DNA of 64,000 bases, taken from the sequence record OR062946.1; one strand, written 5' to 3'. The position numbers and the translations under genes were made by a program. The notes below the pieces were generated by a model. The model saw only the letters and a program-made list of their open reading frames with translations. It was not told the origin of the DNA and searched no databases. This stretch comes from Escherichia phage 310Ecol104PP. How positions within the stretch are numbered: the stretch's first letter is position 1; each line of letters opens with the position of its first letter. This document shows, piece by piece, positions 1 through 64,000 of the stretch.

Positions 1-126
1 ATATCGCATTTCAGCATTGAACTCGACTGAACCATCTGCATGCATCATGAATGAATGCGTGACGACATCACAATCCCAGCTTTTCATACCCCATTTATTA
101 AGCTGGCGTTTATTTAAACGAGCCAT
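1..126 (-). CDS. hypothetical protein, 5' fragment (gene continues beyond window start)
   Basis: ATG at 126..124 overlaps stop of upstream gene (TAATG); N-term MARLNKRQLNKWGMKSWDCDVVTHSF. Confidence 0.4.
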   Translation of the reverse strand, partial: MARLNKRQLNKWGMKSWDCDVVTHSFMMHADGSVEFNAEMRY

Positions 127-644
127 TAATAACCTCGGTCTTGACGAGCGAAGTTTTCAGCATTTTTCAGATAATAAAGTTTAAAGATTTCTTCAGCTGA
201 CATTCCAAGAGCAATGAATTTATTCATGAAAAAGTGAAATTGATCAATCAGTTCAAATTTAATTTCAAGTTGATCTTCAGGAGATAAGTCTTGAATTTTC
301 TTGGATTGCATTTCAGAATAACGTTTCTTCCAAGGTTTCCATACGGCAGAAGCTTCTTTTTCACCATTACTCATACCACCAAGAGAAGTATATAGCTCGC
401 GAGTTTCATCTGCGATATAATCGTCTTGGTTTCGCAACCAAGCAAGAACTTCTCCTGCAGTTTCAAGTGAATCGGGATGACGATTTGTTTCTGGTTTATC
501 ATTAGCCAAACGAATCTGTAAATGCCGCTGCATATCAAGCATAACCTGCAATGGGTCAATACTGTGCATAATATACTCAGCATATGCACGATTTGCTTTA
601 TCAACACCTTCGATCAAATGAGCACATTCATTAAAGTGAGCCAT
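126..644 (-). CDS. 56: dCTP pyrophosphatase (dCTPase), T4 gp56-like
   Basis: ORF 126..737; probable start ATG at 644 (MAHFNECAHLIEG) after AAAGGA; about 172 aa; directly downstream of primase as in T4. Confidence 0.8.
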   Translation of the reverse strand: MAHFNECAHLIEGVDKANRAYAEYIMHSIDPLQVMLDMQRHLQIRLANDKPETNRHPDSLETAGEVLAWLRNQDDYIADETRELYTSLGGMSNGEKEASAVWKPWKKRYSEMQSKKIQDLSPEDQLEIKFELIDQFHFFMNKFIALGMSAEEIFKLYYLKNAENFARQDRGY

Positions 645-912
645 TATTTTTCCTTTCAATTCATGGGTTAGTAGATTAATTATACAATAAATATATAAAG
701 CAATAAGGAGGACATATGGTACAAAAATTAATGGCACTTGTTAATGCCATAAAAGGTAATAAGAAACGTATAGCTTTTACTATTTCTGCTATGGTAGGAA
801 TTTTACTCTGGAACTTTATTTTATCACCTGTTGCAATTGCACATGGTATTAATATTCCAGTAGTTACTCTTGATACATTCGTAGATTTAGCATTTGCTTT
901 AGTTGGGTTAAT

Positions 913-1941
913 TTAAATCTTAGCATATTTAGATAGCCGCATTTTAGCCATCAACCCCTGGGCAATATTATTTTTCATATATTCCATAATTTGTTCAGGG
1001 GTTGCACCTTCCTTTCTAATCATATCATTAACATCTTTTGATTTCCAGGGAGATTTATCCCAAAACATAACCCTTTCTCCTGCATCAACTAATTTAGTCA
1101 TTCGCTTAATAGTGTCAGGATGACGAGGTTCATTATCTAAAACCCACACTCGTCTATCTTTAAATGGAACAACTTCTAGGTCTAATTGACCACCCGTAAT
1201 AGCTATACCATTTTCAATAAAAAGTGAATCTATAGGTCCTTCTAGAACATATACATCACCATCTTTAACTCGTTCGACTCCATAGATTTTTGTTGCTTCA
1301 GGATAAGCTTTGATAGTGATATATTTTTGGGGAGCATCTTTCTTTAATGCACGTCCTTGAAAAGACTCAGCTTTTCCATTAGCATTATAAATTGGAATAA
1401 CAAGACGAGGCTCAGGTATTTCCTTTTTATATGTTCCCGGTGCTATGCTATTAACTAATTTAGGCCATTCAGTTGTAAACCAAAGATATTTCCATTTATC
1501 CTTTGGAATACAACGAGCTTTTACATATTTTATAATTGGATGGTCTTCCGCCAGTTTATCTAATCTAACACATGACGGAAGAGATTTAATTATTTTCTTC
1601 TCAGGTTGTTTAGGAAGTTCTTTAGGTTTTTCTACTGGACGACTTTTACCTTTTTCTTTTCTTATTTCAAAGATATACTCACGATATAAATCAGGTTCAA
1701 ACTCCTTTAAATATATTCCGATTGGTGCATGATAGTTACAGTTATAACAATGAATATTTCCTTCATTATTATCACCATAATACCATCCACGAGCTTTATT
1801 CTGGTCGGTTTTTGAATCTCCACAAACAGGGCATCTAAACCGCAATTTAAAAGTTGAACTATTATTTACTTGTGTGAATTTAGGTAAATGAGCCAATGCA
1901 CGATATGCAAACTCATTATCAATCCAAGGTATTGATGACAT
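913..1941 (-). CDS. 61: DNA primase gp61
   Basis: 342 aa; MSSIPWIDNEFAYRALAHL, zinc-ribbon CPVCGDSKTDQNKARGWYY...CYNCNYH; matches recalled T4 gp61. Confidence 0.95.
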   Translation of the reverse strand: MSSIPWIDNEFAYRALAHLPKFTQVNNSSTFKLRFRCPVCGDSKTDQNKARGWYYGDNNEGNIHCYNCNYHAPIGIYLKEFEPDLYREYIFEIRKEKGKSRPVEKPKELPKQPEKKIIKSLPSCVRLDKLAEDHPIIKYVKARCIPKDKWKYLWFTTEWPKLVNSIAPGTYKKEIPEPRLVIPIYNANGKAESFQGRALKKDAPQKYITIKAYPEATKIYGVERVKDGDVYVLEGPIDSLFIENGIAITGGQLDLEVVPFKDRRVWVLDNEPRHPDTIKRMTKLVDAGERVMFWDKSPWKSKDVNDMIRKEGATPEQIMEYMKNNIAQGLMAKMRLSKYAKI

Positions 1942-1943
1942 TT

Positions 1944-2108
1944 TTACTCTTCTTTTTCTTTAGATTCCTCTTTTTTCTTTTTAGGAATCTGCTCAGGACC
2001 TTTATTTACTACAGCGCCCGACGTTGTTCCAGTAGAGATATTTTCAGGATTACCACCTGAATCTCCAGCTACCATATCTTCTTTAATAAATTCTTTATAT
2101 GTTTTCAT
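1944..2108 (-). CDS. small protein (T4 61.1 position) with capsid-targeting-like N-terminus
   Basis: 54 aa own translation MKTYKEFIKEDMVAGDSGGNPENISTGTTSGAVVNKGPEQIPKKKKEESKEKEE; not in ORF track (<60 aa). Confidence 0.55.
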   Translation of the reverse strand: MKTYKEFIKEDMVAGDSGGNPENISTGTTSGAVVNKGPEQIPKKKKEESKEKEE

Positions 2109-2154
2109 ATTAACCTCTATTCATAAAAGCATTAAAAATTTGGTCATCAATAGA
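2106..2154. repeat. direct repeat copy A (about 49 nt) at gene junction
   Basis: catattaaCctctattcataaaagcattaaaaatttggtcatcaataga; repeated at 2464..2512 with 1 mismatch. Confidence 0.9.
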
Positions 2155-2466
2155 TGGAATAGCAACCTTTTCGGCATCATTTAGCAAATCATTAATTTCA
2201 TCAGATAGCATAACACATGTGCCTTTATTTCCTGTAATTGTTACTGCACAATTACGAACGTTTTCTTTATCAAATTTTAGGTTAATATTTTCGTAGTGAA
2301 AATCCTTTAATGCCGAATATATCTTTAAAATGAAATTGTCTTTTACTACAATAAACCCAACCTCACTATTAAAACGTGGTTCATGGAAACTGTAATAAAC
2401 CTTTTCATCTATGAAATCGTATGAAATTTTTTCCATTTTTAAATATGAAAATTCAGAACTATACAT
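2110..2466 (-). CDS. hypothetical protein, 118 aa, shares C-terminal module with next gene
   Basis: ORF track; C-terminus ...SIDDQIFNAFMNRG shared with 2468..3094 product. Confidence 0.55.
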   Translation of the reverse strand: MYSSEFSYLKMEKISYDFIDEKVYYSFHEPRFNSEVGFIVVKDNFILKIYSALKDFHYENINLKFDKENVRNCAVTITGNKGTCVMLSDEINDLLNDAEKVAIPSIDDQIFNAFMNRG

Positions 2467-2512
2467 ATTAATCTCTATTCATAAAAGCATTAAAAATTTG
2501 GTCATCAATAGA
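2464..2512. repeat. direct repeat copy B (about 49 nt)
   Basis: catattaaTctctattcataaaagcattaaaaatttggtcatcaataga; pairs with 2106..2154. Confidence 0.9.
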
Positions 2513-3094
2513 AACATTTACTTTAGACTGTTTTTCAGATGGCAATTCATATCCACATATTACAATTTTATGATCAATATCAAAATACACAGAAGCAATA
2601 TGATTAATGATATTTTCAGTGAAGTCTAAATCAACATCAATATCTTTTTGACCACAGCCCAAAGGATAAATAATGCGAGTAATTCGATTATCTTTAACAA
2701 ATATTCCACCGACATACTCTGTGCTGCGTTTAAAGTCTACACGCCGACGAAATGAAAAATATTCAGGCTCTTTATGAGCTCGGCTCATAGGGCACAACGA
2801 ATAACTAGAATAAGAGATGTCAAATCCTACGCCTTCAATATGAGCCAAAGTGTCATGATTAAACCAATTATAATCGTACGCCAAATCCATTAGATTATAA
2901 TATGTAAAAGGCACCGGATTAACATCATTAGTCGCAAGCATGTAATTAGCAATTGCTATAATTTCATTGTTTTTAACGAATACAAACCGTGATTGATGCG
3001 AATGACCTGGACCCGCGTTTTCACGATTAATGATATAACACTGGGCACCTTTATATTTGTATGTATCTTTGCACTTGTGCATTTGATAGAGCAT
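2468..3094 (-). CDS. hypothetical protein, 208 aa (position and size of T4 61.2)
   Basis: ORF track; between 61.1 and sp; ends ...SIDDQIFNAFMNRD. Confidence 0.6.
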   Translation of the reverse strand: MLYQMHKCKDTYKYKGAQCYIINRENAGPGHSHQSRFVFVKNNEIIAIANYMLATNDVNPVPFTYYNLMDLAYDYNWFNHDTLAHIEGVGFDISYSSYSLCPMSRAHKEPEYFSFRRRVDFKRSTEYVGGIFVKDNRITRIIYPLGCGQKDIDVDLDFTENIINHIASVYFDIDHKIVICGYELPSEKQSKVNVSIDDQIFNAFMNRD

Positions 3095-3387
3095 TATTCA
3101 CCTACCACTTCAGCGATGATATTTTTGTTATTAAAGTTTTTATCGCAATACAGAACATAATTATACTGCATTACACCGCCAGACTTAAGTTGTTTTTGTA
3201 CTTCAGCTTTCATTTCAGGACGATCGCGCTCAACGATATTCATAATATCTGCTTCAATTTGAGTTTCAACCTCAGTCTGATCTGCAGTCATAGACCATTC
3301 ACACAAATCTTTATCATAACCTGCCATAGCAGGCTGAGCAGCACAAGAAGCTAAAGCAAAAATTGTAGCAAAGATAAATTTTTTCAT
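3094..3387 (-). CDS. sp: spackle periplasmic superinfection-exclusion protein
   Basis: 97 aa; signal peptide MKKFIFATIFALASCAAQPAMA; matches recalled T4 Sp; precedes dmd. Confidence 0.85.
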   Translation of the reverse strand: MKKFIFATIFALASCAAQPAMAGYDKDLCEWSMTADQTEVETQIEADIMNIVERDRPEMKAEVQKQLKSGGVMQYNYVLYCDKNFNNKNIIAEVVGE

Positions 3388-3447
3388 GATAATCTCCTCA
3401 GTAGTTTATGTTTATATAGTATCTCAATTTCCAACAAAAGTAAACAG

Positions 3448-3705
3448 CTATTTTAAAACTTTTGCATAATCACATGTTACAAACTGTTTCTCTAGCTTGA
3501 CGATTTTACGAAAGTATCTTTTGCATTGGCGAATCTGCCGCTTCGTAGGGCGAACAGCAAACTTAATAAATTCCACTCGACCAAATGGAGGACTTTCTTC
3601 TGCTGGAATATCTAGCACCAATTCCCACGTATCTGCAATAAGTGCTTTGAATTGTGTATTTTTCCTGACGTTATACGGAGTAGGTTTAAATAAAACAATA
3701 TGCAT
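3448..3705 (-). CDS. small basic protein (T4 61.4 position)
   Basis: track ORF starts at TTG; likely ATG at 3705 (MHIVLFKP) with GAGGA SD, 1 nt after dmd stop; 85 aa. Confidence 0.55.
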   Translation of the reverse strand: MHIVLFKPTPYNVRKNTQFKALIADTWELVLDIPAEESPPFGRVEFIKFAVRPTKRQIRQCKRYFRKIVKLEKQFVTCDYAKVLK

Positions 3706-3706
3706 A

Positions 3707-3889
3707 TTATCCTCGGCAATCCACTTCGCACACTTTCTTGTCATCAATGAAAGCTTTAACTAATGCTTTATTAACTTCAGCATATTGAGTAGTAGCCCAT
3801 TGAACGTCATCTTTCATCATTGTGATTTCTTTAGTAAACATGCTTTCATTCTTAAACCACCCCATAAAAACTACCTTTACCAATTCCAT
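3707..3889 (-). CDS. dmd: Dmd, discriminator of mRNA degradation (antitoxin of RnlA/LsoA)
   Basis: 60 aa MELVKVVFMGWFKNESMFTKEITMMKDDVQW; matches recalled T4 Dmd. Confidence 0.9.
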   Translation of the reverse strand: MELVKVVFMGWFKNESMFTKEITMMKDDVQWATTQYAEVNKALVKAFIDDKKVCEVDCRG

Positions 3890-3918
3890 AACAATCTCCT
3901 CATTTAACCAACAAGACT

Positions 3919-3948
3919 ACTATACCATAGTCTTGTCAGCTTGTAAAC
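3919..3948 (-). promoter_or_regulatory. T4-type early promoter upstream of dmd
   Basis: minus strand GTTTAC, 18 nt spacer, TATAGT; -10 lies in loop of inverted repeat CAAGACT/AGTCTTG. Confidence 0.6.
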
Positions 3949-5375
3949 TAAAATTTTAATTCATTCGCCAAAGCATCTAACTGGGCTCGAGTGGATTCAT
4001 TTCTTTGATAGCGATTCTGTTCAGCCTGAATCTGTTGTGAACCTGCTACTTCACTTACTTCAGTTGGAGTAGAATCTTGTTCAATTTCTACCCATTTTTG
4101 ATTTCCTTTTTGAACGCCCATCAAAAACTTATTCCATTTATTCTTATCGCCATATCGTGATTTGATTTGCTTAATGAGTTGTTGTTCAGCAGCTGCTAGC
4201 TCCTCGGTTTCAATGACCGCAAGCATAAAATCAGCTGTTGCTGGAAGACCAGCAGATTCTGCAATATCGCTCATGTTAACATCAGAAGAATCCCAAGCTT
4301 GTTTGCCGACCTGTGCTGCAGTCCAAAGAACAGTTTCGGTTTCAACAGCCAGAGCACGCAATTCCTCTGCAATAGCTTTAACAGTTGTGTAACTATTTTC
4401 TGAATAAACTCTAATGCGGCAAGATTTACAAATACCTAGATAGTCGACAATAATGATTGTTGGAACAAAATTCTTTTTGAGCTTCAATTCATTCAAGAGA
4501 GACCTGAATGTATTAGCATCTGCTCCACCAGTAGGATACTGTTTAACGATTAAACGTCCAAGAGTAGATTTCTCACGCCATTTTTCCATTTTTCCTTTAT
4601 ACTCAGCGTAAGAAATATGCCCATCATCAATATCATCAAGAGAAACATCAAGCATATTAGCATCAATACGCTTAGCACAGACTTCTTCTGCCATTTCCAT
4701 GGAAATGTAAAGAACATTATGTCCGAGCTGCAAATAATCTGCTGCCAATGAACACAATCCTAATGACTTACCAACGTTAACACCAGCCATTAAAACGTTC
4801 AGTGTTCCAGTCTCAGCTCCGCCTTTAGTAATTTTGTTTAGAATTTTAAGTTTAAATGGAACCTTACGAGCTTTATTCATATAAGATAGCCAACGTGCTT
4901 CGTAGTCATCCATCCAATCATGACCAACGTAGCTATCAAATGAAATTGATAATGCTTGGCGCATGATGTCAGGAATAGCACCAACATCCGGCATTTTCTT
5001 ATTTCGTTTTTCCGGAGGAAGCTCAGCATTAGTTTGAATTTCGATTATTTTAGACGTAGCATTAAACATCGCCCTTTGCTGAACATATTTTTCTGTTTCT
5101 TTTACTAACCAGCTGTGGTCTTCTGGAGAATCAGCCAGTTTTGAAATAAGTGTTTTTACACCAGAATATTCTGTTTCAGTAAATGAACTATTTTCTAATG
5201 CAACATTTAACGCATTAATAGATGGAACGCTATGATACTCATTAACATGAGATTTAATTAATTTGAATGTATTTTTAGCTGGACCACTTTCAAAATATTC
5301 TGAATCCATATATGGCCAAACTTTTGAAAAATAAGCTTGATCAAATATGAGATGAGAAAGAATAATTTCTACCAC
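3948..5375 (-). CDS. 41: replicative DNA helicase gp41
   Basis: 475 aa; Walker A GVNVGKS; matches recalled T4 gp41. Confidence 0.95.
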   Translation of the reverse strand: MVEIILSHLIFDQAYFSKVWPYMDSEYFESGPAKNTFKLIKSHVNEYHSVPSINALNVALENSSFTETEYSGVKTLISKLADSPEDHSWLVKETEKYVQQRAMFNATSKIIEIQTNAELPPEKRNKKMPDVGAIPDIMRQALSISFDSYVGHDWMDDYEARWLSYMNKARKVPFKLKILNKITKGGAETGTLNVLMAGVNVGKSLGLCSLAADYLQLGHNVLYISMEMAEEVCAKRIDANMLDVSLDDIDDGHISYAEYKGKMEKWREKSTLGRLIVKQYPTGGADANTFRSLLNELKLKKNFVPTIIIVDYLGICKSCRIRVYSENSYTTVKAIAEELRALAVETETVLWTAAQVGKQAWDSSDVNMSDIAESAGLPATADFMLAVIETEELAAAEQQLIKQIKSRYGDKNKWNKFLMGVQKGNQKWVEIEQDSTPTEVSEVAGSQQIQAEQNRYQRNESTRAQLDALANELKF

Positions 5376-5384
5376 ACTTACTCC

Positions 5385-5741
5385 TTAAAAGAATTTAAAT
5401 TTTTTCTTTGACCTTTTATTAAATGCATCTTGCAGTTGCATTGTAATACATTTTTCTACATGAGGAGCTAACTCAGCTTTTCTTTCTTGGTCAAGAACAG
5501 CAAAGTCCATTACGACTTTTCCATCAACCCAATCTAATTTTGTCACATACACAATGTGTGTAGAACCATCTTCTAGTTTAATGACAATCTCCTGGATAAC
5601 ATTTTCCATAGCGGATTTAATTATCTTAAGAGACTCATTAAAAAGACGTTCTTTTCTTTCTTTTTCCCCCTCCGAAGAGGGGGATTCATCGATAATTTCT
5701 AAATCTAAATCATCTTTATTCATTAAATTCTTCCATATCAC
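5385..5741 (-). CDS. 40: gp40-like protein (head vertex assembly chaperone position)
   Basis: 118 aa, between 41 and uvsX as in T4; positional. Confidence 0.65.
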   Translation of the reverse strand: MIWKNLMNKDDLDLEIIDESPSSEGEKERKERLFNESLKIIKSAMENVIQEIVIKLEDGSTHIVYVTKLDWVDGKVVMDFAVLDQERKAELAPHVEKCITMQLQDAFNKRSKKKFKFF

Positions 5742-6897
5742 TTAACTGTTCGAGGTCAGTTTCTAAATCAGCAGCTGATTTACTTTTACTTTCTGGAGAT
5801 TTAAATTTTTCAACCTTTGAGTTAATCAATTCATCAACTTCAGCTTCAACAATTTCATTACTATCAATAGCACCTAACTGATAAGCACGTTTAATAGCAT
5901 CTCGGAATGGTTGATGCTTAAATAAAGGACCCCAGAATGTAGTGCAGTTAGTATCTTTTGCACGCCAAGATTTTTCTTCGCGAATCATCTCGCCGGTTTC
6001 TTCGTCAAGAAATTCACGAGCATACCAACCATTCTTAGGTTTTACTACAAATCCTAATTCTAGAGCCATATCTAACAATCCAGAATAAGGATCGATGCCA
6101 CCGTCAAATTTAACATCAATAAAGAATTTACTTTTTTCTTTAACGGTACGAGATTTTTCTACATTTAGAACAAATTGATACCCCTGAAGATCAGAACCAT
6201 CTTTAATCTGACGCTTACCGATAATGAATACAGTATCAGCCGAATACATTACGCCTGTACCACCTGTCATCACGGTTTTACTAAACATTTCAATTGTTTC
6301 AATTGTATGGTTAACCGCAACGCACGGAATATTTTTAATGCTAAAATAAGGAGTAACAATACGGAATAATGACTTCAGTGATTTAGCACGAGTCATATCT
6401 GCCACAGATTTTTCATTCAAGGCATCTTCCGTTTCTTTCTTGGAAGCCATATTACCGATTGAGTCGATGAATACAATAACCTTTTCACCACGCTCAATAG
6501 CTTCAAGCTGGTTCACCATATCAATTTTCAGCTGTTCAACTGACTGGATTGGTGTATGAATTACTCGTTCCGGGTCAACTCCCATGGATCGCAAATAAGC
6601 TGGAGTAATACCAAATTCGCTATCATAGAATAGACAAACCGCGTCAGGATATTTGTTCAAATACGCCGCAACCATAGTCAAAGACATATTTGATTTAAAG
6701 TGTTTAGAAGGCCCTGCGAAAATAGTTAAACCAGACTGCATACCACCATCAATCGCACCAGAAATAGCAATATTAAGCATTGGAATTTTTGTACGAATTA
6801 CATCCTTTTCATTAAAGAATTTAGATGTAGTCAGTTCAGCAGTCATTTTAGAAGTGGAAGCTTTAATCAAACGGGATTTTAAATCTGCAATAGACAT
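5716..6897 (-). CDS. uvsX: UvsX RecA-like recombinase
   Basis: 393 aa; MSIADLKSRLIKASTSK..., RecA fold; matches recalled T4 UvsX. Confidence 0.95.
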   Translation of the reverse strand: MSIADLKSRLIKASTSKMTAELTTSKFFNEKDVIRTKIPMLNIAISGAIDGGMQSGLTIFAGPSKHFKSNMSLTMVAAYLNKYPDAVCLFYDSEFGITPAYLRSMGVDPERVIHTPIQSVEQLKIDMVNQLEAIERGEKVIVFIDSIGNMASKKETEDALNEKSVADMTRAKSLKSLFRIVTPYFSIKNIPCVAVNHTIETIEMFSKTVMTGGTGVMYSADTVFIIGKRQIKDGSDLQGYQFVLNVEKSRTVKEKSKFFIDVKFDGGIDPYSGLLDMALELGFVVKPKNGWYAREFLDEETGEMIREEKSWRAKDTNCTTFWGPLFKHQPFRDAIKRAYQLGAIDSNEIVEAEVDELINSKVEKFKSPESKSKSAADLETDLEQLSDMEEFNE

Positions 6898-6974
6898 TCA
6901 TTTTTTCCATAGGCATCATTATATTTTCCTCACTGGTTAAAGATAGAGTAATTATAACACAATAAATTTAGGCA

Positions 6975-7823
6975 TTAATCAACTGCTATTGGATGAATAG
7001 CATTAAACTTATGAAATGCTTCTGATTTTTCTTTACGTGAAACGCACATGCGAAGAACCTTTAATGGTTCGTCTTCTTCACCCAACGATTTTCGTTTTTC
7101 AATATTAGAAGTTTTCCAACGAGCTTGCTCTGGAAACTCTCTATTAATCTGCTCAAGCGCTCTATTATGTTTAGAATTACTACGAATTGAACTGCACCCG
7201 CCAGGAGCTTGTGCTTTTCCAGATACAACTAGATATTTGAACAAGGCCAAATGCGGATAACCTTGATTAATTAAATTGAGAAATGCATACATATCTTCGC
7301 ATAAATCAATTTTTCCATACCCAATTTGTTCTGTCGTAAGTTTTCCGAGGTCATACCATGTATTCGTGAATCCATATGAATTTTCACGATAATTACCCCA
7401 AGATGAAGTAATTTTAAAAATAGGTAGACGAGCATGGCCATGATAATACCCGCAATCCATGGCATCCTCAACATATTGAATCAATTCATAGAACTGTTCA
7501 CGAGTCAATTGATTGACTTTATCTACGCAACGACGATCATCTCTTTTTCGCATTGAACTCATACGAATAGTAGTATCATCGTCAATCATCCAGATTCGTT
7601 GACCTGCATACATATCGGTAATTGCTTTACGAGTACCGGCAATTCCGTTTACATCATCAGGAATAGTTATAATTTTAGCTCTAGACCCATAGGCATCATA
7701 ATAAGCTTTTTCTTCATGTTCACGCACTACAATATGGGGTTCATAATCAGTCGGAAACATATCAAGGGCAGAAACTGCCCCTACACGTTGATAGCTCGGA
7801 ATTACGAATTGAATCATTTCCAC
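6975..7823 (-). CDS. glycosyltransferase at the beta-gt locus (not T4 beta-gt; possibly beta-alpha-glucosyl-HMC transferase type)
   Basis: 282 aa; FVIPSYQR and IWMIDDD (DXD-like) motifs; does not match recalled T4 beta-gt (MKIAIINMGNN...). Confidence 0.6.
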   Translation of the reverse strand: MEMIQFVIPSYQRVGAVSALDMFPTDYEPHIVVREHEEKAYYDAYGSRAKIITIPDDVNGIAGTRKAITDMYAGQRIWMIDDDTTIRMSSMRKRDDRRCVDKVNQLTREQFYELIQYVEDAMDCGYYHGHARLPIFKITSSWGNYRENSYGFTNTWYDLGKLTTEQIGYGKIDLCEDMYAFLNLINQGYPHLALFKYLVVSGKAQAPGGCSSIRSNSKHNRALEQINREFPEQARWKTSNIEKRKSLGEEDEPLKVLRMCVSRKEKSEAFHKFNAIHPIAVD

Positions 7824-8554
7824 TCACCGTTATAATCTTTTTTCACAATATGAGTTTCGCCAGTATTCCACCAATGATCAACCAAGTAAAAATGACGAGA
7901 ATATACATGAAGACTTCCAACATTCCATATAATAGAGCCTGCTTTATACTGACGAGTTGAATCGCCTGCATTCAAATCAGATACTAATTTATCTAATACG
8001 TATTTTTGCCATGCATAATCATTACGGAATCCGAAGACCACGTCATTTGAGCGCATGCTTACTACTGCATTGACTTTCTTATCACGAATCAGGTACTGTA
8101 CCGTATTAGTACACATGAAATCTGACATGCCATCTTTATTGTAGTCAAATTGCATGGATGGACGAGTATAAATCATGATACCACGTCGAGAATCAGGATT
8201 TTGACCAAGTTCAGCTAAACACATATCATACTGGGCATAGTTATCTTCTGACCAAATAGCCCAACCATAATTCGAGTTAATTTCGCCTTTAGAAGATGCT
8301 ACCTGCTGCCAAATCTTTGGTGTTTCACCTGGAATATCTTTAACAAACAAGCTCTTAGATTTATACCATTCAAGTTCACGCTGAATGTATTCATCATTAA
8401 GAGCGCCAAAAATAAACGGTTCATCTGCTACAAATGATGCGCCAATAATTTCAATAGTTTTAACACCAGTTTTATCAACTACGAAATCTTTTTCTTTTAA
8501 TGCAAGCCCCAAATGAAGACGGATTTCTTCAACTGTCATAGAGTCACTAATCAT
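7814..8554 (-). CDS. 42: dCMP hydroxymethylase gp42
   Basis: 246 aa; matches recalled T4 gp42. Confidence 0.95.
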   Translation of the reverse strand: MISDSMTVEEIRLHLGLALKEKDFVVDKTGVKTIEIIGASFVADEPFIFGALNDEYIQRELEWYKSKSLFVKDIPGETPKIWQQVASSKGEINSNYGWAIWSEDNYAQYDMCLAELGQNPDSRRGIMIYTRPSMQFDYNKDGMSDFMCTNTVQYLIRDKKVNAVVSMRSNDVVFGFRNDYAWQKYVLDKLVSDLNAGDSTRQYKAGSIIWNVGSLHVYSRHFYLVDHWWNTGETHIVKKDYNGEWK

Positions 8555-8561
8555 TTAAACC

Positions 8562-8711
8562 TCAATTGATACATTCATATTTAACTTGTAACAGTAATAA
8601 ACCCCACCCTATGATAAGAGTTGGAATCATAGCAGGAACTGTTACGCTATAGTATATACTTATTATAACCATTAAGATTAAAAGCAACACTGCTATAATT
8701 TTGCTTTTCAT
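8562..8711 (-). CDS. small hydrophobic protein, 49 aa
   Basis: own translation MKSKIIAVLLLILMVIISIYYSVTVPAMIPTLIIGWGLLLLQVKYECIN; ATGA overlap with imm stop. Confidence 0.4.
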   Translation of the reverse strand: MKSKIIAVLLLILMVIISIYYSVTVPAMIPTLIIGWGLLLLQVKYECIN

Positions 8712-8959
8712 TCCTTCTCTCTGATGATAATTACCTGATTTGGCTGTACAGACTTTTTAGTTTCACCCGCAATTGACCAAATAAATGTAATAAACCAACC
8801 AATAATTGACCAGTTAAACAGTAAAGATGTGAAAAAGATTCCTACTGTCGATTTTGACCCACGCATCAAGGCGATGAACCATGGAAGCATGTATATAATA
8901 ATAGCCAACACGCCTGAAACTAAAACCATAAAAATTGAACCTGCTACTAAAGTTTCCAT
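8708..8959 (-). CDS. imm: Imm superinfection immunity membrane protein
   Basis: 83 aa, two hydrophobic helices; position between 43 and 42. Confidence 0.75.
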   Translation of the reverse strand: METLVAGSIFMVLVSGVLAIIIYMLPWFIALMRGSKSTVGIFFTSLLFNWSIIGWFITFIWSIAGETKKSVQPNQVIIIREKE

Positions 8960-8966
8960 CTTTTCC

Positions 8967-9347
8967 TCACTTAGTCAAATTTTTTACGCATGAATTATAA
9001 GAATTCACTACATACTCCATCGGAGCATTTTTACCAGTACGCCATTGGTAATTATTAGCCCAATTAGCCCAAATTTCGGCGCAGTAGTTTTCAATTTTTT
9101 CTTCGCGTGTAATTACATCCGAATTACGATATGCTTGAGCAGATTCATCTGGACGAATAGCTTCGTCAAAATTCTCCTGCATTTGTTCTACTGTCTGTTT
9201 TGGAGCTTCTTTATAACACTTGACATTAGGATTATAAAATTTGCTTGAACAGTTTACAATTTTTCCTACATCAGACTGATTTACTACCGGTCCTTGAGCT
9301 ACACAACCAGTAAGACCTAATGCAATAACCAAAATAGCGATTTTCAT
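8967..9347 (-). CDS. predicted lipoprotein, 126 aa
   Basis: N-term MKIAILVIALGLTGC with lipobox LTGC; Cys-containing mature part. Confidence 0.6.
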   Translation of the reverse strand: MKIAILVIALGLTGCVAQGPVVNQSDVGKIVNCSSKFYNPNVKCYKEAPKQTVEQMQENFDEAIRPDESAQAYRNSDVITREEKIENYCAEIWANWANNYQWRTGKNAPMEYVVNSYNSCVKNLTK

Positions 9348-9359
9348 AATAATTTCCTC

Positions 9360-9611
9360 TTAAAACTTAACAAATAGCTTTAAAGCATCTTCAGTTTTAA
9401 TTCCTTTTCTTACACCCATAACAGAAATTGGCTGTGACTGAAATTTTCCTTTACCATTATAAATTTCTAATCCAGTCACCATTCCATTTTGTTCTATAAT
9501 ACCGTAAGTGTTACCTTCATTTTCAAATTCTTTAACTTTAAAAAGTTTATTCGCTTTTTCTACGTTAACAACTTTTAAATTTTGAATAAAATTAGTTTGA
9601 ATATTTTTCAT
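9360..9611 (-). CDS. hypothetical protein, 83 aa
   Basis: ORF track; GGAGG SD and early promoter immediately upstream. Confidence 0.55.
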   Translation of the reverse strand: MKNIQTNFIQNLKVVNVEKANKLFKVKEFENEGNTYGIIEQNGMVTGLEIYNGKGKFQSQPISVMGVRKGIKTEDALKLFVKF

Positions 9612-9639
9612 TTTGTGTTCCTCCGTAGTTGATAGTTGT

Positions 9640-9669
9640 ATAGTACCATGGAAGAACAGAGATGTAAAC
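9640..9669 (-). promoter_or_regulatory. T4-type early promoter
   Basis: GTTTAC, 18 nt, TACTAT; conserved GTGG-TACTAT-ACAACTATCAACTAC-GGAGG module. Confidence 0.6.
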
Positions 9670-9750
9670 AGTTTTGTGAAAAAATTTTTAATGAATTCAA
9701 AGGGTCCAGAATCATCTGTTTTTCATAAGTATAGATTTATATTACTTGTA

Positions 9751-9773
9751 TGAAAAGGGGACCCGGAGGTCCC
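9751..9773 (-). terminator. intrinsic terminator after gene 43
   Basis: stem GGGACC/GGTCCC with 4-nt loop, then U-run on minus strand. Confidence 0.6.
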
Positions 9774-9786
9774 TAGATTTATTCTA

Positions 9787-12483
9787 TCAGCCAAACAGGA
9801 AGTCTAACGAAGCTTTTTCTTCATAGTCCATACCAGCCGATTCACACATACCAGCAAGCGGTTTAACAAACGATTTTTGGAACAAAGTTGAGTAGTCAAT
9901 CCAAGATAGTACATCAGAACGAATTTCTTTTGGAAGTTCTGTACCCGACGGCCAAGCAATGCACTTATCACCAAATGGATTTCCTTCACGTAATGGAAGA
10001 ACCATTACTTTATTTCCATCCAAAATTGGAGCTACACCCAGACCACTAACAGCTCGACGATAAGTTAGCACACCACGAATATGGAATGGGCATTTAAATC
10101 CTGGCCAACCTTTATCATCATATTTCGCTATATCGTTCGCAGTTTTTACTTCAGCAATAACTTTATAGTCAAGTTGACGATATTCTTTCTCGAAGTTTTT
10201 GTAATATTCTTGGACAGACTCTTCACCTTCCTGAAGAATACGACGAATACTTTCTTCGAGAGCTTCTTGCACTGCTTTTGGTGTTGAACTCTGCTGAGTT
10301 TCCATACCCATGATTTTTAGATGCGGTTCAGCAAATCGTTTATCTTCCATATCATAAACGTTCAGAGCATAACGCTTTTTCGCTTTCCAAAATCCGCCAA
10401 CGCCCTTTGAACCAAGTGGAGGGCAAGAAATAGCTTCACGGTCCATATGCATCAGATGCTCGCGGTTATTCATATAATCACATAACTCACGATATGCAAC
10501 ATCAATCATAGGTTCCATCTTTTTCTTACCGAACTGATTCATGAATTCAACTAAATCGTTCTGCTCTTTGAATCGGTCAAGACCAACTTTTTCAATAACT
10601 TTATCTACACAAACATATACCGAATCAGTATCACCTGCCGCGATGAAATCTTCACCATTAGTTCCACACACTTTATTCAGATATTCATTAATTTTACGAG
10701 CAATCCACTGAATACCGACTTGGCCAAAAATTGTGATAGCAGTAGCATTTCGCAAATCATAGTAACGGAAATGAATATTACCAAGAGCACCATAAAGACT
10801 GTTAATAAGAATTTTACGGTTCAGCTGATTTGTATTAGCAAGTGTAGCTGCTTTTTCACATTCCTCAATCAGACTATTGAGAACAGATTCAGTATAATTC
10901 GATAGCTCATTTAAGAAATCATCACTGAACTTAACATATCGTTCAACTTCTGGTTTAGTTGAACAAGACCCTGCGCCTTTCATAATAATCTTTTTAATAG
11001 CTTCGGCATTCATTTCTTCAGCGAACATTTTCTTTTTCCAGTCTTTACGCTGGAAAAATACTTTAGCGATTTCCTTTGGAATGATACCTTCTTGATGCTT
11101 ATCATACATCCATCCATTCGGAGAACAAGAATATTCATCACTCGGTTTAGGAGCTGTTCCTGCAATATATTCATGAATTGGATGAACTTTAAACTGCCCA
11201 CGAATAGTCTCAGGACTAATGTTAACCTGACGAATAATGCTCGGATACAGAGACGTCAAGTCAAAACTCATAATATATCGACGAGCAATTGGTTTAGGTT
11301 CAAATACAAATGCACCCGGAAAACTTTGTTTAACGTGCGAACCTTGTTGAGGAATAACCTTGTGTTCACCTTTCAATGAGTTAAAAATGATAGCATCCCA
11401 AGTTTTAATAGGACTCATTACACCAGAAAAAGGCATTTTAGCATAATAAGACATACTTAAAACTAGATCAATAAACCCGCGAATTTTATCAATTGCTTGA
11501 ACTGATTCTACGTCAATGATGTTATAACTAATGTATCGTTGATGATTAGTCTCACGAAGTTTATTAATAGGACCGTCGTATGGTAATTTACCTTTTTTGG
11601 TTTCATGTTGAGCAACTGATTCCAAAGAGAATGACGGCAAATTAGTAAAAGCAAATTTCTTGTACAAATCTAAATAATCAAGAATAGATACGCCATCAAT
11701 AGAATAAATTTCTTTGCTACCGTACATATTTTGAATTAGTTTAGATTTTACCCGACCGATTGGAGAGAAACGTTTCATACTGCGTTCGCCCAGAATCATT
11801 TTAACACGATTCATGATATATGGAACGTCAAATCCCTCAATATTCCAACCAGTAAAAATAGCAGGTCGTTTCTGTTCCCAGAGATTAATATATTCCATGA
11901 GCATATCACGCTCATTATCGAATGGCATATAAATTACTCGGTCAAGAATTTCTTGAGGAACTTCATCACCACCTTCACAGTCAAGCTTAGCAGCTAACTT
12001 TGCATCCCATTTTGATACTGAACCGTACATTGAATTCAAAAGATCGAAAACATAAAAACGATCATCAATTGAATCGTAATGAGTGATAGCATCAATTTCA
12101 TATTCTGCTTTCATTGGGTCAGGAAATTTATCACCGGTAACCTCAATGTCACAGTTAGCTACACGAACAAATTTTCGGTCATAAACAATTTCTGAACCAT
12201 ATGTATCACTGATATAAGCGAGTTTAAAGTCGTTCATACCGAGAGCTTCGAGACCGATGTCTTCCATTCGCTTCATCCAATCTCGAGCATCTTTCATTGA
12301 TGGAAATTTTTGAGGAGCACAATTTTTACCATAGATGTCTTTGTATTTTGACTCTTCCTTACAATGTCTAAACATAGTTGGAAGATATTCTACTTCACGG
12401 GTACGTTCCTTTCCGTTTTCATCAATATAACGTTCAACAATGTTATTTCCGACTGTTTCGATAGAGATATAAAATTCTTTCAT
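9787..12483 (-). CDS. 43: DNA polymerase gp43
   Basis: 898 aa; family B polymerase; matches recalled T4 gp43 N-terminus and length. Confidence 0.97.
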   Translation of the reverse strand: MKEFYISIETVGNNIVERYIDENGKERTREVEYLPTMFRHCKEESKYKDIYGKNCAPQKFPSMKDARDWMKRMEDIGLEALGMNDFKLAYISDTYGSEIVYDRKFVRVANCDIEVTGDKFPDPMKAEYEIDAITHYDSIDDRFYVFDLLNSMYGSVSKWDAKLAAKLDCEGGDEVPQEILDRVIYMPFDNERDMLMEYINLWEQKRPAIFTGWNIEGFDVPYIMNRVKMILGERSMKRFSPIGRVKSKLIQNMYGSKEIYSIDGVSILDYLDLYKKFAFTNLPSFSLESVAQHETKKGKLPYDGPINKLRETNHQRYISYNIIDVESVQAIDKIRGFIDLVLSMSYYAKMPFSGVMSPIKTWDAIIFNSLKGEHKVIPQQGSHVKQSFPGAFVFEPKPIARRYIMSFDLTSLYPSIIRQVNISPETIRGQFKVHPIHEYIAGTAPKPSDEYSCSPNGWMYDKHQEGIIPKEIAKVFFQRKDWKKKMFAEEMNAEAIKKIIMKGAGSCSTKPEVERYVKFSDDFLNELSNYTESVLNSLIEECEKAATLANTNQLNRKILINSLYGALGNIHFRYYDLRNATAITIFGQVGIQWIARKINEYLNKVCGTNGEDFIAAGDTDSVYVCVDKVIEKVGLDRFKEQNDLVEFMNQFGKKKMEPMIDVAYRELCDYMNNREHLMHMDREAISCPPLGSKGVGGFWKAKKRYALNVYDMEDKRFAEPHLKIMGMETQQSSTPKAVQEALEESIRRILQEGEESVQEYYKNFEKEYRQLDYKVIAEVKTANDIAKYDDKGWPGFKCPFHIRGVLTYRRAVSGLGVAPILDGNKVMVLPLREGNPFGDKCIAWPSGTELPKEIRSDVLSWIDYSTLFQKSFVKPLAGMCESAGMDYEEKASLDFLFG

Positions 12484-12530
12484 AGATATTCCTTAGTTTA
12501 TAGCCCGAGTTATTAGGCTCTTGATATATT

Positions 12531-12558
12531 ATACTCCAAATAAGGGGCCGAAGCCCCT
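12531..12558 (-). terminator. intrinsic terminator
   Basis: AGGGGC-CGAA-GCCCCT hairpin (UUCG loop on transcript) plus U-rich tract. Confidence 0.6.
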
Positions 12559-12561
12559 TGC

Positions 12562-12930
12562 TTAATTACCAATCGTATATTTGGGAACGAGTTTCCATTC
12601 ATGTTTTTGTTTAAAAGAAATAACTCGGAAGTTATTAGTTAAATCTTTCATAAAAGTTCTTTGACCAGGAACGATTTCAATCAGTCCCCAATCTTCTAAT
12701 AGCCATGCAATCGAATCACGACGAACTTCATCTTCTTCTGTCATTTCAACTTGGCGACCATCCATACGAAGCATTTCTTTAAAATGAACGATATAGTATA
12801 GTCCTTTTTTCTGAAGAATATGACAGGACTGATACAGAACTTTATCTTTATTATTAGCAATTCCCATACGAGTCAAAGTTTCTTTTACTTTCAGAAAATC
12901 TTCAGGTTTTTTAAGAGTAATTTCAATCAT
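12562..12930 (-). CDS. regA: RegA translational repressor
   Basis: 122 aa MIEITLKKPEDFLKVKETLTRMGIANN; matches recalled T4 RegA. Confidence 0.95.
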   Translation of the reverse strand: MIEITLKKPEDFLKVKETLTRMGIANNKDKVLYQSCHILQKKGLYYIVHFKEMLRMDGRQVEMTEEDEVRRDSIAWLLEDWGLIEIVPGQRTFMKDLTNNFRVISFKQKHEWKLVPKYTIGN

Positions 12931-12931
12931 T

Positions 12932-13495
12932 TTACCATTCCAATGCTAGTTTTTTGAGTTGTTTCTGTTCTTTTACGTTCTTAGTCACTTCTTTCAAAAA
13001 ATCATCCGTGACTAAACCTTTTAGTTCTTTTAATACTAAAGGAAGTTTTCCATTTTTAGTAAGAATTGATTTATAGTTAATTGCATCATTTGTATTAACT
13101 TGATACCGCTTAGCAAGTAACTTAATAATCAATACTTCGGTGGAATCTTCAACCAGTTTTGCCCATTTACCATATCTTTTACCCCGAGGAACAGCAGCCA
13201 TCAGATAATTAAAATGAGCTTCATCGCTTAAACCTGATCCAATTAAATTCATAGCATATACAGCTGGCATGCACTCAGGAAATTGTGATAATGCATTCTC
13301 AACCATGTATTTTGAATAATCTTTTTGAGCAATAGAGCAATTAGTTTTATTATTAATAGCTCCAATTATTTCAAAAAATTCATTTTCAGCTTTTTCTTTA
13401 AAAGAATCAGCAGCAGATTGGACAGCTGTCCAATCTTTTGAATACCAAGCAACTTGATGCTCGTTTAATTGAATATCATCTTCAAATAAGCTCAT
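12932..13495 (-). CDS. 62: clamp loader small subunit gp62
   Basis: probable start ATG 13495 (MSLFEDDIQ), 187 aa; between regA and 44. Confidence 0.9.
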
Positions 13496-13496
13496 A

Positions 13497-14456
13497 TCAC
13501 TTCCACTGCATTTCACATGCTAATTGAATGAAAAGATAAGCTAGATGCAATTCAGTATTAGCTGCAATTCCATGATACTGATTATTTTCACCAACAATTT
13601 CGTACATACGAATAATACTTTGTGGAGTTACGCGTGAATAGATTTCTTCGGCAAGTTTACCCACGAACCACGAATAATCAGCCGCATATTTTGGTGCTAA
13701 AGCTCTGAGTTGTTTAACATCTTTATTTTTGAGAGACTCAAGAACATCATCAATAGCACCACGATCGTTAGTAACCAGTGATAAAATACCAGCATCCAAA
13801 ACACCTTTAGATGAATAACTATCGAGCTCGCCAATAGTTTTACGAAAATCAGGAAAATTCTTTTTAACCAAAGCTGCTACAACTTTCATATCAGCTATAG
13901 CAATTCCTTCATGCTTACAGATTTCAGTCAATCGACGAATCATCTGCTTCATCATTTCAATTTTATCTTCATCGGTCGGTTGACCGAATGTAATAACTCG
14001 ACAGCGTGACTGAAGCGGTTTAATAATACCATCAATATTGTTAGCAGTAATAATAATACTACAGTTTGAACTATAAGCTTCCATAAAGGAACGAAGATGT
14101 CGCTGAGACTCTGCTAACCCTGAGCGGTCAAATTCATCAATAACGATTACTTTTTGACGACCATCAAATGAAGCTGCACTGGCAAAATTAGTCAAAGGAC
14201 CACGAACGAAATCAATTTTACAATCTGACCCATTCACAAACATCATATCAGCATTTACATCATGACACAATGCTTTTGCCACAGTTGTTTTACCTGTTCC
14301 TGGAGAAGGAGAATGAAGAATAATATGTGGAATCTTACCTTTACTTGTAATAGATTTAAAGGTTTCTTTATCAAAGGCGGGAAGAATACATTCATCGATA
14401 GTAGATGGACGATATTTCTGTTCAAGAATGTGTTCTTTTTCATTTACGGTAATCAT
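13497..14456 (-). CDS. 44: clamp loader ATPase gp44
   Basis: probable start ATG 14456 ([17 protein letters not shown]), 319 aa; Walker A GTGKTT. Confidence 0.95.
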
Positions 14457-14480
14457 AATTTCCTCATTCAAGTTTTAGTG

Positions 14481-14504
14481 TAAATTATAAAGGGCCGAAG
14501 CCCT
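14481..14504 (-). terminator. intrinsic terminator between 45 and 44
   Basis: AGGGC-CGAA-GCCCT hairpin plus U-rich tract. Confidence 0.5.
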
Positions 14505-14507
14505 CTA

Positions 14508-15194
14508 TTAAAAATCGTGGGTAGAATCAGCTTCAAGAGCTACTACATAATTCGCATGTTCACCTTCAAATTTAGCAGCACCTTGTTTACCTTTTGCCCA
14601 GAGCAGAAGTTTATAATTTCCTGGTTGCATTTTCATATTTGCCATATTGATAATGAAATTAAATGTATTTTCACCATCATAATCACCAAGAGTCAAAGAA
14701 TATTTAACACGGGTCAGAGCAGAATCTTCTACTTTATTAAAACCGTTAATTACGATTTTACCTTCTTTTACCGTGATAGCAATTGTATCAATCTGCAGAC
14801 CACGAGATACACGCAACAGCTGTTGAAGGTCTTCAGCTTTAATTTCAGTAACAACAGATGCTACCGGGAATGGAATTGGTTTATTAGGAGCAACTACTGT
14901 ACTCGGATCGGCTGCTGGCCAAAAAATTGTTGAACGGGCATCAGCAATTTTAATATTTCCATCTTCTGACTGGGAAATTTCTGCATCATCATTAACTAGA
15001 GACAGAATACCGAGAAAACCGTTCAAATCGTAAATTGCTACATCAAAATCAATAGTGTCAGAAATATTTGCTTCCGCGTAAGTTGTACCATTAACTGCGC
15101 GAGTCATAATAAATTGACCGGATTTAAGCATAATACCAGAGTTAATAGTAGCGAAATTTTTGAGCAGAGCAGTAGTATCTTTAGACAGTTTCAT
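14508..15194 (-). CDS. 45: sliding clamp gp45
   Basis: 228 aa MKLSKDTTALLKNFATINSGI; matches recalled T4 gp45. Confidence 0.95.
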   Translation of the reverse strand: MKLSKDTTALLKNFATINSGIMLKSGQFIMTRAVNGTTYAEANISDTIDFDVAIYDLNGFLGILSLVNDDAEISQSEDGNIKIADARSTIFWPAADPSTVVAPNKPIPFPVASVVTEIKAEDLQQLLRVSRGLQIDTIAITVKEGKIVINGFNKVEDSALTRVKYSLTLGDYDGENTFNFIINMANMKMQPGNYKLLLWAKGKQGAAKFEGEHANYVVALEADSTHDF

Positions 15195-15249
15195 GTAATT
15201 TCCTTCAATTCAAATGAGATTTAATTTTATAACTAATTTAATAAAGCAA

Positions 15250-15639
15250 TTAACGATTAAAATCAGCCGCAATTGTTTCCGCAACAATTTGTGCAGCAAC
15301 AATTAGACGTTCATCTGCATTACCGCAATAATCATCTTCAAGACGTTCACCGCATGAAGTCATAATAAATTTAGCACCGGCATTTAGGGATTCTGTAGTA
15401 TGTTTGCGCATTAGTTCAATCCATTTATTACTTACTTCACGATCGATAGCTTCATAATACGCATGACGAGCAGGTGCAGATTTAATTTTGTTCTGAATAA
15501 CTTCCATTGCGTTATCAGAAAGAGACAAAACCCATGCTCGACGAATTTTATTTTGGTTTTGTGGATTTGATTCAGAACGCACGTGTTTTGGCTGAATATC
15601 TTTTACATCAACAGTATAATTCACAGTAATTTTAGTCAT
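15250..15639 (-). CDS. rpbA: RNA polymerase binding protein RpbA
   Basis: 129 aa; position and size as T4 rpbA. Confidence 0.8.
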
Positions 15640-15648
15640 AATACACCT

Positions 15649-15840
15649 TTAGTCATAATAATCAGTAACAGTCCAAGCTTCATTTCTATTGGACATTATT
15701 TTTGTATATTCTGCTTTAAATGCATTCCTAAGCATAGATTCAGTAACTATATGCTCTTCATTAGAAAAATTATTTCTCAGAATATATCGTTTTATTTCAG
15801 GAATAGTTAATAGATGCTGTCCAGTTGAATATTCTGCCAC
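15649..15840 (-). CDS. small protein (T4 45.2 position)
   Basis: 63 aa ORF, GTG start in track. Confidence 0.5.
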   Translation of the reverse strand: MAEYSTGQHLLTIPEIKRYILRNNFSNEEHIVTESMLRNAFKAEYTKIMSNRNEAWTVTDYYD

Positions 15841-15850
15841 AGTTCCTCCG

Positions 15851-15858
15851 TATAAATA
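15851..15858 (+). promoter_or_regulatory. T4 late promoter upstream of HNH gene
   Basis: TATAAATA on plus strand about 34 nt upstream of HNH ATG. Confidence 0.5.
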
Positions 15859-15891
15859 TGTTTATCACTCGCTGTATCAAAAGGATATGTT

Positions 15892-16608
15892 ATGAATTAT
15901 AAACTAATTTATGAAAAGCTAATCTCTAATGCTAAATCTCGAAAACTTAATTGCTATACTGAATCTCATCACATTATACCACGCTGTTTAAATGGTAGCG
16001 ATGATGCTTCAAACTTAGTAGATTTAACACCAGAAGAGCACTATGTAGCTCATCAACTTTTAGTAAAAATTTATCCTTCTGAACCAAAATTAGTCTATGC
16101 TGCTAACATGATGACAGTTTCCACAAAATACGCTAAACGCAACAATAAAACTTTCGGTTGGATTCGTCGTAAACTCTGGGAAATAGAAAAGAATAAAGAA
16201 TTCTCCCAGGAGACACGAAAGAAAATGTCTGATGCAGTAGCTAATAAAGCAAGACTAACTTGTCCTCATTGCGGTAAGTCTGGATTAAGCGGGAATATGA
16301 ATCGTTGGCATTTTGATAACTGCCCAAATCACCCTAATCCTAAAGTTAGACCACCAATGTCTAAAGAACACAGAAATAATATCTCAAACGGGCTTAAAGC
16401 AATCGTTCTTGAAGAAACATCCTGCGAATTCTGCGGAATGATAGGCAAGAAATGCGTTATCGCAGCGCATAGAAATTTCTGCAAGAAAAATCCAAATGGA
16501 CGCAAGAAAACTGAAAAGACTGGTACTTGCGTCCATTGTGGTAAAGTTACCACTTTCGGAAATTTATCAAGGTGGCATAATGATAACTGTAAATATAAAC
16601 CTAGCTAA
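15892..16608 (+). CDS. freestanding HNH homing endonuclease with three C-terminal zinc-finger-like repeats
   Basis: 238 aa; HNH motif ESHHIIPRCLNGSDDASNLVDLTPEEHYVAHQ; repeats CPHCG..WHFDNC, CEFCG..HRNFC, CVHCG..WHNDNC; opposite strand to neighbours; 8-nt convergent overlap with gene 46. Confidence 0.8.
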   Translation: MNYKLIYEKLISNAKSRKLNCYTESHHIIPRCLNGSDDASNLVDLTPEEHYVAHQLLVKIYPSEPKLVYAANMMTVSTKYAKRNNKTFGWIRRKLWEIEKNKEFSQETRKKMSDAVANKARLTCPHCGKSGLSGNMNRWHFDNCPNHPNPKVRPPMSKEHRNNISNGLKAIVLEETSCEFCGMIGKKCVIAAHRNFCKKNPNGRKKTEKTGTCVHCGKVTTFGNLSRWHNDNCKYKPS

Positions 16609-18289
16609 TCTTAGCTAAACTAAATCTACCAACTTTTTCCATTTGAATATGCTGACCATATTCTTGTGGGTCATGGTCTTTATGTGAAATTATGAAGAAG
16701 TTGGTATCCTTCAAACCATCTAAAATTTTAGCTACATTTTTAATACCTTCAGCATCAAATGCACCGTCATACACTTCATCAAGAAATAAACAACTTATTT
16801 TAACACCTGAAACTTTTTCAGCAATATCACGCCAAGTAAATAAAAGAGCAATATCAATTCGTGCTTTTTCACCTTGACTAAATGAAGCATAACTAAAATC
16901 TTCACGACCACGGGATTTAATTGTTTCATTAAATTCTTCATCTAATGTAAACACATAATCCGCTTCCATTATTTTAAGATAATGGTTAATCTGCTTATTA
17001 AATAATGGAATGTACTTTTTAATAATAGCACCTTTAATACCAGAATCTTTGAGCATGTCAGTCAAAATTCCTCTGTGGTATTTTTCCATTACTAAATTAG
17101 TTTTTGTCTTAACAATTTTATCAAGTTCTTCTTGAAGCAGTGCTATTTCATCAGCATGGTCAATAAACTCAGATGATGCTTTTTCTATAGCCGCTTTAAC
17201 TTTTTTAGCTTTATCTACCGTCGTGATTAGAGATTGCTTTTTATTGCGAATATCATTTGCCAACGACTGTTGGGTTTTAATATTATCTCGGTATTCATCA
17301 ACAAGAACTTTTAAATTATCACGATGTGTTGAAAGCTGTTCAAACGAATGCGTACATTCAGAAACTTTATCTTTAATTTTAGAAACAACTTTATCACCGG
17401 AACTCAATTGTGACAAACAGGTTGGACATAATCCACCTTCGTGATACATATTAATGACTTTATTATACGAGTCAATTTTTGATTTAATTAAAACTGCTTC
17501 TTGACCGATTTTATTAAATGCATCAGTCGGGTCTTCATCTAAAACAATATTAACTAATCTTTCATTAGCTTCTTCTATTTCCGATTTTAGCGTTCTAGCT
17601 TCTTTTGCCAAATCATCATACATATTTTGCAGACGAGTAAGGTTGTCACCAGTTAATTTTTTCTGGCGTTCAACGTTATCATTATATATTTTAATTTGTT
17701 GGATAATACTATCTTTTTTAACATCAAGCACTTGGTTTTGTGAATTTAATTCACGTATTAGTGCTTTATTAAGCTTATCCATTTCAGCTAATGTTCCTAC
17801 CTCAAGCAGGTCTTCCACAAGCTTTCTTCGCGCAGGGGTCGACAAACCCATGAAAGGGGTATACCCTGCTGTACCAAGGACAACAATCTGCTTGAAACTG
17901 GCATATGACATTCCGATAAGCTGTTCAAATTCTGCTTGGAAATCTTTACTGCTGGCAGATTCATTAAGACGTGTACCGTTAACGGTGATTTCGAAAACGT
18001 TTGGTTTTTGTCCTCTTTTGATATAGTACTTTTTCTCATCATATTCCATCCACAGTTCAACTAAAAGTTCTTTCTTATTTGTGCTGTTTATTAATTGACC
18101 TTTCTTTACATCACGAAATGGCTTGCCAAAAAGCCCAAATGTGATGGCTTCTAACATAGTAGACTTACCACCGCCATTTCGTCCAGTAATAAGAGTTTTT
18201 TGAACCTTATCTAATTGAATGTCAATAGGATTTCCACCTACTGACATTATATTTTGATACCTAACTCGGTTTAGTTTAAAATTCTTCAC
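16601..18289 (-). CDS. 46: recombination endonuclease subunit gp46 (Rad50/SbcC-like)
   Basis: 562 aa; Walker A GRNGGGKST; coiled-coil middle. Confidence 0.95.
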   Translation of the reverse strand: MKNFKLNRVRYQNIMSVGGNPIDIQLDKVQKTLITGRNGGGKSTMLEAITFGLFGKPFRDVKKGQLINSTNKKELLVELWMEYDEKKYYIKRGQKPNVFEITVNGTRLNESASSKDFQAEFEQLIGMSYASFKQIVVLGTAGYTPFMGLSTPARRKLVEDLLEVGTLAEMDKLNKALIRELNSQNQVLDVKKDSIIQQIKIYNDNVERQKKLTGDNLTRLQNMYDDLAKEARTLKSEIEEANERLVNIVLDEDPTDAFNKIGQEAVLIKSKIDSYNKVINMYHEGGLCPTCLSQLSSGDKVVSKIKDKVSECTHSFEQLSTHRDNLKVLVDEYRDNIKTQQSLANDIRNKKQSLITTVDKAKKVKAAIEKASSEFIDHADEIALLQEELDKIVKTKTNLVMEKYHRGILTDMLKDSGIKGAIIKKYIPLFNKQINHYLKIMEADYVFTLDEEFNETIKSRGREDFSYASFSQGEKARIDIALLFTWRDIAEKVSGVKISCLFLDEVYDGAFDAEGIKNVAKILDGLKDTNFFIISHKDHDPQEYGQHIQMEKVGRFSLAKIS

Positions 18290-18501
18290 AAAAGATTCCT
18301 TTTAATGTATCTTTTAGACCATTCTATCATATCATCATAATCTAAAAAGTATTCATCAAATTCAGCCATGCAAACAACACCTTGTGCTACTTTTGATGTG
18401 ATATAAATTATTCCAACATATCTAGAATCTTCTTCGGTATAATCAATGTTTGCTATGAATTCATCGTTAATGTCAAATGTCGAAAACTTCACAGTATGCA
18501 T
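18286..18501 (-). CDS. small protein (T4 46.1 position)
   Basis: track ORF 18286..18549; likely start ATG 18501 (MHTVKF). Confidence 0.45.
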   Translation of the reverse strand: MHTVKFSTFDINDEFIANIDYTEEDSRYVGIIYITSKVAQGVVCMAEFDEYFLDYDDMIEWSKRYIKRNLL

Positions 18502-18736
18502 CCTTAATACAAGATACAGCCATATCTTGTAATGATTTAGGTGTGTCATTATCTAAAATGTTGAAGTTAAAAGATATAGCCCAGTCAGTGCAGACCGTAA
18601 CCTTTTTAATACAATTATCTTCAACTTCTAGCGGTTCAAACCAATATTCAATAATTTCTTTATGCCCAATATCATCTTTTACTTCGCATTCAAAATGCTG
18701 ACTCATCATATCATTTTTAAATTCATCAAAAGTCAT
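18473..18736 (-). CDS. small protein (T4 46.2 position)
   Basis: 87 aa ORF. Confidence 0.5.
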   Translation of the reverse strand: MTFDEFKNDMMSQHFECEVKDDIGHKEIIEYWFEPLEVEDNCIKKVTVCTDWAISFNFNILDNDTPKSLQDMAVSCIKDAYCEVFDI

Positions 18737-19752
18737 TGTGTTGCCTCTACATATAGCTGATTTGCATATTGAATAAGTGCTTCGCGGTCAGAATCAGTGA
18801 TGTCTGGAATTGCATTAATGTATTCTTCCATCAACGTCTGAAGAGATTGAACTTCAACTTCTTCACTATCATCTGACTCGACAGAGTTATCAATCTTTGA
18901 CACAACTCGTAATGAATGCACAACTTTTTCTAGTTCAGATTCGAACTTCGTTAGATTTTTGTCTACTTCAGTTACTATAACACGTACTGATAGATTTGTA
19001 AAATCTTTATAGTCAATTTTTCCCTTAAATGGATATTGAATTCGACGATGCCAGGTAGTGTTGTTTGGAATAAATTCCATTCGTTCTGTTTCTGTATCAA
19101 ACATCCAGAACCCGCGAGGGTCATTCTCGTCACCTGCAGTTAGTGTCCATGGTGTCCCAATATATCTGACGTTAGCAGCCTCAGAGATAGTATGGAAGTG
19201 ACCAGACCACACCTCTTTATAAGTCTTAAGGAAATCAGGTTCAAGACCGTGAGATTTCATTCCTTTATAAAAATAAAATCCATTCAGCTCCCAGTGACCA
19301 ACACAAAAAGAAGCAGATGAAGTTTTGATGTGTTCAAGAATTTCACCAGTATTTTCTTCGCACATCCAAGGAATTAAATCAATCAAACATCCGTCAAAAT
19401 CTACTGTAGTAGGCTTATCATATACTTTAACATTAGGATATTTAGCCAAAAGTTCAGTAGAAGCATTTGGATGCATTACATTTTTGTAGTGGAGATCGTG
19501 ATTTCCTACAATAGTATGTAATGTGATTCCAGCGTCATCAAGCATTTGAACTATTTCACGGGCGAACTCCATAGTTTTATGCGTGATCGCTTTTCGTACA
19601 TCAAAAATATCACCGTATTGAATCCATACAGTAATTCCATTTTTCTTAGAATATTCTATCGCTTGCTTAATTCCGTCAAGTTGAATACCGCGAATCCATT
19701 CATCATCAGCTTTAACGCCTAAATGCCAATCACCTAAATTTAAAATTTTCAT
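18733..19752 (-). CDS. 47: recombination endonuclease subunit gp47 (Mre11/SbcD-like)
   Basis: 339 aa; phosphoesterase motifs DWH, GNHD. Confidence 0.95.
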   Translation of the reverse strand: MKILNLGDWHLGVKADDEWIRGIQLDGIKQAIEYSKKNGITVWIQYGDIFDVRKAITHKTMEFAREIVQMLDDAGITLHTIVGNHDLHYKNVMHPNASTELLAKYPNVKVYDKPTTVDFDGCLIDLIPWMCEENTGEILEHIKTSSASFCVGHWELNGFYFYKGMKSHGLEPDFLKTYKEVWSGHFHTISEAANVRYIGTPWTLTAGDENDPRGFWMFDTETERMEFIPNNTTWHRRIQYPFKGKIDYKDFTNLSVRVIVTEVDKNLTKFESELEKVVHSLRVVSKIDNSVESDDSEEVEVQSLQTLMEEYINAIPDITDSDREALIQYANQLYVEATQ

Positions 19753-19889
19753 ATATCAAGAACCGTCATTGAAATGCAAAATAAAATTATTGAAATAAAC
19801 CCATCTGGAGTGCTAAAGAACCCAATCCAGCATGCTTTGGTGAATAGATAAAATGCAAGAAAAAGTATCACATATCCAAGAAATATCAT
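19749..19889 (-). CDS. small hydrophobic protein, 46 aa (T4 47.1 position)
   Basis: own translation MIFLGYVILFLAFYLFTKACWIGFFSTPDGFISIILFCISMTVLDI; ATGA overlap with 47 start. Confidence 0.4.
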   Translation of the reverse strand: MIFLGYVILFLAFYLFTKACWIGFFSTPDGFISIILFCISMTVLDI

Positions 19890-19899
19890 TATATCAAAC

Positions 19900-19929
19900 T
19901 CCGTATAAAGCTAAAGGGCCGAAGCCCTT
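19900..19929 (-). terminator. intrinsic terminator after alpha-gt
   Basis: AAGGGC-CGAA-GCCCTT hairpin. Confidence 0.5.
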
Positions 19930-21131
19930 TATTTTGTAATAATGTCAAACTGTTCTTTAAAGCAGAAGCTTGAATCTTGATGCTGATACAAAAATTCATA
20001 CGCTTTTTCTCGCTCACGGTCATAAAGAGCTCGGTCAGATGACAGTTCTTTAATACGTTCGAGTGTCGATTCCATGTCATTTTCATCAAACCAAATGATA
20101 CCGCTATCATGCGAGGTCAAAGGAGTATTATCAACACGGAATTTCAAATTATCACCCGTTGATTTCCAGAAAACAGGAATTGTACCACAAGCACCTAATT
20201 CAAGATGAGTATATTCGAGTGAGCGTTGTAAGTATTTCTGGTTAAGTTTACTCAACTGATATCCAAAGCCAGATTTACTCATTCGTTCAAGCATTTCACT
20301 ATTAATATAACAATCTAGGATTTGTGCCGGTTGATTCGGCGCGAGATTCATTTTATCAATCTCACGATTACCGTAATATTCATACGGAATACCTTTTTCC
20401 TTAATTGCAATAAAAGCAGGGGAACGTTCAAGACCTTCCATTACAGTGGATTTACCAGCAGGTTTTAAGAATTTTTCATGAAAATCAAACATCTGATAAA
20501 AACCTTTCCATGTAGTCGTACGACCAATCCAACGGTTGATATTCATGTTAATTTCAGAAACATCTTTCCAATAAGTTGACCGAACCTTCGCAATATCCAT
20601 AGGAGGCTGAAAGTTGTATACGGTCGGTGCTTCTTCAATATCATCAAACAGAGAAACAGTTTCTGGATACCACTCTTTCATCAGAACTTTATTAAAATCG
20701 CCATTATCAGAATGGCTAAAAATAACATCAGCTCGACGAACAGTTTCTTCTAATCCCGAATTTCGACGCAAAGAAAGAACAGAATGATCATGCTGATAAA
20801 CTACAACACGAATAGAAGGTTTAATATTATCTAAAAGTTTTTTATAGTTATTAATCGTAGCTTCTTGAACGGAAGTAGCAGGAACAGAATTAATAATTAG
20901 AATATCACAATCATTAATCAGTTTAAGTGCTTTATCGTATTCTTTAGCTAAAATAACTGGAATTGAAAATGATTTGTGGTCATGAGAACTTGTACGAGTA
21001 AATGATTTATCTTTAGCATAAACCAGAGTTACTTCATGACCATTTTTAATGAACCAATCACGTTGCTCAAGAGAAAATTTAGTTACGCCGCAACCTTCAA
21101 GACCTCGAGCCATAAAAATGCATACTTTCAT
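19929..21131 (-). CDS. a-gt: DNA alpha-glucosyltransferase
   Basis: 400 aa MKVCIFMARGLEGCGVTKFSLEQRDWFIKNGHEV; matches recalled T4 alpha-gt. Confidence 0.95.
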   Translation of the reverse strand: MKVCIFMARGLEGCGVTKFSLEQRDWFIKNGHEVTLVYAKDKSFTRTSSHDHKSFSIPVILAKEYDKALKLINDCDILIINSVPATSVQEATINNYKKLLDNIKPSIRVVVYQHDHSVLSLRRNSGLEETVRRADVIFSHSDNGDFNKVLMKEWYPETVSLFDDIEEAPTVYNFQPPMDIAKVRSTYWKDVSEINMNINRWIGRTTTWKGFYQMFDFHEKFLKPAGKSTVMEGLERSPAFIAIKEKGIPYEYYGNREIDKMNLAPNQPAQILDCYINSEMLERMSKSGFGYQLSKLNQKYLQRSLEYTHLELGACGTIPVFWKSTGDNLKFRVDNTPLTSHDSGIIWFDENDMESTLERIKELSSDRALYDREREKAYEFLYQHQDSSFCFKEQFDIITK

Positions 21132-21375
21132 TTAATATCCTCATTGTTTTGGTTTATTTTACAAAAAAATTTATAAAGCAATATAGGAGCAAAAGCTCCT
21201 ATCCGCATAATACACCATACAGAGGCTCATTAGAGCTTCTAAATTTTATACGTTTATATGTTATAGTTCCTTCCGCTTTAGCTTTATCATGAGACTCTTT
21301 AAAACGTCTCATCATTTCTACTTTAGAGGAACGAATTTTATTATAATCTATTTCAGAAGTCTGGGTGTTCATCTT

Positions 21376-21582
21376 TCACAGTTGCCACCATTTTTTGACT
21401 TGATAAGAATCAACCCACACTTTCATATTAGGGTCTGCTCTTACAATAGGAGGATTAACTTCTTTAATTGAACTATCATGGTATTCCTTTTCAGAAATTT
21501 TCACGCAAAGATGACCATTCAAAGATTCGGTAAATCCTGCATTAATTTTAAGACGCTTGAATTTTACGTGTGTAAGCATCAA
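21376..21582 (-). CDS. hypothetical small protein
   Basis: 68 aa ORF, overlaps next ORF; start uncertain. Confidence 0.35.
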   Translation of the reverse strand: MMLTHVKFKRLKINAGFTESLNGHLCVKISEKEYHDSSIKEVNPPIVRADPNMKVWVDSYQVKKWWQL

Positions 21583-21865
21583 TCATATCCTCAATCTGCG
21601 ATCTAGTAGTCTTCCAAAGAATACTAATGAGTTCATCGTTATATGGCTGTTTTAGAATATCCCGACTTTTCTTGATAGCATATTCGTATTGAGCAAAATT
21701 ATTGTTTTCAGCTGCAATCTGAGCGTGTTTATAAAGACGGTTCAGTTCGCGCTTATTTTTAGACAATAACTTATTTGCTTTTCTTTCTGCTTCAAGACGG
21801 TTCTTTTCTTCAATAGAAGAAATAAGCTTTTCCACTTCATCATTAATTTCGGGTTTATCAGTCAT
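21548..21865 (-). CDS. hypothetical protein, 105 aa
   Basis: ORF track; coiled-coil-like. Confidence 0.5.
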   Translation of the reverse strand: MTDKPEINDEVEKLISSIEEKNRLEAERKANKLLSKNKRELNRLYKHAQIAAENNNFAQYEYAIKKSRDILKQPYNDELISILWKTTRSQIEDMIDAYTRKIQAS

Positions 21866-21866
21866 A

Positions 21867-22085
21867 TTATTTCTCTAATATAAAATAAAAATCATCATCT
21901 GTTAAATGATACCGATAGTTTAATTCTACGCCATTAGATTTAAAAGCGGTATCATACGGATTTTCTGGATCAATATCAATGTCAAGAGCTAAAACTTCCC
22001 TGAGATACATTTTAAGTAAATAGGGAATAGCTTCAACTTCAGGTATTTCTTCCAAGAATCCGGAGAGGTTAATCGTTAGCCTCAT
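21867..22085 (-). CDS. hypothetical protein, 72 aa
   Basis: ORF track. Confidence 0.5.
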
Positions 22086-22626
22086 ATAAAAAATCCAAAC
22101 TAGGAGAATCGTCTACAACACTTTTCTTTTCAGCCCCTGGTGTTCTATAGGTTGATTCTTCGTAATGCGTCATTTTATCGTAGATGTCTTGAATAAAAGT
22201 TTCATCTACTAACGCAACCATATCGTCGTCACAACTGTCATAGACATTGTGAACGAAGTAACTGTATTTCTTTGCAACTTCCTTACGTTCTTTTTTAATA
22301 CGTTGGACAAATGCATTAAAACAAGCTTGAGTTATATATGCATGTGGGTTTTTATATTTCGTTTCATCAAAATTATGAAGCCCCTTAATAGAAGCTTCTA
22401 TACCATCTGCAATCATTTCTTGTTTCCATGATTGGGTGTATCCTGAAAAGTTGAAACGTTTAGATAAGCCTTCTGCAATAAGCATAATGGCTAATCCGAT
22501 AGTATCATTCTGACGAACTACTTTATTTGGGTCTTTATTATTTGCTAATTCTGTTTTCCAATCAATAATAGCTTGTAAAAGCTCTTTATTGTTTACGTAA
22601 TTATATTTAGGCTTAGTTTCTGACAT
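22069..22626 (-). CDS. 55: late sigma factor gp55
   Basis: start ATG 22626 ([23 protein letters not shown]), 185 aa; matches recalled T4 gp55. Confidence 0.9.
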
Positions 22627-22708
22627 TTTCACCTCTTAGCTCAATTCATAGATCTATTATATCATAATATTTGAAGATCTATCTTAAAGCATAGAGGATG
22701 AATCAATT

Positions 22709-22924
22709 TCACGCATTCATTAAGTTAGCCGCTTCAAGAGCTGCATCTAGTGAATCAAATTGATCGACATATTCAATCAATTCGCCATAATTAGCGTATA
22801 ACCACCATTGGCTAAATTCATACTCAAGGATGAATCCATTTCCTTCAATTTGAGTTAAACCAATGCCGTTTGTATTTACTTCATATCCGGCAAGACGCAA
22901 ATCATTAATAAGAGCTTCGTTCAT
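22709..22924 (-). CDS. hypothetical protein, 71 aa
   Basis: ORF track. Confidence 0.5.
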   Translation of the reverse strand: MNEALINDLRLAGYEVNTNGIGLTQIEGNGFILEYEFSQWWLYANYGELIEYVDQFDSLDAALEAANLMNA

Positions 22925-22926
22925 AA

Positions 22927-23253
22927 TTATGCCTTAGTAATTTTCAGGTCAGCAAATTTTTTCTTGCGTTGATTTTTCATACGACGAATAGTTTTATCGG
23001 AAATTTCATGTTTTTGATAAGCTTTAGATTCTACACCAAAAGCTTTAACATCAAATTCTGACAAGATATATTGAACCAACAATTCACGGACAGTATTGCG
23101 CCCAATTTTCTGATCATTCTGTTTCATCGTCTGATGAAGCTCTTTTTCCCATTTATCCAAAATTTGAGGAGTTACAATATCGCCTTTTTCTAGCAAAGAA
23201 ACTACTTTATCATATGCGTAAGAATTGATGGCGTTTTTAATTTGAATAGTCAT
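22927..23253 (-). CDS. hypothetical protein, 108 aa
   Basis: ORF track; basic C-terminus. Confidence 0.5.
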   Translation of the reverse strand: MTIQIKNAINSYAYDKVVSLLEKGDIVTPQILDKWEKELHQTMKQNDQKIGRNTVRELLVQYILSEFDVKAFGVESKAYQKHEISDKTIRRMKNQRKKKFADLKITKA

Positions 23254-23283
23254 ACATTATCCTCAATTGCGTTAAAGTTTTAT

Positions 23284-23306
23284 TATCCAAAAGGGCCGAA
23301 GCCCTT
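23284..23306 (-). terminator. intrinsic terminator
   Basis: AAGGGC-CGAA-GCCCTT hairpin plus U-run. Confidence 0.55.
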
Positions 23307-23505
23307 AGCTAAACTGTTTGGCGCCCTTCCAGCCTTCGTACATCATTGCAGCTGATATTAATATTGCTCCTGAGCAACTTGAATATTTGTGATTCCAAAA
23401 CCAGTTCAGAAAAACTTCGTCATCAATACCTTGGGCTATCATATTTTCAAAGAACTGACGACGAGCTTCGGCAATTCGTTGTGATAATTTAGATTCAGGA
23501 TTCAT
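23305..23505 (-). CDS. hypothetical protein, 66 aa
   Basis: ORF track. Confidence 0.45.
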   Translation of the reverse strand: MNPESKLSQRIAEARRQFFENMIAQGIDDEVFLNWFWNHKYSSCSGAILISAAMMYEGWKGAKQFS

Positions 23506-23721
23506 TTAAATTTTCCAGTTACCGTTTTCATCAATAAATTTAATCCAGTCATTTACTGACCACTTAGTTGTATCACCTTTTGGAGTAACATTTAAAGTGT
23601 ATAACCCCTGCTTAAAAAGCATTCGTTTGATATTCATAATTTCCTCAGCTGTAACGATAACACTCGTTTGATTTACGTTTAGCAACTCGTTGAGAAGTAT
23701 TATAATCAAAATCATCGTCAA
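23506..23721 (-). CDS. hypothetical small protein
   Basis: 71 aa ORF overlapping upstream gene; true start probably internal. Confidence 0.35.
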   Translation of the reverse strand: MTMILIIILLNELLNVNQTSVIVTAEEIMNIKRMLFKQGLYTLNVTPKGDTTKWSVNDWIKFIDENGNWKI

Positions 23722-23938
23722 TGTAAACTGATTTTTTCAACTTTCTTACTTCACCACGTAATTGGCGATTTAGCTCATCTTTAACTTCTGAATCAATACC
23801 TTTCATTCTACGCCATTTATCTGAGCGAAAAATGTTTTCAACCATATCTTTATGACTTACACCATCAGGAGCTTTACGCTTTCCGAAATAGTCATAATCA
23901 CGTACTTTTAAATCTTTACGACGATACGTTTTACCCAT
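23645..23938 (-). CDS. hypothetical basic protein, 97 aa
   Basis: ORF track. Confidence 0.5.
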   Translation of the reverse strand: MGKTYRRKDLKVRDYDYFGKRKAPDGVSHKDMVENIFRSDKWRRMKGIDSEVKDELNRQLRGEVRKLKKSVYIDDDFDYNTSQRVAKRKSNECYRYS

Positions 23939-23943
23939 GGAGT

Positions 23944-24108
23944 TTAATTTTCCTTAGCAACTGAACTAAATACAGCACGATCACAAATCATATGTTTGTT
24001 CCATTTAAGCACAGTATAATGAACATCTAGATCATCTACTGCTGTAACAATAACAATATGTCCGTTAACTCGATAATACTGATCCCTTTTAATCTCTTTA
24101 TCAACCAT
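23944..24108 (-). CDS. hypothetical small protein, 54 aa
   Basis: own translation MVDKEIKRDQYYRVNGHIVIVTAVDDLDVHYTVLKWNKHMICDRAVFSSVAKEN; early promoter upstream. Confidence 0.45.
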   Translation of the reverse strand: MVDKEIKRDQYYRVNGHIVIVTAVDDLDVHYTVLKWNKHMICDRAVFSSVAKEN

Positions 24109-24138
24109 ATCAAATCCTCAAAGGCAATTCATATGTTA

Positions 24139-24168
24139 ATAATACCACAATTTGAACTTCTTGTAAAC
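24139..24168 (-). promoter_or_regulatory. T4-type early promoter
   Basis: GTTTAC, 18 nt, TATTAT. Confidence 0.55.
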
Positions 24169-24240
24169 AACTTTGTGAAAATTATTTTAGGGAATGATAA
24201 GAAGGGAACGATAACTTAGAATGGTAATATACAGAATGTG

Positions 24241-24262
24241 AGAAAGAAAGGCCCAGAGGGCC
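24241..24262 (-). terminator. intrinsic terminator after nrdH
   Basis: GGCCC-AGA-GGGCC hairpin plus U-run. Confidence 0.5.
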
Positions 24263-24266
24263 CGTC

Positions 24267-24575
24267 TTAGTCTTCTATGATATCTCTATCATATCCAAGT
24301 GAAATGAGAGTTTCTTTGAAGTGTTTAATGTTCTTTTGTCTAGAATCATTGATGAAAATGACTGGATAACGAATGTTAAGAGATGTGAATCCAGCTCGTT
24401 TAGCAAGAGATACAATCAGTGGACGATCATACTCAATCTTACCATTATTTGTAAGAACTTTATAGAAAGTAAAAGGAGCATTGAGCTCCTTTAGAAGTTT
24501 TGTAACTGATTGACATCCAGGACAACGACCTACTTCATCTGGAATTCCATAGACTTCAATCTTATTTTGTTTCAC
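24267..24575 (-). CDS. nrdH: NrdH glutaredoxin-like protein
   Basis: 102 aa; CPGC redox motif. Confidence 0.8.
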   Translation of the reverse strand: MKQNKIEVYGIPDEVGRCPGCQSVTKLLKELNAPFTFYKVLTNNGKIEYDRPLIVSLAKRAGFTSLNIRYPVIFINDSRQKNIKHFKETLISLGYDRDIIED

Positions 24576-24577
24576 AA

Positions 24578-24790
24578 CTATTCCTTACTAAGAGCAGCGT
24601 TCAGCTTGTTAGTAATTTTATCCAAACGCTCATTGAACTCACTAGAAGATAAGCCCTTTTCTGGAGAAATCAAACTAATCACGAAAAATATAGCAATAAA
24701 AGGAATAAGGAAAATAGCTCCAACTGCCATAAACAGAAAGAATGTTACAGTTGTAAGAAAATCAGCTAAACCTTTACGAAATTTATACAT
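24578..24790 (-). CDS. small membrane protein, 70 aa
   Basis: ORF track; hydrophobic core. Confidence 0.45.
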   Translation of the reverse strand: MYKFRKGLADFLTTVTFFLFMAVGAIFLIPFIAIFFVISLISPEKGLSSSEFNERLDKITNKLNAALSKE

Positions 24791-24905
24791 ATTTTACCCT
24801 TAATTGATTAACCAAGCATTGATAAGCACTAAACTATACTGCGAATAAAATTCTGGACCAAAATGAAAAATCATATCATTTATAGTATCCATAATGTAAT
24901 TCAAT

Positions 24906-25376
24906 TTAATCATGTTTCCACACCCCATCGGTATTTGACCAAAGCCGCTGATTATCTGATCCTCGCCACAGCTTTTTAGTCGGAAGATTTTTCTCATACT
25001 TCCCATCAATAATAACATCAACATATTTAAGCATTTCTAGTTGTTTAATATCTTCAAACTTATATCCTGTCCACAACCAAATGCTTTTATTGGGATAAAG
25101 ATTTTTTACTGTTTGAACAATGCAATGAATAACATCTCGGTTATCAGGATAGAGAGGGTCTCCTCCAGTTATAGTTAATCCTTCTATATAATCATTATTC
25201 AAACATTCAATTAATTGTTCTAGTGTTTCACCAGTGAATGGAATACCATTTCTAGCATTCCATGTTGATTTATTATAACACCCTTCACACTTATGCAAAC
25301 AACCTGTAACGAAAAGAACGACCCTGCAACCAGGGCCATTCACAAAATCGCAAGGATAAAATCTATCATAATTCAT
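24906..25376 (-). CDS. nrdG: anaerobic ribonucleotide reductase activating protein NrdG
   Basis: 156 aa; radical-SAM Cys cluster CLHKCEGCYN. Confidence 0.9.
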   Translation of the reverse strand: MNYDRFYPCDFVNGPGCRVVLFVTGCLHKCEGCYNKSTWNARNGIPFTGETLEQLIECLNNDYIEGLTITGGDPLYPDNRDVIHCIVQTVKNLYPNKSIWLWTGYKFEDIKQLEMLKYVDVIIDGKYEKNLPTKKLWRGSDNQRLWSNTDGVWKHD

Positions 25377-27190
25377 TGGTGTTTAACCCTATGCATGATT
25401 TCTTTATTTTTACCGAGATTAAATCCGCGTTCGTTCGGATTTCCCAAATAACCGCATGTTCTTCTTATGGTATTCATCTTTTTAGGATCAGTTTCTCCAC
25501 AAATAGAACAAACAAATCCGTTTTCAGTAGGAGTCATTTCATGGGTACTTCCACATGTAAAACATTTATCTACTGGCATATTAACACCAAAATAATCTAA
25601 ATGTTGTGCAGCATAATCCCATACAGCCTCAAGACCCTTTAAGTTATTTTTCATATCAGGAAGTTCAACATAAGAAATGTGACCACCTGTCGCAATGAAA
25701 TGATATGGTGCTTCACGAGAAATCTTTTCAAACGGAGTGATATTTTCTTCTACTGAAACATGGAAACTATTAGTGTACCAGCCTTTATCAGTAACATCCT
25801 TTACACTTCCATATTTCTCAGTATCAAGTTTACAGAAGCGATAGCACAGGTTTTCAGCAGGAGTAGAATACAAGCTAAAAGCAAAACCGGTTCTTTCAGT
25901 CCACTGCTTAAGACGAGTATTCATTTTAGTTAAAATTTCCTGTCCAATATCACGACCGACAAGAATATTCAATTCGTGAATACCAATGTATCCTAGGGAC
26001 ACTGAACTTCTACCGTTTTTAAATAACTCAATTATGTCGTCATCAGGTTTAAGACGAACCCCGAATGCACCTTCTTGGTAAAGAATAGGAGCAACAGTCG
26101 CTTTAACTCCTTTTAAGGAACTAATTCTACACATCAAAGCTTCAAAACATAAATCCATTCGTTCATTGAATAATTCAACAAATTTCTGTTCATTGAACTG
26201 TGTTCCAATATAAGAATCTAACGCGATGCGAGGAAGATTCAGTGTTACAACACCAAGATTATTACGTCCATCAAGAATTTCATTGCCAGTCGAATCTTTC
26301 CATACGCTCAAGAAACTACGGCAACCCATTGGAGAAACAGGAACAGATGAACCAGTGATAGCTTTATTGTTCTTAGCTGAAATAATATCAGGATACATCC
26401 TTTTGCTTGCACACTCTAGAGCAAGCTGTTTAATATCATAGTTCGGATCGTCTTTATAAAGATTAACACCTTCTTCAACGAACATAACAAGCTTAGGGAA
26501 AATAGGAGTTATCCCATCACGACCAAGACCTTTAATACGATTTTTCAGAATTGCTTTCTGAATCATTCGTTCAGTCCAGTCAGTTCCCGTACCAAATGTA
26601 ATTGTTACAAAAGGAGTCTGTCCGTTTGAACTAAAGAGAGTATTTACTTCATATTCATAAGCTTGGAATGCATCGTATACGTCTTTTTCTGTTTTAGATT
26701 GAGCATAATTTAACGCATCAGCGATTTGCCATTTTTCTGCATCCTCAATATGTTTTGCATAGGTGCGTTTAACATAAGGAGAAAGTACTTTATCTACATT
26801 CGCAAAAGTCGTTCCGCCGTATTGGTGAGAAGCAACCTGTGCAGTAATTTGTGCCATAATTGCAGTAGCAACGCCAATTGATTTAGGAGTTTCAATCTGT
26901 GCATTACCAAGCTTAAATCCGTTTTCAAGCATTCCTTTTAAATCTACTAAACAGCAATTAGTAAATGGAAGAGCAGGGGAATAATCAATATCATGGAAAT
27001 GAATAATTCCGCTTTCATGCGCTTTCATAATAAAAGACGGGACCATATTTTTGGCAATGTGTTTAGACACAATACCAGCCATAAGGTCCCGTTGAGTTGG
27101 AAAAACACGAGAATCTTTATTAGCATTCTCGTTTAAAAGGTCTTTATTAGTTTTATGAATCAATCCTTCAATTTCTTTTTCAATTGTCAT
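25373..27190 (-). CDS. nrdD: anaerobic ribonucleoside-triphosphate reductase NrdD (uninterrupted)
   Basis: 605 aa single ORF; C-terminal glycyl-radical and Zn site CFTCGSTHEM...CSICGETD. Confidence 0.95.
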   Translation of the reverse strand: MTIEKEIEGLIHKTNKDLLNENANKDSRVFPTQRDLMAGIVSKHIAKNMVPSFIMKAHESGIIHFHDIDYSPALPFTNCCLVDLKGMLENGFKLGNAQIETPKSIGVATAIMAQITAQVASHQYGGTTFANVDKVLSPYVKRTYAKHIEDAEKWQIADALNYAQSKTEKDVYDAFQAYEYEVNTLFSSNGQTPFVTITFGTGTDWTERMIQKAILKNRIKGLGRDGITPIFPKLVMFVEEGVNLYKDDPNYDIKQLALECASKRMYPDIISAKNNKAITGSSVPVSPMGCRSFLSVWKDSTGNEILDGRNNLGVVTLNLPRIALDSYIGTQFNEQKFVELFNERMDLCFEALMCRISSLKGVKATVAPILYQEGAFGVRLKPDDDIIELFKNGRSSVSLGYIGIHELNILVGRDIGQEILTKMNTRLKQWTERTGFAFSLYSTPAENLCYRFCKLDTEKYGSVKDVTDKGWYTNSFHVSVEENITPFEKISREAPYHFIATGGHISYVELPDMKNNLKGLEAVWDYAAQHLDYFGVNMPVDKCFTCGSTHEMTPTENGFVCSICGETDPKKMNTIRRTCGYLGNPNERGFNLGKNKEIMHRVKHQ

Positions 27191-27660
27191 TTTAAACTCT
27201 TTCTAAGCTGCTTCTTAAATGAAGCTATTAACTGTGTTTTGGTGTCAGATTCATTATATTCAAATCCTCTTTGAAGCATCTCGGCCATCATTTCCTCTTT
27301 TCCTAAACGAGAAAATTCCTTTGATTTATCTCCAACAAAGTTAGGGTGAATATTATTTTGGGTGTAATCGGATTTTAAATAAGTAAGTAAATTTTCTAAC
27401 CATTCAAGATAATCAACACCTTGTCCCTTTAAGCCAGAACGATTAAATTTGTGCTTCATTTGACCTTCTGCAGCATTGCAGAGATTACAAAGCAATCCAC
27501 GTACCTTTCCTGCTTTTGGTCCATTTAATTCATGGTCATGATCGAGGTGATTAGCTTGAACATCAGGATTTAGTTCTCGTTGGCAAATTAAGCATTTACC
27601 GTTTTGCGCATCATAAAATTTCTGTTTTTCTTCTTTATATAATTTGCCAGTCAATAACAT
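27187..27660 (-). CDS. 49: endonuclease VII gp49 (Holliday junction resolvase)
   Basis: 157 aa MLLTGKLYKEEKQKFYDAQNGKCLICQRELN; matches recalled T4 endo VII. Confidence 0.95.
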   Translation of the reverse strand: MLLTGKLYKEEKQKFYDAQNGKCLICQRELNPDVQANHLDHDHELNGPKAGKVRGLLCNLCNAAEGQMKHKFNRSGLKGQGVDYLEWLENLLTYLKSDYTQNNIHPNFVGDKSKEFSRLGKEEMMAEMLQRGFEYNESDTKTQLIASFKKQLRKSLK

Positions 27661-27701
27661 AATAAACCCTTACCTTAAATAGATAAGGGTATTTATTATT
27701 T

Positions 27702-28187
27702 TCAAGTATTGTAAAACATTTGATTCAATCGCTTATATTGCCGAATCTTTTGGTCAGAAAAAGAAATTTGGGTTTCAAGCCATTCAATATATTCTGCCGC
27801 AGCTTGCATCAAATTTCCTTCATAGCCATCGTTATTTTCTTGTGCAGCTAATTTAGCTAATGCGTATGAAATACGTTCACCTTGAAAACCGGCTTTAGGC
27901 TTCTGAACAACTTGATTAGTTCGCTCTACAACTTCTTCAATTTCGCCATTTTCGACTGATTCAGTATTCCACAAGCACCAATACGTAATTGGCTTATCAT
28001 AGATGTTAATAATCTTTCCATCAGAAAGTTCAATTTCAATAATTCCAGTATCAGGTTCTATATCATCTTCACGTTCTTTTGCAAGTTCACGAACTTTAAA
28101 GACAGTACCTGCACTAAGTTCCGGCCAGTAATTACACAGCCCTGTATCAGCACGATTAATTCTAAACCACTTATCTACTGTAATCAT
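27702..28187 (-). CDS. pin: Pin-like protein (protease inhibitor position)
   Basis: start ATG 28187 (MITVDKW) gives 161 aa; directly upstream of 49. Confidence 0.6.
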   Translation of the reverse strand: MITVDKWFRINRADTGLCNYWPELSAGTVFKVRELAKEREDDIEPDTGIIEIELSDGKIINIYDKPITYWCLWNTESVENGEIEEVVERTNQVVQKPKAGFQGERISYALAKLAAQENNDGYEGNLMQAAAEYIEWLETQISFSDQKIRQYKRLNQMFYNT

Positions 28188-28310
28188 GTCCCATCTCCAT
28201 ATCAATTAAGTCATTTATCGTTGGTTCATTATATACTGTTTCTTCATCAGTGTAAACCGGTTCTTCCGGATCTGGCTCTACAGTTTCCCATCTAGCCGCC
28301 CACCAAGGTT

Positions 28311-28631
28311 TTATAGCGTAATCCATTCTCGTACTATCTGAGTTACTACACGTTCCCGGGGCTCGACTAGTTCAACAGTCGGAACTGCATAATACCAGTC
28401 AGAATGGTAAGAACCCGAACGGCATTCATTTACGGAAACATGTACGTTATGTTTTGGACTAAAATAAACACACTGACGATATTGACATTTACCATCTTGC
28501 ACCCAGTCTTCTATTTCGACAGGTTTAAGATAATCGGAAAAATCGAAATCATAGTTTTCCGAAAATGCATCATGGTCTTCAATGATTTCGCTCAGAACTG
28601 CATCAACATCTAATTTATTTTCAATAGTCAT
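28311..28631 (-). CDS. hypothetical protein, 106 aa
   Basis: ORF track. Confidence 0.5.
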   Translation of the reverse strand: MTIENKLDVDAVLSEIIEDHDAFSENYDFDFSDYLKPVEIEDWVQDGKCQYRQCVYFSPKHNVHVSVNECRSGSYHSDWYYAVPTVELVEPRERVVTQIVREWITL

Positions 28632-28641
28632 TTTTCACCAA

Positions 28642-28851
28642 TTAATTTCGCAATTTATTAAGTTCTTCATAATCAATCCAGGATTCTAATCCTGATGGCA
28701 AATCAGATTCAATTTCCCAAAGAAGTTCTTCAATTTTATGAAGACGATCTAGTTCTTCAGCAGGAATAGTAACCATTGACGGAGCTCTTGCTACATTAAT
28801 ATCGTAAATCATATTTACCCCAGTTTGACCATACAATCGCCGTATTTCCAC
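28642..28851 (-). CDS. hypothetical protein, 69 aa
   Basis: ORF track. Confidence 0.45.
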   Translation of the reverse strand: MEIRRLYGQTGVNMIYDINVARAPSMVTIPAEELDRLHKIEELLWEIESDLPSGLESWIDYEELNKLRN

Positions 28852-29030
28852 TTAGAAATAGACTTTTCACCGTTAGAATAATAAACTTCAAGTTTAGCAC
28901 GATTATTTTTAATTTGAATAACCTTTGCTGTCATCAAAGTTCCATACCCATAATAAACTGCAACTTCATCACCTACATATACCGCGCTTCCGCGGTAATC
29001 GTGAATATAGTCAGTTCCTTCGAGCATCAT
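28815..29030 (-). CDS. hypothetical protein, 71 aa
   Basis: ORF track. Confidence 0.45.
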   Translation of the reverse strand: MMLEGTDYIHDYRGSAVYVGDEVAVYYGYGTLMTAKVIQIKNNRAKLEVYYSNGEKSISKWKYGDCMVKLG

Positions 29031-29290
29031 TTAAAATATTCTCGCAGTTGGTCAAATCCACCAATATGACTTCCATCAGGAGCAAATACCTGAGGCATTG
29101 TCAAGCCGATTTGAGTATCACGACCTAGTTTCGTCAGAAGCTCAGCAATTTTCTCATCATCAAAAACACCTTTTTCCGGCATAATGTTGATAAATTCAAA
29201 CGGCTGTTTCTTCACAGTCAAAAGACGTTTTGCATTATCGCAATACACACATTTATGAATGTTGCTATCATAACCATATACTTTAAACAT
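29027..29290 (-). CDS. nrdC: NrdC thioredoxin/glutaredoxin
   Basis: 87 aa MFKVYGYDSNIHKCVYCDNAKRLL; CVYC active site; matches recalled T4 NrdC. Confidence 0.9.
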   Translation of the reverse strand: MFKVYGYDSNIHKCVYCDNAKRLLTVKKQPFEFINIMPEKGVFDDEKIAELLTKLGRDTQIGLTMPQVFAPDGSHIGGFDQLREYFK

Positions 29291-29291
29291 A

Positions 29292-29534
29292 TTATTCTTT
29301 AATTCCTAGTACTTGTTTAAAAGTCTCGTCGTAATCAAGACTTTGGCCCGTTTGTTCTTTATGTTTGTATATAATATCACTTACTTCTGATAGCATATTT
29401 TTGTATGAACGAGTTACAGCAGATTTAAGCACGCTGTATCTATCAGGAAATTTACCATGTTCATTATAATAAGCTATTGCTAATTCACGGACTGCCTTTT
29501 CAGCAGTCTCCATATATTCTTTACGCTTGGTCAT
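29292..29534 (-). CDS. hypothetical protein, 80 aa
   Basis: ORF track. Confidence 0.5.
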
Positions 29535-29536
29535 TT

Positions 29537-29926
29537 TTAATCCAAAATATTATTAGGCATTGGTTGAACACTCACAAGTTCTTTAAAGAACTCAGTAGAG
29601 TCAGGCAATTTAACCATTTCCGGAGCATGCTTATTAAATTTATGTTTACAATGACGGCATTTATATTCAAGCTCTGGTTTACGCCAGTTAATCAATTGAA
29701 CTTGTTCAGTACCGCATTCAGGGCAATTAGGAACGTTTTTAGAAGCTCTTTCACGTCGTTCAACCATAGCCATAATAGCATCCCATGCTGGAGGTTTAAA
29801 ATCTAAATCGTCGCAGCCGTGAATCTTTCCACGCATTTCCATATCATCTTCCTCACCAGCCATAATAATTTTAATTAAACTGGAATTACTTGAAGCTGCA
29901 ATGTCTTCTAATAAACGCTTTTTCAT
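29537..29926 (-). CDS. zinc-ribbon protein, 129 aa
   Basis: CPECG...CRHCKHKF four-Cys ribbon. Confidence 0.5.
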
Positions 29927-30852
29927 TTCAATACCTCAATAGCATTACGTAAACCATTTGCTTTTGCATTAAGAGCTTTTAACAATTTGGTGTGTTCTGC
30001 AATTTGGGCTTCAACTTCAATCAAACGGGCATTGAGATATTCGCGTTCTTCACTCAGATTATCAACCTTTTCTACTTTAGGCTCTTTTACAACTGTCTTA
30101 TATGTATTAGGGTTCTTCAGTTTAATTAGAATGCGTGAACTGTATAACATTGAACCATTATCTTCGGTTTCGTCATACATTTCCACTACGTCCATAATTT
30201 TTAACATCATGCGGAGTTTATAAGACAACGAACGAATAGTTTTGTTGTGCTTATTAATTTCTTTAGCTGTCATGGTGCCAAGATTACGTGAGTAATAATA
30301 AGGAACCTGGATATTAATTAATACTGATGAACCACCTGGCTTGTGTGTTACTTCATCAGCAATAACCCAGTCCTTAACATGAACTGTATTTGTACGGTCA
30401 TCGCCCGCGGTAAATAGTTTGCGAGCATGCTTAAAAAGCATATTCACTTGGTCATTGAATTGACAAGCAAATTTATCAGCAAATTTAGTTTCAGGAATGG
30501 TAGATAACCAATCAGCCAAATGAGTCTTTTTAACATCGTTAACAATAGTAAATTCAACCAAATCGGTTATAGATGTCTCAGATTTAATAAAGCTCGGCTT
30601 CATAAAGTTTTTAATGTTATCGTGAGCTACAGTAGAAGATAACATACGAGAACGTTTAAACCATTCAAGCAAATTGCCTAACGAATGAGAATAAGCGTTT
30701 TGAGTATCTTTACAGATATGATTTTCCTGGCCAACATATTGAAGGAAATCACGAAGAATATTATTGATTACTGCTCTGTGTCCTATCTGATAATTACGAT
30801 GTTTAGTAATAAGACTGTCAAAATAATCAATATAATGTTTACGAGTTTTCAT
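29923..30852 (-). CDS. hypothetical protein, 309 aa, C-terminal coiled coil
   Basis: ORF track; first of four tandem genes with heptad-rich C-termini. Confidence 0.6.
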   Translation of the reverse strand: MKTRKHYIDYFDSLITKHRNYQIGHRAVINNILRDFLQYVGQENHICKDTQNAYSHSLGNLLEWFKRSRMLSSTVAHDNIKNFMKPSFIKSETSITDLVEFTIVNDVKKTHLADWLSTIPETKFADKFACQFNDQVNMLFKHARKLFTAGDDRTNTVHVKDWVIADEVTHKPGGSSVLINIQVPYYYSRNLGTMTAKEINKHNKTIRSLSYKLRMMLKIMDVVEMYDETEDNGSMLYSSRILIKLKNPNTYKTVVKEPKVEKVDNLSEEREYLNARLIEVEAQIAEHTKLLKALNAKANGLRNAIEVLK

Positions 30853-30904
30853 GTTCTTCTCACTTGGTTAATGATTTATGCTCCGAGCCATCCTTGGCTT
30901 TAAA

Positions 30905-31906
30905 TTACTTAATTAACTGTAAAGCTTGTTCAAGACGATCCAAGCGATTGACAGATTCTTCCCAAATCTTTTTAGCCTGCTCATATTCTTTCTGCGCTTT
31001 ATTAGAAATTTCTAGAACTTCTTTATAAGCTTTTTCTAATGCAATAACTTCTGGACGAATTTCTGCCGGTTCAGGCGAATCATCAAGATTATCCATTAGT
31101 TCCTCAAGGGTAGTTTCTTCTTTAGAAGTATTCACAATTTCCTCACATTTTTGTTGATAAATTTCTTTATCAGTAGGTGAATAAGCACATTTCACTTCAC
31201 GAAGACTAATTACAATTTTATATCCTTCCCATCCGCATATATTCTTAAAAGGATATGTATGAATATTTTCTACTGTTTCCATACAAAGTAATGCAGTCTC
31301 TAACTGACGAGTTATAGTGCTAGCAATTGAGAAAAATTTATTAATATTCTTTTGGTTAGCGTTTGGTGTAAAAAATCCATAATTCACAAAAATAGCTACT
31401 TTATTTTCATCAAGCTCATATTCTTTTACGATAATCATATCAGAAGCCAAAGGATGAATTTGACGATAATCGCCATAACATAATTTAGAAGCTGATTTTA
31501 GAATTTGTCCTTTGAAAAGTCTGAAATTACTAATCCAACGACGAGTAAAAATATTCTCAGGGTCTTCTTTATTATTAAGATGATAAGAATTAACATCACC
31601 GAACCAATTATATCCTACTACATCTTTGGTTCGTTTAATTTCTTTCCCAAAATTACCAAGAATATCCCGATTAACCAAATATGAAAGAAGACGAGACTCT
31701 TTAAAAGTTTTTTTGATAACATCTTTATCTACACGGCTAGAAATTTTACGAATTTCATGAATAAATTTAGTAGAAGAAACAATACTTGCATCAACACTAT
31801 TGAGCCATTGATTGATAATAGAAAGAACGATATTTTGACCAAACATCGGTATAGCTTTATCATCAATAACGCTGTTGAACGATTTAATATATTCGTTGCG
31901 AGTCAT
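30905..31906 (-). CDS. hypothetical protein, about 333 aa, C-terminal coiled coil
   Basis: track ORF to 31936; likely start ATG 31906 (MTRNEYIKSF) after GAGGAG and early promoter. Confidence 0.6.
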   Translation of the reverse strand: MTRNEYIKSFNSVIDDKAIPMFGQNIVLSIINQWLNSVDASIVSSTKFIHEIRKISSRVDKDVIKKTFKESRLLSYLVNRDILGNFGKEIKRTKDVVGYNWFGDVNSYHLNNKEDPENIFTRRWISNFRLFKGQILKSASKLCYGDYRQIHPLASDMIIVKEYELDENKVAIFVNYGFFTPNANQKNINKFFSIASTITRQLETALLCMETVENIHTYPFKNICGWEGYKIVISLREVKCAYSPTDKEIYQQKCEEIVNTSKEETTLEELMDNLDDSPEPAEIRPEVIALEKAYKEVLEISNKAQKEYEQAKKIWEESVNRLDRLEQALQLIK

Positions 31907-31924
31907 ATTAATCTCCTCAGTAGA

Positions 31925-31954
31925 AAGTAAGAACATTATACCACATCCTTGTGG
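31925..31954 (-). promoter_or_regulatory. T4-type early promoter
   Basis: GTTTAC, 18 nt, TATAAT (perfect -10). Confidence 0.6.
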
Positions 31955-31963
31955 CGAAGTAAA

Positions 31964-32983
31964 CTAGTTTAGTGCATTTAGTGCGTTGTTCAGTTTAGAA
32001 CGTTGCTTCGTGAGATTTTTGACTTTTTCTTGTGCTTTTTCTAGCATCTTTTCAGCTTCTAACACTTCATTGGTCGCTTTAACGAGTTCATCATCTACTG
32101 CCTTAAGAGACTTCTCAATCGCATCCGCGTGCCATTTTTCAACAGGTTTAAGACTCGGATTTTCAATAGGAAGAAAATTCGCTTTATTAAATTTCCATGC
32201 ATCTTTATTACCTGAGCTATACATCCAAAATTTAGGATCGTTTGATGAGCAATTAGATAAATTTAAGTTATCTTGCACTTCCTGCTTTTTCTCTTGCGTG
32301 ACTTCGTCTTTTCTCAAAAAATCATATTTAAATGAAACGATCATATCAAGTTCATATGTTGTTGTATGTTCCCAATTTCGCTCAAAACGAGGTAAAATCT
32401 TAGACTGAACAGCGGCAACAACATCCATATACTTAAATGCTTCTGTCAACTGTGATTTAAGGCATTCACAAATTGAAAGAGAATTTTTTGTATTAGGTTT
32501 AAAGCTAATTCGTGCAGTTCTATTATTTTCTTTTAACGGTCTTACTTCCATCTGAAGAGTATAACCATCAAATTTCAGATTCTTTAAGTTAATATCAGAG
32601 CCTTTTAATCGACTAGCAGTAGACAAAATTTGCTTTAATTGTTTACGAAATAGAGCAATAAATCTCCATTCAATACGATAATGATTTGGATTAAAAAATC
32701 CTGTTGATAAATCAACCTTACTCTGACCAACGCCTTGAACAAATAGAGGATTTTTATAATCAATAGTTTTACAGAAATCGGTGAGCTGCTCACGAGCAGT
32801 CATTTGTGTAATATATCCCGCTTTACTAAAATGACGTAACCATTCACTGCTATTCATATACTTAAAGTGAATATCACGATTAACTTTATCAGGGTCTAAA
32901 TTATTTTGGCACAAAAATGTCATAACATTACGGGTATAGCTGGCATTACGAACCATATCTTCGATTTGAGAACGAGTTTTCAT
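31964..32983 (-). CDS. hypothetical protein, 339 aa, C-terminal coiled coil
   Basis: ORF track. Confidence 0.6.
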   Translation of the reverse strand: MKTRSQIEDMVRNASYTRNVMTFLCQNNLDPDKVNRDIHFKYMNSSEWLRHFSKAGYITQMTAREQLTDFCKTIDYKNPLFVQGVGQSKVDLSTGFFNPNHYRIEWRFIALFRKQLKQILSTASRLKGSDINLKNLKFDGYTLQMEVRPLKENNRTARISFKPNTKNSLSICECLKSQLTEAFKYMDVVAAVQSKILPRFERNWEHTTTYELDMIVSFKYDFLRKDEVTQEKKQEVQDNLNLSNCSSNDPKFWMYSSGNKDAWKFNKANFLPIENPSLKPVEKWHADAIEKSLKAVDDELVKATNEVLEAEKMLEKAQEKVKNLTKQRSKLNNALNALN

Positions 32984-32991
32984 GGTGTTCC

Positions 32992-33900
32992 TTAAGATTT
33001 AAGTAAATCAACAATTTTAATTAATTTTTCACGCTCAGATTTAGCTTTACTACTCAATCCAGATAGTCTGAAAATTTCATCGTCATACTGTTGAATAGAA
33101 ATATTCAGCTCTTCAATTTGCTTATTAAAATAATCAATTTGCTCAGAATGTTTTTCATTACTGCGAACTGGTACAGGTTTTGTAGGCAATTTAGTTAAAC
33201 TGGATTCATCCGGGCGATAAATTAAAATACAACTTGAACCAATCGGGCATTTAGCACCAGACACATATTCTAATGTTCCGGCTTCTTTTAAAACTTCAAA
33301 AGCTAAACAGAGATGATGCCCCATATTAACATAATCTGTAGAGCGAGCTCTGACGTAATAATCATCGCCGCGAATACTAAATTTAAAGCATTTAAGGTCT
33401 TCTGTATTATTGGTCTTAAAAATCATTTGTTTATCTAGACCTTTAGCTAATCGAGCGCCTAATGCTAATAATCGTCGTTGATTTTCCCACAAATCCGCAA
33501 TCATTTGATCGAATGATAATTTCGGCATTAGTCGACCATAAAGGTCATATCCTTTATTATAATTGCGAAGGATTTCACTCGCGTTAATACGAGACAACGC
33601 TCCAATTTTATTAAGGGCTTTCATGATGCGATTAGATAAACCCATTCCAGACCCGTTTGTTCGTTGTAAATGTTTATCTAATCCAAACCCAATATCAACT
33701 TTAAATTTATCTAAAATTTCAGCATGAACATCTCTGTCAATAACATTCAAATCCAAAGTTGGGTTAAATCTATGAAAAAATTTATCTGGCTCTCCACGAC
33801 GAAGTATAGTCCATTCATTCAATTTTTTATTAACTAAAGATTTAATTACTGCATTGACATTATTAATTACTACTGACATATTTTCCTCACTCAATTTCAA
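32992..33900 (-). CDS. hypothetical protein, 302 aa, C-terminal coiled coil
   Basis: ORF track. Confidence 0.6.
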   Translation of the reverse strand: MKLSEENMSVVINNVNAVIKSLVNKKLNEWTILRRGEPDKFFHRFNPTLDLNVIDRDVHAEILDKFKVDIGFGLDKHLQRTNGSGMGLSNRIMKALNKIGALSRINASEILRNYNKGYDLYGRLMPKLSFDQMIADLWENQRRLLALGARLAKGLDKQMIFKTNNTEDLKCFKFSIRGDDYYVRARSTDYVNMGHHLCLAFEVLKEAGTLEYVSGAKCPIGSSCILIYRPDESSLTKLPTKPVPVRSNEKHSEQIDYFNKQIEELNISIQQYDDEIFRLSGLSSKAKSEREKLIKIVDLLKS

Positions 33901-34294
33901 TTTTACTAAATATACAGAATAAGATGGAACAGACTATATAAGCACCACACACAGATTGAACTAATACCATTCCAAAGAACCAAACAATATTATCAAACAA
34001 TGTCTGTTTTACGTCGAAAGGACGTAAACTTACAGTAATATTATCGCCTTTTTCTATTGATGAATACATCTCTGGTGAAATATATTCGCTAAATCTATAA
34101 CCGTCTTTGAGTTCATATACAGCAATAAACGATAAACTAGACCCCTTTCCTTGAGTTCCTGTAAAGGTATTAACTACAGTAACATCATAATCTTTATAAT
34201 GCATATAATCATTAATTGCGTAATAACTATATGCAACTACTACGCATAAACAACATATCAATAAATTCAATCTTTTAATTATCAACTGTTTCAT
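33887..34294 (-). CDS. membrane protein, 135 aa
   Basis: hydrophobic segments at both N- and C-terminus. Confidence 0.5.
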   Translation of the reverse strand: MKQLIIKRLNLLICCLCVVVAYSYYAINDYMHYKDYDVTVVNTFTGTQGKGSSLSFIAVYELKDGYRFSEYISPEMYSSIEKGDNITVSLRPFDVKQTLFDNIVWFFGMVLVQSVCGAYIVCSILFCIFSKIEIE

Positions 34295-34349
34295 AATAAT
34301 CTCAATTAAAAGGGCTTAGAACCATTATACCATCCTTGGTATAAAGCGG

Positions 34350-34877
34350 TTATGCGAGTACCGTCTTTAACCGTTCTTCAAACTTCCGAAGAGTATTTTG
34401 GCGTTCAGCTCTTTGCTTTTTGTAAGTTTCAATACGCTCTGAAATGAGAGTGTATCGTTCATTTACTGATTCTTTCATAAAATCAGGAATTTCACGAGAA
34501 GCTTTAATCTCATCAAATTTATCAATAACAGCTTGCTCTTCAGCAATTAAGTTATCATACATCAAAATATCTTTCTTGATGAACTCAATATCTTCTTGAG
34601 TTACACGAGATAATTTAGATGCTTTATCCTTTTTGTACTGTTCGTTAGTATCACGAGACCAGTGTAATGTACGATTTTTATTCGTATTCTTGTAAATTTC
34701 TACAATACCAATCTCATCGATAATAACGATCCAATTCCAACGAGATTTGTAAATTTGTCCTCCGTCAACCGTGATTTCACCTCCGATTGAGATGTCATTA
34801 AAGAACTTGCTTTGCGCTTCAGATTTAAATTTACCATCGTTGTAATTTACCAGGTTGAAAATATCTTTAGCGTTCAT
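34350..34877 (-). CDS. hypothetical protein, about 175 aa
   Basis: track ORF extends through promoter; likely start ATG 34877 (MNAKDIF). Confidence 0.5.
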   Translation of the reverse strand: MNAKDIFNLVNYNDGKFKSEAQSKFFNDISIGGEITVDGGQIYKSRWNWIVIIDEIGIVEIYKNTNKNRTLHWSRDTNEQYKKDKASKLSRVTQEDIEFIKKDILMYDNLIAEEQAVIDKFDEIKASREIPDFMKESVNERYTLISERIETYKKQRAERQNTLRKFEERLKTVLA

Positions 34878-34905
34878 TTTGTGTTCCTCCGTAGTTGATA
34901 GTTGT

Positions 34906-34935
34906 ATAGTACCACAGAGGAACGGTCTTGTAAAC
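34906..34935 (-). promoter_or_regulatory. T4-type early promoter
   Basis: GTTTAC, 18 nt, TACTAT; 40-nt block identical to 9611..9650. Confidence 0.6.
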
Positions 34936-34937
34936 AA

Positions 34938-35240
34938 CTAAAAGAAACTTCTTTCACAATTTTTTCCACTGAACCACGCACTCACTGCTTTCTTAGTCTC
35001 AGGAGCAGTGTTATCCATAAACCATTCAAAGGCAGCCTTTTTATGATTCTGGAGGGCTTCTCGGGCTTTAATCTGCTCACGGTCTATTAACACTAACATA
35101 TGAGCCTTTCTTGTCACCAGGGGCTTCTTATGATTTTTTGAATACTCCCAATCATTTGTCCATCGCATCGTTGTTGCGAATTGAAGTACAGCTTCCTTAA
35201 TCTTAGTTTCGTAAATTTCACGAGCCTTTGAGTATAACAT
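34938..35240 (-). CDS. hypothetical protein, about 100 aa
   Basis: likely start ATG 35240 (MLYSKAREIY) after GGAGG. Confidence 0.5.
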   Translation of the reverse strand: MLYSKAREIYETKIKEAVLQFATTMRWTNDWEYSKNHKKPLVTRKAHMLVLIDREQIKAREALQNHKKAAFEWFMDNTAPETKKAVSAWFSGKNCERSFF

Positions 35241-35341
35241 CACTACCTCCATTTACCAGTTTAATTCTAGTCATCTTTTTGATGGCAGTCCATATAATCT
35301 ATTTCTGAACTGCCTTTTTGTCATAGAAGTCCTCTTATGAA

Positions 35342-36310
35342 TTATTTCAGAAGAGTAACCTCAGCGATTTCTTCCCAACCGTTTTTGTCGGTCATAATAA
35401 AGTCAGCAAGATAAAGAGCAGTACGCAGTGAAACATTGCGTAAACGATTAACATTGAATTTCATCCATGATAATGCTTTATAAGTTTCTTCATCAGAAAG
35501 ACCGCGTTTTTGCATCATGTCAGTTGAAAGAATAACATCTTCAACCCTGACCATAATTTCTTCATTAGTGTGAACACCCAAATCCAAATAAACTGAGCGG
35601 GACACTAGCGCTTGTAAATGTGGAGCAAGTTTAGTACCACGGTCTAATTCGCGGTCAATGTCAACGTTTGTGATAAAAACAATCGTTCCTTTAAATTCAA
35701 ACTCACGGTCAATGCCTTTTTCTTCTAAGTAAGAAGATGCAGTGCTCCAGCAGACTTTACGGGTCTCTCCAGTGTCCAGAGCAGCTTTCAGAAGATTAAG
35801 AATGTCCATATCAGAGAAAACATCCACATCATCAATCAAAAGGACAGAATTCTCTTCACGATTATTCCAAAGCTGCTCATAAAGACCGATACCAGAGATT
35901 TTACCATTAATGCTTTTATACTCAATGTATCCAATATCATTTGCTTTATTCAAAGCTTTATCTAAAGAATACGTTTTACCAATACCTGCCGCACCAGAGA
36001 TAATTAATGAACGAATATTTCCGTTAATAATACCATTCGTCATCATTCCCATAACATTAAATCTTTTATTAATGCGGGTTTTCATATCTTCATATGATTC
36101 TTTAACTTCTTCAACTTTTACACCATCATATGAAATGTCTGATTTGTAAACCCAAACACCACGACGTTTACCATCAATTTCAACAAAAACTTTACCATCT
36201 CCTTGTGCATCTACCGGAGCATTATCTGGGAACCATTCGCCTAAGAGCTCAAAAGTTCCAGAGATTTCTTTACCGAAGTAGATACCCTTATTGATAGTTA
36301 CAGTTTTCAT
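35342..36310 (-). CDS. AAA-family ATPase
   Basis: 322 aa; Walker A GAAGIGKTY, Walker B VLLIDDVD. Confidence 0.7.
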   Translation of the reverse strand: MKTVTINKGIYFGKEISGTFELLGEWFPDNAPVDAQGDGKVFVEIDGKRRGVWVYKSDISYDGVKVEEVKESYEDMKTRINKRFNVMGMMTNGIINGNIRSLIISGAAGIGKTYSLDKALNKANDIGYIEYKSINGKISGIGLYEQLWNNREENSVLLIDDVDVFSDMDILNLLKAALDTGETRKVCWSTASSYLEEKGIDREFEFKGTIVFITNVDIDRELDRGTKLAPHLQALVSRSVYLDLGVHTNEEIMVRVEDVILSTDMMQKRGLSDEETYKALSWMKFNVNRLRNVSLRTALYLADFIMTDKNGWEEIAEVTLLK

Positions 36311-36337
36311 TTTATTCTCCTTTGATTTGATAGGACT

Positions 36338-36367
36338 ACTATAACATAGTCCTATCAGTTTGTATAC
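36338..36367 (-). promoter_or_regulatory. early-promoter-like element
   Basis: GTATAC (weaker -35), 18 nt, TATAGT; -10 in loop of inverted repeat GATAGGACT/AGTCCTATC. Confidence 0.4.
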
Positions 36368-36568
36368 TTATTTTGACATTTCTTCGATGTCACGACGATA
36401 CCCGTCACGAACTTCACGAAGAGCTTCAAGGCCACACATAGGCTCGATACCAGTAATGTGAACTTGATTAATCTGATACTCTACATCTTCTAACTGAGCG
36501 AAAACATAACGACGTTCAGCTGCACAACCAGATTTAGCTTTACCGAAACGTTTATTCAAAGTAGTCAT
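36368..36568 (-). CDS. hypothetical protein, 66 aa
   Basis: ORF track. Confidence 0.45.
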   Translation of the reverse strand: MTTLNKRFGKAKSGCAAERRYVFAQLEDVEYQINQVHITGIEPMCGLEALREVRDGYRRDIEEMSK

Positions 36569-36606
36569 TTTGTATCTCCAATTTACTCATTTGTTTTGAT
36601 AGGTCT

Positions 36607-36636
36607 ATAGTATCAACAACTACAGACCATGTAAAC
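36607..36636 (-). promoter_or_regulatory. T4-type early promoter
   Basis: GTTTAC, 18 nt, TACTAT. Confidence 0.55.
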
Positions 36637-36660
36637 CGTTTTGTGAAAAATTTTTGAAAT

Positions 36661-36684
36661 AAAAAAGGGAGCCCGAAGGCTCCC
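36661..36684 (-). terminator. intrinsic terminator
   Basis: GGGAGCC-CGAA-GGCTCCC hairpin followed by U6 on minus strand. Confidence 0.65.
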
Positions 36685-36686
36685 TA

Positions 36687-37700
36687 TCATTTATAATAAC
36701 TTCGGTGGTTTTCAAGATAGACCTTCTCAAGGAAGTCATCCCAGAAACTCATGTCTACTGTTTTAGGCATACCGTTCTTAGAAGCTTCAGTAGATGCTGC
36801 TTCTACTTGATCGACCACATCTTCCAAAAACTCTTGAACTGTTTTAAATGGATGTTTACCCAACTTCACGTCGAGAATAAATGGAGCATCTTGAAGTGGA
36901 TAGACTAAGTCACCAGTTTTGTAAATTTCCAATAGTTGGAGTCCACCACGACAAGCATGACTTAGTGCTTTCCAATCAATGCCTTCATTGGCTTCGGCCT
37001 TACGAGCACGTTCACCGTATTCAGCATCTAATTTGTTCAGTGACTGCTTAAGCTCAATAAGAGAAAGCGTTGTCTGATATTTACGACCCAACACAGTGTA
37101 GAACGTTTGTGGGCCTGTTTTCTCATGATTATGGAACACCCATTCACAGAATTCGTTTTCTGGAAGACGATGCTTAATATCTTCAACTTTAGTACGACGC
37201 TGCTTAATGGAACCGTCTTCTTGGTAATCAACCCATTGCTCAGGGATTTGATTAACTACTTTCAATACATCACGTAATGCAGCCAAACGAGAACCCTTGA
37301 CGCCGTATTTAGAAGCTTGCTTGCGGACATATCCTAAATATGATTTCATGTTAGTCGTATAAAAACGAGAACGGTTGTCTTGAATAAACTTCCACACATC
37401 AGGCAAATCGGATTTAACCACTAGTTCAGGTGGAGTGTGAAGCATATCCAACGCTACAGTTTCACCATCTGCTGCTAATTTAAAGAAATATTTAAGACTG
37501 TATAGTTCATGGTCAATATCATCTTTAGTGTTTTTAGATGATGTATTGTTAGTATTTTTACTCATATGCTCTTTAACATTTCCGATAAGAATATCACGAG
37601 CAGGAGGAACAAAGATTTCTTTAAAATCTACATCAGATTCTGGGGTAGAAGTTCCATAAAGATGACTACCAAAATAGCTTTTCATTACTGTTTTCATCAT
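36687..37700 (-). CDS. predicted nucleotidyltransferase (Pol-beta superfamily fold)
   Basis: 337 aa; GSHLYGTSTPESDVDF matches GS-x9-DxD NTase motif. Confidence 0.6.
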   Translation of the reverse strand: MMKTVMKSYFGSHLYGTSTPESDVDFKEIFVPPARDILIGNVKEHMSKNTNNTSSKNTKDDIDHELYSLKYFFKLAADGETVALDMLHTPPELVVKSDLPDVWKFIQDNRSRFYTTNMKSYLGYVRKQASKYGVKGSRLAALRDVLKVVNQIPEQWVDYQEDGSIKQRRTKVEDIKHRLPENEFCEWVFHNHEKTGPQTFYTVLGRKYQTTLSLIELKQSLNKLDAEYGERARKAEANEGIDWKALSHACRGGLQLLEIYKTGDLVYPLQDAPFILDVKLGKHPFKTVQEFLEDVVDQVEAASTEASKNGMPKTVDMSFWDDFLEKVYLENHRSYYK

Positions 37701-38158
37701 TCAGCCTTATATTCAATAACAGGACATACTTTAGCTTTACGAGCTTTTAAAAATTCAACGATAACCGATTTCTTGGGTTGAATAGGAGGTAAACCTTTAT
37801 ACGCCCTATCAATATTTTCTACGTGTAAAGCATAATCCTTTTTCCATTTATAATCTTTATATTTTTCACGCAAATGTGCAGGAATAACAAATGAACCGAT
37901 AATAAGTAAAACAACCAAAAGCGCAAGTATAAATGCTGATGGAAGCAAAGTCCATAAACTACCAAAAATAATCCAACGTTGTAGGCTTTCTGCACAAATA
38001 ATTGTTAGCCCTACGAGTATAGCACATCCAAAAATAGAAACGAAAAATGTAGGAATGGCAATAGACCAAAAATATGCGCACAGTGTCTTAGGTCGTTGCC
38101 ATTCATCGTTAAACAATTTGAATAATTTATAGTGCCAAGAGTTTTCATTAATAATCAT
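37697..38158 (-). CDS. membrane protein, 153 aa
   Basis: three to four hydrophobic helices. Confidence 0.5.
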   Translation of the reverse strand: MIINENSWHYKLFKLFNDEWQRPKTLCAYFWSIAIPTFFVSIFGCAILVGLTIICAESLQRWIIFGSLWTLLPSAFILALLVVLLIIGSFVIPAHLREKYKDYKWKKDYALHVENIDRAYKGLPPIQPKKSVIVEFLKARKAKVCPVIEYKAE

Positions 38159-38160
38159 AA

Positions 38161-38682
38161 TTATCCTTTCATTGAAGGCGTAACGGTTGTTAAATACTTA
38201 ATCATAGCTTCAGCTTCTGATTTTGATAGTGAAATTTCTTCACCGTTTTGGCGAATAGAAACAAAATCTGGATGACGATCACCACCAGCTTTTAAAACAC
38301 ACATATAAGTATCAGCTTCGCCTTCAATATTTGAAATGATTGAAGCAGTTCCACATGAATGCGGTTTTTGATAAATCAATACAGCTTTTCTTCCACCATT
38401 TGACTGTTCATAGGCTTTTAATACATCAAGCAAATCAGTTCTTTTATCAATAGCTAAGATGTTATTTTCATCTTCAATATTAAATCCTTCGGATACTTCA
38501 TAAAGAGTTACCCATAAATCACCGATGTCAATAACAGCATTTACTTTTCCACGGCTTTCAAGAGTATGACAAATTTTCTTGATTTCGTCATAACTCATTT
38601 TAATAATATCATCTCCTTGACTAAGGAAGATGTCATTTTTAAATTCAACACGAATTAAACCGCTTCCACTTGAAATAAACAT
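38161..38682 (-). CDS. hypothetical protein, 173 aa (paralog of next gene)
   Basis: shares GFNIE(D/S)E and C-terminal E-A-x-x-x-K-Y-L-x-x-V-x-P-(S/T)-M motifs with 38689..39243 product. Confidence 0.5.
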   Translation of the reverse strand: MFISSGSGLIRVEFKNDIFLSQGDDIIKMSYDEIKKICHTLESRGKVNAVIDIGDLWVTLYEVSEGFNIEDENNILAIDKRTDLLDVLKAYEQSNGGRKAVLIYQKPHSCGTASIISNIEGEADTYMCVLKAGGDRHPDFVSIRQNGEEISLSKSEAEAMIKYLTTVTPSMKG

Positions 38683-38688
38683 ATTTCC

Positions 38689-39243
38689 TCACTTTGAAAT
38701 CATAGTTGGAATAACAGAATCAAGATAAGTCTTTAGTGCAATAGCTTCGTCTTTGGTAAATGTGACAATATGTGCTCGAGAATCATCAATTTGACGAATA
38801 GTTAAGACATCTCCATCTTCATAACATTTTGATACGTTTAAAACAGTTTCATCATTCTGATTGCAAGCGTTAGTAATAATAGCATTGCAATTTTTAAACC
38901 ATTTTAAACTATGTTTTCTTTCATTAGAATAATAAAAATATTTAATCTTATCTATAAAACTATCCCAATGGATAACTGATAAGCATATTGACTCGCTTTC
39001 AATATTAAATCCTGGGCATGAAGAATAAAAATGAATTTTATGCTCATCATTAATGCTTACAATTTTATCAGTATAAGGATTTTCAATTTGGGTTAAATGA
39101 ATGATTTCACTAGGCGTAAAATATAACATATCGTCTTCTTGTGTCAAACGATACATATTATTTACTTTTTCTATAGCCAATTCACCAAAAAGTGAACTAA
39201 CTTCTAATACTAATCGTTTCATATTAATCCTTTTTATTGGCAC
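38689..39243 (-). CDS. hypothetical protein, 184 aa (paralog of previous gene)
   Basis: ORF track; see paralog note. Confidence 0.5.
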   Translation of the reverse strand: MPIKRINMKRLVLEVSSLFGELAIEKVNNMYRLTQEDDMLYFTPSEIIHLTQIENPYTDKIVSINDEHKIHFYSSCPGFNIESESICLSVIHWDSFIDKIKYFYYSNERKHSLKWFKNCNAIITNACNQNDETVLNVSKCYEDGDVLTIRQIDDSRAHIVTFTKDEAIALKTYLDSVIPTMISK

Positions 39244-39502
39244 GAATTTGTTCTAAAATTTTAGAGTATTCCTTTGTATCAGATTTACGTACAATCGATA
39301 CACTATACGGCATACTATCGGTGTCTTTTATAAAGCGTTCCAAATGACACTCTAATAAAATTTCTGGATTATAAATCGTGTACATCAAATTACCTGTTGC
39401 TCCACGATATTGACAGATTTCTACTGATTGAACACCATTCCATAATTTTGTTAAGACCAAATCACCTACTTCTAATTTAGGAAAGCCCATGTTATTCACC
39501 AA
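39224..39502 (-). CDS. hypothetical protein, 92 aa
   Basis: ORF track. Confidence 0.45.
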   Translation of the reverse strand: MVNNMGFPKLEVGDLVLTKLWNGVQSVEICQYRGATGNLMYTIYNPEILLECHLERFIKDTDSMPYSVSIVRKSDTKEYSKILEQIRANKKD

Positions 39503-39677
39503 TTAAAGTTTCAATATAAGAATCAAGATTTACTTTAGCTTCTTCCATAAGAGTTTTGTATTTAATCTTGTTAGCATGTCCGGAGAAAGCTGATTCATCA
39601 ATAACTGTTGATGTATGAACAGCTCTACTATACGTCTCAATTAATTCTCTTAATTTAAAAGCCTGCTCACTTGTCAT
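39492..39677 (-). CDS. hypothetical protein, 61 aa
   Basis: ORF track; early promoter upstream. Confidence 0.45.
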   Translation of the reverse strand: MTSEQAFKLRELIETYSRAVHTSTVIDESAFSGHANKIKYKTLMEEAKVNLDSYIETLIGE

Positions 39678-39809
39678 TACATACTCCTTTGAATCATATC
39701 AATAATATTGTTCACCAGATTATAGGTAAACATTGGGTAATTATATTGAATCATCACATATATAACAAACAAAACTTTCATTCTCTTCTCCTTGACAGTT
39801 GACAAGATT

Positions 39810-39839
39810 ACTATACCATAACCTTGCCAACTTGTAAAC
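39810..39839 (-). promoter_or_regulatory. T4-type early promoter
   Basis: GTTTAC, 18 nt, TATAGT. Confidence 0.55.
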
Positions 39840-39841
39840 CG

Positions 39842-40015
39842 TTAAATGTTGTTTTCAATAAAATTCTGAAGCTTTGTGTGAGCATCAACCATGATTTTCA
39901 TTTCTTCCTTTGCGAAAGCTGTACCTCTTTCCCGAGCAGAATACTCATAGTCAGAAACTGCATTAGCATATTCTTCAATTAGCTTCATTAAAAACATCTG
40001 CTTTTCAGTTTTCAT
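39842..40015 (-). CDS. hypothetical small protein, 57 aa
   Basis: own translation MKTEKQMFLMKLIEEYANAVSDYEYSARERGTAFAKEEMKIMVDAHTKLQNFIENNI; start uncertain. Confidence 0.35.
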   Translation of the reverse strand: MKTEKQMFLMKLIEEYANAVSDYEYSARERGTAFAKEEMKIMVDAHTKLQNFIENNI

Positions 40016-40199
40016 TATTCCACCTAATCATTTCAAGATATTGAACTAACTTAGCTTTAGATTTATCCAAATCCTTTTTAGCTGCTTCTATACCGTCGTA
40101 TGAATATCCTTCACAATGCTCAACTGCTAATTGATATGAATCTATTTCAATATCACGTGCTAATTTAATGATTTTTTCAAACTGTTCGCGTGTTAGCAT
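40005..40199 (-). CDS. hypothetical protein, 64 aa
   Basis: ORF track. Confidence 0.45.
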   Translation of the reverse strand: MLTREQFEKIIKLARDIEIDSYQLAVEHCEGYSYDGIEAAKKDLDKSKAKLVQYLEMIRWNNEN

Positions 40200-40201
40200 A
40201 A

Positions 40202-40405
40202 TTAAACTCTCGTATTATGATCGATAATTTCATCAAGAAACATATCTAACGCTTCTAAAGCATTATCAACTTTAGTTTCAAAGTCTTTAATGCCTTTATT
40301 CGAAATACCCGATGAATACCAAGCAAAGTCAATCAGCTCTTCATCTGCTTTACGAATTGAAGCCACTAATTCCTTGATTTTATCTGCTTGCTCTATACTA
40401 ATCAT
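40202..40405 (-). CDS. hypothetical protein, about 67 aa
   Basis: likely start ATG 40405 ([11 protein letters not shown]) after GGTGGA. Confidence 0.45.
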   Translation of the reverse strand: MISIEQADKIKELVASIRKADEELIDFAWYSSGISNKGIKDFETKVDNALEALDMFLDEIIDHNTRV

Positions 40406-40593
40406 TATTCCACCACATATGACAGAGAGAATATTGCACACGCCATATGCGTTGCAGCTTCATCACACATATTATAACGTTTCTTCAAAACTTCAACAAG
40501 TTCTTCACTAGTAACTTCATCCATGTCGACGAAAAAATCACCATTAATGATGACGTAGATATTTCCTTCTTGATTGAGTGCTTCAATTTTCAT
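40405..40593 (-). CDS. hypothetical protein, about 62 aa
   Basis: likely start ATG 40593 ([10 protein letters not shown]) after GAGGAG; track start extends through promoter. Confidence 0.45.
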
Positions 40594-40621
40594 GATGTTC
40601 TCCTCTTTATTCGATAGTTGT

Positions 40622-40651
40622 ATAGTACCACAACTCAAACGGAAAGTAAAC
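40622..40651 (-). promoter_or_regulatory. T4-type early promoter
   Basis: GTTTAC, 18 nt, TACTAT. Confidence 0.55.
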
Positions 40652-40660
40652 CGGTAAAAT

Positions 40661-40683
40661 GAAAAAAGTCTCCCGAAGGAGAC
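40661..40683 (-). terminator. intrinsic terminator
   Basis: GTCTCC-CGAA-GGAGAC hairpin plus U6. Confidence 0.6.
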
Positions 40684-40688
40684 TAATG

Positions 40689-41075
40689 TTATTCGAGGGA
40701 AAGAAGATACTTACTCTGGTAAAACATTCCAGTAATATCATCTATCGTGCTTTGAATGGCTGGAGGCATTTCTTTATAAATGCTGTTAGATTGGTCTAGT
40801 ATGCGATCAATCATTTTAATTGTGTCGGTAGGAAGTTTACTGGCATCTGGAATTGAAGGTGTGTATTTTCTACCAGAATACCCCAAATATTGCTCACCAA
40901 ATTTATCAATCAAATCTGGCAACTCGGAGAAAATAAAATCGTATGCTTTGTGTCTAGCATAACTTTTAGTTTCAAAATGTGCAGAATGAAAATAAGCTTG
41001 TGCAGCCATTAATAAACCTAAGTATTCATCTGCCTTTGAAGGTTTTCCACTTTGTGAAAAGTCGCTGAATTTCAT
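40689..41075 (-). CDS. hypothetical protein, 128 aa (upstream of rI)
   Basis: ORF track. Confidence 0.5.
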
Positions 41076-41365
41076 TCAGTCTCCAATTTAATGTTCATAA
41101 TTCTAGCGTATGATTGTGCCATCTCCGCGCCTCGTTCTATACATTCAAAATCAGAAGAGCACGGGTCATTTTTATAGGTCGTTCTCATAAAACTATAGAA
41201 TTGTTCAGACGATTCTACGCTTTTATTTTCAAAAAGCATATAAACATGTCTAATACCAGATTCCATAAATTTATCAAAATGAGGATCGACATTCGCTTCA
41301 ATCGATGGAGATAAAACAAATGACAATCCTAGCATGGCAAATAGTGCCGTTGCTTTTAAGGCCAT
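41072..41365 (-). CDS. rI: RI lysis inhibition regulator
   Basis: 97 aa; signal-anchor MALKATALFAMLGLSFVLSPSIEA; matches recalled T4 RI. Confidence 0.85.
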   Translation of the reverse strand: MALKATALFAMLGLSFVLSPSIEANVDPHFDKFMESGIRHVYMLFENKSVESSEQFYSFMRTTYKNDPCSSDFECIERGAEMAQSYARIMNIKLETE

Positions 41366-41377
41366 AAAGGCCTCCTA

Positions 41378-41590
41378 TCATTTTTGTCCTGTATTTACTT
41401 TATGCCGATGCACGGCCTTAACTTTATCAAGGTATTTTTCAAAATTTCGCAATCTAGTATAGTCTGCCGGAGATTGGTTGAGTGATACTTCTCGACGCAA
41501 AGCTGAAATAACATTTCCAACTTCCCTACGAATTTCATCTAATTGAAGCACAGTAAGATTGCGAAGTTGCTTTTCAGTTAATTGTAGCAT
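41378..41590 (-). CDS. hypothetical protein, 70 aa
   Basis: ORF track. Confidence 0.5.
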
Positions 41591-41632
41591 ATATACCCCT
41601 TTAGTTAGATAAACCTATTTATAACTTTTGCA

Positions 41633-42214
41633 CTAACCGAGCTTTTTAGTTAATTCATTCCAATGTTTTCTACACAAAGAAACATAAATTTCATCACCAA
41701 TACAGATTTGATTACCTTCTTTAACTGGTGTTCCATCTTCCATTAATCGAGCTGTCATAATCGCTTTTTTGCCGCAATGACAAACTGCCTTTAGTTCAAT
41801 AAGTTTATCTGCAATCGCTAAAAGTTCTTTAGAACCTTCAAACAATTTTCCAGCGAAATCAGTCCTTAATCCATAAGCCATAACAGGAACATTATATGTA
41901 TCAACAATTCGGCTCAATTGATGTACTTGTTCAGTTTTTAAAAATTGGGCTTCATCTACAAATACGCAATGAATATCTTTTTGTGCTTCAGCCCATTTAT
42001 AGAACTCGAAAATATCCATATCATCTGTAATAATATTCGCTTCCTGTTTAATTCCAATGCGAGAAACGACTTCGCAGACAGAATCGCGAGTATCAATAGC
42101 AGGCTTAAGAACTAATACACTCATTCCACGTTCTTTATAATTATGTGCAGCAGTCAAAAGAGAAGCAGATTTTCCAGCATTCATTGCTGCATAAGTAAAA
42201 ATTAAACTCGCCAT
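41633..42214 (-). CDS. tk: thymidine kinase
   Basis: 193 aa; P-loop AAMNAGKS, C-terminal Zn ribbon CHCGKKA...C. Confidence 0.95.
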   Translation of the reverse strand: MASLIFTYAAMNAGKSASLLTAAHNYKERGMSVLVLKPAIDTRDSVCEVVSRIGIKQEANIITDDMDIFEFYKWAEAQKDIHCVFVDEAQFLKTEQVHQLSRIVDTYNVPVMAYGLRTDFAGKLFEGSKELLAIADKLIELKAVCHCGKKAIMTARLMEDGTPVKEGNQICIGDEIYVSLCRKHWNELTKKLG

Positions 42215-42223
42215 ATCACCTTC

Positions 42224-42409
42224 TTAAAGCGTATTCACATAAGCTATTAATTCATTTTCTTTCTTATCAAACCGATCAGCAAATTCTTCCTGCTGTTCGG
42301 GAGATAGCGGGCCGTATTCATCATAAAAGGTGTTTGCTTCTATATGCTCATCTAGAAGTTCATGGATAAGCTCAAACAATTTATCTTTTTGTTCTTTACT
42401 CAGACTCAT
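42224..42409 (-). CDS. hypothetical protein, 61 aa
   Basis: ORF track. Confidence 0.5.
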   Translation of the reverse strand: MSLSKEQKDKLFELIHELLDEHIEANTFYDEYGPLSPEQQEEFADRFDKKENELIAYVNTL

Positions 42410-42575
42410 ATATTAATTTCCAGGAGTTTTAAAATAATTCGCTTTTGCTTAAATATTTCCATAGTTAAATGACCAGTATCTTTTTGACCGATTCCAATGG
42501 CAAAACCTTTATTAACAGCGAGTTCAATTAAATTATCAAGCTCACGTAACACTTCGTATTGTAACTCAAAACTAT

Positions 42576-42782
42576 TCATTTTGGTTTACCTTCTTTAACG
42601 AAATCAGGATAAGGATAAAATCCTGAATAAAATCCTTCACCTTTATGATTGATGCATCCTTTATTAGAACAATAGCACCAATAATCGAAATCACAAGCCA
42701 TTTCATCATTACATAAAGCAAAAACAACAGGCCATTTACACTTTTCACAATGGGCATGTTTAAGAATACTAGTTTGGCTCAT
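42576..42782 (-). CDS. Cys-rich small protein, about 68 aa
   Basis: likely start ATG 42782 (MSQTSILKHAHCEKCKW), ATGA overlap with upstream stop; about 11 Cys. Confidence 0.45.
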   Translation of the reverse strand: MSQTSILKHAHCEKCKWPVVFALCNDEMACDFDYWCYCSNKGCINHKGEGFYSGFYPYPDFVKEGKPK

Positions 42783-42991
42783 AACCATGTAACCTTTAAG
42801 CAATATTCTTCTACATGTTGTTTACGACCTTTCTTATCAATAAAGGTATATTCAACGAATGTTCCAATGTAGTCTTTATCTACATCATGTGGACTATTAA
42901 TTGGACATTTAGTACGGCAAATGCGTTCCCATTGACGAATAATTTCCACTTTGTTTTTAGGATCAAACGGATGTGGGTAATGTACTTTCAT
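42779..42991 (-). CDS. hypothetical protein, 70 aa
   Basis: ORF track. Confidence 0.5.
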   Translation of the reverse strand: MKVHYPHPFDPKNKVEIIRQWERICRTKCPINSPHDVDKDYIGTFVEYTFIDKKGRKQHVEEYCLKVTWL

Positions 42992-43442
42992 AATCCACCA
43001 CTATTAAATCAATATCAGGAGTAAACATGTCGATTAATTTAGAAACCTTATCCCAATCGCCGCCAGCAATACCACAACCTATGCGTGGAATGTAAATTAC
43101 TGGTTTAAACAAAAGGGTTTCTGCCTGTAGATTTAATTCTATCATGCAGTTTACTAAAGCACCATAATCAAGATTAGGACCTGGTTCGTATTGCGTATAC
43201 AGGTTATAGCATATACCAAAACCATTAGGTTTATGTTTAAAAACAATAGACATATCGCCTAATTTATCACGAGAACCGTACTCAGTAGTGGTTTTATCTA
43301 TTTCTAAAATTTTGGGATAGGCTCTTGCTAATTGACCAGCTACACCTGAACCCATAGTATGAAAACAATTGCACCCGTGCGCAATAATATTACCTTGAAG
43401 AAATAGGGCGACAATATCGCCCTTGATATATTTTACAATCAT
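42963..43442 (-). CDS. macro-domain protein (ADP-ribose binding/processing fold)
   Basis: 159 aa; GCNCFHTMGSGVAGQ and IGCGIAGGDW resemble macrodomain signature. Confidence 0.6.
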   Translation of the reverse strand: MIVKYIKGDIVALFLQGNIIAHGCNCFHTMGSGVAGQLARAYPKILEIDKTTTEYGSRDKLGDMSIVFKHKPNGFGICYNLYTQYEPGPNLDYGALVNCMIELNLQAETLLFKPVIYIPRIGCGIAGGDWDKVSKLIDMFTPDIDLIVVDYESTLPTSV

Positions 43443-43780
43443 CTAGTACTCAATCCTCGATTATAAGAATCTACCAAACGGTCAACCATTGAATGACAAG
43501 CGGCTTTATCTTTCTCCTCCGCAACTGAACATTCTAAGGTATTCCACTTTTTAGCATATCGTTTTAACAATGTATCATTTTTGTATCTGCTTGATTTATC
43601 TCTTTCTCCGTCTTTATATGCATATATTAATTTCTGCGCAAATTCAGCTTGGCATGCTTTATTTTTCCCGCAATAATCCGCTGCAGTACGGTTTACATAC
43701 TCTCTAATTTCAGTATATGATGTATCTGCTAACGCAGAAAATGAAATTAATCCTATACATAAAACCAAAATTTTAGTCAT
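43439..43780 (-). CDS. secreted small protein, 113 aa
   Basis: signal peptide MTKILVLCIGLISFSALA; 4 Cys. Confidence 0.5.
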   Translation of the reverse strand: MTKILVLCIGLISFSALADTSYTEIREYVNRTAADYCGKNKACQAEFAQKLIYAYKDGERDKSSRYKNDTLLKRYAKKWNTLECSVAEEKDKAACHSMVDRLVDSYNRGLSTR

Positions 43781-44318
43781 TTACTATTTCCAAAAGTTTA
43801 TTATTTTTAAGGTAATTAGCCTTTTCTAGGACTTCAGAAGCATATTTAGAACCTGCTTTAACATTCCATCCCGAATTATAAGAGGATATTGCTTTTCTTA
43901 TATCGCCCTTATGTATATTTAACCAATAAGAAAGTTCAATGTACGCCCAGGAAGCTGAATTGGACCGTTTATTCAACATTCTTTTTATTTCAGCATCGGT
44001 CATATTATAACCAAGTTCCTTAACTCTTGCTCGCATAGTAGGCAAATAATTTTGGAACATTCCGTAGGCGTGATGCTTTGGTTTAGATTTTAAATTAACT
44101 CCGCCAGAGCTTTCTTGCCATAAAATAGCAGCCATTATATGACCTAATCCGCTCTTGTGGATATTTTTGTGTGTTTTATATTTTCCATCCTTAGAAAATT
44201 GTTCCCCGAATTGATACGCGTAACGCATGTTATCGAGTTGGACATTACTGAAAGTATGCTCGGAGCTATGTGCCATCATTGAAATGGCCAATAGACCAGC
44301 GAGTAGTGCTTTTCTCAT
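43773..44318 (-). CDS. secreted lysozyme-like/lytic-transglycosylase-like protein
   Basis: 181 aa; signal peptide; AAILWQESSGG resembles SLT catalytic motif. Confidence 0.5.
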   Translation of the reverse strand: MRKALLAGLLAISMMAHSSEHTFSNVQLDNMRYAYQFGEQFSKDGKYKTHKNIHKSGLGHIMAAILWQESSGGVNLKSKPKHHAYGMFQNYLPTMRARVKELGYNMTDAEIKRMLNKRSNSASWAYIELSYWLNIHKGDIRKAISSYNSGWNVKAGSKYASEVLEKANYLKNNKLLEIVND

Positions 44319-44325
44319 GCTTACC

Positions 44326-44787
44326 TCATTGAGTTTTAATTACTGCTTTAGAAGCCTTTCCTGGTAAACGACGACTGTTGATAATTGCCATCCTACATTG
44401 AAGTGACGGGTCTTTGAATTTCGCATTAGGTTTACAAACTGTAAATCCAAGCCAAAGATTTCCATCTGTGATTTCTAAACGTCCAGGACGATATTCAACC
44501 CCATCAATAAAATCCTCGTCAATGTCAGGACGCGGAGGCATACTCAGGAATTCATTAACTTCTAAAACATGGTCTTTTATTTTATGGAATAATTCAAAAA
44601 CATATGTCTCATCAATCTCCCGTTGAATTGCGCGATCAAGAAGATGCTGAGAATATTTTAGATGAAACGATGAGACCCCTGCTGCTTTTGATGCCTCACG
44701 AATCTCATTGTTAATTTGACGAAACTCCGACTCAAAGTGACGACGAAGCTTATTTCGACGGATAAAAACTTCTGTATTGATAGTCAT
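44326..44787 (-). CDS. regB: RegB endoribonuclease
   Basis: 153 aa MTINTEVFIRRNKLRRHFESEFRQINNEIREASKAAG; matches recalled T4 RegB. Confidence 0.9.
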   Translation of the reverse strand: MTINTEVFIRRNKLRRHFESEFRQINNEIREASKAAGVSSFHLKYSQHLLDRAIQREIDETYVFELFHKIKDHVLEVNEFLSMPPRPDIDEDFIDGVEYRPGRLEITDGNLWLGFTVCKPNAKFKDPSLQCRMAIINSRRLPGKASKAVIKTQ

Positions 44788-44814
44788 GTTATTCTCCTCT
44801 TAACTGATAGAAAA

Positions 44815-44844
44815 ATTATACCACAGTCAAGAGGAAAAGTAAAC
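44815..44844 (-). promoter_or_regulatory. T4-type early promoter of regB
   Basis: GTTTAC, 18 nt, TATAAT. Confidence 0.6.
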
Positions 44845-44846
44845 AG

Positions 44847-45125
44847 TTATTCTTTAAATCTAATCAATTTATTCATAGACTTTGAAACTTCTGCATGAAC
44901 CTCATGTAAGTTTTTAAGCTGTTCAAGACGCTGTTCATAGTAAGCAATTTCATCTTCTTCGAGACAGTCCTGTGAATCTTCTTTAAGATAACGTGCATAG
45001 TCCTGAAAAGCTTTACGGACTACTTCCTGGAAGTCATCAAGACTTTGAATTTTCTTAGGAGCGGCAGATACACGACGAGGTGCAGTATAATACTCATAAC
45101 CAAACCCTGCGCTTAATTGAGCCAT
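44847..45125 (-). CDS. hypothetical protein, about 92 aa
   Basis: likely start ATG 45125 ([13 protein letters not shown]), TAATG overlap. Confidence 0.5.
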
Positions 45126-45391
45126 TAGTATTTTTCCTCTGGTTGGAACACAGCACGGCAAGCCCACATACTTGCTTCTTTGAGTTTCGTTTTAGCAATA
45201 GTTAACTGATCGAGGCTTTCGGCGTAATTCTTCGCGAGTTCATCATCTTCACAGCTATCAAATGCTTCCCAAAATTCATCGTATAAAGCGTCAAAGATAA
45301 GTCCTAAACGAACTTCAGCGTCTTTGATAGCATTCACTTTACCGATTTTCTCTTCAGTATGCGGCTTATAACCCTTAATATCTTCAATCAT
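45125..45391 (-). CDS. small acidic protein at T4 vs.4 position (candidate Acb2-type cyclic-oligonucleotide sponge)
   Basis: 88 aa; positional only (second gene upstream of regB). Confidence 0.45.
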
Positions 45392-45605
45392 ATTTTACTT
45401 CCTCACCAGTACCTAAATCATATTCAACTAAACGAATAGGTTCATGAATGCCATATCCCTGAACAGAAATTTCTGTCGTAGGATAAATTCCATCAATATC
45501 ACCCATATTCCATGCTTCATTAAATTGCTGTTCGCCTGAATTACTAAACCATTCGGCGAAAGCATTTAGCACATCTTCAGAACCTTCAATAATTATCTTT
45601 GCCAT
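45384..45605 (-). CDS. hypothetical protein, 73 aa
   Basis: ORF track. Confidence 0.5.
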   Translation of the reverse strand: MAKIIIEGSEDVLNAFAEWFSNSGEQQFNEAWNMGDIDGIYPTTEISVQGYGIHEPIRLVEYDLGTGEEVKYD

Positions 45606-45967
45606 TACAGACTCTCGGTAAAGGTACGAGCGATAACGTCGCGCTGCTGTTCCGGAGTCAGAGAGTTAAAGCGAACTGCATAACCGGATACACGGATGGT
45701 CAGCTGCGGATATTTTTCCGGATGCTTAACTGCATCTTCCAGAGTTTCACGACGCAGAACGTTTACGTTCAGGTGTTGACCACCTTCAATTTTAACTGTA
45801 GGTTGTGTTTCAATTTCAATTTCACGGGCATGTAAACCGTAGAAAATTTCTGGGTCTACAAAAGAGTCCTCTTTAAAGGTTTTAGAGACAATAATTCGTG
45901 CTTGAATACCGTCTTCAAAATAAATAGTACCTTTATGTGTGCCTTCAAGAATTTGATATGCTTTCAT
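45605..45967 (-). CDS. autonomous glycyl radical cofactor (GrcA/YfiD homolog)
   Basis: 120 aa; C-terminal [60 protein letters not shown] matches recalled E. coli GrcA. Confidence 0.85.
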
Positions 45968-45974
45968 ATAAACC

Positions 45975-46304
45975 TCAATTAGAAAATAAATTTATCCAAG
46001 ATTGTTCTTTAATTAAAAATGGCTCAGAATCATATGCCATTAAACTCTGTGTGATTAGTCCTTTAAAAGGCCCATCAATAAATTCCATGGTAAAATATGG
46101 AATTTTATTCATTAGCCGTGCATTAGGAGCAGTACATAAAACTCTGCATCCTTTGAATACACCTTTTTGTAATTTGTATTGCTTGGGATAAAATTCGCTC
46201 AAAATGTTGTTATTTGCCAAAATTTCAAAATGATTCACCAATTTATTTTTAATAGTTTTTGGCGAAAAATAAAGATATTCGAAAAGCTGTGTGTCTGTCA
46301 TCAT
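45975..46304 (-). CDS. hypothetical protein, about 109 aa
   Basis: likely start ATG 46304, ATGA overlap with upstream stop. Confidence 0.5.
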
Positions 46305-46840
46305 TGCATTCCGATTACGAAAAACTGCGGACGAGTAATACCACCAATGCAACATTTACTATTACAGCAGTAGTGTACAGTGTCAATATGGACGCTATAA
46401 ATCTTATCCATATCAGGAGATTTGACAGGCTCATCGATTATATACAAAATTCGCGAAAGCGATAAACCTCTGAACTTACTTCCTTTATTACCAATAAAAC
46501 TGCGCACAGAATCAGTAAATAAACGAAAACGTATATCATCATTAGAATAACGCGAAAATTCCTTTTTAATGTTATTTGCAGAAATTTTAGCGTAAGCTGA
46601 AGTATTAGAAAGAACAATAACTGTTCCGCCATCATACAGCCAATTAGCAGCAAAGTTAGTCACAGCAATTGATTTACCGGATTGACGTCCACCATCTATA
46701 CGAAGTGTGCAGTACTGTTTAAGTAATTCTTCAAATGGCGGGATATATTCGTTTTTACAAATTTCTTCTACTCTAGCATCAGAATGGTGTGTAAAAGCAT
46801 TCATCAGGGATAGATACGGGCCAGTTAAAAATGTTCTCAT
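46301..46840 (-). CDS. P-loop NTPase with C-terminal Cys cluster, about 179 aa
   Basis: Walker A GGRQSGKS, Walker B-like ILYIIDEP, HYCCNSKCC; start chosen at ATG 46840 (MRTFLTG). Confidence 0.55.
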   Translation of the reverse strand: MRTFLTGPYLSLMNAFTHHSDARVEEICKNEYIPPFEELLKQYCTLRIDGGRQSGKSIAVTNFAANWLYDGGTVIVLSNTSAYAKISANNIKKEFSRYSNDDIRFRLFTDSVRSFIGNKGSKFRGLSLSRILYIIDEPVKSPDMDKIYSVHIDTVHYCCNSKCCIGGITRPQFFVIGMQ

Positions 46841-46981
46841 TTTATTCTCTCTAAATTTGGGCCATTCCATGGCGCATGAATTGTCCATTTCTGTATTTAC
46901 CCATTACCGCACTCAGGCTCGACCTTATTACAGGTTGGCGGGAATCCCTTATAGAATCATAAGGTCCAGGTTGTTCCCATA

Positions 46982-47455
46982 TTATTTGAATGATTTGACG
47001 TACTGAATAGAACCTTTACTATTCACAAAGGCAATTTTACCATTTTTGTTATACATGGTAGCAGTACGTTGATAACCATAAGTTTGTTTACCAGATTGAT
47101 AACCAACTAATGCAAAATTATCTTCACCCATTTTATTCTGCTTAGCGCGAATGCGTTCATGGCCATGTGCCATAAGAACCTTAGCATCACCCGTTGCAAT
47201 GGATCTACGAGTTTTTTCATCTTCAACTGTATTAACAAAGTCGTCAAATGAATCAAATTTAGCATGAGATTTATTATACAGTTTTCCATCTACTGCATAA
47301 TTATATCCTTGTACATCCATCTCAACTTCTGTACCGTCATCCAATACAGCAGTGATTTTCTGTCCTTTTTTAAATTTCAAAAGATCAGTAAAAGATTCAG
47401 CAATAATTTGAGAATTAATAGCTGCTTCAGTAATAAATTCTTGATATGTTTTCAT
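46982..47455 (-). CDS. internal (capsid-injected) protein with capsid targeting sequence
   Basis: 157 aa; N-term MKTYQEFITEA matches T4 CTS consensus MKTYQEFIAEA. Confidence 0.65.
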   Translation of the reverse strand: MKTYQEFITEAAINSQIIAESFTDLLKFKKGQKITAVLDDGTEVEMDVQGYNYAVDGKLYNKSHAKFDSFDDFVNTVEDEKTRRSIATGDAKVLMAHGHERIRAKQNKMGEDNFALVGYQSGKQTYGYQRTATMYNKNGKIAFVNSKGSIQYVKSFK

Positions 47456-47471
47456 GTGTATCCTTTAATTT

Positions 47472-47789
47472 TTATTCTTTAGGGAAGTTTTTAGAATATG
47501 CATCATAAAGCTTATTTCCAATACGGCGGAAAACTCTAGCCGCAAAACGATTTTCTGGGTTTTTAATCATGATTTGCATCATATAAGTACCCGCGTCAGA
47601 AAGAGCTTCTTCATAGTACCCGTTAATTTCTTTAAGAGTCCTACGTTTACCACCAGGACCATCAACAGTGATTTTCCATTTACCTGTAGAAGTGCGACTT
47701 GGCGGCTCAACTTGTTCAATCCAGATATAACCACCTTCTACACGTTGTCCTGCAGCAGATTCTGCAATAAATTCTTTATACGTTTTCAT
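47472..47789 (-). CDS. internal (capsid-injected) protein with capsid targeting sequence
   Basis: 105 aa; N-term MKTYKEFIAES; basic. Confidence 0.65.
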   Translation of the reverse strand: MKTYKEFIAESAAGQRVEGGYIWIEQVEPPSRTSTGKWKITVDGPGGKRRTLKEINGYYEEALSDAGTYMMQIMIKNPENRFAARVFRRIGNKLYDAYSKNFPKE

Positions 47790-47825
47790 GTGTTTCCTTT
47801 AAATATTTTAATTAGTAACTGTGAA

Positions 47826-47855
47826 TATACTATCACAGTTCTAGGAGAAAGTAAA
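47826..47855 (-). promoter_or_regulatory. T4-type early promoter
   Basis: GTTTAC, 18 nt, TAGTAT; -10 in loop of perfect 8-nt inverted repeat AACTGTGA/TCACAGTT. Confidence 0.55.
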
Positions 47856-47860
47856 CAACT

Positions 47861-48391
<531 letters not shown>

Positions 48392-48847
48392 TTAAAAGAG
48401 GTTGTTCATTATTCGGTAAAGTGAAGGACCCATCACATATTGCCACTGAGTGCGAGGAATAAGAGCAAAAGCATCCATCTCTGGAATCATAACGCCATCT
48501 TTATTTTCAAAATAAGACTCGCAATGGCAATTTCTGAACATCTCATGCTCTACTGGAATCGTATAATAAAACAACTGTAGGTCTTTATTACTAGAATATT
48601 TAAATACACCTAGGTCTTCTAGAAGGTCTGGATTATAATTGCTAAAACCGGTCTCTTCTAAGCATTCTCTTCGTGCTGCATCTAATGCGCTTAAATCAGA
48701 ATTTTCTACACGGCCCTTTGGAATATCCCAACGATGTGCCATCATTCCAGGCTTACGAGAACCAGTAACCCGACCCATAAATAAATCTTTATCTTCTGTC
48801 ATAAAAATAATACCAGCTGATAATGTTTTCATTTTAATTTCCTGCAT
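48392..48847 (-). CDS. nudE: Nudix hydrolase NudE
   Basis: 151 aa; Nudix box GRVENSDLSALDAARRECLEETG. Confidence 0.85.
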   Translation of the reverse strand: MQEIKMKTLSAGIIFMTEDKDLFMGRVTGSRKPGMMAHRWDIPKGRVENSDLSALDAARRECLEETGFSNYNPDLLEDLGVFKYSSNKDLQLFYYTIPVEHEMFRNCHCESYFENKDGVMIPEMDAFALIPRTQWQYVMGPSLYRIMNNLF

Positions 48848-49332
48848 TCAGTGATAAAGTTATTTAAATTTTGAGTATATTTCTTTTCATCAAAAATCTT
48901 TTGCTGCCTACGTAACCGCCATGGCATTTCAATGAACACGCACCATATTCCTGATAGTACTGCTGCTGTAAAAATATTAACAAGTATAATTAAAAGAATC
49001 CAATCTTCCGTTCTGCCTACTGGACTTTCTCCAAAGAAGCAAAATACAAATGATGTCACAGGAAGACTAATGATATACCACAGAAGAACCTTCTTATCTG
49101 TGAACCAATCAGCATTCGTTAACTTAGCGCGACCATTTTGAATACACACGAATTTATCATCTGTTACAGTAAATGGCTTAGCTGCTTGATATCCCATTCT
49201 AAACTCCCTAATTAATCGCTTCTTTGTATCTTCAGAACAACCATTCCAGTCAACTCTATCAACTGGAATGCCATCATCCCCATCATCTAAATCATACCAG
49301 CGAGTTTTTAAAATCATCTGATTTTCCTGCAA
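48829..49332 (-). CDS. membrane protein, 167 aa (paralog family, C-terminal CRK motif)
   Basis: two hydrophobic helices; C-term FITECRKLK. Confidence 0.5.
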   Translation of the reverse strand: MQENQMILKTRWYDLDDGDDGIPVDRVDWNGCSEDTKKRLIREFRMGYQAAKPFTVTDDKFVCIQNGRAKLTNADWFTDKKVLLWYIISLPVTSFVFCFFGESPVGRTEDWILLIILVNIFTAAVLSGIWCVFIEMPWRLRRQQKIFDEKKYTQNLNNFITECRKLK

Positions 49333-49676
49333 TCACTCACAAACTCTTTCATTGCTTCATTTTCAATATAAGAAATGTAGCTATTATATTCCTTTAATTG
49401 TATTTTGTAATCCTTTTTTCTTTGCCAATTTATTTTAAAATTATCATAATGAAAATATAAAATGATACCAAAGAATGAAAATAATGAAATAATTTTAGTA
49501 TAACAAAGCTCATTCCAAACTTCTGTTATATTTACTGTGCCGTCGATGTTTAAAATAAGACAGTCAATTAACAATCCAAAAAGACTACCCGCAAGAGCTG
49601 CAGCCAACGCCACAGCAAAAATTAAAAATGACTCAGAAAACGAATATTTGACTTTATTTAGTTTTGGCTTTTGCAT
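49314..49676 (-). CDS. membrane protein, 120 aa (paralog family)
   Basis: hydrophobic helices; C-term EFVSDCRKIR. Confidence 0.5.
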   Translation of the reverse strand: MQKPKLNKVKYSFSESFLIFAVALAAALAGSLFGLLIDCLILNIDGTVNITEVWNELCYTKIISLFSFFGIILYFHYDNFKINWQRKKDYKIQLKEYNSYISYIENEAMKEFVSDCRKIR

Positions 49677-50071
49677 CGTGATTCCTTAACAAATTTCATA
49701 ATTTCATTAAATTCATACTCAGCAAGTTTAAGCTGGTGTTCCTTTTTAATCTTTTTACACTGAGCTTTCCAATCGTGTACACGTTTACGATAATGTCTTC
49801 CTTGATACCAGTATCCTACCCAATTTACGGGTACTAATAAAAGTGGAACTACCAATGGAAGAATTAGCATTAACACAAGTATTTCGCCAGAATCAATATC
49901 AGTCATAACATCTAAAACACCTCCAATAATCAATAGAATTACAAATGATATAAGTATAACAGGACCTATTAATACATCAGTAGAAATTATCTGGTGCTTT
50001 GATTCATACTTCAAAGGTTTACTTGGAAGGTATAGTGATGGTTTTGACATATTCTCTACATTCCTTAACAA
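49658..50071 (-). CDS. membrane protein, 137 aa (paralog family)
   Basis: hydrophobic helices; C-term KFVKESRCKSQN. Confidence 0.5.
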   Translation of the reverse strand: MLRNVENMSKPSLYLPSKPLKYESKHQIISTDVLIGPVILISFVILLIIGGVLDVMTDIDSGEILVLMLILPLVVPLLLVPVNWVGYWYQGRHYRKRVHDWKAQCKKIKKEHQLKLAEYEFNEIMKFVKESRCKSQN

Positions 50072-50624
50072 ATTTTTCTAATAATAAATCGCTTTCAAAA
50101 TTGGGATTTTCCACGAATTTATCAAAAAGATCATCAACAATAGTTAAGATATTCTTTTTACTAAGAATACGTTTATTTTCATGCTTTGTTTCAGAATCAA
50201 CTATAAGAGTAAAGAAATATTTCTTTCCCTGAAATTTTACCGTAGTATCAATATAAAATAAATTTGACTTTTGTAAATTACGTTTAAACCATGCGTCACT
50301 TAAACTATAAACGCCAAGATAATCATAATCGTCGTTTAAATAACAAACCGTCCATTCAGGAGAAATGAAATCAGTAAATTCAACATCAAAATCACATGTC
50401 AATGAATGAATTGATTCAATACTTTTAATGAGTATTCCAGGACGTATTAAAGACTTTTTACCTTTATAAAATCCAGAAAGACTTTCATCAGTTTCATATG
50501 AAGACCCCCAATAGTAATTACGTCCTTCTGCCATGCGTTTAAGAGCATTTAGTAATTGGTCTGGAACATCAACCTGTCTTTGGAACTCTTCAAACATTGA
50601 ATTGAAATCACTTTGCATTTTCAT
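50019..50624 (-). CDS. hypothetical protein, 201 aa
   Basis: ORF track. Confidence 0.55.
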   Translation of the reverse strand: MKMQSDFNSMFEEFQRQVDVPDQLLNALKRMAEGRNYYWGSSYETDESLSGFYKGKKSLIRPGILIKSIESIHSLTCDFDVEFTDFISPEWTVCYLNDDYDYLGVYSLSDAWFKRNLQKSNLFYIDTTVKFQGKKYFFTLIVDSETKHENKRILSKKNILTIVDDLFDKFVENPNFESDLLLEKFVKECREYVKTITIPSK

Positions 50625-50635
50625 TCCTATTTACT

Positions 50636-50660
50636 CCAAGTAATAGGGGCCGAAGCCCCT
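50636..50660 (-). terminator. intrinsic terminator-like hairpin
   Basis: AGGGGC-CGAA-GCCCCT hairpin; weak U-tract. Confidence 0.45.
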
Positions 50661-50665
50661 TATCA

Positions 50666-51259
50666 TTATTTCAGAGAATTAATATATTCCTGGACATCGG
50701 CAGAGGTAGTTTCAACCCCGGAAATATTACCGTTAAAGGTTTCAACTCGAGCAAGGGTATCTTCAATATCAACCTTAGTCAGTGCTGCAATTTCAACTAC
50801 ATCATCGGCAGTACTAATTCCAAGGGCATTTGCCGCACGAGTTTCACGGATATATTCCAATTTAACTGCAAGTTCTTGACGAGCATCATCTAACTCAACT
50901 ACTTTCTTGGCGATTTCAATTCGCATTTCAGCATAACCGTCAGCTTTAGTAGTCAATTGCTCAGATGTTCGACGATATAGTAAACCGAGTTTAGCATGCA
51001 TTGTTACATCTTGACCTTCGGAAAGAAGTTTACGAATTTCACGCTCTTTTGATTCGGCCTGTCGATTCTTTTCGATAACAAGTTCACGAATACGTTTTTC
51101 TTCATTAATAGATTTAACAGAAGCAGTTTTTAGATCTTTAATTTTATCAAGTAGTTTTGCTGCTGCAACAGTATACTGTTCTTCAACAGATAGATTTTTA
51201 GCCATAGCAGAACCAAGTTTAGTGCGAATAAACTCAACAATTTTCTTCAGTGTGTTCAT
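50666..51259 (-). CDS. coiled-coil protein, 197 aa
   Basis: ORF track; heptad-rich, charged. Confidence 0.55.
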
Positions 51260-51302
51260 AGTATTTCCTTAGGTTGATTAAGATTTAAAATCTGTGGAAG
51301 AA

Positions 51303-51833
51303 TTATATCCCATTATTTGAGAGATGTAAACTATTTTTAATTTTACAAATTCGTTCAGCTTCATCGATAGCAGCATTAATAATGCTTTTAGCTATAGGAG
51401 TACTAATACTAGTAGCTTTTACACTTAACACGATTTCTTTATTTTTACCAGGCCAACCCCACGATTTTTCACCGTGAGTGCCTTTAATTACAGCAGACAC
51501 CTCAAGTGAGCATCCATTATCACATGTTTTTACATTAACAACCCAAGGGTCACTTTTCTCAATCGGTTTCTCAATCGGTTTATCCCAGTAAATATTAAGA
51601 ATACGTGGAACATCAAATTTGGCAGGACAAATCTTAACCGTAAGACCTTCGCTTTCTAGCCAATTAATAAGAGGGCGTTCATACAGGCGACGATGTGGGC
51701 TTGGGATTCGACAAGCCTTATGTCCGTTGCTTGCGGCTTCACTAAGCTGTTCTAATACCTGCTTTTGCATTATTGATAAAATACCATCAAAAGATCTTTC
51801 GGAAGTTTCATTCAGTTCAGTATAAAGAGACAT
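51303..51833 (-). CDS. hypothetical protein, 176 aa
   Basis: ORF track; contains KPIEKPIEK tandem repeat. Confidence 0.55.
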   Translation of the reverse strand: MSLYTELNETSERSFDGILSIMQKQVLEQLSEAASNGHKACRIPSPHRRLYERPLINWLESEGLTVKICPAKFDVPRILNIYWDKPIEKPIEKSDPWVVNVKTCDNGCSLEVSAVIKGTHGEKSWGWPGKNKEIVLSVKATSISTPIAKSIINAAIDEAERICKIKNSLHLSNNGI

Positions 51834-51895
51834 AACAGTTTCCTCATGTCGGTATAATTAGATAATATCACGTTTCTAATAGATAGATTGTATAC

Positions 51896-52234
51896 TTATT
51901 CTTCATCTGAATTCAGCGTAATAAAGTCATCGATGGCCTCTATAATAGCATCGTTAATAGCCAGTAAAATAAAATCGTCGTCAGTACCTTTATAAGATTC
52001 TGAAGCATTGATATATGCTTGATTGACGAGTTCCCAAGCCTTTTTAAAATAAGGAGCTTCATCATCAGGACAAATATCCCGCACACCTTCAAAGATACGA
52101 TTGGCATAATCTAACACCCATTGTACAGGCATGTTTTGAGAACGTTCGTTAAACTCTTTAAATTCCTTAGATTCAAAAAGCTCTTCAGGATAATAATTTC
52201 GATTACAAAAAGCTTTACTAAAGTTACGTTTCAT
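51896..52234 (-). CDS. hypothetical acidic protein, 112 aa
   Basis: ORF track. Confidence 0.5.
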   Translation of the reverse strand: MKRNFSKAFCNRNYYPEELFESKEFKEFNERSQNMPVQWVLDYANRIFEGVRDICPDDEAPYFKKAWELVNQAYINASESYKGTDDDFILLAINDAIIEAIDDFITLNSDEE

Positions 52235-52289
52235 AATGTTCTCCTCAAGTTACAGGCTCATAATATCTCAATCATGAGCCTGTGTAAAC

Positions 52290-52553
52290 TTATTTCATAT
52301 TATTGAAATATTCTTCTGCGATTTCGTCGTTATCATGGTAAACTTTAGAAGACAGTTTAACATAACCTTCTGCTGTGAACATGTTAATCACAACCTTTAC
52401 AGTATACCACTGACCGTCTTCATTACCCATTACTGCGTAAGTTTCAAACATCGGATGATCAGGACCGATAACTTTAATATCATTCACTGTACGACCGAAA
52501 TCTTCTGAAACACATTTCATAAAGAAGTTGAACAGTTCGCCGTAATTATCCAT
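52290..52553 (-). CDS. hypothetical protein, about 87 aa
   Basis: likely start ATG 52553 (MDNYGELFNFF); track ORF extends through promoter. Confidence 0.5.
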   Translation of the reverse strand: MDNYGELFNFFMKCVSEDFGRTVNDIKVIGPDHPMFETYAVMGNEDGQWYTVKVVINMFTAEGYVKLSSKVYHDNDEIAEEYFNNMK

Positions 52554-52596
52554 TTCGTTCTCCAAGTTGTTTTCTGTATCAGTAGTTGATAGTTGT

Positions 52597-52626
52597 ATAG
52601 TACCACGGAAAGACAAGGATGTAAAC
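52597..52626 (-). promoter_or_regulatory. T4-type early promoter
   Basis: GTTTAC, 18 nt, TACTAT. Confidence 0.55.
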
Positions 52627-52757
52627 TGTTTTGTGAAAATTTTTTAAAAAGTTTTGGGGAATTCTAGGGCAGGGAGGGGAAATCAAAGGATAGGATAATA
52701 TATTATAAAGGGTAGAAACTAAATGATGTCTAGAGAGGCCTGGAAAGGCCTAGATGC

Positions 52758-52785
52758 CAAAAAGCCCCAACCTTTTGGTTAGGGC
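52758..52785 (-). terminator. intrinsic terminator
   Basis: GCCCTAACC-AAAA-GGTTGGGGC then UUUUUGG on minus strand. Confidence 0.65.
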
Positions 52786-52793
52786 TAAGAATG

Positions 52794-53267
52794 TTATTTG
52801 ATTTGTTTAGCAGACCAAATGCGGTCTTTAATAATCTTTTGGATGTCTTCAACATACTCTAGGTCATGAGCATGTGGATTATCTTTGAAACTATAGGCAC
52901 GGGCTAACTTTTGGCCTTCGGTTTTGATTACTAAAAGCTCTTTAAGGATAGCTTCATATTTAGCGATAATTCCTTTAACAATATTTTTTTCTTGTGCAGC
53001 TTTATGATCTGCTTTAGGAGCAGGTTTACCCGAAGCCTTTGCAAAAGCAGCGCCAGTAGCAACTAAACTTTTCCAGGCCATACTAACTGCATTTCCCGTA
53101 AATCCTTCTGCTTTCATGTCGCGAGCAAACTGGAATCGTGATTCGTCAGAAGCATCTTTATAGGAATATTTACCCGCTGCAATGGCTGCTTTTGCGACAG
53201 CTTGAATTTCGGTGCTAGATGCTTCATTTAACACCGCTTCATTTAAAAATTGAGCATATGATTTCAT
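52794..53267 (-). CDS. CTS-like N-terminus protein (candidate internal protein), 157 aa
   Basis: N-term MKSYAQFLNEA (CTS-like); Ala/Lys-rich; own late promoter and flanking terminators. Confidence 0.6.
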   Translation of the reverse strand: MKSYAQFLNEAVLNEASSTEIQAVAKAAIAAGKYSYKDASDESRFQFARDMKAEGFTGNAVSMAWKSLVATGAAFAKASGKPAPKADHKAAQEKNIVKGIIAKYEAILKELLVIKTEGQKLARAYSFKDNPHAHDLEYVEDIQKIIKDRIWSAKQIK

Positions 53268-53306
53268 CTTATTTCCTGTTTTAATTCGTGATTTAATATA
53301 CTACTA

Positions 53307-53314
53307 TATTTATA
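53307..53314 (-). promoter_or_regulatory. T4 late promoter
   Basis: minus-strand TATAAATA about 40 nt upstream of ATG 53267. Confidence 0.55.
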
Positions 53315-53343
53315 CCAAAAAGCCCCAACCTTTCGGTCGGGGC
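53315..53343 (-). terminator. intrinsic terminator
   Basis: GCCCCGACC-GAAA-GGTTGGGGC then UUUUUGG; near-duplicate of 52758..52785 element. Confidence 0.65.
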
Positions 53344-53347
53344 TAAG

Positions 53348-53655
53348 CCTTGCGGCAACCTTGTCGGGGTTCCACCTGCTAAGGCAAGTGTTTGTACGAA
53401 ACGCCGGGATTCGAACCCGGTTATTAAGTAGTTGACGCTACTTAATATTTTTAAAAGGCCATATCTCGACCATATCCGAACGTTCCGTCAAAAACGCTAC
53501 TCGGCTTACGGCAAAGATATTTCCTCGAATCGATAATTCGGTGCGCCGTTTCTGCTGTGATGTAAGAGGGCATCAACAAATCATAAAGATTTATTAACAC
53601 GATTCCTTACCCAGGGAACATCAGTCCGACGACTTACCGGTAGCGACCCGGTTTC
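53348..53655 (-). ncRNA. structured non-coding region; candidate small stable RNAs (T4 species 1/2 analogues) including a tRNA-like element at about 53393..53487
   Basis: no ORF; T-arm CCGGG-TTCGAAT-CCCGG, 7-bp acceptor-like pairing CGGAACG/CGTTTCG, 8-bp stem with 6-nt loop instead of anticodon arm. Confidence 0.4.
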
Positions 53656-54006
53656 TTAATATTCTTTTAAAGCATCAATCTGTTCACGGCGTAAACGCCA
53701 TAAATCAATTGCTTCATACGCAGATTCAGCATTTCGAATTAGCCGACATTTATATAAAGACTTATGATTTTGATATTGTGTAGATAACGGAATTTTATCT
53801 AAAAGGTCTTTACGTTCAAAATATTCGTAACCATCTAAACCAAATGAACGATTTTTAAGAAATTGCCAATGTCCAAATTCGTTTTCAACATAAACATAAT
53901 CTGCATGCTGATAAAGTAAATTAATTACACGTTCAGAAATAACAGTATCATTATGATTAAAATAGAATGTTAAATCATGAACTACTAAATAAACATTACC
54001 TTTCAT
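53656..54006 (-). CDS. hypothetical protein, about 116 aa
   Basis: likely start ATG 54006 (MKGNVYLVVHDL) after GAGGA; track ORF extends into tRNA-Arg. Confidence 0.5.
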   Translation of the reverse strand: MKGNVYLVVHDLTFYFNHNDTVISERVINLLYQHADYVYVENEFGHWQFLKNRSFGLDGYEYFERKDLLDKIPLSTQYQNHKSLYKCRLIRNAESAYEAIDLWRLRREQIDALKEY

Positions 54007-54024
54007 ATTTTCCTCACTTATAAT

Positions 54025-54101
<77 letters not shown>

Positions 54102-54105
54102 TATT

Positions 54106-54180
54106 TGGCGGACGTGATAGGATTCGAACCTATAACCAATCGCTTAACAGGCGATCGCTCTGCCATTGAGCTACACATCC
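54106..54180 (-). tRNA. tRNA-Asn (anticodon GUU)
   Basis: manual fold: acceptor GGATGTG/CACGTCC, D-arm GCTC-AATGGCA-GAGC, anticodon loop CTGTTAA, T-loop TTCGAAT, CCA encoded. Confidence 0.8.
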
Positions 54181-54184
54181 AAAT

Positions 54185-54271
54185 TGGTGGGGAGTGATGG
54201 AGTCGAACCACCCGAGTCGCAATGACAATGGATTTACAGTCCACACCGCTACCTCTACGGGATAACTCCCC
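54185..54271 (-). tRNA. tRNA-Tyr-like (anticodon GUA), long variable arm
   Basis: perfect acceptor GGGGAGT/ACTCCCC, anticodon loop CTGTAAA, variable stem GTC/GAC, T-loop TTCGACT, CCA; D-arm irregular. Confidence 0.6.
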
Positions 54272-54280
54272 AAATTAATT

Positions 54281-54355
54281 TGGTGGCCCTGGGTGGAATT
54301 GAACCACCATCTGGCGATTATGAGTCGCTTGCTTGAACCTTCCAGCTACAGGGCC
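54281..54355 (-). tRNA. tRNA with CAU anticodon (Ile-lysidine or Met; T4 tRNA-Ile position)
   Basis: acceptor GGCCCTG/CAGGGCC, anticodon loop CTCATAA, T-loop TTCAATT, CCA; 1 nt after tRNA-Thr. Confidence 0.85.
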
Positions 54356-54356
54356 T

Positions 54357-54432
54357 TGGTGCTGATTGACGGAATCGAACCGCCGACCTTCTCATTACAA
54401 GTGAGTTGCTCTACCTACTGAGCTAAATCAGC
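54357..54432 (-). tRNA. tRNA-Thr (anticodon UGU)
   Basis: acceptor GCTGATT/AATCAGC, anticodon loop CTTGTAA, T-loop TTCGATT, CCA encoded. Confidence 0.9.
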
Positions 54433-54437
54433 AAAAC

Positions 54438-54527
54438 TGGCGGAGGCGATAGGATTTGAACCTATGAGTCGCCGGAGCGACTGCCGGTTTTCAAGACCGG
54501 TGCATTAAACCACTCTGCCACGCCTCC
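54438..54527 (-). tRNA. tRNA-Ser (anticodon UGA), long variable arm
   Basis: acceptor GGAGGCG/CGCCTCC, anticodon stem CCGGT/ACCGG loop CTTGAAA, T-loop TTCAAAT, CCA. Confidence 0.9.
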
Positions 54528-54529
54528 AG

Positions 54530-54603
54530 TCTCCATACAAGGATTTGAACCTTGGACCTCCTGATCCCAAATCAGGCGCTCTACCAAACTGAGCTACACG
54601 GAG
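54530..54603 (-). tRNA. tRNA-Pro (anticodon UGG), CCA not encoded
   Basis: anticodon loop TTTGGGA, T-loop TTCAAAT; 3' end abuts tRNA-Ser (dimeric precursor as in T4). Confidence 0.88.
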
Positions 54604-54613
54604 TAAATTAAAT

Positions 54614-54687
<74 letters not shown>

Positions 54688-54692
54688 AAATT

Positions 54693-54779
54693 TGGTGCGA
54701 GAAGTGGGACTCGAACCCACAAGGAAATCATTCCGCAGCATTTTAAGTGCTGTGCCTTTACCAATTTGACCATTCTCGC
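54693..54779 (-). tRNA. tRNA-Leu (anticodon UAA), long variable arm
   Basis: acceptor GCGAGAA/TTCTCGC, anticodon loop CTTAAAA, T-loop TTCGAGT, CCA. Confidence 0.9.
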
Positions 54780-54780
54780 G

Positions 54781-54853
54781 CTGGGAATAAAGGACTCGAA
54801 CCTTTGCATCCTGGAATCAAAATCCAGTGCCTTACCAACTTGGCTAATTCCCA
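54781..54853 (-). tRNA. tRNA-Gln (anticodon UUG), CCA not encoded
   Basis: 5' UGGGAAU, anticodon loop TTTTGAT, T-loop TTCGAGT; 3' end abuts tRNA-Leu (dimeric precursor). Confidence 0.9.
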
Positions 54854-54950
54854 ATTATTAACAAAGGCTCTCTAACAAGAACCCTTGATGATAGAGGGTA
54901 TTAATCAGTGCGGTATGAGTTAATAATAACAAATAATTCTTAAAGCATAT

Positions 54951-55244
54951 TTACCATTTATGATGATACATACTTACGATGCATTCAAGACCCAAAGGAT
55001 TCTTGAAAATATCATATTCAAGAGGACCTTTTTCTGTTTCAATAAAGAAATCAAAATTTACTGTATTAAATTTACGGTCTTCCTTTACTAATTTAACTTG
55101 AGAAGATGAACGATCAATGTAAACCTTTTCAACTTCAAAACACGTTAAAATGCCATAATCATCGATCAAGGCTTTAGCTGCATCTTGATCATATTTATAT
55201 CCATTTTCAATGGATGATACTTTAGCATAAAGAATCATTATCAA
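54951..55244 (-). CDS. hypothetical protein, 97 aa
   Basis: ORF track. Confidence 0.5.
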   Translation of the reverse strand: MIMILYAKVSSIENGYKYDQDAAKALIDDYGILTCFEVEKVYIDRSSSQVKLVKEDRKFNTVNFDFFIETEKGPLEYDIFKNPLGLECIVSMYHHKW

Positions 55245-55651
55245 CCTCTATCAACAATAGCATGAGTATGGGCATTTACGATTTGCCACCAGTCGAAACG
55301 ATTGGAACCATAATCTGGTTTATTTTCATTTTCTTTAATGATATCACGCAGCTTATCTTCTGTTTCAGCATACGCAATTAAATCATCATACCCACCACAA
55401 GGATAATAATTATCACCTGCGAATAAAAGAAAATTTACCTTAGATGGATTTACGTAATAATGGTCTTTAGGATATTTAGTTCCTCTCCAATCAGTTACTT
55501 CAACATAACGGTAAGAAAATCCATTTTTACTTTCAATCCAACTCCACGCTTCAAAAGGAGTATTAAAAACTTTATCAGGTATTAAATTACCTTCAAAATG
55601 AGAAGGATTTGCATAATCCCCGGCATAAACATAATATTCGTTAATACTCAT
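55241..55651 (-). CDS. hypothetical protein, 136 aa
   Basis: ORF track. Confidence 0.5.
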   Translation of the reverse strand: MSINEYYVYAGDYANPSHFEGNLIPDKVFNTPFEAWSWIESKNGFSYRYVEVTDWRGTKYPKDHYYVNPSKVNFLLFAGDNYYPCGGYDDLIAYAETEDKLRDIIKENENKPDYGSNRFDWWQIVNAHTHAIVDRG

Positions 55652-55837
55652 TTATTCACCTTTAGAAATTTTATCCATAACGATAGCGATTAAACCAATT
55701 AAAAATGCTACTACAAGTGAAAACACATTTTCTGCTGTAGTTAATAATCCGCATATAAATCCAGCAAACATTGAAAAACTAAAAGCGGAAGCAGAAATTG
55801 CAATAGCAACATTTCGAATTAATTCACAGCGTTTCAT
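55652..55837 (-). CDS. small membrane protein, about 61 aa
   Basis: likely start ATG 55837 (MKRCELIRNVAIAISASAFSF); track start extends through promoter. Confidence 0.45.
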   Translation of the reverse strand: MKRCELIRNVAIAISASAFSFSMFAGFICGLLTTAENVFSLVVAFLIGLIAIVMDKISKGE

Positions 55838-55865
55838 TTTATTCTCCTCAGTAGTTGATAGTGTA

Positions 55866-55895
55866 ATAGTATCACAACTAAAACCGCATGTAAAC
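55866..55895 (-). promoter_or_regulatory. T4-type early promoter
   Basis: GTTTAC, 18 nt, TACTAT. Confidence 0.55.
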
Positions 55896-55898
55896 AAT

Positions 55899-56123
55899 TT
55901 ATTCAACACCAGCGGCTTTCAAAAGTTTCTTAAGATTGGCAACACCTTGAGCAGAAAATGTGACCTTTCCACCTTTTTCACTGATAGAACCAACCAATTT
56001 AGCAAGTTTATCATTAGGAATTTTTTTAAAATCAGCCAATGTTCCATCAAAGGTTTTTGAAACAAAAGGCAGTTCATCTTCATGTCTTTTAGCTTCTACA
56101 ATAAATTTTTGATATGTTTTCAT
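55899..56123 (-). CDS. internal protein (CTS-bearing), about 74 aa, ipI-locus member
   Basis: start ATG 56123; N-term MKTYQKFIVEA. Confidence 0.65.
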   Translation of the reverse strand: MKTYQKFIVEAKRHEDELPFVSKTFDGTLADFKKIPNDKLAKLVGSISEKGGKVTFSAQGVANLKKLLKAAGVE

Positions 56124-56150
56124 TTTAGTTTCCATTTAGATGTTTTGTTT

Positions 56151-56180
56151 TGATAGGGTAATAATATCACTACCCCATCT
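56151..56180 (-). promoter_or_regulatory. T4-type early promoter
   Basis: GTTTAC, 18 nt, TATTAT. Confidence 0.55.
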
Positions 56181-56200
56181 AAAAGTAAACAGTTTATAAA

Positions 56201-56509
56201 CTATTTTATTCCGCGTGATGCAATTGTGTTCTGCCGTTTAACGCCAGTTTGTTTAAAGTCATGATTGTCGATTTGATCGGTACGAGCAACTCCGAATGAT
56301 GATTTGATTTTAGCCTTAGATCCTTTAGTTATAGAAATAAACATCTCGGAAGCCCCTTTCTTAAAGTCCGAGGCGATTACTTCAACGCCGTTCTTAGCAA
56401 GTGACTTCAGAATTGCCTCTGCATACTCATCGTCAAGACTCGTCTGAGTATTAATAACGAATGTCTTTGGCGCAGCCGCTTCATTGATAAATTCTTTAAA
56501 TGTTTTCAT
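56201..56509 (-). CDS. internal protein (CTS-bearing), 102 aa, ipI-locus member
   Basis: N-term MKTFKEFINEA. Confidence 0.65.
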   Translation of the reverse strand: MKTFKEFINEAAAPKTFVINTQTSLDDEYAEAILKSLAKNGVEVIASDFKKGASEMFISITKGSKAKIKSSFGVARTDQIDNHDFKQTGVKRQNTIASRGIK

Positions 56510-56539
56510 TTTATTTTCCTAATTAATTTTGATGAGATA

Positions 56540-56569
56540 ATAGTACCACAACCCTATTTAAAAGTAAAC
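56540..56569 (-). promoter_or_regulatory. T4-type early promoter
   Basis: GTTTAC, 18 nt, TACTAT. Confidence 0.55.
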
Positions 56570-56842
56570 TCATTTTAAATAAATTGCGTATTTTTTATAA
56601 CCCGCTGACTCATGACGAAGACCCTTATCATTAGCAAAACGCTCAATGTTGTTAATTTGATTCTGGTCAAGTTCAGAGATGTCAAACACGAAAAAGTTAC
56701 GTTTGTTACCAACTGTTACATAGTCAGTTAAATCAATATCATATAGGTAATTGATGTCAGCAATCAAAGTCTTGACAGCTTTGCTAATTTTTACTTTTTC
56801 GTTAAAAGCAGCTTCAGCAATAAATTCTTGATACGTTTTCAT
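56570..56842 (-). CDS. internal protein (CTS-bearing), 90 aa, ipI-locus member
   Basis: N-term MKTYQEFIAEA (exact T4 CTS consensus). Confidence 0.7.
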   Translation of the reverse strand: MKTYQEFIAEAAFNEKVKISKAVKTLIADINYLYDIDLTDYVTVGNKRNFFVFDISELDQNQINNIERFANDKGLRHESAGYKKYAIYLK

Positions 56843-56865
56843 TTTATTCTCCTCAGTAGTTGATA

Positions 56866-56895
56866 GTGTAATAGTATCACTACCTCATCAGCATG
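56866..56895 (-). promoter_or_regulatory. T4-type early promoter
   Basis: GTTTAC, 18 nt, TACTAT; near-identical to 55866..55895. Confidence 0.55.
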
Positions 56896-56912
56896 TAAAC
56901 AACTTTGTGAAA

Positions 56913-57609
<697 letters not shown>

Positions 57610-57610
<1 letters not shown>

Positions 57611-58335
57611 TATAGTACCTTTAGTGTATTTTTAATTTTAGAAAAAAGTTCTTCAAGAGAACCATCGTTTGTAATTACTAAATCGCCATCACGAATTGGC
57701 AATCCAGCTTCTGTAATATGAGTATCATTGGATTTTTGACCAGGACGAACTACATGAATTACTGTAGCACCCATCGCCCTAGCCGCATCCATTTCATGAT
57801 CTTGACGAGTATCAGGAACGATATAATAATCATAACCTGAGTTAAATTTATCAAGATAATCTAAAGCAAATAATTTTACCCAGTACATGCGATCGAAGTT
57901 ATTAACAATCAAATCCGTACCTAGGGCTTGCATCAGACGACGGACTGACCATTGATCTTCAATATTATTTATAACGTCAATAATCTTGTTAAATGCTACG
58001 GAATTAACTGATTCTTGTCCTTCGTCATCAAAAACAAACACGCCTTTAATTGGGCTTTTACTATTAAGATAGCAAAATGCTTGTTCCATAATCGTGATTA
58101 CTTCTAATTTAGTCAGATTCAAATTAGTCTCACGATCATAGTCAATTCCTTCAAACTCTTTACGAGTTAAGCAAGAATAGTCAGTGTTTGCTGCGAATAC
58201 GCCCCATGCATAAGCCAATGCATCTTTAATAGGACCAGCAAGTTGATATTTAACTGCAGAATAATTATTCATGATAAAATCTGCGGTAGTATCTTTTCCA
58301 CTACGCTTTACACCACTTAAAAAGATTAGTTTCAT
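57610..58335 (-). CDS. 1: deoxynucleoside monophosphate kinase gp1
   Basis: 241 aa MKLIFLSGVKRSGKDTTADFIMNNYSAVKYQLAGPIKDALAYAWGVF; matches recalled T4 gp1. Confidence 0.95.
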
Positions 58336-58384
58336 ATGTTTCTCCTCAAATTTAGTTAAGATTATAACACATGAAACTTAAGCA

Positions 58385-58915
58385 TTAAACTTCTGCTATA
58401 ATTTTACCATCTTTTTCTACTTGAAAATACGTATAAGGAATCGTTGCTGTACATACTAAAGCTGGGTCTGAATCTTCAGTGTAGCTAAATTCTACTTCGG
58501 ACAGGTCAGAAACCCAAGGCTTATAAAAATTTATTGACATCACGATTTCAGTTTTACTATTATCTAAAATGTAAAGCGTAATGTATTCAGGACCTGTTTT
58601 TTGGGCAGTATTTTCGCCTGTAAGATAGTTACTAGTTCCTAGCATCCATTCATACATTCCTATCCATGACTTAAGCTCTTCATCAACTATAAATCTCACG
58701 ATGAGTGGGTCGTACTCAAATGTAACTCCTGGACGTTGTGCTCGGCCTAGTCCAAACGGCCCAGTCACGGTATCAGTAACAGGTATCCTAATTCCCGGAA
58801 TAGGAACTGACTGAGCATTTAAAGTAAAAGCAGATGTAGTATTACTATGCGGTATTGATACTACAAAGTTAGTTGTATTTGCTTGGTTAAAAATTTGTTG
58901 TAGCGCTTGCGACAT
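58385..58915 (-). CDS. 3: gp3 tail completion/sheath stabilizer
   Basis: likely start ATG 58915 (MSQALQQIFNQ), 176 aa; between 1 and 2. Confidence 0.85.
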   Translation of the reverse strand: MSQALQQIFNQANTTNFVVSIPHSNTTSAFTLNAQSVPIPGIRIPVTDTVTGPFGLGRAQRPGVTFEYDPLIVRFIVDEELKSWIGMYEWMLGTSNYLTGENTAQKTGPEYITLYILDNSKTEIVMSINFYKPWVSDLSEVEFSYTEDSDPALVCTATIPYTYFQVEKDGKIIAEV

Positions 58916-59021
58916 ATATTCCTCATAATGCTTTATAAGTGTTGGTGGTATAATGGGTCTAAGTCCCTTCCATTCAATTCCAATTAGAACAAACAATAGA
59001 AAAGAATGGAAGATAATAGAA

Positions 59022-59846
59022 TTAGATATTTGACCAGACTTTGTTTGCAGAGAAACGTTTTCCTTTTGAAACGAACTGCTGAAGTGGCATTAACACAACG
59101 TTCGCCCAGTCTTTCGGGGCGATTTCAACAAGGCTACCCATAATATTACCAGGTATATATGCCTTAATCATTTGGTCTGCACCCCTAAATCCTTTCACTT
59201 GACTCCAATCAATTTTTAATTTCGTTTTATTAGTAATAGTAGGTGTATTTGAATATTGCTTTAAAAGCTCTTCTAGAAATTGCTGACGAGCTTTAGGTGG
59301 AATATAGTGCAAGTTCAATCCGTACATTAAATTATGTTTACCTAAACCGAGGTAAATTATCAAAGGAAATTTATCCCAATAAGGAAGAGTTTCTTTGTGT
59401 TTAGCATCATAAGCAAAAGCATATATTCGTCCCGGCTGCGGGCGAACAACTTTATGTCCTTTTACTTGCTTAATAGTTTCAGCAAACCACTTTCTGGTTT
59501 TATTATTAATTGCTGCACCTTCATTACGAATTTTATCACGCAACGTTTGCCTGAATGAATTTATCATAAGCAGTTGTCTTTCTTGCTTATTGAGTTTATT
59601 CATTGGTTTTGATTCAAGCTTTTGAATCTTTTCAGCCGTTTTAATTCCTGAAGCATATTTTGACATTGCCGAAGTAAACGTAGAATATTTAATTCCTCTT
59701 TTTTCAGCAAATTGCTTTCCTGTCATTCCTTTTGCTTTGGCCTTTTTGTATTCAAGACCTATCTGAATCCATTTCTTTTCGTTTAATGATTGCTTAACCT
59801 TTGGAACTTGGGGAGTGCTTTCATTAATTATTTGAAAAATAGCCAT
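59022..59846 (-). CDS. 2: gp2 DNA end protector
   Basis: 274 aa; position and size as T4 gp2. Confidence 0.85.
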
Positions 59847-60298
59847 TATGCCCCCTTAAAGCCAAGAGCTCGTAATCCATCTTCTGTTAGAATTCTAAAT
59901 TTTATTCCACGCTTTTCAGCTAAAGCTTGAGCTGCTTTCCATTTATCAGTATTAACGGAATATGTATAAATTTCATTCATAAATCTTTTCTTCGCTGCAG
60001 TTGTTAGATGTGCCGGTTTAACTGGTGGTTGTGTTTCTTTTTTAGGTTTTATTTCAATAAAAAATTCTTGCCCAGAAGAATCTTTCATCCAAATATCCAT
60101 GAAGTATCTACGTTTTTTCCCTTCTGCATTACAAAAATAAGGAATTACTGCTGTTTCACTACCCCATGCAATAATTTCTGGATTTTTATCTAACCATTCA
60201 AAAAAGAATTTTTCCCAATTTGATCTATACGTAATTTTTTTAGGGTCACCTCTATATTTTGATATATTTTTAGGAACCCATTTTCCAGAATATGCCAT
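59846..60298 (-). CDS. 4: gp4 head completion protein
   Basis: 150 aa; late promoter upstream. Confidence 0.85.
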
Positions 60299-60309
60299 TG
60301 GATTCTCCT

Positions 60310-60317
60310 TATAAATA
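60310..60317 (+). promoter_or_regulatory. T4 late promoter for gene 53
   Basis: TATAAATA 28 nt upstream of ATG 60346. Confidence 0.65.
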
Positions 60318-60324
60318 TATTATC

Positions 60325-60332
60325 TATTTATA
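60325..60332 (-). promoter_or_regulatory. T4 late promoter for genes 4-2-3 (divergent)
   Basis: minus-strand TATAAATA about 27 nt upstream of gene 4 ATG. Confidence 0.65.
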
Positions 60333-60345
60333 AACAGGAGGGCCC

Positions 60346-60936
60346 ATGCTCTTTACATTTTTTGATCCGATTGAATATGCGGCCAAAACGGTGAATAAAA
60401 ACGCGCCGACTATTCCTATGACAGATATTTTTAGAAACTATAAAGACTATTTTAAACGCGCTCTTGCGGGATACCGCTTACGTACTTATTATATTAAAGG
60501 TTCACCACGCCCAGAAGAATTAGCAAATGCTATATATGGAAATCCGCAGTTGTATTGGGTTTTATTGATGTGTAATGATAATTATGATCCGTATTATGGA
60601 TGGATTACTTCGCAAGAAGCTGCTTATCAAGCATCTATACAAAAATACAAAAACGTAGGTGGAGACCAAATAGTATATCATGTGAATGAGAACGGTGAAA
60701 AATTTTATAATTTAATATCATACGATGATAATCCATATGTTTGGTATGACAAAGGCGATAAAGCTAGAAAATATCCTCAATATGAAGGAGCACTTGCTGC
60801 GGTCGATACGTATGAAGCTGCTGTTCTTGAAAATGAAAAACTTCGTCAAATAAAAATAATAGCAAAATCAGACATCAATTCATTTATGAACGACCTTATA
60901 CGTATAATGGAGAAATCTTATGGAAATGATAAGTAA
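60346..60936 (+). CDS. 53: gp53 baseplate wedge protein
   Basis: 196 aa; immediately upstream of gene 5. Confidence 0.9.
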   Translation: MLFTFFDPIEYAAKTVNKNAPTIPMTDIFRNYKDYFKRALAGYRLRTYYIKGSPRPEELANAIYGNPQLYWVLLMCNDNYDPYYGWITSQEAAYQASIQKYKNVGGDQIVYHVNENGEKFYNLISYDDNPYVWYDKGDKARKYPQYEGALAAVDTYEAAVLENEKLRQIKIIAKSDINSFMNDLIRIMEKSYGNDK

Positions 60937-62647
60937 TAACCTTAATTGGTTTGTTGGTGTTGTTGAAGATAGAATGGACCCATTAAAATTAGGTCGTGTT
61001 CGTGTTCGTGTGGTTGGTCTGCATCCACCTCAAAGAGCGCAAGGCGACGTAATGGGTATTCCAACAGATAAATTACCATGGATGTCAGTTATTCAACCTA
61101 TAACTTCTGCAGCAATGTCTGGAATTGGAGGCTCCGTTACTGGTCCGGTAGAAGGAACTAGAGTTTATGGTCATTTTTTAGACAAATGGAAAACTAATGG
61201 AATTGTCCTTGGCACGTATGGTGGAATAGTTCGCGAAAAGCCTAATAGACTTGAAGGATTTTCTGACCCGACTGGACAGTATCCTAGACGTCTAGGAAAT
61301 GATACTAACGTATTAAACCAAGGCGGAGAAGTAGGATATGATTCGTCTTCTAATATTATCCAAGATAGTAATTTAGATACTGCGATAAATCCTGATGATA
61401 GACCACTATCAGAGATTCCAACTGATGATAATCCAAATATGTCAATGACTGAAATGCTTCGCCGTGACGAAGGATTAAGACTAAAAGTTTATTGGGATAC
61501 TGGAGGATATCCGACAATTGGTATTGGTCATCTTATCATGAAGCAGCCAGTTCGTGATATGACCCAAATTAATAAAGTTTTATCAAAACAAGTTGGTCGT
61601 GAAATTACCGGAAATCCAGGTTCTATTACAATGGAAGAAGCGGTAACTTTATTTGAACGTGATTTAGCTGATATGCAACGTGACATTAAATCACATTCTA
61701 AAGTTGGCCCAGTTTGGAAAGCAGTTAATCGTTCTCGTCAAATGGCATTAGAAAATATGGCATTTCAGATGGGCGTTGGCGGTGTAGCTAAATTTAACAC
61801 AATGTTAACAGCTATGTTAGCCGGAGATTGGGAAAAAGCATATAAAGCTGGTCGTGATTCATTGTGGTATCAACAAACAAAAGGCCGTGCATCCCGTGTT
61901 ACCATGATTATTCTTACAGGTAATTTGGAATCATACGGTATTGAAGTTAAAACACCAGCTAGGTCTTTGTCAGCAATGGCTGCTACTGTAGCAAAGTCTT
62001 CTGATCCAGCTGACCCTCCTATTCCGAATGATTCGAGAATTTTATTCAAAGAACCTGTTTCTTCATATAAAGGTGAATATCCGTATGTTCACACAATGGA
62101 AACTGAAAGCGGTCATATTCAGGAATTTGACGATACCCCGGGACAAGAACGATACAGATTAGTTCATCCGACTGGAACATATGAGGAAGTATCACCGTCA
62201 GGAAGAAGAACAAGAAAAACTGTTGACAATTTGTATGATATAACAAATGCTGATGGTAATTTTTTGGTAGCTGGCGATAAAAAGACTAACGTCGGTGGAT
62301 CAGAAATTTATTACAACATGGATAATCGTCTCCACCAAATAGATGGAAGCAATACAATATTTGTGCGTGGCGATGAAACTAAGACGGTTGAAGGTAATGG
62401 AACTATCCTAGTCAAAGGTAATGTTACTATTGTAGTTGAAGGTAATGCTGACATTACAGTTAAAGGGGATGCTACCACTTTAGTTGAAGGAAATCAGACT
62501 AATACAGTAAATGGAAATCTTTCTTGGAAAGTTGCTGGGACAGTTGATTGGGACGTTGGTGGTGATTGGACAGAAAAAATGGCATCTATGAGTTCTATTT
62601 CATCTGGTCAATACACAATTGATGGATCGAGGATTGACATTGGCTAA
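60920..62647 (+). CDS. 5: gp5 baseplate hub with lysozyme domain (cell-puncturing device)
   Basis: 575 aa; MEMISNNLNWFVGVVED, OB-fold N-term, lysozyme domain similar to e, C-terminal VxGxxxxxx beta-helix repeats. Confidence 0.95.
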   Translation: MEMISNNLNWFVGVVEDRMDPLKLGRVRVRVVGLHPPQRAQGDVMGIPTDKLPWMSVIQPITSAAMSGIGGSVTGPVEGTRVYGHFLDKWKTNGIVLGTYGGIVREKPNRLEGFSDPTGQYPRRLGNDTNVLNQGGEVGYDSSSNIIQDSNLDTAINPDDRPLSEIPTDDNPNMSMTEMLRRDEGLRLKVYWDTGGYPTIGIGHLIMKQPVRDMTQINKVLSKQVGREITGNPGSITMEEAVTLFERDLADMQRDIKSHSKVGPVWKAVNRSRQMALENMAFQMGVGGVAKFNTMLTAMLAGDWEKAYKAGRDSLWYQQTKGRASRVTMIILTGNLESYGIEVKTPARSLSAMAATVAKSSDPADPPIPNDSRILFKEPVSSYKGEYPYVHTMETESGHIQEFDDTPGQERYRLVHPTGTYEEVSPSGRRTRKTVDNLYDITNADGNFLVAGDKKTNVGGSEIYYNMDNRLHQIDGSNTIFVRGDETKTVEGNGTILVKGNVTIVVEGNADITVKGDATTLVEGNQTNTVNGNLSWKVAGTVDWDVGGDWTEKMASMSSISSGQYTIDGSRIDIG

Positions 62648-62657
62648 TATACTTCCA

Positions 62658-63176
62658 ATGAGCGCTGATTTAGGAGAATCCATGGAAGGTTCTTCTATCG
62701 ACGTCACCTTTACCGCTCAATTAGAAACAGGTGAAACGTTAGTATCTATAAATATAACTAGTTACGAAGAAACTCCTGGGGTTTTAGTAGAAGAAAATCG
62801 TTTATATGGAACGTATGAATCTGTATTTGGATTTGGAAATGATGCGTTGAAATATCGTTTAGATAATGAATTTAAAACCGCTGCTTCATGGGAAGACCTT
62901 CCAACTGATTCTAATACTCAGTTATATCTATGGAAAGCTCCTCAAAACCTCCAGAAGACATTCACTTACGAAGTAACATTAATATATGACTACCAAGAAC
63001 AAAGTGAATCTGGAGGTTCTGGCAGTAATTCTAGGTCATCTTCTGATACTACTGAACCAACGAATCCTCCAGCTCCAATAAGAAAAACTCTTGTTAAAAA
63101 TTACACAAAAACTATAGTTGGAAATTGGAGTCGTTGGGCTAATAAATTGAGAAGCTACGTGTATGAGAGGCCATAA
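62658..63176 (+). CDS. hypothetical protein (T4 5.1 position)
   Basis: track ORF 62619..63176; likely start ATG 62658 (MSADLGES). Confidence 0.55.
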
Positions 63177-63470
63177 ATGTCAGGATTAAGTTATGATAAA
63201 TGTGTTACTGCCGGCCATGAAGCATGGCCTCCAACAGTTGTGAATGCTACACAAAGTAAAGTATTCACTGGAGGAATTGCTGTTCTCGTAGCAGGTGATC
63301 CAATTACAGAACATACAGAAATTAAAAAGCCATATGAAACACATGGCGGAGTGACACAACCTAGAACTTCTAAGGTATATGTCACTGGAAAGAAAGCTGT
63401 TCAAATGGCTGATCCAATATCATGCGGTGATACAGTGGCTCAGGCATCATCTAAAGTATTCATTAAATAG
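63177..63470 (+). CDS. 5.4: gp5.4 PAAR-repeat spike tip protein
   Basis: 97 aa; PAAR-like motifs; follows gene 5. Confidence 0.85.
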
Positions 63471-63478
63471 GATTTAAA

Positions 63479-64000
63479 ATGGCAAATACCCCTGTAAATT
63501 ATCAATTAACAAGAACAGCAAATGCTATTCCCGAGATATTCGTCGGGGGTACATTTGCTGAAATAAAACAAAACCTCATTGAATGGCTTAATGGTCAAAA
63601 TGAATTTTTGGATTATGATTTTGAAGGCTCAAGATTAAACGTTTTGTGTGACCTTTTGGCTTATAATACATTGTACATTCAGCAGTTTGGTAATGCTGCC
63701 TTGTATGAAAGCTTTATGCGTACTGCTAATTTGCGTAGTTCAGTAGTTCAAGCTGCACAAGATAATGGATATTTACCTACTTCAAAATCAGCTGCTCAAA
63801 CTGAAATTATGCTAACTTGTACAGATGCATTGAATAGAAATTACATTACTATTCCTCGTGGTACTCGCTTTTTAGCATATGCAAAGGATACTTCCGTTAA
63901 TCCTTACAACTTTGTATCTACCGAAGATGTTATTGCTATTCGCGATAAAAATAACCAATATTTTCCGCGTTTAAAATTAGCCCAGGGGCGTATAGTAAGA
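63479..64000 (+). CDS. 6: gp6 baseplate wedge protein, 5' fragment (continues beyond window)
   Basis: ATG 63479 MANTPVNYQLTRTANAIPEIFVGG; open to window end. Confidence 0.85.
   Translation, partial: MANTPVNYQLTRTANAIPEIFVGGTFAEIKQNLIEWLNGQNEFLDYDFEGSRLNVLCDLLAYNTLYIQQFGNAALYESFMRTANLRSSVVQAAQDNGYLPTSKSAAQTEIMLTCTDALNRNYITIPRGTRFLAYAKDTSVNPYNFVSTEDVIAIRDKNNQYFPRLKLAQGRIVR

What the first reader, a model, noticed from the sequence alone, without database searches (positions are those of the whole stretch)
46301..46840. Small P-loop NTPase with Cys cluster where denV is absent
The gene immediately downstream of the internal-protein pair encodes an NTPase of about 179 aa with Walker A GGRQSGKS, Walker B-like YIIDEP and a C-terminal HYCCNSKCC cluster. 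No ORF in the window resembles T4 endonuclease V (denV), which in T4 lies in this neighbourhood. Lack of denV fits a T2/T6-type phage. The NTPase has no obvious assignment.
Basis: partly seen in the sequence, partly recalled or inferred. Interest (0 to 1): 0.45.

Follow-up and report, generated by a model that had tools for sequence, protein, structure and literature searches.

The report
T4 vs.8 terminase-like ATPase gene
The flagged gene is the ordinary, near-identical counterpart of phage T4 gene vs.8, a small stand-alone ATPase related to the DNA-packaging terminase. The missing UV-repair gene denV is a common cassette polymorphism. The less expected thing is a conserved, apparently undescribed RNA motif just upstream of the gene.

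Summary
A 179-aa ORF lies at 46301-46840 (-) with Walker A GGRQSGKS, Walker B ILYIIDEP and HYCCNSKCC, directly after two internal-protein genes. No denV homolog exists in the window, nor in the closest complete genome.

The protein is 98% identical to T4 Vs.8, so it does have an assignment. It is present together with denV in T4 and in 35 of 41 related loci, so it does not stand in for denV. The Cys cluster is not conserved in the family and falls in a low-confidence loop of the model.

Profile comparison, a predicted structure (pLDDT 86.6) and fold search place Vs.8 as a truncated paralog of the large-terminase (gp17) ATPase domain. This agrees with a 2026 paper showing that vs.8 is toxic when co-expressed with the terminase sensor EcAvs2. 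Its native role is still unknown. It is dispensable: absent from the T6 locus and frameshifted in T2.

A side finding: the 140-nt non-coding leader of vs.8 contains a ~59-nt three-helix RNA motif (46890-46948, -). It has clear covariation, occurs in several phage families (often beside tRNA clusters), has no Rfam match and is almost absent from bacterial genomes.

The parts
46301..46840 (-). vs.8 coding sequence (179 aa): a stand-alone ASCE P-loop ATPase, paralog of the large-terminase ATPase domain
   Evidence: ORF; 98.3% identical to T4 Vs.8; PHROG 1488 at E = 5e-79; start codon fixed
46670..46693 (-). Walker A / P-loop GGRQSGKS (residues 50-57) with the terminase-type R-Q before G-K-[ST]
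   Evidence: Sequence; G51 R52 Q53 G55 K56 are nearly invariant in 31 family members; hhalign aligns it to gp17 SRQLGKT
46427..46450 (-). Walker B strand ILYIIDEP (residues 131-138), with D136 and the presumed catalytic E137
   Evidence: aligned to gp17 MIYIDEC by hhalign; modelled as strand 131-136
46349..46375 (-). HYCCNSKCC cysteine cluster (residues 156-164); lineage-specific and probably not a conserved metal site
   Evidence: Not conserved in A1/A2; pLDDT below 50 for residues 160-163 and 165-167
46301..46327 (-). C-terminal strand and terminus PQFFVIGMQ-stop, conserved across the family; sits in the topological position of the gp17 C-motif strand (inferred)
   Evidence: strand 172-176; the correspondence to the gp17 TTT motif is inference
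45975..46304 (-). vs.7 (109 aa, unknown function); its ATG overlaps the vs.8 stop by 4 nt (ATGA), which suggests translational coupling
   Evidence: Sequence; annotation; PHROG 2049; a vs.7 homolog lies downstream in 31 of 41 loci
46841..46981 (-). Conserved non-coding leader between the internal-protein gene and vs.8. This is the place where denV ends in T4.
   Evidence: Alignments A4 and A5; conserved blocks at fixed distances from the ATG in most of 41 loci
46890..46948 (-). Core structured RNA motif: P1 closing the P2 hairpin ACCU-GUAAUA-AGGU (46922-46935), a short P3 and a GGUAA linker
   Evidence: CM R1 hit of 66.7 bits, E = 6.5e-18, the only one in the window; covariation; no Rfam match
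46859..46876 (-). Conserved block TGCGCCATGGAATGGCCC about 33 nt before the start codon; function unknown
46947..46964 (-). Hairpin CCTTAT-GATTCT-ATAAGG at the 5' end of the leader, with a compensatory change in T4 (CCTCAT..ATGAGG)
46982..47455 (-). Internal head protein gene (157 aa, DUF7412); identical to the one in T2
47472..47789 (-). Second internal-protein-like gene (105 aa, N-terminus MKTYKEFIAE)
47790..47860 (-). Empty e-ip intergenic site. In Shigella phage A2, teqhal and the slur phages a denV cassette (~414-417 bp extra) sits exactly here.

Best explanation
The ORF is the ortholog of bacteriophage T4 gene vs.8. Vs.8 is a single-domain, stand-alone ASCE P-loop ATPase that descends from the N-terminal ATPase subdomain of the T4-type large terminase (gp17). 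It keeps the nucleotide-binding and hydrolysis residues: a P-loop with the terminase-style Arg-Gln, the Walker A Lys, and Walker B Asp-Glu. It ends right after the strand that carries the coupling (C) motif in gp17. It has no subdomain II and no nuclease/translocation domain. It should therefore bind ATP, and probably hydrolyse it, but it cannot package or cut DNA by itself (inferred). It is a dispensable accessory gene in the e-regB block, which also carries the anti-defence sponges vs.3 (TadIV-1; the paper read) and vs.4 (Acb2; from my own knowledge, not tested here). The only experimental phenotype so far is that the terminase sensor EcAvs2 recognises it like a terminase ATPase (published). 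My preferred guess at its native role, at roughly 25-30%, is a terminase-mimicking factor in phage-host conflict, that is, a decoy or inhibitor of a host system. An accessory role in packaging or nucleotide metabolism together with the translationally coupled Vs.7 is the main alternative. denV is absent because the interval between e and vs.8 is a cassette-swapping region. denV and the internal-protein genes come and go there independently of vs.8.
Confidence: 0.8

Rival explanations
1. Vs.8 is a packaging accessory. As a free terminase-like ATPase module it would join or regulate the gp16/gp17 motor, for example by capping the pentamer, competing for the small terminase, or timing packaging.
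For: Homology and fold similarity to the gp17 ATPase subdomain. A terminase sensor is predicted and shown to recognise it at the same pocket as a terminase ATPase.
Against: The gene is missing from the T6 locus and broken in T2, and both phages package DNA normally (their viability is established knowledge). It lies in the early/accessory e-regB block, far from genes 16 and 17. The family is restricted to part of the Straboviridae, whereas the motor is universal.
Confidence: 0.12
2. Vs.8 is unrelated to terminases. It would be a minimal SF2-helicase-like or PhoH/kinase-like NTPase acting on RNA or nucleotides.
Against: There is only one RecA-like domain and no recognisable helicase motifs beyond Walker A/B. 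Every sequence-level signal points to terminases. The R-Q-x-G-K-[ST] P-loop is the T4-terminase form. The published PSI-BLAST search converges on T4-like terminases.
Confidence: 0.08
3. The HYCCNSKCC cluster makes this a metal- or redox-dependent NTPase (a Zn or Fe-S site) with a function distinct from other Vs.8 proteins.
For: Four Cys and two His lie within 9 residues. A weak Pfam hit to the conotoxin I-superfamily covers this stretch (E = 0.0032, below cut-off).
Against: Only the first CC persists in relatives above about 60% identity. The second CC is already lost at 87% identity, and there are no Cys at this site in distant members. The segment is modelled as the end of a helix plus a low-confidence loop.
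Confidence: 0.05
4. The NTPase replaced denV functionally, as an alternative UV-repair factor in phages that lost denV.
For: Only positional: in T4, denV is the gene immediately upstream of vs.8.
Against: vs.8 and denV co-occur in T4, Shigella phage A2, RB69, PEi20, LC53 and 35/41 loci. Vs.8 is 98% identical in phages with and without denV.
Confidence: 0.01

Closest known systems
Bacteriophage T4 Vs.8 (PHROG 1488; 'vs.8 conserved hypothetical protein')
   Same: 98.3% amino-acid identity over all 179 residues. Same neighbours (vs.7, vs.6/GrcA-like, regB downstream; internal proteins and e upstream). Same conserved leader.
   Different: Nothing of substance. The window has a 1-nt insertion upstream that fuses 16 extra in-frame codons to the ORF (an apparent 195 aa), and it lacks the denV gene that precedes vs.8 in T4.
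T4-type large terminase gp17, N-terminal ATPase domain (Pfam Terminase_6N; PDB 2O0H, 3CPE, 3EZK)
   Different: 179 aa against 610 aa. It lacks subdomain II, the canonical TTT coupling motif (it ends in G-M-Q), the nuclease domain, and the portal and small-terminase contacts. It scores below Pfam's gathering threshold. It lies in an accessory early-gene block and is dispensable.
Ksap1/Ksap2, the non-terminase activators of Avs2 (PMC13601566)
   Same: Small phage proteins with a terminase-ATPase-like beta-sheet core that trigger Avs2. They are lineage-restricted and their native function is unknown.
   Different: They are different families in other phage groups (Dhillonvirus, Stephanstirmvirinae). 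Vs.8 retains Walker A/B and detectable sequence homology to the terminase.
T4 endonuclease V (DenV, pyrimidine-dimer glycosylase)
   Same: Only the genomic neighbourhood.
   Different: No homolog anywhere in the window or in the nearest complete genome. It is unrelated to Vs.8.

Membership tests
T4 Vs.8 family (PHROG 1488) | Full-length, high-scoring match to the family profile and to T4 Vs.8 | tested here: met
   PHROG 1488 at E = 5.3e-79 over profile positions 2-177 of 177; 98.3% identity to T4 over 179 aa
T4 Vs.8 family (PHROG 1488) | Conserved position between e / internal proteins (upstream) and vs.7 / regB (downstream) | tested here: met
   e in 41/41, regB in 40/41 and vs.7 in 31/41 loci
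Large terminase ATPase domain (Terminase_6N / TerL) | Walker A with P-loop arginine, plus Walker B with catalytic glutamate | tested here: met
   GGRQSGKS and IIDE are conserved and align to gp17 161-167 and 251-256
Large terminase ATPase domain (Terminase_6N / TerL) | Score above Pfam's gathering threshold for PF03237 | tested here: not met
   12.7 bits against a cut-off of 22, E = 0.099
Large terminase ATPase domain (Terminase_6N / TerL) | Fold of the TerL ATPase core | tested here: met
Large terminase ATPase domain (Terminase_6N / TerL) | C (coupling) motif, subdomain II and the C-terminal nuclease domain, that is, a complete packaging enzyme | tested here: not met
   The protein ends at residue 179 right after the fifth strand, with G-M-Q. 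hhalign covers only gp17 158-261.
SF2 helicases | Two tandem RecA-like domains with helicase motifs I-VI | tested here: not met
   Single domain of 179 aa; only Walker A/B are conserved
DenV / pyrimidine dimer DNA glycosylase | Any ORF or frame in the window with similarity to T4 DenV | tested here: not met
   tblastn best E = 4.4; controls at 1e-94; also absent from the whole FelixPlatter genome
Structural Zn / Fe-S cysteine-cluster proteins | Cysteine ligands conserved across the family | tested here: not met
Any Rfam RNA family (for the vs.8 leader motif) | Covariance-model match at E <= 10 | tested here: not met
   No relevant hit in the window leader or in three unrelated phage loci that carry the motif

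The most novel reading that the evidence does not exclude
The 140-nt leader of vs.8 is not a spacer. It carries a previously undescribed, phage-specific structured RNA: a ~59-nt three-helix core at 46890-46948 (-), plus conserved flanking blocks. The same core occurs in Tevenvirinae (before vs.8 or an internal-protein gene), in Vequintavirinae, and in several other virulent phage groups. In those it lies on the same strand as, and next to, tRNA clusters, and is sometimes followed by an intrinsic terminator. It could be a cis-regulatory element (riboswitch-like, processing or antitermination), a small stable RNA, or a tRNA-anticodon-arm-like decoy. In T4-like phages it would control or accompany the terminase-mimic Vs.8.
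Probability: 0.5. Interest if true: 0.6.

Novelty: already known. Interest (0 to 1): 0.3.

Why it matters
The finding as given matters little. It re-identifies T4 vs.8 and a well-known denV presence/absence polymorphism of T-even phages. Two points give it some value. First, Vs.8 has just become relevant to bacterial immunity as a non-terminase trigger of Avs2. This analysis independently confirms its terminase-ATPase ancestry and defines the conserved core: the R-Q P-loop, R113, R124-G125, D-E, and the terminal PLFFVIGMQ. It also shows that the gene is dispensable (T6, T2) and that the Cys cluster is irrelevant to the family. Second, the conserved leader contains a structured RNA motif shared by unrelated virulent phages. 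It is absent from Rfam and almost absent from about 186,000 bacterial and archaeal genomes. If it is functional, it is a new phage RNA element whose link with tRNA clusters and accessory genes can be tested directly.

Tried and rejected
1. Single-sequence phmmer and the 13-sequence profile against the PDB found no terminase. Only the 31-sequence profile did.
2. BLASTP of Vs.8 against gp17 gave only spurious local alignments, apart from a 17-residue P-loop match.
3. The first AF2 run with a shallow alignment was unusable (pLDDT 58.6). It was repeated with the deeper alignment.
4. Foldseek against the PDB gave only marginal, mixed helicase and ATPase hits.
5. NCBIfam had no model for Vs.8 or Vs.7.
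6. The idea that the 195-aa ORF or an upstream uORF (MD..CA.EWP) is translated was rejected. There are frame-shifting indels between relatives, and the ATG of 'ATGGAC' is not conserved.
7. For the leader: RNAalifold found only three short hairpins. MFE z-scores are no better than shuffles. The supported structure therefore rests on covariation, not on energy.
8. A host-RNA mimic was not supported: there was no blastn match in 5,426 E. coli genomes.
9. The sigma-70 consensus scan placed no promoter-like site in the 46841-46981 leader, on the gene's strand upstream of vs.8, although a published construct uses 'the promoter of vs.8'.
10. No further copy of the motif exists in the window.
11. A literature search for the motif strings found nothing.
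12. A resemblance of GAGCCCAAGCGCGGUAA to twister-ribozyme loop sequences and to the RNase P 'GUGCGGUAA' was recalled from memory only. Rfam scans did not support either.

Full report
**1. What is at the coordinates**

The window is a Tequatrovirus (T4-like) genome segment. It aligns at 94-100% identity over about 59.5 kb with Escherichia phage FelixPlatter; the interval around the finding is 99.1% identical. On the minus strand the gene order is:
- nudE (48392-48847)
- e lysozyme (47861-48355)
- a 105-aa internal-protein-like gene (47472-47789)
- a 157-aa internal protein (46982-47455; DUF7412 / PHROG 3155)
- the flagged ORF (46301-46840/46888)
- a 109-aa gene overlapping its stop by 4 nt (45975-46304)
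- a GrcA-like glycyl-radical protein (45605-45967; PF01228, E = 2e-18)
- further small genes, then regB (44326-44787)

**2. Gene model**

- The PHROG profile and all homologs begin at M-[RK]-x-(F)-L-T.
- The window has a 1-nt insertion relative to T4 and T2 just before this ATG. The upstream 'extension' is therefore read in different frames in different phages and cannot be conserved coding sequence.

**3. Identity**

The protein is 98.3% identical to T4 Vs.8 and 100% identical to the Shigella phage A2 homolog.
- tblastn finds it in 1009 phage records, down to about 35% identity in Klebsiella, Enterobacter, Serratia and Edwardsiella T4-like phages.
- RB32, RB69 and PEi20 annotate it as vs.8.
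- An exhaustive HMMER search of 1.84 billion representative proteins finds only 41 clusters. Most are single-domain proteins of about 165-185 aa; the rest are fragments and two longer forms. The family is narrow.
- A scan of IMG/VR gives 41 loci. Most lie on contigs of about 155-178 kb, the others on shorter contigs of 14-148 kb.
- In those loci vs.8 always lies between e (41/41) and regB (40/41), and a vs.7 homolog is detectable downstream in 31/41.

**4. What kind of protein**

Family alignment (31 sequences, mean column identity 36%):
- Nearly invariant: G51, R52, Q53, G55, K56 (Walker A), R113 and G125.
- Well conserved: the hhh(I/V)DEP Walker B and the C-terminal P-L-F-F-V-I-G-M-Q-stop.
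- The cysteines are not conserved. The first CC persists only in relatives above about 60% identity. The second pair is gone by 87% identity. Distant members have none.

Structure prediction:
- With the deeper alignment AlphaFold2 gives a confident model (pLDDT 86.6, pTM 0.85): a five-stranded, helix-flanked P-loop fold.
- The only low-confidence segments are residues 160-163 and 165-167, inside the Cys cluster.

Fold search:
- Fold alone does not separate helicase from terminase.

Sequence evidence does separate them:
- PHROG 2 'terminase large subunit' at E = 7e-6.
- Pfam Terminase_6N, sub-threshold.
- Profile hmmsearch of the PDB ranks three gp17 entries 2nd to 4th (E = 0.007-0.015).
- hhalign of the family profile against gp17 gives probability 84%, E = 7.5e-6. 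It aligns GRQSGKS with SRQLGKT (gp17 161-167), the R-G pair, and IIDEP with YIDEC (gp17 251-256).

Vs.8 stops right after the strand that carries the TTT coupling motif in gp17. That topological correspondence is inferred from the model and from established knowledge of gp17. Vs.8 has no counterpart of subdomain II or of the nuclease domain.

BFVD holds many similar small, uncharacterised proteins from other large phages.

**5. Literature**

- A Nature Communications paper of August 2026 (PMC13601566) picked vs.8 out of an AlphaFold 3 screen of T4 proteins against the STAND sensor EcAvs2. [quoted passage not shown] It states that the native function is open and suggests an anti-defence role as one possibility.
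- A second 2026 paper (PMC13243611) tested each of Vs.3-Vs.8 against type IV Thoeris. Only Vs.3 (TadIV-1) was active. The same paper shows that T6 lacks this roughly 3-kb T4 segment.

My analysis reproduces the homology claim independently and adds nothing that contradicts it.

**6. denV**

No frame in the window resembles DenV (best tblastn E = 4.4), while controls score 1e-94. The whole genome of the nearest relative, FelixPlatter, also lacks it.

denV is a movable cassette in this interval:
- In T4 it lies between ipII and vs.8.
- In Shigella phage A2, which has the same two ip genes as the window, an extra denV cassette (~414-417 bp) lies between e and the 105-aa gene, with clean junctions.
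- In RB69, PEi20 and LC53 it sits at yet other positions among variable ip-like genes.
- Among the 41 IMG/VR loci, 35 have denV within 3 kb upstream of vs.8 and 6 do not.

In phage T2 (AP018813) the interval is e - 157-aa ip - vs.8, with no denV and with vs.8 split over three frames. In T6 (AP018814) regB directly abuts e, so denV, the ip genes and vs.3-vs.8 are all missing from the locus. 'T2-like' is therefore a fair description of the denV state. 'T6-like' is not. The presence of vs.8 is unrelated to the absence of denV.

**7. Mechanism**

- Shown: the conserved nucleotide-binding and catalytic residues, the terminase-like fold, dispensability, and recognition by EcAvs2 (published).
- Inferred: ATP binding and hydrolysis; inability to translocate or cut DNA; functional coupling to Vs.7, based on the ATGA overlap and co-occurrence in 31/41 loci.
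- Speculative (about 25-30%): a role in phage-host conflict as a terminase mimic. The reasons are the neighbourhood (vs.3/TadIV-1; vs.4 = Acb2 from my own knowledge, not tested here), lineage restriction and dispensability.
- Against a simple decoy: Vs.8 triggers EcAvs2 rather than silencing it.

**8. Side finding: a conserved structured RNA in the vs.8 leader**

The 140 nt between the ip gene and vs.8 are conserved far beyond expectation.
- The blocks CCTGTAA.AAGG (about -97 from the ATG), GCGGTAA (about -74) and GCCA.GGAA.GGC (about -33) recur in most of the 41 loci. The Vs.8 proteins in many of those loci are only 35-45% identical.
- In T4 the element starts immediately after the denV stop codon; in the window it starts after the ip stop codon.
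- It is not coding: there are indels, and the ATG is not conserved.

A manually derived structure has three elements:
- P1 closing the junction
- the P2 hairpin ACCU-GUAAUA-AGGU
- a short P3, followed by a GGUAA linker

It is supported by covariation:
- On 29 distinct sequences, 93.9% of cells pair. The covariation score is 0.284 against 0.073 in shuffles (0/500) and at most 0.086 in slid controls.
- Two P1 pairs show CG/GC/AU/UA/GU types with no unpaired case.
- A covariance model finds one copy in the window (46890-46948, 66.7 bits, E = 6.5e-18).
- The model also finds instances that were not in the seed and that keep the pairs.

Distribution:
- The core also occurs outside T4-like phages: Vequintavirus (rV5-like), contigs of about 46-70 kb, and contigs of 84-92 kb.
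- In most of those loci it lies on the same strand as a nearby tRNA cluster. In two loci it is followed by a terminator-like hairpin.
- In JD18-like phages it precedes an internal-protein gene inserted before vs.8.
- There is no Rfam 15 match in four loci.
- There is no hit in E. coli genomes.
- A specific pattern hits only one contig among 185,579 bacterial and archaeal species genomes.
- No paper contains the motif strings.

Caveats: I derived the structure from these same sequences. Folding energies are not better than shuffles. RNAalifold recovers only part of the structure. The function is unknown.

**9. Verdict**

The finding is real but ordinary. It is T4 vs.8, a known and recently described terminase-like ATPase of unknown native function, sitting next to a common denV-minus configuration. 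Novelty of the finding as given: already known. The adjacent RNA motif is the only part that looks new and deserves follow-up.

Noticed in passing
window 46841-46981 (-), core 46890-46948: Conserved non-coding leader of vs.8. It contains a ~59-nt three-helix RNA motif with covariation. The motif is shared with Vequintavirus and other non-T4 phages, usually next to tRNA clusters. It is absent from Rfam and nearly absent from bacterial genomes.
   Followed up: partly
window 46859-46876 (-): The block TGCGCCATGGAATGGCCC lies about 33 nt before the vs.8 ATG and is conserved across genera. In JD18-like phages it is duplicated, once before an inserted internal-protein gene and once before vs.8. This suggests a junction or translation-initiation module.
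   Followed up: partly
L008 (phage T2 AP018813) 5757-6289: In this T2 record vs.8 is split over three reading frames (two frameshifts), and only a 57-aa fragment is annotated. It is either a natural pseudogene or a sequencing error.
   Followed up: partly
L009 (phage T6 AP018814) 4490-5507: In T6, regB is directly followed by e. The whole vs.3-vs.8 / denV / ipII-ipIII interval is absent from this locus, consistent with PMC13243611.
   Followed up: yes
window 45975-46304 (-): The vs.7 start codon overlaps the vs.8 stop (ATGA), and a vs.7 homolog follows vs.8 in 31 of 41 loci. It is a possible functional partner of the ATPase. It has no family annotation (PHROG 2049, unknown function).
   Followed up: partly
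window 45605-45967 (-): vs.6 encodes a GrcA/YfiD-like autonomous glycyl-radical cofactor (PF01228, E = 2e-18). It is present in only 11 of 41 related loci.
   Followed up: no
window 47790-47860 and L001 3790-4274: The denV cassette has at least two insertion points in Tequatrovirus: e|ip in Shigella phage A2, teqhal and the slur phages, and ipII|vs.8 in T4. The junctions are clean. Within Shigella phage A2 and its close relatives denV is only about 78% identical to T4 DenV, while the flanking genes are 98-100% identical.
   Followed up: partly
window 46982-47455 and 47472-47789 (-): The two internal-protein genes differ from T4 ipII/ipIII (only about 31% identity over the N-terminal ~70 residues) but keep the MKTY[QK]EFI[TA]E targeting sequence. 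The 157-aa protein is 100% identical to the T2 one.
   Followed up: no
L010 (PEi20) ~2790-3050; L050; L023: Some phages carry two tandem, diverged copies of the RNA motif upstream of vs.8. The second copy in L050 has longer P2 and P3 hairpins (ACCTTAAT/ATTAAGGT; GAGAC-CGC-GTCTC), which helped to define the architecture.
   Followed up: partly

What the first reader, a model, noticed from the sequence alone, without database searches (positions are those of the whole stretch)
48829..50071. Three overlapping paralogous membrane proteins with a conserved C-terminal F-x-x-x-C-R-K motif
Three consecutive genes (167, 120 and 137 aa) each encode hydrophobic helices and end with a related cytoplasmic tail (FITECRKLK, EFVSDCRKIR, KFVKESRCKSQ). 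Their reading frames overlap by about 18 nt, which suggests translational coupling. They sit just downstream of nudE and lysozyme.
Basis: seen in the sequence. Interest (0 to 1): 0.4.

Follow-up and report, generated by a model that had tools for sequence, protein, structure and literature searches.

The report
Shared tail on T4 e.2–e.5 proteins
Three small membrane-protein genes of a T4-like phage (known as e.4, e.3 and e.2, function unknown) and the soluble gene before them all end in the same short peptide, whose codons also serve as the ribosome-binding site of the next gene and as the repeats at which whole genes are lost in related phages.

Summary
The window is a Tequatrovirus (T4-like phage). 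The three ORFs are the known hypothetical genes e.4, e.3 and e.2, on the minus strand. They lie upstream of nudE and lysozyme e in transcription, not downstream. True lengths are 130, 120 and 162 aa, from ATG starts. Only e.4/e.3 overlap by 19 nt; e.3/e.2 and e.2/nudE overlap by ATGA, and e.5/e.4 by 32 nt.

Each protein has two hydrophobic helices, and the charge distribution predicts N-in/C-in topology. The C-terminal motif is real and far from chance. F[IV]x[ED]C[RK] occurs three times in all six frames of the 64 kb, always at the ends of adjacent genes.

The tail is kept across four Tevenvirinae genera and in very distant e.2 relatives ([FW]IKxCRK-stop), through synonymous Cys and Arg codon changes. 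Its codons also supply the Shine-Dalgarno sequence of the next cistron. The repeated junctions flank e.2 and e.4 exactly where natural phages have lost them.

Outside the tail, homology between the three proteins is not demonstrable. Function remains unknown; a shared cytoplasmic docking or assembly peptide is my best guess.

The parts
50019..50624 (-). e.5: 201-aa soluble protein with no hydrophobic segment. It is the first carrier of the tail motif (FVKECREYVKTITIPSK*).
   Evidence: ORF. phrog_2607 at E=1e-107. Homologues carry PF26876. No TM segment. AF2 pLDDT 62, with the tail as helix 180-195.
49658..50050 (-). e.4: 130 aa, two TM helices (aa 26-48 and 57-80), basic cytoplasmic tail ending FVKESRCKSQN*.
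   Evidence: phrog_2604 at E=4e-69. Annotated e.4 in T4 and RB69.
49314..49676 (-). e.3: 120 aa, two TM helices (aa 17-42 and 60-76), tail ending FVSDCRKIR*.
   Evidence: phrog_2330 at E=2e-57. 45 close homologues.
48829..49317 (-). e.2: 162 aa. A 76-aa cytoplasmic N-domain (W..LDDGD.GI..VDW..C), two TM helices (aa 77-96 and 106-128), and a tail ending FITECRKLK*.
   Evidence: phrog_2203 at E=1e-76. Homologues carry PF26896 Phage_T4_Y06M. AF2 pLDDT 71, helices 75-96 and 103-161.
50019..50072 (-). e.5 tail motif and e.5/e.4 junction. AAGGA (50062-50066) is the Shine-Dalgarno sequence for the e.4 ATG at 50050. The overlap is 32 nt.
49658..49693 (-). e.4 tail motif and e.4/e.3 junction. AAGGA lies 6 nt before the e.3 ATG at 49676. 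The overlap is 19 nt.
49314..49343 (-). e.3 tail motif and e.3/e.2 junction. The AGGA inside codons C-R-K is the Shine-Dalgarno sequence. ATGA stop/start overlap at 49314-49317.
   Evidence: repeat D2.
48829..48858 (-). e.2 tail motif and e.2/nudE junction. The AGGA inside C-R-K is the Shine-Dalgarno sequence. ATGA overlap at 48829-48832.
   Evidence: repeat D2: 77% identical to the e.3 tail over 30 nt, in register.
49681..49696 (-). One copy of a perfect 16-nt direct repeat AAATTTGTTAAGGAAT. The other copy is at 50060-50075. Together they flank e.4.
   Evidence: Only two occurrences in the 64 kb (D9).
50060..50075 (-). Second copy of the 16-nt direct repeat that flanks e.4.
49323..49331 (-). 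One copy of the 9-nt perfect core TGCAGGAAA of the junction repeat that flanks e.2. The other copy is at 48838-48846.
   Evidence: Only two occurrences in the 64 kb. A natural e.2 deletion has its crossover exactly here.
48838..48846 (-). Second copy of the TGCAGGAAA junction repeat.
48392..48832 (-). nudE (Nudix hydrolase), the last translationally linked cistron of the chain. An alternative in-frame ATG lies at 48847.
   Evidence: PF00293 at E=1e-13. T4 annotation.
47861..48355 (-). e, T4-type lysozyme, downstream of the cluster.
   Evidence: ORF translation. Annotation in T4.
50666..51259 (-). e.6: 197-aa protein upstream of the cluster, separated from e.5 by a GGGGC-UUCG-GCCCC hairpin (50645-50660).
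   Evidence: 74-87% identical across genera.
51302..51330 (-). Sigma-70-like promoter TTTACA-17-TATAAT (11 of 12 matches) upstream of e.6. It is a candidate early promoter for the e.6-to-e transcript.
   Evidence: This is a consensus match only.

Best explanation
The finding covers genes e.4, e.3 and e.2 of a T4-like phage. They are non-essential genes, transcribed early. Each encodes a two-helix hairpin protein of the inner membrane with both ends in the cytoplasm.

They are translated from one polycistronic message (e.6-e.5-e.4-e.3-e.2-nudE). In it, every start codon overlaps the end of the preceding gene.

All three proteins, and the soluble e.5 upstream, end in the same cytoplasmic helix terminus: hydrophobic-[I/V]-K-[E/G/D]-C-R-K.

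This about 25-nt stretch does three things.
1. It encodes a peptide that is itself under purifying selection.
2. Its K-E or C-R-K codons (AAGGA, AGGA) are the ribosome-binding site of the next cistron.
3. Because it is repeated at each junction, it is the homology at which whole cassettes are precisely lost, and probably gained, leaving reading frames and coupling intact.

The peptide's own role is inferred, not shown. Most likely it is a common docking or assembly signal that brings e.5 and the hairpin proteins to the same partner, or to each other, at the cytoplasmic face of the membrane.
For: Identity and expression:
- The region is 93-97% identical to Tequatrovirus genomes, with e.2-e.5 annotated there.
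- In T4, the RNAs of e.2-e.8 are early and all four proteins are detected by mass spectrometry (PMC9697503, supplementary files 4 and 6).
- Knock-down causes no fitness loss, and function is listed as Unknown (PMC11879866, supplementary files 8 and 15).

Topology:
- Two hydrophobic helices in each protein.
- The loops hold 0-1 K/R and 3 D/E. The N- and C-terminal flanks are K/R-rich.
- AF2 models e.2 TM2 and the tail as one helix, 103-161.

Motif:
- 3 of 3 strict matches in the 64 kb lie at adjacent gene ends.
- The tail is the most conserved block in e.2, e.3 and e.5 between genera that are otherwise 19-50% identical.
- All 11 distant full-length e.2 relatives examined, from a scan of 1.84 billion proteins, end in [FW]IKxCR[KN].
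- A divergent phage has four carriers, including a 273-aa soluble protein and a new 109-aa hairpin protein.

Selection on the peptide:
- Arg is encoded by AGA, AGG, CGT, CGC and CGA. Cys is encoded by TGT and TGC.
- The motif persists in at least 10 distinct junctions where the Shine-Dalgarno sequence lies outside it.

Ribosome-binding role:
- The Shine-Dalgarno core lies inside the motif codons in most junctions.
- AAGGA is retained, one base along, when K-E becomes K-G.
- The overlaps are conserved. The junction RNAs are unstructured (z = 0.1-1.2).

Recombination:
- e.2 is precisely deleted at the TGCAGGAAA repeat in a ZN18-like phage.
- e.4 is missing, with a fused junction, in three divergent T4-like contigs (L014, L017, L018).
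- An e.4::e.2 hybrid joined inside TM1 exists.
- The repeats are unique in the window.
Against: - No partner, and no phenotype, is known for any of these proteins.
- e.2 is truncated by a frameshift in the T4 reference. Whole cassettes are dispensable in nature, so any complex cannot be obligatory.
- e.4 has a degenerate tail: the Cys is shifted in T4 and RB69 and lost from the motif in VR7-like phages.
- Within a genome the tails tend to share the same Arg codon (RB69 all AGA; Gaprivervirus all CGT). This fits homogenisation by recombination as well as it fits selection on the peptide.
- The variable fourth position (E, G or D, all G-initial codons) looks constrained by RNA rather than by protein.
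- Topology is predicted only from hydropathy and charge.
- Translational coupling is inferred from anatomy, not measured.
Confidence: 0.5

Rival explanations
1. The tail peptide has no function of its own. It is conserved because the same nucleotides must provide the ribosome-binding site and A-rich spacer of the next gene, and because recombination or gene conversion between the repeated junctions keeps them alike.
For: - The Shine-Dalgarno core lies inside the motif in most junctions.
- Position 4 varies among E, G and D, which share only a G-initial codon. AAGGA is kept with a one-base register shift.
- Tails within one genome tend to use the same Arg codon.
- Perfect 16-nt and 9-nt repeats flank e.4 and e.2, and deletions occur at them.
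Against: - Cys and Arg lie in the spacer, where no RNA constraint is known. They are kept through five Arg codons and both Cys codons.
- The motif is retained where the Shine-Dalgarno sequence lies downstream of it (e.5-position proteins of Dhakavirus and Gaprivervirus; L021).
- It is retained in very distant e.2 relatives whose downstream gene is different.
- Phe/Trp at position 1 is conserved, which has no RNA rationale.
Confidence: 0.25
2. e.2, e.3 and e.4 are whole-gene paralogues made by tandem duplication of one hairpin-plus-tail gene. Their membrane parts have since diverged beyond recognition.
For: - All three have the same architecture and predicted topology.
- e.3 and e.4 also share the N-terminal M-[SQ]-K-P-x-L and a collinear 43-column tail alignment (P=3.5e-6).
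- e.3 hits the e.4 PHROG over its full length at E=0.0019.
- The number of hairpin genes varies between phages.
- An e.4::e.2 hybrid keeps a functional-looking hairpin.
Against: - With the tail removed, no pair is significant.
- Reversed decoys score as well as the real proteins.
- The soluble e.5 and a 273-aa soluble protein carry the same tail. The tail is therefore not a marker of one membrane-protein lineage.
- e.2 has an unrelated 76-aa N-domain.
Confidence: 0.35
3. The basic C-terminal tail is a degradation or timing signal, for example a tag recognised by a host AAA+ protease, that limits the lifetime of these early proteins.
For: - The motif sits at, or within 11 residues of, the extreme C-terminus and is basic.
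- The proteins are products of early genes.
- That some ClpX substrates carry basic C-terminal tags is my own recollection and was not tested here.
Against: - e.3 protein is classed as 'late' and e.2 as 'middle' in T4 proteomics, so they persist.
- In e.5 and e.4 the motif is followed by 5-11 further residues, so it is not terminal.
- There is no direct evidence.
Confidence: 0.08
4. The three membrane proteins belong to the lysis machinery (holin, antiholin or similar), because they sit beside the endolysin gene. Some database records name the e.2 homologue 'holin'.
For: - They are small proteins with two TM helices and a charged C-terminus.
- The order e.2-(x)-nudE-lysozyme is conserved even in a distant phage.
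- One record carries a 'holin' annotation.
Against: - The transcripts are early.
- e.2 is frameshifted in T4 and deleted in PST- and ZN18-like phages, which are viable.
- Knock-downs cause no fitness loss.
- From established T4 genetics (my knowledge), the holin is gene t and the antiholins are rI and rIII, located elsewhere.
- No holin family matched in Pfam, NCBIfam or PHROGs.
Confidence: 0.04

Closest known systems
Bacteriophage T4 genes e.2, e.3, e.4 and e.5 (UniProt P32273, P32274, P39222, P39223; Pfam PF26896 Phage_T4_Y06M for e.2; PF26873 and PF26876 reported on homologues of e.4 and e.5; PHROGs 2203, 2330, 2604, 2607)
   Same: These are orthologues: 82-100% protein identity within Tequatrovirus, with the same order and the same overlaps.
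   Different: In the T4 reference, e.2 is cut to 102 aa by a frameshift; here it is intact at 162 aa. None of these families has a described function. I found no mention of the shared tail in the papers I could search.
Translationally coupled overlapping cistrons (ATGA-type stop/start overlaps), common in T4 and other phages
   Same: The start overlaps the stop or lies 14-32 nt inside the upstream gene. The Shine-Dalgarno sequence is inside the upstream coding sequence. The junction RNA is unstructured.
   Different: Here the same junction sequence recurs at four successive gene ends. It also encodes a peptide that is conserved across families and genera.
Modular gene shuffling in the hyperplastic regions of T4-type genomes via short repeated regulatory cassettes (promoter-early stem-loops, described by the Krisch laboratory; cited from memory, paper not read here)
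   Same: Short repeated sequences at gene boundaries mark points of gene gain and loss among related phages.
   Different: The repeats here are not promoter or stem-loop cassettes between genes. They are coding gene ends plus the ribosome-binding site, and no stable RNA structure is predicted.
Small early inner-membrane proteins of T4 such as Imm and Sp (superinfection exclusion); from my knowledge
   Same: They are small, non-essential membrane proteins made early in infection.
   Different: No sequence relation was tested or seen. Imm and Sp have no described FIKECRK-type tail. The analogy concerns protein class only.
Tandem family of small proteins ending in W-V-S-S-S-x-x-C-stop, directly downstream of e.3 in RB69-, VR7- and Dhakavirus-like phages
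   Same: It is another array of adjacent genes that share a C-terminal motif, each followed by TAAGGAA...ATG for the next gene.
   Different: These are soluble acidic proteins with a different motif. The family is absent from this window.

Membership tests
T4 e.2 family (Pfam PF26896 Phage_T4_Y06M; phrog_2203) | Significant full-length sequence match to the family profile | tested here: met
   phrog_2203 at E=1e-76 over residues 1-160. Homologues 83-90% identical carry PF26896. The local Pfam copy lacks this model.
T4 e.2 family (Pfam PF26896 Phage_T4_Y06M; phrog_2203) | N-domain W..LDDGD.GI..VDW..C, then a TM hairpin, then an [FW]IKxCRK C-terminus | tested here: met
   These columns are invariant in a 21-sequence alignment. 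They are present in the distant relatives found in the 1.84-billion-protein scan.
T4 e.3 family (phrog_2330) | Full-length profile match | tested here: met
   E=1.6e-57 over residues 1-118. 45 homologues at 67-94% identity. RB69 at 37% and VR7 at 24% identity.
T4 e.4 family (phrog_2604; PF26873 seen on an e.4::e.2 hybrid) | Full-length profile match | tested here: met
   E=3.7e-69 over residues 2-131 of the translation submitted, which carried one extra N-terminal residue. 100% identical to phage NBG2 e.4 and 52% identical to RB69 e.4.
One paralogous family comprising e.2, e.3 and e.4 | Significant similarity outside the shared tail | tested here: not met
   hhalign with tails removed gives P 0.002-0.02 and probability 2-13%. 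Reversed decoys reach E of about 1e-4.
One paralogous family comprising e.2, e.3 and e.4 | Same architecture and topology (N-in, two TM helices, basic cytoplasmic tail with the motif) | tested here: met
   Topology is predicted, not measured.
Translationally coupled operon | Stop/start overlap with the Shine-Dalgarno sequence inside the upstream ORF, conserved in relatives | tested here: met
   Overlaps of 32, 19, 4 and 4 nt. AAGGA or AGGA lies 6-11 nt before each ATG. This is conserved in T4, RB69 and Gaprivervirus-like loci.
Translationally coupled operon | Downstream translation depends on upstream translation | not testable with these tools
   This needs reporter fusions with upstream nonsense mutations.
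Holin (as annotated for the e.2 homologue in phage EAWsc9) | Late expression and a requirement for lysis | tested here: not met
   Early RNA in T4. e.2 is frameshifted in T4 and deleted in viable phages. Knock-down causes no fitness loss.
Holin (as annotated for the e.2 homologue in phage EAWsc9) | Match to a described holin family | tested here: not met
   No holin model matched in Pfam, PHROGs or NCBIfam.
Sulfurtransferase (name given to e.3 and e.4 in some records) | Rhodanese or other sulfurtransferase domain | tested here: not met
   No such hit in Pfam or NCBIfam at E<=1. The name appears only in source annotations.

The most novel reading that the evidence does not exclude
The [FW]-I-K-x-C-R-K C-terminus is a genuine, portable targeting or assembly peptide. 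It would define a previously unrecognised set of early proteins in T4-like phages: a soluble e.5-type protein plus a variable number of hairpin membrane proteins. These would assemble through their tails, possibly with the single conserved cysteines held together by a metal or by another shared partner, into a complex on the cytoplasmic face of the inner membrane. Its coding sequence would have been co-opted as both ribosome-binding site and recombination joint, so that new tail-bearing cassettes can be plugged in or dropped while expression is kept.
Probability: 0.3. Interest if true: 0.6.

Novelty: new variant of a known kind. Interest (0 to 1): 0.4.

Why it matters
T4 is the best-studied large phage, yet about half of its genes, including e.2-e.8, have no known function. 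The shared tail gives the first concrete, testable handle on four of them: one peptide to mutate, pull down or model.

It is also a compact example of triple use of one short sequence, as peptide, ribosome-binding site and recombination joint. That could explain how accessory gene cassettes in the variable regions of T4-like genomes are exchanged without breaking operon expression.

If the tail proves to be only a by-product of the ribosome-binding site and recombination, the finding is still useful. It is a caution that motifs conserved at gene ends in phage operons need not be protein signals.

Tried and rejected
- **Chance.** Rejected.
- **RNA structure at the junctions.** Four 101-nt junction RNAs fold no better than shuffles (z = 0.1-1.2).
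- **Known families.** Pfam, NCBIfam and PHROGs give only uncharacterised phage families. The weak hits (DUF2269, NDUFB11, Bfi1 immunity, ABZJ_00895) are all below their cut-offs and lie in TM segments.
- **Solved structures.** e.5 gives nothing by sequence or by fold (best E=0.03, TM<0.2). BFVD returns only uncharacterised proteins of T4-like phages. The afdb50 library was unavailable.
- **e.6 as a PspA-like protein** (my impression by eye). No support from a profile search of PDB sequences or from Pfam. Dropped.
- **T4 prohead protease site (L/I-x-E) inside the tail.** Rejected, because the E is replaced by G, D or M in relatives.
- **Out-of-frame ATG in GAATGY or GGATGY as a start.** It is followed at once by a stop, or lies too close to the Shine-Dalgarno sequence. 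Not pursued.
- **Is the 178-184-aa protein at the e.5 position in Dhakavirus and Gaprivervirus a true e.5 homologue?** Body-only hhalign gives P=0.34, but fold matches among T4-like phages leave this open. Inconclusive.
- **A 19-nt similarity just downstream of the two ATGA junctions** (48799-48817 versus 49283-49301, D6). Probably chance, since each side encodes a family-conserved protein motif in a different frame.
- **Literature.** Searches for the gene names and for the motif returned nothing relevant. The T4 genome review could not be opened.
- **IMG/VR pattern scan for FIK[EG/D]CRK-TGA.** It gave only 5 loci, all T4-like.
Full report
**What is there**

The window is a Tequatrovirus. The 2.4 kb around the finding is 93-97% identical to hundreds of T4-like phage genomes, and the same ORFs there are annotated e.5, e.4, e.3, e.2, nudE and e.

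All these genes are on the minus strand. The order of transcription is:
- e.6 (51259-50666)
- a GGGGC-UUCG-GCCCC hairpin
- e.5 (50624-50019)
- e.4 (50050-49658)
- e.3 (49676-49314)
- e.2 (49317-48829)
- nudE (48832-48392)
- e (48355-47861)

The three genes therefore lie upstream of nudE and lysozyme, not downstream.

The ATG codons used in T4 and RB69 annotation each have AAGGA or AGGA 6-11 nt upstream. They give 162 aa for e.2 and 130 aa for e.4.

With these starts the overlaps are 32 nt (e.5/e.4), 19 nt (e.4/e.3), 4 nt ATGA (e.3/e.2) and 4 nt ATGA (e.2/nudE).

**Membrane character and topology**

e.2, e.3 and e.4 each have two strongly hydrophobic segments. e.5, e.6 and NudE have none.

In all three proteins the short connecting loop holds 0-1 Lys/Arg and 3 Asp/Glu. 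The N-terminal flank and the 34-50-residue C-terminal tail are rich in Lys/Arg. By the positive-inside rule this predicts N-in/C-in hairpins with cytoplasmic tails.

An AlphaFold2 model of e.2 (21-sequence alignment, pLDDT 71) shows helix 75-96, a short loop, and one long helix 103-161 that runs from TM2 through the tail. Topology is predicted, not measured.

**The motif is real and wider than reported**

The pattern F[IV]x[ED]C[RK] occurs three times in the six-frame translation of the whole 64 kb. Shuffles give a mean of 0.18 and a maximum of 1. All three matches lie 3-11 residues before the stop codons of e.5, e.3 and e.2. e.4 has the degenerate form FVKESRC. The soluble e.5 is thus a fourth carrier.

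The tail is the best-conserved block between genera:
- RB69 (Mosigvirus): e.5 ...QFIMECREYVK, e.4 ...EFVKEIRCKS, e.3 ...NFIKECRK-stop.
- VR7 and phage 212 (Gaprivervirus-like): ...RFIAECREYAK, ...EFIKEVRNGTA, ...TFIKECKS-stop.
- The 195-aa e.2 homologues of Dhakavirus and Gaprivervirus: ...SFIKECRK-stop or ...SFIEECRK-stop.

An exhaustive profile search with the e.2 family found only 21 clusters among 1.84 billion representatives. All 11 distant full-length members I examined end in [FW]IKxCR[KN] (FIKGCRK, WIKGCRK, FIKDCRK, FIKMCRNS...).

A divergent T4-like genome (L021) has four carriers:
- a 273-aa soluble protein (...EFVKMCRTKH...)
- a 124-aa hairpin protein (...YFIKECR-stop)
- an e.2-like protein (...DFIKGCRK-stop)
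- a 109-aa hairpin protein (...DFIRGIRS-stop)

**Are the three proteins paralogues?**

Profile-profile comparison gives the following:
- e.3 to e.4: P=3.5e-6 over 43 columns.
- e.3 to e.2: P=1.1e-6 over the last 19 residues.
- e.4 to e.2: P=0.0055.
- e.5 to e.3: 11 columns, P=0.001.

All of these alignments lie after TM2.

When the motif is cut off, nothing significant remains (P 0.002-0.02, probability 2-13%). In a small-database test, reversed-sequence decoys scored as well as the real membrane proteins (E of about 1e-4). The full-length PHROG cross-hit of e.3 on the e.4 family (E=0.0019) is therefore not above compositional noise.

e.3 and e.4 also share M-[SQ]-K-P-x-L at the N-terminus, and all three share one architecture. 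Common descent is therefore plausible. What is demonstrable is a shared C-terminal module, and that module is also attached to soluble proteins.

**One sequence, three roles**

*(a) Peptide.* Across 49 distinct tails, Arg is encoded by AGA (15), CGT (13), AGG (8), CGC (5) and CGA (3). Cys is encoded by TGT (25) and TGC (14). Phe is almost always kept. The motif also persists in at least 10 distinct junctions where the Shine-Dalgarno sequence of the next gene lies outside it. This points to selection on the amino acids Cys and Arg, and on Phe/Trp.

*(b) Ribosome-binding site.* In most junctions the K-E codons (AAG GAA) or the C-R-K codons (TGC AGG AAA) supply the AAGGA or AGGA that sits 6-11 nt before the next ATG. 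In distant e.2 relatives K-E becomes K-G (AAA GGA), which keeps AAGGA one base along. The only tolerated residues at that position are E, G and D, all with G-initial codons. That position therefore looks constrained by RNA. The junction RNAs are unstructured (z = 0.1-1.2), as expected for open initiation sites.

*(c) Recombination joint.* The window holds exactly two copies of AAATTTGTTAAGGAAT, flanking e.4. It holds exactly two copies of TGCAGGAAA, within a 30-nt stretch that is 77% identical and in register, flanking e.2.
- A ZN18-like Yersinia phage lacks e.2, with the crossover inside that repeat. Its e.3 tail becomes ...CRKLK and runs straight into nudE. Several other phages cover only 80% of the region in two pieces.
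- Three divergent T4-like contigs (L014, L017, L018) lack e.4, with the two junctions fused.
- Phage UFV05 carries an e.4(1-30)::e.2(86-162) hybrid joined inside TM1.
- T4 itself has e.2 cut to 102 aa by a frameshift.

Tails within one genome tend to use the same Arg codon: RB69 all AGA, Gaprivervirus all CGT. This hints at homogenisation between junctions.

**What is known about function**

Nothing is described. Pfam, NCBIfam and PHROGs give only uncharacterised phage families.

e.5 has no match among solved structures. Among predicted viral structures, e.5 and e.2 match only uncharacterised proteins of T4-like phages.

In T4, all of e.2-e.8 have early RNA and the proteins are detected: e.4 and e.5 early, e.2 middle, e.3 late (PMC9697503, supplementary files 4 and 6). 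In a genome-wide knock-down screen they are listed as function Unknown and 'Not Fit', meaning no fitness effect (PMC11879866, supplementary files 8 and 15).

The names 'holin', 'antitoxin', 'sulfurtransferase' and 'DNA primase' found in some records have no support in any profile search.

**Most likely mechanism**

*Shown:*
- The genes are real, expressed orthologues of T4 e.2-e.4.
- They carry two hydrophobic helices.
- They share a conserved tail with e.5.
- The tail codons contain the next gene's Shine-Dalgarno sequence.
- The junctions are repeats at which cassettes are lost.

*Inferred:*
- N-in/C-in topology.
- Translational coupling along e.5-e.4-e.3-e.2-nudE.
- The tail peptide is a common docking or assembly signal on the cytoplasmic face of the inner membrane. 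This would tether e.5 and the hairpin proteins to one partner or to each other. I rate this last step at about 0.3.

The main rival is that the peptide is a by-product of ribosome-binding-site and recombination constraints. I rate it at about 0.25. The persistence of Cys, Arg and Phe where the Shine-Dalgarno sequence is elsewhere counts against it.

A lysis role is unlikely, for three reasons: expression is early, the genes are dispensable, and the T4 holin and antiholins are elsewhere.

**Verdict**

'Paralogous' is only partly supported. The genes themselves are already known hypothetical genes.

I did not find the shared dual-use tail, or its role as a cassette joint, described in the papers I could search. 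It is a modestly interesting new variant of known themes: overlapping coupled cistrons and modular shuffling in T4-type genomes.

Noticed in passing
L001:3231-4026; L002:2984-4243; L013:4351-5619 (not present in the window): Directly downstream of e.3 in RB69-, VR7- and Dhakavirus-like phages lies a tandem array of 4-5 small acidic proteins (65-100 aa). All end in G-W-V-S-S-S-x-x-C-stop, and each is followed by TAAGGAA(N5)ATG. This is a second family of adjacent genes sharing a C-terminal motif.
   Followed up: partly
L004:3234-3702 (T4 reference) versus window 48829-49317: In the T4 reference and its close kin, e.2 is truncated to 102 aa by a frameshift. The remaining 60 codons, with an intact FITECRKLK tail, stay open in another frame. 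In this window the gene is intact (162 aa).
   Followed up: partly
window 50666-51259 (-): e.6 is 74-87% identical between genera whose neighbouring e.3-e.5 are only 19-52% identical. It is under much stronger constraint than its neighbours. No family or solved-structure match was found, and my first impression of a PspA-like protein found no support.
   Followed up: partly
window 50645-50660: A perfect GGGGC-UUCG-GCCCC tetraloop hairpin lies between e.6 and e.5. Downstream of it on the coding (minus) strand lies only a short T-poor stretch. It is more likely an RNA-stability or processing element than a terminator.
   Followed up: no
P0188 (223 aa, from the exhaustive search): A soluble protein made of three tandem copies of the e.2 N-terminal domain (GDDDGxxGI...CDW...), with no membrane part and no tail. 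The e.2 N-domain is therefore an independent module.
   Followed up: no
P0127 (Escherichia phage UFV05): A natural 106-aa hybrid: the first 30 residues of e.4 are joined inside TM1 to residues 86-162 of e.2. e.3 and most of e.4 and e.2 are deleted, but a two-helix protein with the tail remains.
   Followed up: partly
L005:1719-2408; L007:1716-2408; L020:254-940: In Dhakavirus, Gaprivervirus and a distant T4-like contig, the e.2 homologue is always preceded by a well-conserved 229-aa protein (annotated phytanoyl-CoA dioxygenase in one record) and followed by a small acidic protein, NUDIX and lysozyme. This is a conserved neighbourhood that T4 lacks.
   Followed up: no
window 46982-47455 and 47472-47789 (-): Two ORFs (157 and 105 aa) both start MKTY[QK]EFI[TA]E. 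This looks like the capsid-targeting N-terminus of T4 internal head proteins. They lie at the position of ipIII and ipII, downstream of e.
   Followed up: no
public records seen: Orthologues of e.2-e.4 are variously named sulfurtransferase, holin, antitoxin, DNA primase or host specificity protein in deposited annotations. No profile search here supports any of these names.
   Followed up: yes
window 48799-48817 versus 49283-49301: A 19-nt similarity (84%) lies just after the two ATGA junctions, in the 5' ends of nudE and e.2 and in different reading frames. It is probably chance, because each side encodes a family-conserved motif.
   Followed up: partly

What the first reader, a model, noticed from the sequence alone, without database searches (positions are those of the whole stretch)
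52794..53267. Isolated CTS-like gene with its own late promoter and bracketing terminators
A 157-aa Ala/Lys-rich protein begins MKSYAQFLNEA, a degenerate capsid-targeting motif with the L-x-E cleavage context. The gene is monocistronic: a minus-strand TATAAATA late promoter sits about 40 nt upstream, and near-identical terminator hairpins flank it on both sides. This insulated late unit lies between the e-region genes and the stable-RNA/tRNA region, a place where I do not recall a T4 internal protein gene.
Basis: partly seen in the sequence, partly recalled or inferred. Interest (0 to 1): 0.55.

Follow-up and report, generated by a model that had tools for sequence, protein, structure and literature searches.

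The report
Overlooked T4-type internal head protein gene
This is a real, self-contained late gene of a T4-like phage whose first ten residues look like the signal that loads "internal proteins" into the phage head for injection with the DNA. It belongs to a widespread family that T2, T4 and T6 lack and that databases still list as hypothetical.

Summary
Every part of the observation checks out. The 157-aa ORF lies at 52794-53267(-). TATAAATA ends 39 nt before the ATG. Two 89%-identical hairpin terminators bracket the gene. T4 has no gene at this position, and neither do T2, T6 or PST. Relative to T4 the unit is a 558-bp cassette inserted at the terminator that follows rnaC.

The N-terminus MKSYAQFLNEA keeps all four experimentally mapped positions of the T4 capsid-targeting sequence (CTS): Y4 and F7 for targeting, L8 and E10 for cleavage. 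Relatives in Mosigvirus, Klebsiella, Yersinia and Cronobacter phages keep the same [FY]4-F7-L8-x-E10 pattern while their mature regions diverge. They also keep the layout terminator, late promoter, gene, terminator, just after the tRNA cluster.

Some phages carry a second CTS cassette at this site, and Shfl2 carries only that one. The site therefore behaves as a third polymorphic internal-protein locus.

The ortholog in Yersinia phage fD1 was detected in purified virions, but that list is unspecific.

The mature protein is basic and helical and has no informative homologue. Packaging, cleavage and function are inferred, not shown. The most likely role is an injected anti-defence protein.

Verdict: a new member of a known kind, of moderate interest.

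The parts
53316..53344 (-). Upstream rho-independent terminator: stem 53344-53321, loop GAAA, T-run to 53316. It is the terminator of the tRNA/rnaD/rnaC unit and corresponds to the single copy in T4 at about 70829-70858.
   Evidence: -20.3 kcal/mol, z -3.2; alignment to T4.
53307..53314 (-). T4-type late promoter TATAAATA, 39 nt before the ATG and directly after the terminator T-run.
   Evidence: The same arrangement (xATAAATA 35-45 nt upstream of the unit) is found in Klebsiella, Mosigvirus, Cronobacter and metagenomic homologous loci. Other authors annotated it independently in SA21RB and fPS-2.
53272..53277 (-). Shine-Dalgarno-like AGGAAA.
   Evidence: Read from the sequence.
52794..53267 (-). 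CDS of 157 aa (17.3 kDa, pI 9.4), family phrog_2280, annotated 'unknown function'.
53223..53267 (-). Predicted propeptide / capsid-targeting sequence, residues 1-15 (MKSYAQFLNE|AVLNE|). It holds two tandem L-N-E sites of the type cleaved by gp21, after E10 and after E15. E15 is the invariant one in the family.
   Evidence: Mutational map of the CTS in review PMC9026906. AF2 pLDDT is below 50 for residues 4-14.
53043..53222 (-). Mature N-terminal three-helix domain (residues 16-75). This is the part conserved in the Klebsiella, Yersinia and Cronobacter phage relatives (GKYSY...R.F..D...GF...V...WKS).
53007..53042 (-). Pro/Lys/Ala-rich linker (residues 76-87, AKASGKPAPKAD). An A7 run just downstream, at codons 93-95, is where frameshifted truncated variants arise in some phages.
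52797..53006 (-). C-terminal helical hairpin (residues 88-157). Distant relatives carry a different C-terminal module in its place.
52758..52786 (-). Downstream rho-independent terminator: stem 52786-52763, loop AAAA, T-run to 52758.
   Evidence: -20.5 kcal/mol, z -3.0.
52756..53313 (-). 558-bp cassette (late promoter + gene + terminator) that is absent from T4. It is bounded by the 36-nt direct repeat 52754-52789 / 53312-53347.
53395..53533 (-). Flank: homologue of T4 rnaC (species 1 RNA). It defines the upstream border of the locus.
   Evidence: Ungapped 97% alignment to T4 70827-71093, combined with the T4 annotation.
52290..52625 (-). Flank: T4-type early promoter (52625-52597) and the e.8 homologue (CDS about 52290-52553). 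It defines the downstream border of the locus.
   Evidence: phrog_2678 matches residues 22-108.

Best explanation
The gene encodes a previously unnamed internal head protein (Ip) of T4-like phages.

**Proposed mechanism**
1. Late in infection, gp55-RNA polymerase starts transcription at TATAAATA. The transcript is monocistronic and ends at the downstream hairpin.
2. The N-terminal residues M-K-S-Y-A-Q-F-L-N-E act as a capsid-targeting sequence that docks the protein onto the gp22 scaffolding core of the prohead.
3. The prohead protease gp21 then removes the propeptide at L-N-E10 and/or L-N-E15. This leaves a basic helical protein of about 15.5 kDa trapped in the head with the DNA.
4. The protein is injected with the DNA at the next infection. 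There it most likely neutralises a first-line host defence, as Ip1, Ip2, Ip3 and Bas37_0260 do for type IV restriction enzymes.

**Gain and loss.** The gene is carried on a promoter-gene-terminator cassette. The cassette is gained or lost by recombination between the repeated terminator hairpins. The rnaC/e.8 intergenic site is therefore a third polymorphic Ip locus.

**Shown here:** the anatomy, the conservation, the presence/absence polymorphism, and expression with co-purification with virions for an ortholog.

**Inferred:** targeting, cleavage, injection and the anti-defence role.
For: 1. **CTS positions.** The four experimentally mapped positions of IPIII (4 and 7 for targeting, 8 and 10 for processing; PMC9026906) are Y4, F7, L8 and E10 here.
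2. **PSSM rank.** With a PSSM of canonical CTSs the ORF ranks directly after the canonical ip genes in the window, with about 0.02 such matches expected by chance.
3. **Family N-termini.** All members keep [FY]4-x-x-F7-[LV]8-x-E10 while the mature parts fall to 34-43% identity:
   - MKTYNEFLNES, MKSYAEFLTEQ, MLKFNEFLAEG, MINFSDFLNEG, MKSFSSFLNEG, MLEYSEFLKEL.
   - The more divergent MKFKEFLAEAS and MISFNEFVDGNLITES keep an F-x-E-F-[LV] core with the cleavage-type E shifted by one or five residues.
   - Some members score near-canonical in the PSSM (23 bits).
4. **Cleavage motif.** L-x-E matches known gp21 sites such as ITE-6 and LTE-619 of Alt (PMC5694885).
5. **Other CTS genes at the same site.** ime09-like phages have a second cassette there, and Shfl2 has only that one (MKTYAEFLTEA, 188 aa, same phrog_2280). 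Cronobacter phage VP8 co-transcribes a 72-aa CTS ORF (MKSFTEFLTES) with its family member.
6. **Conserved architecture.** Hairpin, xATAAATA, gene, hairpin is kept with unrelated stem sequences in phages of Klebsiella, Cronobacter and Mosigvirus and in metagenomic contigs, always after the tRNA cluster. Late timing fits a protein that must be present during prohead assembly.
7. **Virion proteome.** The ortholog g140 of Yersinia phage fD1 is listed as particle-associated by LC-MS/MS of purified virions.
8. **Composition.** The mature part is basic and Lys-rich (pI 9.5), as are the DNA-contacting Ips (PMC3012670).
9. **Dispensable and polymorphic, as Ips are.**
   - The gene is absent from T4, T2, T6 and PST.
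   - Frameshifted copies occur in some phages.
   - The indel is bounded exactly by the repeated hairpin.
10. **Function of characterised CTS proteins.** All of them are inhibitors of type IV restriction (PMC12373910; HIDEN-SEQ preprint).
Against: - **No direct evidence** of packaging, N-terminal processing or injection exists for this protein.
- **The fD1 list is unspecific.** It holds 113 of 277 gene products, including DenV, lysozyme and NudE, so detection there adds only about a 2-3-fold likelihood.
- **Non-canonical residues.** Positions 3, 5, 6, 8 and 9 of the motif differ from the canonical CTS. Leu at position 8 is not seen in the named Ips used for the PSSM.
- **Weak PSSM scores in distant relatives.** Several score near or below zero.
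- **Different locus and transcription.** The locus is not one of the two classical Ip loci. The gene is late-only, whereas the canonical ip genes of this window sit behind early-type promoters.
- **High conservation.** The protein is 95-99% identical across hundreds of Tequatrovirus genomes. That is less variable than expected for an arms-race effector.
Confidence: 0.65

Rival explanations
1. It is a late-expressed soluble protein that is not packaged, for example an assembly, lysis-timing or nucleic-acid-binding accessory factor. Its amphipathic N-terminal helix only resembles the CTS. Detection in the fD1 virion preparation would then be carry-over.
For: - The fD1 list contains many non-structural proteins.
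- The motif differs from the canonical CTS at 5 of 11 positions, and distant relatives score poorly in the strict PSSM.
- The locus and promoter type differ from those of the classical ip genes.
- The protein is highly conserved within Tequatrovirus.
Against: - The experimentally important positions 4, 7, 8 and 10 are exactly the ones that stay constant across genera, while positions 2, 3, 5, 6 and 9 vary.
- Orthologs at 80% identity have near-canonical CTSs.
- Two other unrelated CTS ORFs occupy the same site or operon.
- AF2 models the segment as a detached, low-confidence leader in front of the folded domain.
Confidence: 0.17
2. It is a CTS-targeted prohead core component that is cleaved and largely expelled or degraded during maturation, like gp67, gp68 and scaffold fragments. 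Alternatively it stays in the head only as a DNA-condensing counter-ion. In either case it would have no role in the next host.
For: - It has a Lys/Ala-rich, basic, helical composition with a PAPK linker.
- A third internal L-K-E110 site could allow further cleavage.
- High sequence conservation suits a structural role better than an arms-race role.
- Lysines of internal proteins contact DNA phosphates (PMC3012670).
Against: - The gene is dispensable. It is absent from T2, T4, T6 and PST and frameshifted in some phages.
- It behaves as a swappable cassette.
- Every CTS protein characterised so far acts in the infected cell.
Confidence: 0.15
3. It is not a functional gene, only a spurious ORF in an intergenic insertion.
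For: None beyond the uniform 'hypothetical protein' annotation.
Against: - The full-length ORF is conserved in 469 phage records and in several genera.
- Its own promoter, Shine-Dalgarno sequence and terminator are conserved.
- Peptides of the ortholog were detected by LC-MS/MS.
- AF2 gives a confident fold for residues 18-75.
Confidence: 0.01

Closest known systems
T4 internal proteins IPI, IPII and IPIII, and the Ip4-Ip13 series of T-even phages (Repoila et al. 1994; Mullaney & Black 1996)
   Same: - A short N-terminal leader M-K-[ST]-[YF]-x-x-F-[IL]-x-E ending in a gp21-type (L/I)-x-E site.
- Small, basic, non-essential proteins whose presence varies between close relatives.
- The mature region is unrelated to that of other Ips.
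- Carried on a cassette that can be swapped.
   Different: - The leader is diverged (S3, A5, Q6, L8, N9) and carries a duplicated LNE site.
- The gene lies at the rnaC/e.8 junction, not at the ipI or ipII/ipIII loci.
- It has its own late promoter and terminators on both sides, whereas the canonical ip genes of this window have early-type promoters.
- It is absent from all three classical T-even phages.
- The family spans several genera and is much less variable within Tequatrovirus.
Injected type IV restriction inhibitors: Ip1 against GmrSD-CT596, Ip2 against GmrSD-ECOR21, Ip3 against GmrSD-ECOR17 (PMC12373910), and Bas37_0260 against McrBC (10.1101/2025.11.20.689424)
   Same: They share only the N-terminal packaging signal and the logic of delivering a pre-made protein together with the DNA.
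   Different: There is no sequence or fold similarity in the mature part. No target is known, and no phenotype has been tested.
PeSL cassettes (promoter-early stem-loop) that mediate modular shuffling in T4-type genomes (Arbiol et al. 2010, PMC2839356; Comeau et al. 2014, PMC4122927)
   Same: - A single accessory ORF is flanked by repeated GC-rich stem-loops (GGGGC/GCCCC type) that also act as terminators.
- The presence/absence polymorphism has break-points inside the repeats.
- The unit is transcriptionally insulated.
   Different: - The promoter in the composite element is a late TATAAATA, not a sigma-70-like early promoter.
- Only the stem-loop part, about 36 nt, is repeated.
Cassette-2 protein of ime09/Shfl2-type phages (Shfl2p135, 188 aa), the other occupant of the same site
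   Same: - Same PHROG (phrog_2280).
- Same site.
- CTS-like start MKTYAEFLTEA.
- Terminator-bracketed, with an xATAAATA motif upstream.
   Different: BLASTP similarity is confined to the first 11 residues. It is probably a mosaic relative rather than an ortholog.

Membership tests
T4-type internal head proteins (CTS-bearing Ips) | N-terminal capsid-targeting sequence with the residues shown by mutagenesis to matter (positions 4 and 7 for targeting) | tested here: met
   Y4 and F7 are present. The map comes from PMC9026906. Across the family, position 4 is F or Y and position 7 is F; two divergent members keep the same F-x-E-F core one residue out of register. In the PSSM the ORF ranks 6th of 185 ORFs, with about 0.02 such matches expected by chance.
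T4-type internal head proteins (CTS-bearing Ips) | gp21 prohead-protease site (L/I)-x-E at the end of a 10-20-residue propeptide | tested here: met
   L8-N9-E10 and L13-N14-E15 are present. E15 is invariant in the family alignment. Known gp21 sites ITE and LTE are cited in PMC5694885. Actual cleavage was not tested.
T4-type internal head proteins (CTS-bearing Ips) | Physical presence of the mature protein inside purified heads | tested here: inconclusive
   The ortholog fD1 g140 is flagged as particle-associated by LC-MS/MS. However, 113 of 277 gene products are flagged, including DenV, lysozyme e and NudE.
T4-type internal head proteins (CTS-bearing Ips) | Removal of the propeptide in vivo and injection into the host with the DNA | not testable with these tools
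   This needs N-terminal proteomics of virions and injection assays.
T4-type internal head proteins (CTS-bearing Ips) | Non-essential gene whose presence or absence varies among close relatives | tested here: met
   - Absent from T4, T2, T6 and PST.
- Present in 511 records.
- The site exists with no cassette, this cassette alone, the other cassette alone, or both cassettes.
- Frameshifted copies occur.
T4-type internal head proteins (CTS-bearing Ips) | Location in one of the two hyperplastic Ip loci described in 1994 (57B/tRNA.4 or denV/e). This is a historical feature, not a functional one. | tested here: not met
   The gene lies between rnaC and e.8. The window's canonical ip genes are at 55899-56842 and 46982-47789.
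Type IV restriction (GmrSD/McrBC) inhibitors delivered as Ips | Rescue of phage plating on a strain carrying the cognate restriction enzyme | not testable with these tools
   There is no sequence or fold similarity to Ip1-3. The assignment is by analogy only.
PeSL modular-shuffling cassettes | Repeated stem-loop elements flank the ORF, and the indel break-points lie in the repeats | tested here: met
   A 36-nt direct repeat, 89% identical, is spaced 558 nt apart. The insertion relative to T4 is exactly 558 bp.
PeSL modular-shuffling cassettes | The composite element contains a strong sigma-70-like early promoter | tested here: not met
   The element carries the late TATAAATA motif. No early-type promoter lies between the hairpin and the ATG.

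The most novel reading that the evidence does not exclude
The rnaC/e.8 junction is a third internal-protein cassette locus, shared by several genera of T4-like phages (Tequatrovirus, Mosigvirus, Muldoonvirus, and phages of Klebsiella and Yersinia) and driven only late. Its main occupant, phrog_2280, is an injected effector against a host function or defence that is itself widely conserved in Enterobacterales. The target would therefore differ from the strain-specific GmrSD variants hit by Ip1-3. The unusual conservation of the protein would reflect a conserved target.
Probability: 0.3. Interest if true: 0.6.

Novelty: new member of a known kind. Interest (0 to 1): 0.42.

Why it matters
Since 2022 the internal proteins of T-even phages have gone from curiosities to a recognised class of injected anti-restriction effectors. 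Only four of them have known targets. New ones are found by their leader sequence.

This family has been missed for two reasons. The model phages T2, T4 and T6 lack it, and its leader is diverged. Yet it is present in about 500 sequenced phages, including many therapeutic candidates and three BASEL collection phages that grow on E. coli K-12.

Recognising it has three consequences:
- It gives a ready deletion and complementation target for host-range and defence screens.
- It widens the definition of a working capsid-targeting sequence: Leu is tolerated at position 8, positions 2-3 are free, and the cleavage site can be duplicated.
- It adds a late-promoter version of the stem-loop cassette mechanism that shuffles accessory genes in these genomes.

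Tried and rejected
- **Family libraries.** Pfam and NCBIfam gave only sub-threshold noise. PHROGs gave only 'unknown function'.
- **Exhaustive profile search.** A search of 1.84 billion representative proteins found only 13 proteins, all family members or fragments. There is no cellular homologue.
- **Rfam.** It found only tRNAs in 52000-56000, so rnaC and rnaD had to be placed by alignment to T4.
- **TATAAATA enrichment.** It is not significant for the window as a whole, so I did not use it as evidence on its own.
- **Literature.**
  - Repoila et al. 1994 is not held.
  - Searches for locus tags of orthologs returned only unrelated papers.
  - The fPS-2/65/90 paper has no proteome.
  - The vB_Cdu_VP8 paper is a genome announcement only.
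  - The HIDEN-SEQ preprint does not mention an ortholog.
  - Phage PST, annotated by the group most attentive to Ips, lacks the gene.
- **Recombination with other ip genes.** I considered that the cassette might recombine with them through shared leader DNA. I rejected this because the leader codons and upstream DNA are not similar at the nucleotide level.
- **Homology to the 188-aa cassette-2 protein.** I considered it. PHROGs groups the two together, but BLASTP similarity is limited to the leader, so I leave this open.

Full report
**What the window is**

The region matches Tequatrovirus genomes. The 901 bases around the finding are 99.9% identical to Escherichia phage FriedrichMiescher (BASEL Bas39) and 90-97% identical to hundreds of other T4-like phages. 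Gene order on the minus strand is the same as in T4: 57B, the ipI locus, tRNA.4-tRNA.2, the tRNA cluster, rnaD, rnaC, then e.8 to e.2, nudE, e and the ipII/III locus.

**Check of the observation**

- **The ORF.** It spans 52794-53267(-), is 157 aa long and begins MKSYAQFLNEAVLNEA. It contains 18.5% Ala and 13.4% Lys and has a pI of 9.4.
- **The promoter.** TATAAATA lies at 53314-53307, 39 nt before the ATG. An AGGAAA ribosome-binding site lies in between.
- **The hairpins.**
  - Directly upstream of the promoter is the hairpin AGCCCCGACC-GAAA-GGTTGGGGCT followed by T5.
  - Seven nucleotides after the stop codon is AGCCCTAACC-AAAA-GGTTGGGGCT followed by T5.
  - The two form a 36-nt direct repeat, 89% identical, spaced 558 nt apart.
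  - Each folds at about -20 kcal/mol, with z about -3 against shuffles.
  - The simple terminator scan listed only the upstream one. The downstream one is supported by the fold and by the repeat.
- **Comparison with T4.** Alignment shows the window carries exactly 558 extra bases (53313-52756) at T4 position 70826/70827. This is the gap between rnaC and e.8, where T4 has a single copy of the hairpin.
- **One caveat.** TATAAATA occurs 10 times in the window against 10.6 expected. The motif alone means nothing; its position and conservation carry the weight.

**Is the N-terminus a capsid-targeting sequence?**

- **Functional map.** Mutagenesis of the IPIII leader placed targeting mainly at residues 4 and 7 and processing at residues 8 and 10 (review PMC9026906). 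Here those residues are Y4, F7, L8 and E10. L-N-E fits the (L/I)-x-E sites cut by the prohead protease gp21, for example ITE-6 and LTE-619 of Alt (PMC5694885).
- **Canonical ip genes in the window.** Five ORFs start MKT[YF][QK][EK]FI.E, at 56570-56842, 56201-56509, 55899-56123, 47472-47789 and 46982-47455. Four of the five fall in PHROGs annotated as internal head or virion proteins.
- **PSSM test.** I built a PSSM from eight non-redundant leaders of T4, T2, PST and this window. Four of the canonical genes score 36-39 bits and the 61.1-position ORF scores 26. The finding scores 10.4, and the next of the 185 ORFs scores -0.9. About 1e-4 of random peptides reach 10.4 bits, which gives about 0.02 expected in the window.
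- **Conservation in the family.** This is the more persuasive evidence.
  - Homologues exist in 511 phage records and in a handful of metagenomic clusters. An exhaustive profile search of 1.84 billion proteins found only 13.
  - Most N-termini keep an aromatic residue at 4, F at 7, L at 8 and E at 10, while positions 2, 3, 5, 6 and 9 vary and the mature regions fall to 34-43% identity. They read MKTYNEFLNES, MKSYAEFLTEQ, MLKFNEFLAEG, MINFSDFLNEG, MKSFSSFLNEG and MLEYSEFLKEL.
  - Two divergent members, MKFKEFLAEAS and MISFNEFVDGNLITES, keep the F-x-E-F-[LV] core with the cleavage-type E shifted by one or five residues.
  - The near-canonical orthologs bridge this leader to the classical one (23 bits for MKTYNEFLNES).
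- **Duplicated cleavage site.** The window protein carries a five-residue duplication (LNEAV-LNEAS) relative to shorter orthologs. It therefore has two cleavage-type sites, and E15 is the invariant one.
- **Structure of the leader.** AlphaFold2 models residues 4-14 with pLDDT below 50, as a leader detached from the folded part.

**Anatomy of the mature protein**

**The locus in other phages**

- **Configurations of the site.** The junction exists in at least four forms:
  - empty (T4, T2, T6, PST, Manna);
  - this cassette alone (most records, span about 900 bp);
  - this cassette plus a second one (ime09/SA21RB type, span about 1590 bp);
  - the second cassette alone (Shfl2, IME340).
- **The second cassette.** It encodes a 188-aa protein that starts MKTYAEFLTEAAKLP. 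It has its own xATAAATA motif and terminator. PHROGs places it in the same family, although BLASTP similarity stops after residue 11.
- **Synteny.** Family members sit just downstream of the tRNA cluster in five settings: Mosigvirus Shf125875, Klebsiella phage M198, Cronobacter phage vB_Cdu_VP8 (Muldoonvirus) and two metagenomic contigs.
- **Conserved layout.** In every case the unit is preceded by a GC-rich hairpin with a T-run and a T/C/G/A-ATAAATA motif 35-45 nt before the first ATG, and it is followed by another hairpin. The stem sequences differ completely between genera.
- **Bicistronic variants.** In VP8 the first cistron is a 72-aa ORF that starts MKSFTEFLTES, which is another CTS-type leader. 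In one metagenomic contig the first cistron is a small membrane protein instead.
- **Meaning.** This conservation of architecture without conservation of sequence is the main evidence that the late promoter and the insulation are functional. It also shows that the site is a dedicated place for late-expressed CTS proteins.

**Expression and virion association**

Yersinia phage fD1 (phiD1, HE956711) encodes a 157-aa ortholog, g140. Table S3 of Skurnik et al. 2021 (PMC8309999) marks it PPAP. That label means identification by LC-MS/MS in ultracentrifuge-purified virions with at least 2 peptides and a mean spectral count of at least 2.

This proves translation and co-purification. The list, however, holds 113 of 277 gene products, including DenV, lysozyme, NudE and rIIA, and about a third of the genes in this region. 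I treat it as weak support.

**Mechanism proposed**

- **Shown:** a monocistronic, terminator-insulated unit with a conserved late promoter; a conserved CTS-type leader with gp21-type sites; a basic helical mature part; presence/absence polymorphism bounded by the repeated hairpin.
- **Inferred:**
  - late transcription by gp55-RNA polymerase;
  - docking on the scaffolding core through the leader;
  - cleavage after E10 and/or E15;
  - retention of a protein of about 15.5 kDa with the DNA, followed by injection;
  - a role against a first-line defence.
- **Basis for the inferred role.** It is by analogy with Ip1, Ip2 and Ip3, each of which blocks one GmrSD variant (PMC12373910; PMC9391042), and with Bas37_0260, which blocks McrBC (preprint 10.1101/2025.11.20.689424).
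- **Confidence.** I put about 0.65 on packaging through the CTS and about 0.35 on an anti-defence role.
- **Gain and loss.** Recombination between the flanking hairpins follows the logic of PeSL cassettes (PMC2839356), with a late instead of an early promoter.

**Rivals**

- **Non-packaged late protein with a look-alike N-terminus (0.17).** The selective conservation of exactly the mapped positions, and the neighbouring CTS ORFs, count against it.
- **Core or DNA-condensing component with no role in the next host (0.15).** This fits the composition and the high conservation (95-99% identity within Tequatrovirus). It is hard to reconcile with the gene's dispensability.
- **Spurious ORF (0.01).** Excluded by the conservation and the peptide evidence.

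**Comparison with what is known, and novelty**

Functionally it resembles a T4-type Ip, and it meets the sequence-level criteria used to call Ips. It differs in four ways:
- The leader is diverged.
- It has its own late promoter, whereas the canonical ip genes of this window sit behind early-type GTTTAC-N14-TAnnAT promoters.
- Terminators flank it on both sides.
- It sits at a third locus.

It is absent from T2, T4 and T6, which explains why it was never named. In every record and protein cluster I examined it is annotated as a hypothetical or unnamed protein. I found no paper that discusses it, although the founding paper on Ip polymorphism could not be read.

I class it as a new member of a known kind. 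Interest is moderate. Specialists expect more Ips, but this one is common, overlooked and immediately testable, and it relaxes the definition of the targeting signal.

Noticed in passing
window 1944-2108 (-): A 54-aa ORF lies directly upstream of the primase gene 61 (913-1941), at the position of T4 gene 61.1. It starts MKTYKEFIKED, a near-canonical CTS (26 bits in the PSSM), and has an acidic/Lys-rich tail. It belongs to phrog_1823, unknown function. It sits in an early replication-gene region, so it is either an unrecognised packaged peptide or a case where the motif has another role.
   Followed up: partly
window 55899-56842 and 46982-47789 (-): Five canonical CTS genes are present: three at the ipI locus and two at the ipII/III locus. 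Each of the first four has a T4 early-type promoter (GTTTAC-N14-..TAnnAT) directly upstream rather than TATAAATA. The fifth (46982-47455) follows its neighbour without a promoter of its own. The finding's gene is the only CTS gene in the window with its own late promoter. The window's ipI locus holds three ip genes, whereas the otherwise near-identical phage Bas39 has one annotated internal head protein gene there.
   Followed up: partly
L003 2333-2896 (SA21RB); L007 579-1145 (Shfl2): A second CTS cassette at the same site encodes a 187/188-aa protein that starts MKTYAEFLTEAAKLP. It is terminator-bracketed and placed in the same PHROG as the finding, although pairwise similarity stops after the leader. 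Its C-terminal helices resemble the alternative C-terminal module of the Klebsiella and Yersinia family members (VNALNKALDAL against VKALNKAWADV), which suggests domain shuffling within the family.
   Followed up: partly
L010 2786-3004 (Cronobacter phage vB_Cdu_VP8): A 72-aa ORF that starts MKSFTEFLTESADLTLTEAKK (CTS-type, with two L-T-E sites) overlaps the start of the family member by ATGA. It shares the family member's late promoter and terminator, giving a two-gene late CTS operon.
   Followed up: no
window about 52980-52990 (codons 93-95, A7 run in CAAGAAAAAAATATT): Several database clusters (P0006, P0008, P0009; 93-111 aa; 18 member sequences) are truncated by a frameshift just after QEK. 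The new reading frame matches the -1 frame seen in the window (ORF 52931-53062). This is either slippage in the A7 run or sequencing error. If it is real, the gene is inactivated in some phages.
   Followed up: partly
window 53656-54054 (-): An ORF of about 116-132 aa (phrog_3355, unknown function) lies between tRNA-Arg and the rnaD homologue. T4 has no gene there, but T2 and Bas39 have a 351-nt gene at the same position. T4's segB lies elsewhere in the tRNA cluster, and this window has none.
   Followed up: no
window 53300-53660 (-): The homologues of the T4 stable RNAs rnaC and rnaD (97% identical to T4) match no Rfam family, even at a permissive E-value. Only the tRNAs were reported.
   Followed up: no
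window 52758-52786 (-): The consensus terminator scan missed the downstream hairpin, although it has 10 pairs, a 4-nt loop and a T5 tail. It differs from the detected upstream copy only by a U-G pair in place of a C-G pair and an A-U pair in place of a G-U pair.
   Followed up: yes
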